From a virus (lineage: Monodnaviria; Loebvirae; Hofneiviricota; Faserviricetes; Tubulavirales): a stretch of 9,067 nt of DNA. The notes beneath the pieces were generated by a model that had not been told where the DNA came from, did not search any database, and saw nothing but the letters and a program-made list of their open reading frames with translations. Position 1 is the first letter of the stretch; each line of letters begins with the position of its first letter. Positions 1 through 9,067 of this stretch are shown here, piece by piece. Where the stretch lies: IMG/VR virus record IMGVR_UViG_2660238346_000022; one strand, given 5' to 3'. The position numbers and the translations under genes were made by a program.

Positions 1-362
<362 letters not shown>

Positions 363-374
363 TTACCCGCAAAA

Positions 375-734
375 TTACTTGCCAACATTAAGCCCATTTG
401 ATTTAAATAAATCATAAACCAATCGATACACTCTATCCTTATAAAGATATATGTATGAAATAAATTGAACATGGAGGATGATATTAAAGCAGTACTGAAT
501 ATTTAAAGGCAGGTAACTGAATGCAACTACAATAACATCGAGTTTATTAACATCGGAGATTTGACGAATAATAAAATTGACGGCAGATACAAGAGCATAA
601 TATGAAGTGTAGCAAAGACCAAGATAAGAAAGGAGCTTAGCCCATGCAACAGCTTTATCACCGATAACTCCTGCAATGAAACGTAGTGATTTTAAAACAA
701 CATCAACAAAAAAAGCACCTAAAATGGCCCACAT
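375..734 (-). CDS. pVI-like minor coat / membrane protein (119 aa)
   Basis: Hydrophobic 119-aa ORF between the pIII-like gene and the pI-like gene, as gene VI is in Ff phages. Its ATG (734-732) overlaps the TGA of the upstream gene by 1 nt. Confidence 0.6.
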   Translation of the reverse strand: MWAILGAFFVDVVLKSLRFIAGVIGDKAVAWAKLLSYLGLCYTSYYALVSAVNFIIRQISDVNKLDVIVVAFSYLPLNIQYCFNIILHVQFISYIYLYKDRVYRLVYDLFKSNGLNVGK

Positions 735-2098
735 CAGAGTTTTACCTCACGTTCAAATAATGTACGGCGAGAAATAACAAAAACGCGTAACATGGTTATC
801 ATATAAATAGCATATTCAAGAACAGAACGAACATAATCGTCATAAGCTTTTGCAAAATGGCTTGTATCAATCTTGAAATTAATCGCGCCAATCAACGGAA
901 GATTAAAGCTAAACTGTAAAGTAAAAGGAAGAGCAGTTCCATTATTTGTATTTACCAGTTTGTCAATATTAACTGTAAGCCAATTGTTATTATCATGACT
1001 CTCACTTCCCTGTCCTGGCAAATAATGCGAAAGCTCCCCTAAAGGGAAATCCCCATCAGGCAAAGAAGAAGCTATATTCTGACTAATATCTTTAATACCA
1101 TTGTCCAGTGAATTTAATGCATTATTCATATCAGCCTGAGAAACAGAAAAAGCATTATTTAAATCATTCACTGACACCCATATTGTTTTTAACCAGCCCA
1201 AAATACCATCAAGCCAGCCATTGTCATCGCCGGATGAGCCACCGGATCCTGAACCTGAACTACCGCTACCGGATGAACCGCCGGAGCCCGAGCCGGAGCC
1301 ACCGCTACCGGATGAACCACCGGAGCCAGAACCTGAACCACCACTGCCGGATGAGCCGCCGGAACCCGAGCCGGAGCCACCGCTACCGGATGAACCACCG
1401 GAGCCAGAACCTGAACCACCACCGGAACTGCCGCCGCCTGGGTTACCACCACCGGAACTGCCACCACCTGAGCTACCGCCATCCTCCTTACCATCGGAGA
1501 ATGCAGGATCTACAGCAACTGGTTTCCAGTCGGCAGTACAAACTGTATCATCATCGGGATTACAAATAAGAGGATTACCGGTTGCCTCATAAATACACCC
1601 CTGCACATTAACATAACGGGTCCCGTCATCACCTTTATAAACATCAGAAAAAGTCATACCATCAAGAACCGGACGAGAAAGACAAATCTCGTCAGTTGGC
1701 GGCTTATTATATTCAGGTGTCAAATCCCCCTCACCACCCTGAAAAGCAAGGGTGCAGGCTGTCCACTTTTGCTTGTCTGAATCCCAGACTTTATATGCTG
1801 ACCACCGGGCACGGACAAAAGACCCGACAGTCGAAGGTGCATTAACAGGCGTGGAAAGTGGCACACCACAATAATGAATTATTCCGGAACATGCGTCATA
1901 ATTGCCCGAACCACAGAAAAGATGACCGGCCGCCCTGGCTAATTTAATCGACGTCCCCGCGTCCGAATAATCTGTCCTGCAGGATGAATGGCCTGCACAC
2001 TGAACAAGTGCATCCGGATTTTCTTTCTCTTCAGCGAAAGAAAACGAGGAAAAGAACAAAAACAGAAGCGGAATAATAAAGTGAATCAAAAAAAACAC
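734..2098 (-). CDS. pIII-like adsorption/minor coat protein with N-terminal signal peptide and long Gly/Ser linker (about 454 aa)
   Basis: N-terminus FFLIHFIIPLLFLFFSSFSFA then EEKENPD; Cys-rich N-domain; GGSSGGG/GSGSGGSS linker; hydrophobic C-terminal anchor. ORF-track start at 2098 is GTG with AGGA directly abutting it; TTG at 2089 has better AGGAG spacing, so the start is uncertain by 9 nt. Confidence 0.75.
   Translation of the reverse strand: MFFLIHFIIPLLFLFFSSFSFAEEKENPDALVQCAGHSSCRTDYSDAGTSIKLARAAGHLFCGSGNYDACSGIIHYCGVPLSTPVNAPSTVGSFVRARWSAYKVWDSDKQKWTACTLAFQGGEGDLTPEYNKPPTDEICLSRPVLDGMTFSDVYKGDDGTRYVNVQGCIYEATGNPLICNPDDDTVCTADWKPVAVDPAFSDGKEDGGSSGGGSSGGGNPGGGSSGGGSGSGSGGSSGSGGSGSGSGGSSGSGGSGSGSGGSSGSGGSGSGSGGSSGSGSSGSGSGGSSGDDNGWLDGILGWLKTIWVSVNDLNNAFSVSQADMNNALNSLDNGIKDISQNIASSLPDGDFPLGELSHYLPGQGSESHDNNNWLTVNIDKLVNTNNGTALPFTLQFSFNLPLIGAINFKIDTSHFAKAYDDYVRSVLEYAIYMITMLRVFVISRRTLFEREVKL
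1215..1480 (-). repeat. Imperfect 39-bp tandem repeats (about 4-6 units) encoding the Gly/Ser linker of the pIII-like protein
   Basis: Units such as accgctaccggatgaaccgccggagcccgagccggagcc recur with small changes; they translate to a 13-aa Gly/Ser period. Confidence 0.7.
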
Positions 2099-2109
2099 TC
2101 CTGGTATGA

Positions 2110-2133
2110 TTAAAAAAGCGCCCCGGAGGGCGC
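2110..2133 (-). terminator. Rho-independent terminator after the major coat gene
   Basis: Plus strand: aaaaaa (2112-2117), then stem gcgccc (2118-2123), loop cgga, stem gggcgc (2128-2133). On the minus strand this is a GC stem followed by a T6 run, 17 nt after the coat stop. Confidence 0.6.
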
Positions 2134-2149
2134 TGTCGTTAAATAACTA

Positions 2150-2410
<261 letters not shown>

Positions 2411-2416
2411 TTAAAA

Positions 2417-2587
2417 TTAATTAACAGCATCACTGAACATCCGGCAGACCAGAGTGAAAATAACACCAAGACCAAAGCCAAGAAGCCAGCAGACAATCCA
2501 GACATAAAGAACGGACCAGTAAAGCTCCCCGTCCTGTACGCCAGAATTCAGTGCGGATAAAACACCGCTGAAATCAAATTCAGTCAT
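2417..2587 (-). CDS. Small membrane protein (56 aa), positional analogue of Ff pIX/pVII
   Basis: ATG at 2587 (MTEFDFSGVL...) overlaps the upstream stop in an ATGACTGA arrangement. One predicted TM segment (YWSVLYVWIVCWLLGFGLGVIFTLV). The ORF-track start at 2620 is GTG. Confidence 0.5.
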   Translation of the reverse strand: MTEFDFSGVLSALNSGVQDGELYWSVLYVWIVCWLLGFGLGVIFTLVCRMFSDAVN

Positions 2588-2720
2588 AATAACGCTGAAC
2601 AGTAATGCTTTGTGAGTCACAGGCGCGAATCAGTTTTATTCCGATGCCAAAACCTGAAGAAAATAAAATCATTGCAGGCGCAGCAAATAAAACAAAGTTC
2701 AGAAAATCAGCGTCAGACAT
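2580..2720 (-). CDS. Small membrane protein (46 aa), positional analogue of Ff pVII/pIX
   Basis: ATG at 2720 lies 2 nt after the stop of the upstream gene (MSDADFLNFVLFAAPAMILFSSGFGIGIKLIR...), with one TM segment. The ORF-track start at 2774 is TTG. Confidence 0.45.
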   Translation of the reverse strand: MSDADFLNFVLFAAPAMILFSSGFGIGIKLIRACDSQSITVQRYYD

Positions 2721-2724
2721 ATCA

Positions 2725-3150
2725 TCAGCCTTTTTCTTTACCTGCGGGCAGTGCACCCAGCGGCTGACCGTCAAAACGTTTCATGGAGCCGGAAATAAAA
2801 CGATACCAGACACCATGACGTTCTGAGCCTGTCGACCATGAGTTAACATCCACCGTGAGATAAACAGATTTGCCCTGCAAATCAGGACATGAATTAAAAA
2901 ATTTAAAATCCTCCTCAGTACAGGAAAAGCGCTCATGCTCCTCACGGCGGACTTTTAATTTTCGGTCCTCATACGGATAGGCAATAACAATGGCATATTT
3001 GGGTTTGGCCTCAGGGTTATAATGAGAACCCGTGGGTTTTAACTCCTCATCATTTATGACAGTGGCGTGAATAAAATATCCCGCCATTGTCATACCTGCG
3101 GTAAAACCCTCAGGGGAAGGAAACGGAAAACTGTCGTAAATTTGATTCAT
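2725..3150 (-). CDS. Hypothetical 141-aa protein, putative ssDNA-binding protein by position (gene V slot)
   Basis: ATG at 3150 preceded by GAGGAG; sits immediately downstream of Rep as gene V does in Ff. No motif recognised, so the function is positional inference only. Confidence 0.4.
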   Translation of the reverse strand: MNQIYDSFPFPSPEGFTAGMTMAGYFIHATVINDEELKPTGSHYNPEAKPKYAIVIAYPYEDRKLKVRREEHERFSCTEEDFKFFNSCPDLQGKSVYLTVDVNSWSTGSERHGVWYRFISGSMKRFDGQPLGALPAGKEKG

Positions 3151-3180
3151 AAATCAGACTCCTCAATGTTAAAAATTCAG

Positions 3181-5422
<2,242 letters not shown>

Positions 5423-5555
5423 GACCTCATGTCCTCATGATGAAAGACAAAAAAGAACATACTCAAAAAACATCATGAACACAAGATGTATTAACAACAT
5501 TTGCTCAAGTGCTCTAGAGTACATGATGGCTAAATACAAAAAAGGGGGCTAAATA
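5423..5555. promoter_or_regulatory. Divergent promoter/operator region between the Rep operon (minus) and the RHH regulator gene (plus)
   Basis: AT-rich 133-bp spacer. Candidate minus-strand promoter: -35 TTGTGT (5484-5479), 17-bp spacer, -10 TATGTT (5461-5456). Near-palindrome gtgCTCTAGAGtac at 5509-5522; CATGATG/CATCATG motifs at 5436-5442, 5472-5478 and 5522-5528. Confidence 0.35.
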
Positions 5556-5756
5556 ATGGCTGAAAAAAGAAAGAGTTATAACGTGCCAAACGAGAAGTAT
5601 CTAAAGCTAGAAAGATTAGCTATTGATGCAAGTCAAAAGATAGGAAGGAGCATAAAATGGACCGAAGTACTGTCTTACATGATAGATCACTACGCAAAAG
5701 ACGCAGCAATAGATATGGTAAGTCAGGAAGAACTTAAGAAAAAAAAGGCAATGTGA
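5556..5756 (+). CDS. Ribbon-helix-helix (CopG/Arc-like) DNA-binding protein, putative phage repressor/regulator (66 aa)
   Basis: Strong RBS AAGGGGG 8 nt before the ATG. Sequence fits the RHH pattern: beta-strand KSYNV, helix A EKYLKLERLAIDA, turn with G-x-S (GRS), helix B IKWTEVLSYMIDHY. Transcribed divergently from Rep, as rstR is in CTXphi. Confidence 0.6.
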   Translation: MAEKRKSYNVPNEKYLKLERLAIDASQKIGRSIKWTEVLSYMIDHYAKDAAIDMVSQEELKKKKAM

Positions 5757-5819
5757 TCCCTTTCCCAACGTCAAACAAACAGGCCAGGAAAGATCAAAGG
5801 AAAAGTTAAACAAGGAAAT

Positions 5820-5975
5820 ATGCAGATAACCAGTGACTTAATCCTTGACCTGCTGATAAAGCATTTCGTTGTTGGCAGCATCACAGGCATGACAATATTC
5901 AGCCTGATAACGCTTGTCCCACCGTTGGTGATGACCATACACAAAAAACTAAGTAAGGACACTGAAATCCTTTAA
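5820..5975 (+). CDS. Small hydrophobic protein (51 aa) downstream of the RHH gene; not in the supplied ORF track
   Basis: ATG at 5820 preceded by AAGGAA; MQITSDLILDLLIKHFVVGSITGMTIFSLITLVPPLVMTIHKKLSKDTEIL; TAA at 5973-5975. Hydrophobic residues 7-40, charged tail. Followed directly by the 6010-6040 hairpin. Confidence 0.4.
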   Translation: MQITSDLILDLLIKHFVVGSITGMTIFSLITLVPPLVMTIHKKLSKDTEIL

Positions 5976-5980
5976 GGTTC

Positions 5981-6074
5981 AGTGCGCACAATGACGTTAT
6001 GTATAAAAAGGCCGCTGCGGTGGAGAGTATCGCAGCGGCCTTTTCAACATAACGCGTGTCACATTATGCGCACT
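5981..6074. other. Candidate XerCD-dependent attachment region: imperfect palindrome with dif-like arms flanking a hairpin
   Basis: 5981-5991 aGTGCGCAcAA (9/11 to the E. coli dif XerC arm GGTGCGCATAA); 5997-6007 TTATGTataAA (8/11 to the XerD arm). Inverted partner: 6042-6052 tTTcAACATAA and 6064-6074 TTATGCGCACt (10/11 to the XerC arm complement). Confidence 0.5.
6003..6044. terminator. Bidirectional rho-independent terminator-like hairpin
   Basis: Perfect 10-bp stem ggccgctgcg (6010-6019) / cgcagcggcc (6031-6040), 11-nt loop, flanked by ataaaaa upstream and tttt downstream, so each strand reads as stem plus T-run. Confidence 0.6.
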
Positions 6075-6127
6075 GACGTTGTGGTAGGTAAACTGAGATG
6101 CCGCGTCCTGATAATCCCGGTCGGCAC

Positions 6128-6850
<723 letters not shown>

Positions 6851-6903
6851 AATCAATCTCATCATGTTATACCGTTAAGTGCTGTTTTTCAGTCATGAAG
6901 ATA

Positions 6904-7005
<102 letters not shown>

Positions 7006-7078
7006 ATCAGACCTGCCAGTCCGGCAGGCAGGTGCAGTCCATGAAAACAAAGCGCGGATTAAGCTGCGGTGCACACTA

Positions 7079-7156
<78 letters not shown>

Positions 7157-7187
7157 GTAAGCTGGTTGACCATGTCAGCAAAGAGCA

Positions 7188-7272
<85 letters not shown>

Positions 7273-7306
7273 TGCCATCACAAGCGCAACTGAAGCATTC
7301 TGCCTC

Positions 7307-7341
<35 letters not shown>

Positions 7342-7390
7342 AGGTGCAGTCCATGGAAACAAAGCACGGATTAAGCTGCGGTGCACACTA

Positions 7391-7434
<44 letters not shown>

Positions 7435-7481
7435 CCATCGCCTGTACGCGTCGTGTTCTGCACAGCCAGTAAGCTGGTTGA

Positions 7482-7611
<130 letters not shown>

Positions 7612-7624
7612 AGTGTCCTCTGTC

Positions 7625-8830
<1,206 letters not shown>

Positions 8831-8843
8831 TTACCCCGCAAAA

Positions 8844-9067
8844 TTACTTGCCAACATTAAGCCCATTTGATTTAAATAAATCATAAACCAATCGATACAC
8901 TCTATCCTTATAAAGATATATGTATGAAATAAATTGAACATGGAGGATGATATTAAAGCAGTACTGAATATTTAAAGGCAGGTAACTGAATGCAACTACA
9001 ATAACATCGAGTTTATTAACATCGGAGATTTGACGAATAATAAAATTGACGGCAGATACAAGAGCAT
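8844..9067 (-). CDS. pVI-like protein, second copy, C-terminal part only (start lies beyond window end)
   Basis: Same sequence as 375-599 of the first copy, offset by 8469 bp after the 1-bp indel. Confidence 0.6.
   Translation of the reverse strand, partial: ALVSAVNFIIRQISDVNKLDVIVVAFSYLPLNIQYCFNIILHVQFISYIYLYKDRVYRLVYDLFKSNGLNVGK

Follow-up and report, generated by a model that had tools for sequence, protein, structure and literature searches.

We analysed a DNA stretch of 9,067 nucleotides (the window), which is a dif-integrating filamentous (inovirus) prophage, or the replicative form of one, from Escherichia coli. The minus strand carries nearly all of the long open reading frames (ORFs) of the window, including the gene for a pIII-like coat protein (Phage_Coat_A), and a Zot/pI assembly ATPase is encoded as well. 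Comparison of the window with itself revealed that positions 1–598 match positions 8469–9067 with 99.5% identity. This terminal repeat indicates a genome of ~8.47 kb, either circular or integrated in tandem, of which the window holds slightly more than one unit. Chromosomal prophages of E. coli are 95–98% identical to the window across most of its length, and tandem prophages of this kind adjoin hipBA in strains TD225-C4 and RIVM_C037166. The E. coli genomes searched contain dif-integrated filamentous prophages repeatedly, and Yersinia, Dickeya and Xenorhabdus have them too. The phage collection yielded no nucleotide match, either with the whole window (megablast) or with positions 5100–6000 (blastn).

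The gene examined here lies on the plus strand (5556–5756, with the ATG at 5556 and the stop at 5756) and encodes a 66-residue predicted ribbon-helix-helix (RHH) protein identical to WP_001409658.1. An earlier reading of the letters by themselves (the first-pass annotation) had placed the ORF at exactly this position. A Shine-Dalgarno-like AGGGGG, read from the sequence at 5543–5548 of the same strand, lies 7 nt upstream of the ATG. A second copy of the module, carried by a prophage of a different type (locus L003, strain RIVM_C037166), encodes an identical protein. The two copies of the gene are separated by 22 synonymous and no non-synonymous differences, and are only 68% identical at third codon positions. 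These differences mark it as a real gene that is subject to purifying selection.

To the left of this gene, and transcribed in the opposite direction, lies an operon that begins with a conserved small ORF of 82 residues (5174–5422, minus strand; annotated in locus L002) and continues with rep (3181–5181, minus strand). Rep is a 666-residue replication endonuclease of the P2 gpA type (Pfam Phage_GPA, E=2.7e-48), is annotated as a replication endonuclease in relatives, and is the presumed target of regulation. The first-pass annotation described the regulator as transcribed opposite to Rep; the regulator is indeed divergent from the Rep operon, but its direct neighbor is the 82-residue ORF rather than Rep itself. 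The stop of the small ORF overlaps the ATG of rep by 8 nt (ATGACTGA), which suggests translational coupling. Relatives of the small ORF occupy the same position in four other loci (L003, L013, L031 and L015), and the ORF has a weak match to phrog_3104 (E=6e-4). A word-indexed homolog search with the 82-residue ORF returned a single close relative; the family was seen through its position in the other loci and through the PHROG match.

The attP site lies just downstream of the regulator (5981–6075) and consists of a GC hairpin enclosed by two inverted dif-like sites. This segment folds as single-stranded DNA with a predicted energy of −36.8 kcal/mol (z=−7.9). At the prophage/host junction of locus L002, beside hipA, the dif-like sequence reads ...ATTATGCGCAC and the prophage ends inside ...CACATTATGCGCAC.

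Fold of the 66-residue protein

The HMM of phrog_2503 matches the window protein with E=7.4e-27 (residues 1–64 of 65 profile positions). Other E. coli alleles and a Dickeya homolog also match this profile over their full length, the E-values ranging from 1e-26 to 1e-29 with the window protein included. The family has no functional annotation in PHROGs, and our literature search found no paper on it. A library search gave ~100 homolog clusters at 50% identity, some of which contain natural tandem duplications of the domain. To the description of phrog_2503 we add here a predicted RHH fold, a position divergent from Rep, and behavior as a cassette (see below).

The first-pass annotation credited the protein with a clear RHH signature. 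Curated sequence profiles do not bear this out, but structure prediction does. A Pfam scan of the 66-residue protein gave nothing significant (DUF7753 at E=0.038 only). Pfam matches among 71 relatives were all sub-threshold, ParG appearing in 5 of the 71 (best E 0.019) and RHH_9 in 1 of the 71 (E 0.011). A profile search of the PDB with the 71 sequences returned only ParG (E 0.087) and TTHA0139 (E 0.17), the same search with a 12-sequence alignment returned nothing, and Foldseek found nothing. No significant match to a curated RHH family was thus obtained from Pfam or from the PDB profiles.

The AF2 monomer model (pLDDT 83) comprises an extended N-terminus, a helix (residues 12–29), a loop (G30–K34) and a second helix (residues 35–65). 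The extended segment includes a predicted strand at approximately residues 6–11 (KSYNVP). An N-terminal strand followed by two helices is the fold that the first-pass annotation had expected. In the predicted structure, the two helices and the short loop between them can be superposed on solved RHH monomers. The alignment of 71 sequences displays the alternation of inward hydrophobic and outward polar residues that characterizes the N-terminal strand of RHH proteins. Position 8 (V/M/Y/I) and position 10 (I/V) are hydrophobic, position 10 being strongly conserved; polar residues occupy position 7 and the hypervariable positions 9 and 11.

A natural tandem duplicate (P0048) was modeled as strand-helix-helix twice over (pLDDT 82.5, pTM 0.73). 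Its strands as assigned by DSSP (residues 14–20 and 76–82) are the homologous segments of the two repeats. Since these are the sole strands of the model, they probably pair with each other, an indirect hint at the two-stranded antiparallel ribbon that an RHH dimer would form. One feature of the window protein is atypical: the inter-helix loop (G30...W35-T36) is longer than the classical G-x-S/T/N turn. At the level of the fold, the predicted models support assignment of the protein to the RHH class.

The divergent spacer and the exchangeable cassette

The regulator and the small ORF are separated by a 133-bp AT-rich spacer (5423–5555), a putative divergent promoter/operator region. The first-pass annotation had noted its extent and its AT-richness, and the GC content is 34.6% as compared with 47.9% for the window. 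The spacer core (5420–5528) is 94% identical to L003, as against 68% at the third codon positions of the adjacent gene. The start-codon region, the three candidate operator sites described below (save one change in site C) and a 22-bp palindrome (100%) are all kept in L003. Judged by this comparison, the spacer core is under constraint. A mechanical ORF of 43 residues inside the spacer is frameshifted in L003 and was rejected.

Two promoters are predicted in the spacer. The rightward promoter, for the RHH gene (5491–5520, plus strand), has a −35 element TTAACA (5491–5496), an 18-nt spacer and a −10 element TAGAGT (5515–5520); it was found by a consensus scan, and both hexamers are conserved in L003. 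The leftward promoter, for the small ORF-Rep operon (5456–5484, minus strand), has a −35 element TTGTGT (5484 to 5479), a 17-nt spacer and a −10 element TATGTT (5461 to 5456) followed by a T-run, and lies 33 nt before the small ORF. It came from our own pattern search and was missed by the stricter standard scan. The same pattern (TTGnnn-17-TAnnnT-T-run) recurs upstream of the left gene, at a distance of 32–43 nt in L003, L031, L004, L007 and L016 and of 103 nt in L010; in each of these six loci a local repeat lies inside the 17-nt promoter spacer. Both predicted promoters are weak matches to the consensus. They stand back to back, their −35 elements 6 bp apart. A standard scan for terminators found none in 5100–6100.

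The spacer contains the three CATGATG/CATCATG motifs and the 14-bp near-palindrome that the first-pass annotation had reported. Two of the motifs read CATGATG (at 5436 and 5522) and the third is the reverse complement, CATCATG (at 5471), so that three of the four copies of the heptamer in the 9-kb window fall within 93 bp. We assessed the significance of the motifs against dinucleotide shuffles of the spacer. The heptamer present three times was borderline (P~0.06), and CATG present four times gave P~0.006. The near-palindrome (GTGCTCTAGAGTAC, 5509–5522, 6/7 pairs) is within chance when taken alone (P~0.10) and has no counterpart in the more distant alleles that share the Y-N-V strand of the window protein (L010 and L013). 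The earlier suggestion that it is itself an operator was therefore abandoned. It is contained in a 22-bp imperfect palindrome (TCAAGTGCTCTAGAGTACATGA, 5505–5526, 9/11 pairs) with P~0.008; only two palindromes of this kind occur in the window.

Better candidate operators are provided by three 16-bp sites around the CATCATG cores. A repeat finder revealed the heptamers to be the cores of longer inverted repeats. Site A (TCATGTCCTCATGATG, 5427–5442, minus strand) coincides with the predicted 5' leader and ribosome-binding site (RBS) of the small ORF. Site B (CATCATGAACACAAGA, 5471–5486, plus strand) lies over the spacer and −35 element of the predicted leftward promoter, and site C (TCTAGAGTACATGATG, 5513–5528, minus strand) over the −10 element and start region of the predicted rightward promoter. 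Site B agrees with the reverse complements of A and of C at 13 of 16 positions each. The centers of the sites are 44 bp (A to B) and 42 bp (B to C) apart, or about four helical turns. A triple of 16-mers of this kind was found in 0 of 1000 shuffles, the 16-bp definition of the site being post hoc. No LexA box (CTGT-N8-ACAG, allowing up to 2 mismatches) was found inside 5423–5555, and LexA control of the spacer was rejected.

Comparison of related prophages by blastn defined a segment (5181–5816) that comprises the small ORF, the spacer and the RHH gene. In L035 and L038–L040 this segment is replaced by unrelated DNA between flanks (to 5180 and from 5817) that are 95–98% identical to the window. 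It is likewise replaced in L037, with flanks 89–92% identical. The attP region, in contrast, is 97–98% conserved across cassettes. The minimal unit in common with the Rep_trans-type prophage is 5392–5766, at 87% identity. The allele of the window is rare: of 5426 complete E. coli genomes, a single one has the full cassette, and five more have the core (5392–5766) at 87%.

The proteins encoded by the replacement cassettes are other members of the family; their N-terminal strands differ, and so do the repeats in the accompanying spacers. The allele with strand residues KSIGISN has the spacer repeats GTGCAATTGTGCA, the allele with TTVRINE has CGCATGCG, and an unannotated allele with KAIAITE has pairs of GTTAAC. 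Proteins of a Dickeya/Yersinia group (strand residues TTMAIV) are found with the repeats TRCATGTATRCA. Alleles with distinct repeats number at least four. Loci L010 and L013, whose proteins are otherwise diverged (57–58% identity), have the same Y-N-V strand as the window protein and also have repeats of the CTCATG(A/T) type, like those of the window. These comparisons support the view that the protein and the spacer form an exchangeable specificity cassette in which the repeats appear to co-vary with the strand residues.

In every examined locus with a recognizable adjacent Rep gene, the homolog is divergent from Rep. These loci include Dickeya, Yersinia enterocolitica, metagenomic and IMG/VR contigs, and Dulem virus 52; the homolog lies at the end of the inovirus genome, and the spacers that were read range from 131 to 195 bp. 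Further homologs come from Pectobacterium, Xenorhabdus, Scandinavium and Vibrio cyclitrophicus phages, where the part read was mostly the spacer or the small ORF only. Three unrelated types of Rep are found beside the homologs: gpA in the window, Rep_trans in L003, and G2P/CRI in Dickeya, Yersinia and others. The regulator, with its spacer, thus travels independently of the replication protein, which argues against the spacer being an origin for Rep and against a Rep-specific accessory role for the protein.

Proposed function and alternatives

We propose, with a probability of roughly 60%, that the protein represses the Rep operon in an allele-specific manner and also regulates its own gene, superinfection immunity being a consequence. 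Four points are inferred: that the protein binds DNA, which sequences serve as its operators, in which direction it regulates, and that it confers immunity. The binding sites of the protein would be the three 16-bp candidates in the spacer, each built around a CATCATG core. Sites A, in the leader and RBS, and B, in the spacer and −35 element of the leftward promoter, would together mediate repression of the small ORF-Rep operon (and of genes further downstream), and site C with the 22-bp palindrome, over the −10 element and start of the regulator's own promoter, would mediate autoregulation. In the lysogen, repression would hold down replication and the production of virions, and an incoming phage with the same cassette would be blocked, giving allele-specific immunity. 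Specificity would depend on those residues of the N-terminal strand that face outward and on the cognate repeats of the spacer, the two being exchanged together.

Copy-number control of the CopG/omega kind, in which the RHH protein would throttle Rep transcription of an episomal replicative form and play no part in lysogeny or immunity, is the closest alternative but an unlikely one. Phage If1 has an unannotated homolog in its 'major intergenic region'; ~730 bp separate it from the next gene and the typical spacer is absent, so the family is not strictly tied to the architecture described here. If1 is not known to be a lysogenic phage; the family may therefore not be tied to lysogeny, and may control the expression of replication genes generally rather than lysogeny specifically. 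The protein also bears a weak sequence resemblance to plasmid ParG. For a ParG-type role, no candidate ParA/ParF-type gene was found among the ORFs of the window or in annotated relatives, and the ParG matches are those below threshold mentioned above. Finally, an omega-like RHH ORF of the episomal Pseudomonas inovirus PMBT54, mentioned without analysis, has been proposed to serve maintenance or copy control (PMC10534721). Against copy-number control stand the E. coli, Dickeya and Yersinia members examined, which are integrated prophages, often in tandem at dif, and the polymorphism of the cassette between conserved flanks, which is the signature expected of selection for heteroimmunity. This alternative overlaps with repression of the Rep operon as proposed above, because any trans-acting repressor of Rep would also confer immunity.

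A role in activation instead of repression, at either of the two divergent promoters or as a switch factor (for downstream cargo genes, for example), is improbable. Variable genes do follow the regulator on the same strand (Fic in Yersinia; unknown proteins of 138 and 369 residues elsewhere), and the promoters are only predicted, so the positions of the sites relative to the true transcription starts are not fixed. Yet the placement of the sites, B and C within predicted core promoter elements and A across the leader and RBS, is typical of repression. Moreover, RHH regulators of mobile elements (Arc, Mnt, CopG, omega) are overwhelmingly repressors.

We consider it very improbable that the protein is an RHH-class antitoxin of a type II system that stabilizes the prophage together with a downstream toxin. 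The Fic-domain gene that follows the homolog in Yersinia enterocolitica and a mechanical ORF of 51 hydrophobic residues downstream of the window gene (5820–5975) could be seen as toxin candidates, but the family has no conserved partner on this side: the downstream gene differs from lineage to lineage, lies 110–150 bp away, or is absent. The region 5817–6000 is backbone common to prophages without this allele and contains no annotated gene. We rejected a toxin role for ORF 5820–5975, which gave no family hit, lacks annotation in relatives, and is part of the conserved backbone rather than of the cassette. The protein also offers no C-terminal extension for toxin binding, as its 66 residues end with the second helix in the predicted model. 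Neither a conserved co-operonic toxin nor a toxin-binding C-terminal tail, the marks of an RHH-type II antitoxin, was found; the conserved partner of the gene is the spacer on the Rep side.

A TraY-like accessory that bends DNA at the origin or at attP, aiding nicking by Rep or Xer recombination, is just as hard to credit: attP lies to one side of the gene and the Rep operon to the other, a Dickeya member is named 'Relaxosome protein TraY' in UniRef and the best structural match of a tandem relative is F TraY, but that match reflects the shared tandem RHH fold, attP is constant across cassettes, and one protein and spacer are paired with three unrelated families of Rep and one Rep with different alleles, so that the spacer repeats track the small protein and not Rep or the origin.

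Comparison with known systems

Small divergent repressors beside replication genes are well known, as are RHH repressors on mobile elements. RstR, the regulator of CTXphi, is an HTH repressor, and the CTXphi promoter PrstA is controlled by LexA. The first-pass annotation likened the layout of the locus to rstR/rstA; the likeness holds for the map position and for the logic of the cassette, but does not extend to the protein, which is a predicted RHH protein without an HTH match in Pfam and is set apart from RstR by fold prediction and by the description of RstR. The window differs from CTXphi also in its Rep, which is of the P2 gpA type rather than the RstA type, in the extra small ORF that precedes Rep, and in its spacer, which has no LexA box.

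In other respects the two systems are alike. In both, a small regulator is divergent from the replication genes across a short intergenic region (ig-2 in CTXphi), with predicted promoters in the window, and the map order is attP, regulator, intergenic region, rep. Integration occurs at dif, often in tandem. The attP of CTXphi consists of two inverted sites that pair in the single strand, beside rstR (PMC4246890), and in the window an attP of two inverted dif-like sites that folds as single-stranded DNA likewise adjoins the regulator. Repression of rstAB by RstR, which binds ig-2, is limited to the cognate type, and multiple rstR/ig-2 alleles exist (PMC11509585); the prophages compared here similarly carry multiple alleles of regulator and intergenic region between conserved flanks. 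The comparative evidence supports a control logic like that of CTXphi, for which the cassette would be a version built on a different fold (RHH).

The predicted protein resembles Arc and Mnt of P22 and plasmid CopG and omega in its size class (~50–70 residues) and in its predicted strand-helix-helix order. The candidate operators are, as in those systems, short direct or inverted repeats over the regulated promoter and over the regulator's own, and the likely target is a replication or lytic function. It departs from them in having no significant similarity to curated RHH families, in its longer loop between the helices, and in belonging to an inovirus.

We extend the proposal to the family as a whole with evenly balanced confidence. 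On this broader proposal, phrog_2503 would comprise widespread RHH immunity repressors of gammaproteobacterial inoviruses, encoded on a cassette of ~0.4–0.6 kb that moves between unrelated Reps with strand residues and repeats swapped together. The cassette would define heteroimmunity groups among the dif-prophages of E. coli and would be a convergent RHH counterpart of rstR/ig-2, with an overlooked copy in If1. If the cassette is such a switch, phrog_2503 gains a function, and the immunity groups of these prophages could be typed as simply as CTXphi is by rstR. The alleles would in that case constitute a natural set of small orthogonal repressor/operator pairs, and the covariation of strand residues with repeats could be used to derive rules of RHH recognition.

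YpfPhi of Y. pestis and CUS-1 of E. coli K1 are likewise dif-integrating filamentous prophages of enterobacteria, of about 8.7 kb, with two opposite directions of transcription around an intergenic region. YpfPhi, the best known of the enterobacterial dif-phages, has a putative regulator, YPO2273, at the position of rstR (PMC4266046). YPO2273 was described as an RstR homolog (PMC4266046), and this description sets it apart from the window protein as a member of a different family at the equivalent place in the map.

Relatives of the putative regulator and the genes beside them

A homolog of the 66-aa putative regulator, a predicted ribbon-helix-helix protein, is present in the classical phage If1 (NC_001954), where it has escaped annotation. 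The 63-aa product (about 5119–5310, minus strand) shares 50% identity with the 66-aa protein (E = 1e-10), and its ORF is intact within the annotated 'major intergenic region' (4834–6039). The If1 gene is oriented away from ORF348, whose start lies about 730 bp away, and at its own locus in NC_001954 it lacks the usual repeat-bearing spacer.

Two loci, in E. coli AST205 (L038, 637–1217) and in L040, carry two members of the regulator family side by side. In both, an unannotated member (MKRKAIAITESTYL...) lies immediately past a Rep-side spacer bearing GTTAAC repeats; the annotated TTVRINE allele comes next, and after it a further 62-aa ORF (MPTKHINDVLW...). This tandem arrangement may represent a stacked or recombinant immunity region.

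The gene that follows the regulator homolog differs among loci. In Yersinia enterocolitica (L007–L009, 6314–7048) it encodes a Fic domain and lies on the same strand as the homolog, and in Dickeya and metagenomic contigs the same position is taken by unrelated genes, whose products are 138 and 369 aa long. These differences suggest that the position past the regulator is a slot for variable cargo.

A small ORF family upstream of Rep

The small ORF preceding Rep in the window (5174–5422, minus strand) matches phrog_3104 (E = 6e-4). Its product is a divergent member of a family with the conserved pattern MxI[VI]Y[YF]D[YF]...G[IV]NA...EWDF..S[FV]DEL...SG.[FW].GY, also represented in a Rep_trans-type prophage (L003, 8840–9031) and in the related loci L013, L031 and L015. 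The family occurs with gpA-type and Rep_trans-type phages and was not found in G2P-type phages.

Probable integration at dif and a possible alternative module

At 5981–6075 the window has a GC-rich hairpin with a dif-like site on either side, the two in inverted orientation: AGTGCGCACAATGACGTTATGT... on one side, the complement of ...ACATAACGCGTGTCACATTATGCGCACT on the other. As single-stranded DNA this region folds with a free energy of −36.8 kcal/mol (z = −7.9), and in an E. coli prophage (L002) the prophage/host boundary falls inside the second dif-like site, adjoining hipA. The region resembles the folded attP of CTXphi, with its two inverted dif-like sites, and looks like a site that XerCD would use to integrate the phage at dif.

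Strains JNE21-009 and WP8-S18-ESBL-07 (the pair of loci L001 and L036) share the window-type phage backbone, but an IS110-family (RNA-guided) transposase gene (11390–12355 in L001; 8238–9203 in L036) lies directly past Rep in place of the regulator cassette and attP. Insertion in these strains is between ybiB and hcxB, not at dif, and the transposase gene seems to constitute a different module for integration.

The secretin region and the ends of the window

Two tandem repeats in the window, one of 145 bp (6264–6850; 4 copies, 99% matches) and one of 312 bp (6904–7509; 1.9 copies, 94% matches), occupy the position of the intact pIV/GspD secretin gene in related prophages. The repeat units encode the beginning of the secretin, its signal peptide and N-terminus, repeatedly, and ~0.9 kb of L002 sequence is absent from this region; the gene is either rearranged or mis-assembled.

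The ends of the window (1–598 and 8469–9067) are 99.5% rather than 100% identical, with ~3 mismatches in 599 bp. Such a terminal redundancy is more in keeping with two adjacent copies in a tandem prophage array than with a simple circular-assembly overlap.

Follow-up and report, generated by a model that had tools for sequence, protein, structure and literature searches.

We report that a 51-codon reading frame in a filamentous phage genome, ORF51, is very likely a genuine coding gene and that, with its relatives, it adds a new family of narrow distribution to a class already known from temperate inoviruses, that of small accessory membrane proteins. Our best guess as to its function, made from position and by analogy, is that ORF51 would be an accessory inner-membrane protein made in lysogens, where it would exclude superinfecting phages; we put the probability of this reading at roughly 45%.

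The phage genome and the position of ORF51

[quoted passage not shown] The phage is of the YpfΦ, CUS-1 and UPΦ kind, as described in PMC4266046 and PMC7307601. Among annotated genomes, it is closest to prophages that lie in tandem beside hipBA on E. coli chromosomes (e.g. in strain TD225-C4, 98% identity). The features of the window are listed below.

734-2098, - strand: pIII, Gly/Ser-rich, with a Phage_Coat_A domain
2725-3150, - strand: G5P-like gene, a weak match (E 0.034, under the Pfam cut-off)
3181-5283, - strand: Rep, GPA-type
5491-5520, + strand: candidate sigma-70 promoter between the divergent rep and RHH-like genes, TTAACA-18-TAGAGT (consensus scan only, 9 of 12 matches)
5556-5756, + strand: 66-aa RHH-like gene of the phrog_2503 family (PHROG match 7e-27)
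5812-5817, + strand: AAGGAA Shine-Dalgarno-like element, read from the sequence, 2 nt 5' of the ATG
5820-5975, + strand: ORF51, gene for a predicted 51-aa single-helix membrane protein (sequence, hydropathy, helix model, homologues, coding signature)
5982-6073, no strand assigned: attP, two inverted dif-like sites in a forked hairpin (single-stranded DNA fold, junctions, relatives)
6010-6040, no strand assigned: stem-loop at the apex of the attP hairpin, rich in GC, with an A-run and a T-run at its sides
6128-6263, - strand, convergent with ORF51: 3' remnant of the secretin (pIV/GspD) gene (blastn against the intact relative L001, and annotation of L001 and L002)
7625-8827, - strand: Zot/pI
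Small ORFs, - strand: presumed coat and pVI genes among them (position and sequence features only, zero Pfam matches)

In intact relatives the secretin gene converges on ORF51. The window copy retains the last ∼136 nt of this gene (6128-6263), the rest being deleted, and virion export by this copy alone is probably not possible.

Three further observations concern the same genome. Following the secretin remnant, positions 6264-6850 consist of four tandem 145-bp units, and ∼100 nt of each unit correspond to sequence close to the 5' end of a complete secretin gene. The adjoining stretch 6860-7640, which includes a 312-bp unit repeated 1.9 times (6904-7509), has no counterpart in L001. Copies of this stretch occur in 261 of 5426 E. 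coli genomes, at up to 30 places per genome and on both chromosomes and plasmids; in strain 100416 it is located between zot and the secretin gene. It has the appearance of a small mobile element of repetitive nature, and part of it may resemble the primosome-assembly region of ColE1. Finally, an 82-aa ORF on the - strand (5174-5422; weak phrog_3104 match, E 6e-4) overlaps the longest Rep reading frame (3181-5283), and is annotated in L001 as a gene of its own just upstream of a shorter Rep.

Conservation of ORF51 as a coding sequence

Since the window holds 89 ORFs of at least 30 aa, the bare presence of ORF51 is not beyond chance; it is conservation that raises it above this level. Three subfamilies can be distinguished among the homologues: A, to which the window protein belongs (51 aa), B (46 aa) and C (57 aa). 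A word-indexed search of 5.8 billion proteins with an alignment of all three returned 10 clusters, all from Escherichia or (gut) metagenomes, and a full HMM profile scan of 1.84 billion representatives returned only ORF51's own two clusters. IMG/VR contributed 13 more loci. The three subfamilies were found only in Escherichia filamentous prophages, and the homologues among the proteins searched are all named 'hypothetical'. Pfam, PHROGs, NCBIfam and PADLOC yielded nothing significant, two scans of GTDB species-representative genomes yielded nothing, and tblastn with all three subfamilies found no matches in deposited phage genomes.

At every locus the ATG is kept, the frame has 51, 46 or 57 codons, and the stop codon lies 5-10 nt (6 nt in the window) from the XerC arm of attP; of the six frames, that of ORF51 is the only one open across all relatives. 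Conservation of the frame and its start in related prophages had been named as a check when ORF51 was first pointed out, and both are kept in all three subfamilies. Substitutions between subfamilies concentrate at third codon positions, as follows.

A-B: DNA 55%; differences at codon positions one, two and three, 17/10/32; p 0.0016
A-C: DNA 45%; differences 28/18/38; p 0.028
B-C: DNA 46%; differences 23/15/33; p 0.032

Overall, protein identity between subfamilies is 29-46% and DNA identity 45-55%. Comparison of A with the 46-aa homologue gave saturated synonymous sites (26.8 of 29.5 differ) and 32.2 differences at 102.5 non-synonymous sites, and of the 20 residues that A and B have in common, 12 are encoded by different codons. 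Among close subfamily-A relatives having synonymous differences, dN/dS was 0.2-0.6. Aligned positions retain their hydrophobic class in 41 of 44 cases for A-B, and in 39 of 51 and 38 of 44 for the other pairs. M1, I8, L9, D10, L12, K14, G23 and P35 are invariant, the ILDLLxK motif is retained across subfamilies, and a basic C-terminal tail occurs in all three.

These patterns bear on the alternative that the frame is open by chance in DNA conserved for a cis-acting role (as attP accessory sequence, packaging signal or replication origin). Several facts would suit such a reading: ORF51 directly abuts attP, its Shine-Dalgarno element is weak in many copies, RefSeq/PGAP leaves subfamily A unannotated in 12 of the 12 complete E. 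coli genomes that carry it, and in CTXΦ the corresponding stretch past rstR, ig-1, does not code for protein but contains the origin. Nevertheless, we regard it as extremely improbable, given the third-position excess, the saturated synonymous sites and the protein pattern retained across three subfamilies, together with the conserved ATG and length class and the single frame open in all relatives. Subfamily C is, moreover, annotated in RefSeq (WP_001409659.1), and the exact window protein is already in GenBank through older annotations (EZJ41161.1 and others). The more specific idea that the region is the origin of this Rep was rejected, as phages with a 98%-identical Rep lack the region entirely.

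Start signals and the predicted protein

The sequence confirmed that ORF51 runs from ATG to TAA with AAGGAA upstream (5820-5975, + strand, 51 codons), position 5820 being the first start codon past the upstream in-frame stop. Its product is MQITSDLILDLLIKHFVVGSITGMTIFSLITLVPPLVMTIHKKLSKDTEIL. The sequence-only reading had taken AAGGAA as the ribosome-binding site; the element is indeed present in the window, at a short spacing of 2 nt, but it is particular to this copy and is not conserved. Most close relatives have aagaagcaatATG in its place and one has GAGG; the same spot reads AAGGGG in the 57-aa subfamily and a weak aagaag in most of subfamily A, and comparison of the relatives' upstream regions revealed no Shine-Dalgarno element at the equivalent spot in the 46-aa subfamily. 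Shine-Dalgarno-like elements thus precede the same ATG in several lineages, and because they are weak or absent in many copies, translation of ORF51 may be low.

The earlier description of one long hydrophobic stretch with a charged tail agrees with our analysis: the Kyte-Doolittle 19-residue mean peaks at 1.85 over residues 16-34, and the C-terminal tail, HKKLSKDTEIL, is basic. The layout comprises an acidic amphipathic N-terminus, which carries the invariant I8-L9-D10, L12 and K14 and a polar stripe (D6/D10/K14) along one helix face, a transmembrane segment of approximately residues 16-40 and the basic tail. AlphaFold2, run on a four-sequence alignment, gave one continuous helix over residues 2-50 with a mean pLDDT of 86, which is the expected outcome and carries no functional information. 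Sequence and model together predict a single-pass inner-membrane protein of ∼50 residues; by the positive-inside rule, its N-terminus would face the periplasm and its basic C-terminus the cytoplasm. ILDLL may resemble the transmembrane Asp motif of TolR/ExbD; mimicry of TolR/ExbD through this invariant motif was considered and rejected, there being no Pfam ExbD match and the predicted orientation being opposite.

The upstream RHH-like gene

The 66-aa protein encoded at 5556-5756 belongs to phrog_2503, a family of unknown function. It had no Pfam match over the curated cut-off (the sub-threshold best was DUF7753, E 0.038) and no sequence match in the PDB. In an AlphaFold2 monomer model, an extended or unstructured N-terminus is followed by two helices, and Foldseek with this model gave no match at E <= 0.001, only noise. 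One homologue is named TraY by UniRef, and an RHH nature of the protein is plausible. Homologues placed divergent from rep occur in inoviruses of E. coli, Yersinia, Dickeya and Xenorhabdus; this is the position of rstR in CTXΦ and of YPO2273 in YpfΦ (PMC4266046), and by that analogy the gene is presumed to be a phage regulator.

As had been stated, ORF51 and the RHH-like gene are co-oriented, with a gap of 63 nt in which a consensus scan found no terminator-like site. Because the gap is short and without a terminator, and because no conserved sequence upstream of ORF51 could be a promoter of its own, ORF51 is probably co-transcribed with the RHH-like gene. The candidate promoter at 5491-5520 could drive both, albeit from a consensus scan in which the number of sites was not above shuffled expectation.

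ORF51 always follows an RHH-like gene on the same strand, except in locus L003, which has no match to any RHH-like allele. Still, the proposal that the two genes form a module of their own was not borne out. The 66-aa protein occurs in identical form together with a subfamily-A ORF in the window and, in locus L014, with a subfamily-B homologue of 45% identity to that ORF, a 71-aa RHH-like allele occurs with A, B and C, and an 82-aa gene (phrog_5219) or a TolA-like gene sometimes lies between the two; together with L003, this indicates that regulator alleles and ORF subfamilies assort independently. Nor does the pair constitute an antisense unit to the main phage transcript, as had also been suggested: it is divergent from rep and convergent with the zot/secretin operon, without overlapping as such a unit. 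In close relatives a conserved DNA block extends from 3 nt before the ATG through attP and into the secretin gene, while everything upstream is swapped. This swapped region resembles the immunity-region exchange of CTXΦ.

A type II toxin-antitoxin system with an RHH antitoxin was also considered and rejected, as there is no stable co-inherited pair and the product is a transmembrane helix rather than a fold of the ParE, RelE or CcdB type.

The attP hairpin downstream of ORF51

Six bases past the TAA lies a XerC arm, GTGCGCACAATG (5982-5993), whose inverted partner, CATTATGCGCAC, is found at 6062-6073; XerD-like arms occupy 5997-6007 and 6042-6052. As single-stranded DNA, this region folds at -36.8 kcal/mol, as compared with -15.7 ± 2.5 for shuffled sequences (z = -8.5). 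In relatives L015 and L020, whose ORFs belong to different subfamilies, the phage joins the hipA-side chromosome exactly past the right XerC arm, as expected for integration at dif, and these prophage ends confirm attP. Yersinia and Dickeya relatives have the identical architecture, and the attP of YpfΦ likewise consists of two inverted dif-like sites (PMC4266046). With two inverted sites, a hairpin and a junction at the XerC arm, the element downstream of ORF51 is an XerCD attP of the CTXΦ/YpfΦ type.

The sequence-only reading had seen a terminator at this place. The structure in question is the apex of the attP hairpin, and to this extent the assignment has to be revised; however, the apex may also terminate transcription. 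As RNA, the apical stem-loop (6010-6040) folds at -30.3 kcal/mol (z = -6.5), and a T-run comes directly after it on either strand (TTTT on the +, TTTTT on the -), so that it may act as a bidirectional intrinsic terminator as well, although a consensus terminator scan did not call it.

Separately, we observed that a stretch of ∼70 bp resembling attP (5982-6051), which comprises a XerC arm, an XerD-like arm and the GC hairpin, is common to ∼950 E. coli records at 81-96% identity. It also occurs on large plasmids and in non-phage elements beside hipA that carry SIR2 or STM4504-family genes and ISNCY, which suggests that mobile elements of several kinds share an att cassette for exploiting Xer.

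ORF51 is an accessory gene in a variable slot

ORF51 belongs to the accessory genes and not to the core. A Rep at least 88% identical to that of the window was found in 40 complete E. coli genomes, of which only 12 have subfamily-A DNA. In relative L018 (E. coli E600003), which combines a 98%-identical Rep with the structural module of 46-aa-subfamily phages, a transposase gene of the IS110 family (7007-7972) replaces the region, so that the RHH-like gene, the ORF51 homologue and attP are all missing. Because L018 lacks ORF51 despite its 98%-identical Rep, ORF51 is neither needed for replication nor the origin of this Rep; presumably, it is dispensable for a structural module of the L018 type too. 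In the window, conversely, ORF51 is intact though the secretin gene is lost. We also noted that L018 and ∼28 other genomes share a 97-98% identical Rep, have the IS110-family transposase instead of the RHH-ORF51-attP(dif) module and reside at other chromosomal sites. A whole lysogeny module has thus been exchanged between inoviruses that are otherwise near-identical.

In the Escherichia phages examined, ORF51 is the one constant occupant of a cargo slot between regulator and attP. Its position and orientation are the same in at least 30 loci, the content of the slot varies, and the gene is absent in L018, as is typical of a regulator-side accessory gene ('moron') of dif-integrating inoviruses. 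Outside Escherichia, the cargo located between the RHH-like gene and attP is unrelated, in Dickeya a 138-aa protein. As a side observation, the slot of a Yersinia enterocolitica prophage (L021/L022, 4314-5335) codes for a protein of 244 aa with a Fic domain and also contains an acidic ORF of 51 aa, unrelated to ORF51, whose stop codon and the XerC arm overlap; the two may represent inovirus cargo made up of a Fic toxin and its small partner.

A further occupant was found in L019 (E. coli UTME-13, NZ_CP157093.1), in which a gene at 6406-6771 lies between the RHH-like gene and the 57-aa homologue (6933-7106), in the same operon. Its product, of 121 aa, combines a signal peptide with a C-terminal domain of the TolA type (domain III; E 4e-18, aligned to TolA 298-386). 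By sequence, this is probably a periplasmic TolA-III decoy, and a candidate decoy for phage g3p or for Tol-dependent colicins. Our literature search returned no account of inovirus proteins with a TolA domain.

The att end of YpfΦ, CUS-1 and UPΦ has been described as carrying variable ORFs that run opposite to the core genes and have no assigned function (PMC4266046, PMC7307601). By these published descriptions, YPO2271/YPO2272 (YpfΦ), orf1/orf1a (CUS-1) and h3-h5 (UPΦ) sit in the same slot as ORF51: they are variable, adjacent to the Xer site and co-oriented with an rstR-like regulator. ORF51 may or may not be one of these named genes; for the functions of YPO2271/YPO2272, we found no paper.

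The ORF51 subfamily tracks the type of pIII, zot and secretin, and not that of Rep or the RHH-like protein, with L031 as the one exception. This co-variation fits an exclusion function specific to the entry route, but it fits a role in assembly or mere physical linkage equally well, and linkage across attP alone could explain it.

Possible functions of ORF51

In the reading that we favour, ORF51 would be the last gene of a short operon that is begun by the RHH-like regulator gene and is divergent from rep, and the transcript would probably end at the apex of the attP hairpin, just past ORF51. The protein would thus be produced in lysogens alongside the regulator and insert in the inner membrane, where it could disturb an envelope machine required by an incoming filamentous phage, e.g. 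TolQRA or the pilus base. The outcome would be superinfection exclusion in the manner of PfsE of Pf phages. We favour exclusion because genes co-expressed with prophage regulators commonly have this function, and because the corresponding operon of the related phage L019 also encodes what is probably a periplasmic TolA-III decoy. In Ff phages, g3p uses domain III of TolA as its co-receptor. Likewise, that YpfΦ lysogens are partly protected against superinfection (PMC4266046) and that Pf phages use the tiny inner-membrane protein PfsE both led us to favour this function.

The sequence-only reading had offered a superinfection-exclusion peptide and a small membrane toxin as possibilities. Both are reasonable, and each has a precedent among inoviruses, PfsE (PMC8764522) and PftP4 (PMC11769263) respectively. 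PfsE (PA0721) of Pf4 and Pf5 is, as predicted for ORF51, a very small inner-membrane protein of a temperate inovirus, and shields the lysogen from superinfection by binding PilC, an inner-membrane component of the route by which the phage enters (PMC8764522). There is no sequence similarity between the two families, the aromatic cluster YAWGW that is conserved in PfsE does not occur in the ORF51 alignment, and ORF51 had no PHROG or Pfam match. PfsE has ∼30 aa; its gene belongs to the main operon and shares the strand of the structural genes, and its N-terminus is predicted to lie in the cytoplasm, whereas the orientation predicted for ORF51 is opposite.

A more far-reaching version, which we consider a long shot, is that ORF51 and its 46- and 57-aa relatives constitute a new family of inner-membrane entry blockers of dif-integrating Escherichia inoviruses, directed against TolQRA or the pilus base. 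Phages like L019 would add a secreted TolA domain-III decoy, yielding a two-layer exclusion cassette whose specificity tracks the phage's own pIII type.

Alternatively, ORF51 could encode a small membrane-damaging toxin (type I or PftP4-like) for addiction or abortive infection, possibly restrained by the RHH-like protein. Size and architecture fit: type I toxins such as Hok, Fst, TisB and Ldr have 20-60 aa and, similar to ORF51, one hydrophobic helix with charged residues able to line an oligomeric pore, for which the D6/D10/K14 stripe would be suitable. PftP4 (PA0726.1) provides the inovirus precedent; like ORF51, it is a single-helix membrane peptide (33 aa) that had previously been unannotated, though the two share no sequence similarity. 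Its gene overlaps the zot stop codon and is co-transcribed with zot, and the peptide is dispensable for virion production; when overexpressed, it is toxic and permeabilises the membrane, but it is not toxic in E. coli (PMC11769263). The weak or absent Shine-Dalgarno element in many copies would suit a gene that needs low translation, and the 57-aa subfamily gave a faint Fst match (E 0.039; 13.8 bits vs a cut-off of 26). Nonetheless, we think a toxin unlikely. The independent assortment of RHH alleles and ORF subfamilies, the intervening genes and the RHH-less L003 are unlike toxin-antitoxin pairs, and ORF51 is apparently co-transcribed with a presumed lysogeny regulator and, in complete E. coli genomes, present in up to three tandem copies per genome (subfamily A). 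The window protein matched nothing in NCBIfam, type I toxin models included, and no toxin model in NCBIfam or PADLOC was matched significantly by the family. Type I toxins further differ in that ORF51 apparently lies within a protein-coding operon, and no antisense RNA or structured leader was identified: the window had no Rfam family match, and the sole promoter-like site on the - strand near ORF51 (6092-6063, 9 of 12 consensus matches) is of a kind expected at chance frequency and so not a convincing antisense promoter.

Another alternative to exclusion is that ORF51 is an auxiliary factor of virion assembly or export, acting in concert with the module of Zot (pI) and secretin (pIV) or with the adjacent hairpin. 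Such a role would account for the conserved block, which reaches from 3 nt before the ATG into the secretin gene and is preceded by swapped DNA, and for an ORF subfamily that follows the pIII/zot/secretin type rather than Rep or RHH. Also, inovirus coat proteins have an acidic N-terminus, a transmembrane segment and a basic C-terminus, a layout that ORF51 matches. On the other hand, L031 breaks the co-variation, for which linkage across attP suffices without any functional tie; L018 has the structural module of the 46-aa subfamily without a homologue; and the window retains ORF51 despite the secretin deletion. ORF51 also lies on the strand opposite to all morphogenesis genes, and the usual position of pVII/pIX in the window phage is already taken by two small ORFs. 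We therefore judge an assembly role very unlikely. ORF51 as the minor coat protein pVII/pIX itself was rejected, given its opposite strand, its location outside the structural block and the lack of a Pfam G7P/G9P match.

Implications for dif-integrating phages

Filamentous prophages at dif (CTXΦ, YpfΦ, CUS-1, UPΦ) affect the virulence and fitness of enteric pathogens, and their att-proximal genes have been labelled 'unknown function' for 20 years. ORF51 represents a conserved gene for a predicted small membrane protein that current RefSeq has missed, and it is tied to the Xer-type lysogeny module independently of the regulator allele. Assuming the exclusion function that we favour, it is a candidate for how dif-integrating phages control re-infection and the growth of tandem arrays. 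If ORF51 does act on TolQRA or the pilus base, it would be a small natural peptide inhibitor of an envelope machine.

Follow-up and report, generated by a model that had tools for sequence, protein, structure and literature searches.

The window, as we call the whole 9,067-nucleotide stretch of DNA analyzed, is a tandem filamentous (inovirus) prophage of E. coli with all major ORFs on the minus strand. The replication initiator is a 700-aa protein of the P2 GPA/RstA type (3181..5283, minus strand; Phage_GPA, E = 2.7e-48) with ~30% identity to the RstA of CTXphi, and a 141-aa protein of PHROG 30648 is encoded just downstream (2725-3150). Further genes on the same strand encode a small coat-like protein (2150-2410), a Gly/Ser-rich pIII with a Coat_A domain (734-2098), pVI (375-734), Zot/pI (7625-8827) and a remnant of the pIV secretin (6128..6865), which carries an internal deletion and a fourfold 145-bp tandem repeat. 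Followed along the coding strand, the pIV remnant is the last gene before a 94-nt hairpin-forming palindrome at 5981-6074, which is succeeded by two small genes on the opposite, plus strand (5556..5975, comprising 5556-5756, 66 aa, and 5820-5975, 51 aa) and then by the RstA-like replication gene. All family-matched ORFs are concerned with replication or with the virion and its assembly (Phage_GPA, Coat_A pIII, Zot/pI and the pIV remnant), and a scan of ten ORFs revealed no integrase domain. In filamentous phages the coding strand is the packaged (+) strand. Since the replication gene and the other genes lie on the minus strand, the packaged strand would be the minus strand of the window, as judged from gene orientation only.

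The two ends of the window are repeats of one another (1-598 and 8469-9067, 99.5% identical, with 3 differences in 599 bases), so the window extends slightly beyond one 8468-bp unit of a tandem prophage. The three differences fit two adjacent, slightly diverged prophage copies, not a circular wrap-around. A megablast search with the complete window in 50,697 phage records returned no match, and the closest phage records, found by protein comparison, were only ~30% identical (fs2, VFJ and CTXphi RstA). Rfam gave no match in the window, and our literature search for a GPA-type E. coli inovirus found no description. The UPphi phages (PMC7307601), which are IKe/I2-2-like and whose paper makes no mention of hairpins or attP, were considered as the identity of the prophage and rejected.

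Several further repeats mark this genome. The 145-bp unit, present four times at 99% identity (6264-6850), lies over pIV at its 5' end. Compared with the related prophage in E. coli TD225-C4, whose 407-aa secretin is intact, pIV lacks ~920 bp, and the copy in the window is therefore probably unable to make its own secretin. The IMG/VR contig L138 stops exactly at position 6263, suggesting that the repeat junction is genuine and that assemblies from short reads break at the repeat. Within the pIII gene, 39/78-bp tandem repeats (1230-1481) encode the Gly/Ser linker, and both the linker repeats and the N-terminal part of pIII vary strongly among relatives that are otherwise 95-99% identical. The stretch between the Zot and pIV genes contains a twice-repeated 312-bp unit (6904-7611) with three copies of a ~57-nt motif, TTCCGCTTCCTCG...GCGGCGAGCGG (6905-6960, 7217-7272 and 7556-7611). 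More than 5000 plasmids, for the most part small, mobilizable and ColE1-like, match the motif, which presumably resembles the pBR322 sequence near ori in which a PriA primosome assembly site is located; on this likeness, the region would be a candidate minus-strand origin. Some chromosomes contain up to 30 copies of the remainder of the 312-bp unit, and the same 736 bp adjoin a zot gene in Citrobacter youngae (OV141394.1).

The palindrome at 5981-6074 reads AGTGCGCACAATG ACG TTATGTATAAAAA GGCCGCTGCG gtggagagtat CGCAGCGGCC TTTTCAACATAA CGCGTGTCA CATTATGCGCACT. A repeat finder run on the window resolved three nested inverted repeats in it: an outer one of 15 nt at 93% identity (5979-5993/6062-6076), an inner one of 14 nt at 86% (5995-6008/6041-6054) and one at the tip of 14 nt at 100% (6006-6019/6031-6044). 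The original prediction, made from the sequence of the window, had paired the outer arms 5981-5993 and 6062-6074 at 12 of 13 positions, as direct reading confirmed, and the inner arms at 10 of 12, a fair description of what the repeat finder aligned over 14 nt. At the tip, the predicted perfect hairpin (6010..6040) was recovered with a 10-bp stem, GGCCGCTGCG/CGCAGCGGCC, and an 11-nt loop (6020-6030). Its G+C stem (6010-6019/6031-6040) extends to 14 bp when the adjoining A/T run is counted.

Arms were matched against E. coli dif, GGTGCGCATAA-TGTATA-TTATGTTAAAT, and the likeness to its XerC and XerD halves that had been proposed for them was borne out. The palindrome contains two close-set dif-like XerC/XerD sites that are mutually inverted on the phage genome. 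Site 1 (5981-6007, plus strand) reads AGTGCGCACAA-TGACG-TTATGTATAAA. Its XerC-like arm AGTGCGCACAA (5981..5991) matches the dif arm GGTGCGCATAA at 9/11 positions and its XerD-like arm TTATGTATAAA (5997..6007) matches TTATGTTAAAT at 8/11, on either side of a 5-nt spacer (5992..5996) that reads CGTCA on the packaged strand. Site 2 (6074-6042, minus strand) reads AGTGCGCATAA-TGTGACACGCG-TTATGTTGAAA, with a XerC-like arm AGTGCGCATAA (6064..6074) matching dif at 10/11 positions, an 11-nt spacer TGTGACACGCG (6053..6063) and a XerD-like arm TTATGTTGAAA (6042..6052) matching at 9/11. The first three bases of the long spacer, TGT, are those that begin the dif centre TGTATA; the next 5-7 nt form a bulge and have no dif likeness, so that homology to the dif centre is confined to the TGT beside the XerC arm, with none on the XerD side. 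XerC is predicted to cleave and exchange the minus strand between 6064 and 6063. A dif-site pattern, GTGCGCAYAA-N(4-12)-TTATGT, matched the window twice against 0.00 matches expected from 200 shuffles, and the two matches are exactly sites 1 and 2. Spacers of 5 and 11 nt, the non-canonical spacing claimed at the outset, were read directly in the two sites, and as duplex DNA neither would be usable by XerCD in E. coli.

Folding of the element as single-stranded DNA gave -40.2 kcal/mol for the minus strand (z = -10.3) and -36.8 kcal/mol for the plus strand (z = -7.9), with 0/200 shuffles as good in either case. In silico, the fold of the packaged strand pairs sites 1 and 2 into one XerC-centre-XerD duplex. 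The XerC-like arm of site 1 pairs with 6064-6074, and its minus-strand complement thus becomes, in the modelled fold, the bottom strand of the XerC arm. The 5-nt spacer is wholly paired, with TG/CA beside the XerC arm and GCG/CGT beside the XerD arm, and the long spacer is left as a one-sided 6-nt bulge (TGACAC), in place of the asymmetric internal loop of 3 versus 9 nt that had been anticipated. Pairing in the stem is imperfect: the XerC arm contains a T-G wobble, and the XerD arm has two mismatches or a bulge. The original prediction also called the hairpin forked, a term that is not literally correct, since the tip forms only one hairpin: the 94-nt structure is unbranched, whereas the CTXphi site folded with the same tool has a truly forked tip.

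Scans of viral and genome collections yielded 37 distinct variants of the hairpin, and independent genomes and viral contigs contain the same 94 nt. Matches of a 17-base pattern in genome contigs were mostly noise from unrelated phyla, and those in Enterobacterales and Pseudomonas were used. The variants sit on at least four inovirus backbones: the window type, the CUS-1/Ypf type, others, and Pseudomonas elements with unrelated tips. The window-type backbone is that of L001, L002, L138, L140, L146, L159, L161 and L167. One of these, the IMG/VR contig L159, was considered as a relative lacking pIV and dropped, its left end probably being a mere prediction boundary.

An alignment was made of 30 distinct, mutually related variants. 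Standard pairs occupied 95.3% of pair cells, compared with 27-55% when the partners were slid, and four pairs had changes on both sides; the interrelatedness of the 30 variants means that shuffle statistics overstate their independence. Covariation within the Xer arms was modest because the top-strand arms are nearly invariant and are partly fixed by the search pattern. This pattern fixed 10/11 bases of the site 2 XerC arm and 7/11 of the XerD arm, and conservation at those bases is therefore not evidence. The TGT following the XerC arm was invariant in 30/30 variants, though it was not fixed by the pattern. Beyond it the spacer of site 2 is hypervariable, with 17 distinct spacers in the 30 variants. 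The short spacer CGTCA was identical in 26/30, a conservation not accounted for by a model in which the substrate is double-stranded site 2 alone. The tip stem is nearly invariant across the family and the loop variable. The fold was better on the coding strand in 29/30 variants, by a mean of 2.3 kcal/mol, because many of the pairs are G-T wobbles on that strand only.

Outside the enterobacterial family, four elements (L062, L130 (Pseudomonas-type), L142 and L143) have the same architecture with unrelated and longer tips. In each of them the dif-like sites form an inverted pair, one spacer is long and the other short, and TG follows the XerC arm, which suggests that the inverted two-site design is widespread or has arisen repeatedly. 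A truncated hairpin of the CUS-1 type, consisting of site 1, the tip and half of the site 2 XerD arm, was also observed on many large E. coli plasmids, at NZ_CP126927.1 (L005, 4000-4069) and ~480 other plasmid places. Its neighbours are a gene of the STM4504 family on one side and an IS200C fragment on the other, and it resembles a remnant captured from a dif-integrating element.

The original prediction had proposed the palindrome as a candidate attP, to be checked at the junctions of the prophage with the chromosome. E. coli TD225-C4 carries a tandem array of at least three copies of a prophage 95-98% identical to the window, and 97.7% identical across the hairpin region. The array lies beside hipA/hipB, between hipA and the rest of the dif locus. 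Where one phage copy abuts the next, the sequence agrees with that of the window, ...TTATGCGCAC-TGACGTTGTGG. In the far junction, ...CCACAACGTC-AGTGCGCATAA-TGTATA-TTATGTTAAAT, the XerC arm is that of the phage, recognizable by its diagnostic first A, and the centre and XerD arm are those of dif, from which it follows that a working dif is regenerated on that side. The hipA end reads TTTTCAACATAA-CGCGTGTCACA-TTATGCGCACC-AGTATAAACC; on its other strand it consists of the dif XerC arm GGTGCGCATAA, the 11-nt phage spacer TGTGACACGCG and the XerD arm of phage site 2, retained as TTATGTTGAAAA. The two junctions are reciprocal dif hybrids, which places the crossover inside their common block GTGCGCATAATGT; this block includes the XerC cleavage position, and in window coordinates the crossover lies within 6073-6061.

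The empty site was rebuilt by joining the left chromosomal flank, dif and the right flank into a composite query. It was found uninterrupted at 100% identity in three other E. coli genomes and at 80% coverage or more in 106 genomes, and 5229/5426 genomes matched at least part of the query. The attachment-site claim thus passed the junction test: integration had occurred exactly in dif next to hipA, leaving hybrid junctions, and the empty site is intact elsewhere. Functional dif is regenerated at one junction only. The top strand cleaved by XerC could come either from site 1, on the plus strand of the window, or from site 2, on its minus strand. Integration has split site 2, the site with its top strand on the minus (coding) strand, and CUS-1 in strain UTI89 shows the same polarity between split site and coding strand. 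By analogy with CTXphi, a split of site 2 is the outcome that XerC-only integration of a folded single strand would predict. Up to 10-16 matching places were found per genome, as tandem arrays would give. A comparison of hipA-side junctions (L002, 6255-6275, with L001, 20695-20715) showed that the outermost base of the chromosomal XerC arm is T in strain 600029 and C in TD225-C4 and UTI89, and that the next flank bases also vary between strains; the difference may be a natural polymorphism of the dif flank or the footprint of earlier phage integrations.

Taken as a whole, we consider it highly probable that 5981-6074 is a CTX-type attachment site, whose folded single strand is recombined with dif by an exchange catalyzed by XerC only and fixed by replication. 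[quoted passage not shown] We infer dependence on the Xer recombinases, a single-stranded substrate, catalysis by XerC only and irreversibility. In the proposed pathway, the inverted dif-like sites of the packaged (+) strand, the minus strand of the window, would pair to form the 94-nt hairpin, whose stem would mimic a single dif with a XerC arm, a centre of 5 nt opposite 11 nt (with the 6-nt bulge) and a XerD arm. Host XerC and XerD would bind this stem, and XerC would cut the top strand after AGTGCGCATAA and exchange it with the top strand of chromosomal dif, the common TGT stabilizing the strand exchange. The lack of homology on the XerD side would preclude a second exchange, and replication would turn the exchange intermediate, a pseudo-Holliday junction, into the prophage. 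Regeneration of a working dif on one side would permit further integrations, hence the tandem arrays, while the hybrid side, with its 11-bp spacer, would be dead as a duplex and integration effectively irreversible.

Identical junction sequences would arise if the substrate were double-stranded site 2, and the observed junctions are equally expected if the replicative form recombined by a VGJphi-type route through site 2 alone, with site 1 and the hairpin irrelevant. Of the two sites, it is indeed site 2 whose arms match dif better (10/11 and 9/11) and which shares the TGT. We nevertheless regard such a duplex route as unlikely. Its spacer is 11 bp, and attP1, its 12-bp equivalent in CTXphi, is reported to be no substrate suited to Xer recombination when double-stranded (PMC4246890); VGJ-type sites are single dif-like sites of 29 bp. 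An inverted site 1 with its 5-nt spacer has been kept on at least four backbones, complementary to site 2 and with some compensatory changes, and folding is systematically better on the coding strand.

Hairpins downstream of gene IV serve as packaging signal and minus-strand origin in the Ff phages. The palindrome here lies directly downstream of pIV on the packaged strand and between convergent ORFs, and its G+C tip stem is strongly conserved and flanked by A and T runs; it might therefore be mainly a terminator, packaging signal or minus-strand origin, its dif likeness being secondary. This is improbable, given that recombination with dif occurred within the element, at the border between XerC arm and spacer. 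A scan for consensus terminators made no call at the tip hairpin, which it missed because the 11-nt loop exceeds 8 nt, and the 6904-7611 region offers a separate strand-initiation candidate, as a lead only. Such roles may coexist with attachment; they cannot replace it, because recombination demonstrably happened at the palindrome. On the minus strand the tip hairpin is followed by TTTTTAT, and by this sequence feature it may double as a candidate terminator after the last late gene. A chance palindrome, or a chromosomal dif duplicated by assembly, has next to no probability: beyond the general frequency of short inverted repeats nothing favours chance, the dif-site pattern was expected 0.00 times and the fold has a z of -10.3, neither site equals dif, the spacers being 5 and 11 nt, and the 94 nt recur in independent genomes and viral contigs.

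More speculatively, the 94-nt hairpin could be a self-contained, horizontally exchanged cassette with several jobs, combining a single-strand attachment site with a terminator and/or packaging signal. Such a cassette would have been swapped among unrelated enterobacterial inovirus backbones and captured as truncated copies on hundreds of E. coli plasmids, its bulge perhaps being under diversifying selection. We regard this as a possible but doubtful extension of the attachment-site reading. Diversification of the 5-7-nt bulge may, for example, block exchange on the XerD side or recombination between co-resident phages.

The identification as attP is supported, but this kind of site has already been described for related enterobacterial phages; both it and the hairpin family are in the literature, and no new question is opened here. 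What is new is the presence of a CUS-1/Ypf-family hairpin on a phage backbone (P2 GPA/RstA-like) for which no description was found in the literature. Prophages of the window type come mostly from human diarrhoeal isolates. The sequence hallmarks expected of the entry route of the cholera phage, in which a folded strand impersonates dif, are thus present in E. coli, and the hybrid junctions and strand polarity lend it in-silico support, where CUS-1 and YpfPhi had sequence analogy only in the literature searched. The junction rules allow precise calling of prophage boundaries at dif, and the family alignment provides a compact 94-nt substrate for work on E. coli XerCD and a folded site.

The nearest known relatives of the hairpin are those of CUS-1phi, from E. 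coli O18:K1:H7, and YpfPhi. The window hairpin is 84.2% identical to that of CUS-1 in UTI89 over 92 nt, and the YpfPhi hairpin (Y. pestis, L044) is identical to that of CUS-1. Length, tip stem, 5- and 11-nt spacers and TGT are the same in CUS-1phi and the window, and the insertion point beside hipA and the types of junction are common to CUS-1phi, YpfPhi and the window prophage. Bulge and loop sequences differ, and the CUS-1phi stem scores -27.5 kcal/mol compared with -36.9 kcal/mol for the window type, which lacks the G/A mismatch in the XerC arm. The backbones are distinct: CUS-1phi and YpfPhi have a replication protein of the II/X family, whereas that of the window is Phage_GPA/RstA-like (700 aa), and their pIII, pVI and Zot are unrelated or distant to those of the window. 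The CUS-1 replication, pIII, Zot and pIV proteins gave no tblastn match in the window; with the intact pIV that the window-type prophage carries in TD225-C4, CUS-1 pIV shares 42% identity. Both phages have been tabulated as CTX-type members (PMC4246890), with attP features for direct single-strand integration (PMC3089051). For YpfPhi, an inverted pair of XerC/XerD sites and regeneration of dif at one end have been described (PMC4266046), and E. coli Endo III has been proposed as a co-factor for CUS-1phi and YpfPhi (PMC3442271).

The VGJphi- and TLCphi-type IMEX resemble the window phage in hijacking host XerCD for integration at dif without an integrase of their own. VGJ-type elements use a single duplex dif-like site of 29 bp and integrate reversibly, whereas the window has an inverted pair of sites, spaced by 5 and 11 nt, instead of one site with a usable spacer. 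TLC-type elements have a degenerate XerD arm, make the XerD exchange first and need an activation factor; both sites of the window have good XerD arms and non-canonical spacers. Integron attC sites likewise act only as folded single strands, undergo one strand exchange and are resolved by replication (PMC3089051), but depend on a dedicated integrase, IntI, and on recognition of extrahelical bases, and have no sequence relationship to the window hairpin.

The closest mechanistic model is attP(+) of CTXphi of Vibrio cholerae, in which attP1 and attP2 form the folded site (Val et al. 2005, in the summaries that cite it, PMC3089051 and PMC4246890), with spacers of 12 and 5-7 (PMC4246890). Folded with the same tool, the CTXphi site consists of AGTGCGTATTA-TGTGGCGCGGCA-TTATGTTGAGG, then 87 nt, then an inverted attP2 with a 7-nt spacer, and gave -45.1 kcal/mol (z = -7.1), a 5-nt top-strand bulge and a branched tip. 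In each system the dif-like sites are inverted on the coding strand. The one with the long spacer (12 nt in CTXphi, 11 nt in the window) comes 5' and the one with the short spacer (7 and 5 nt) comes 3'; the attP2 arm is the counterpart of the XerC-like arm of site 1. In both, a TGT by the XerC arm matches the centre of host dif and the XerD side has no homology, and the predicted bulge is one-sided and on the top strand (5 nt there, 6 nt in the window). The gene neighbourhood also agrees. In CTXphi, the site is flanked by ctxB and by rstR, which has the opposite orientation, and is upstream of rstA; the site thus follows the last late gene and precedes an opposite small gene and an RstA/GPA-type replication gene, rstR occupying the position of the two small opposite-strand genes of the window. 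Integration in dif, regeneration of dif on one side and tandem arrays are likewise shared. The differences are in host dif (GCGTATTA in Vibrio, GCGCATAA here, with arms that differ too), in size and shape (~150-160 nt with a forked tip in CTXphi, compared with an unbranched 94 nt) and in cargo, as CTXphi carries toxin genes and the window phage does not. The proteins are distant, the replication protein being ~30% identical, and the window element is known from sequence alone. Tip branching excepted, the CTXphi attP(+) architecture that had been proposed for 5981-6074 is thus matched feature by feature.
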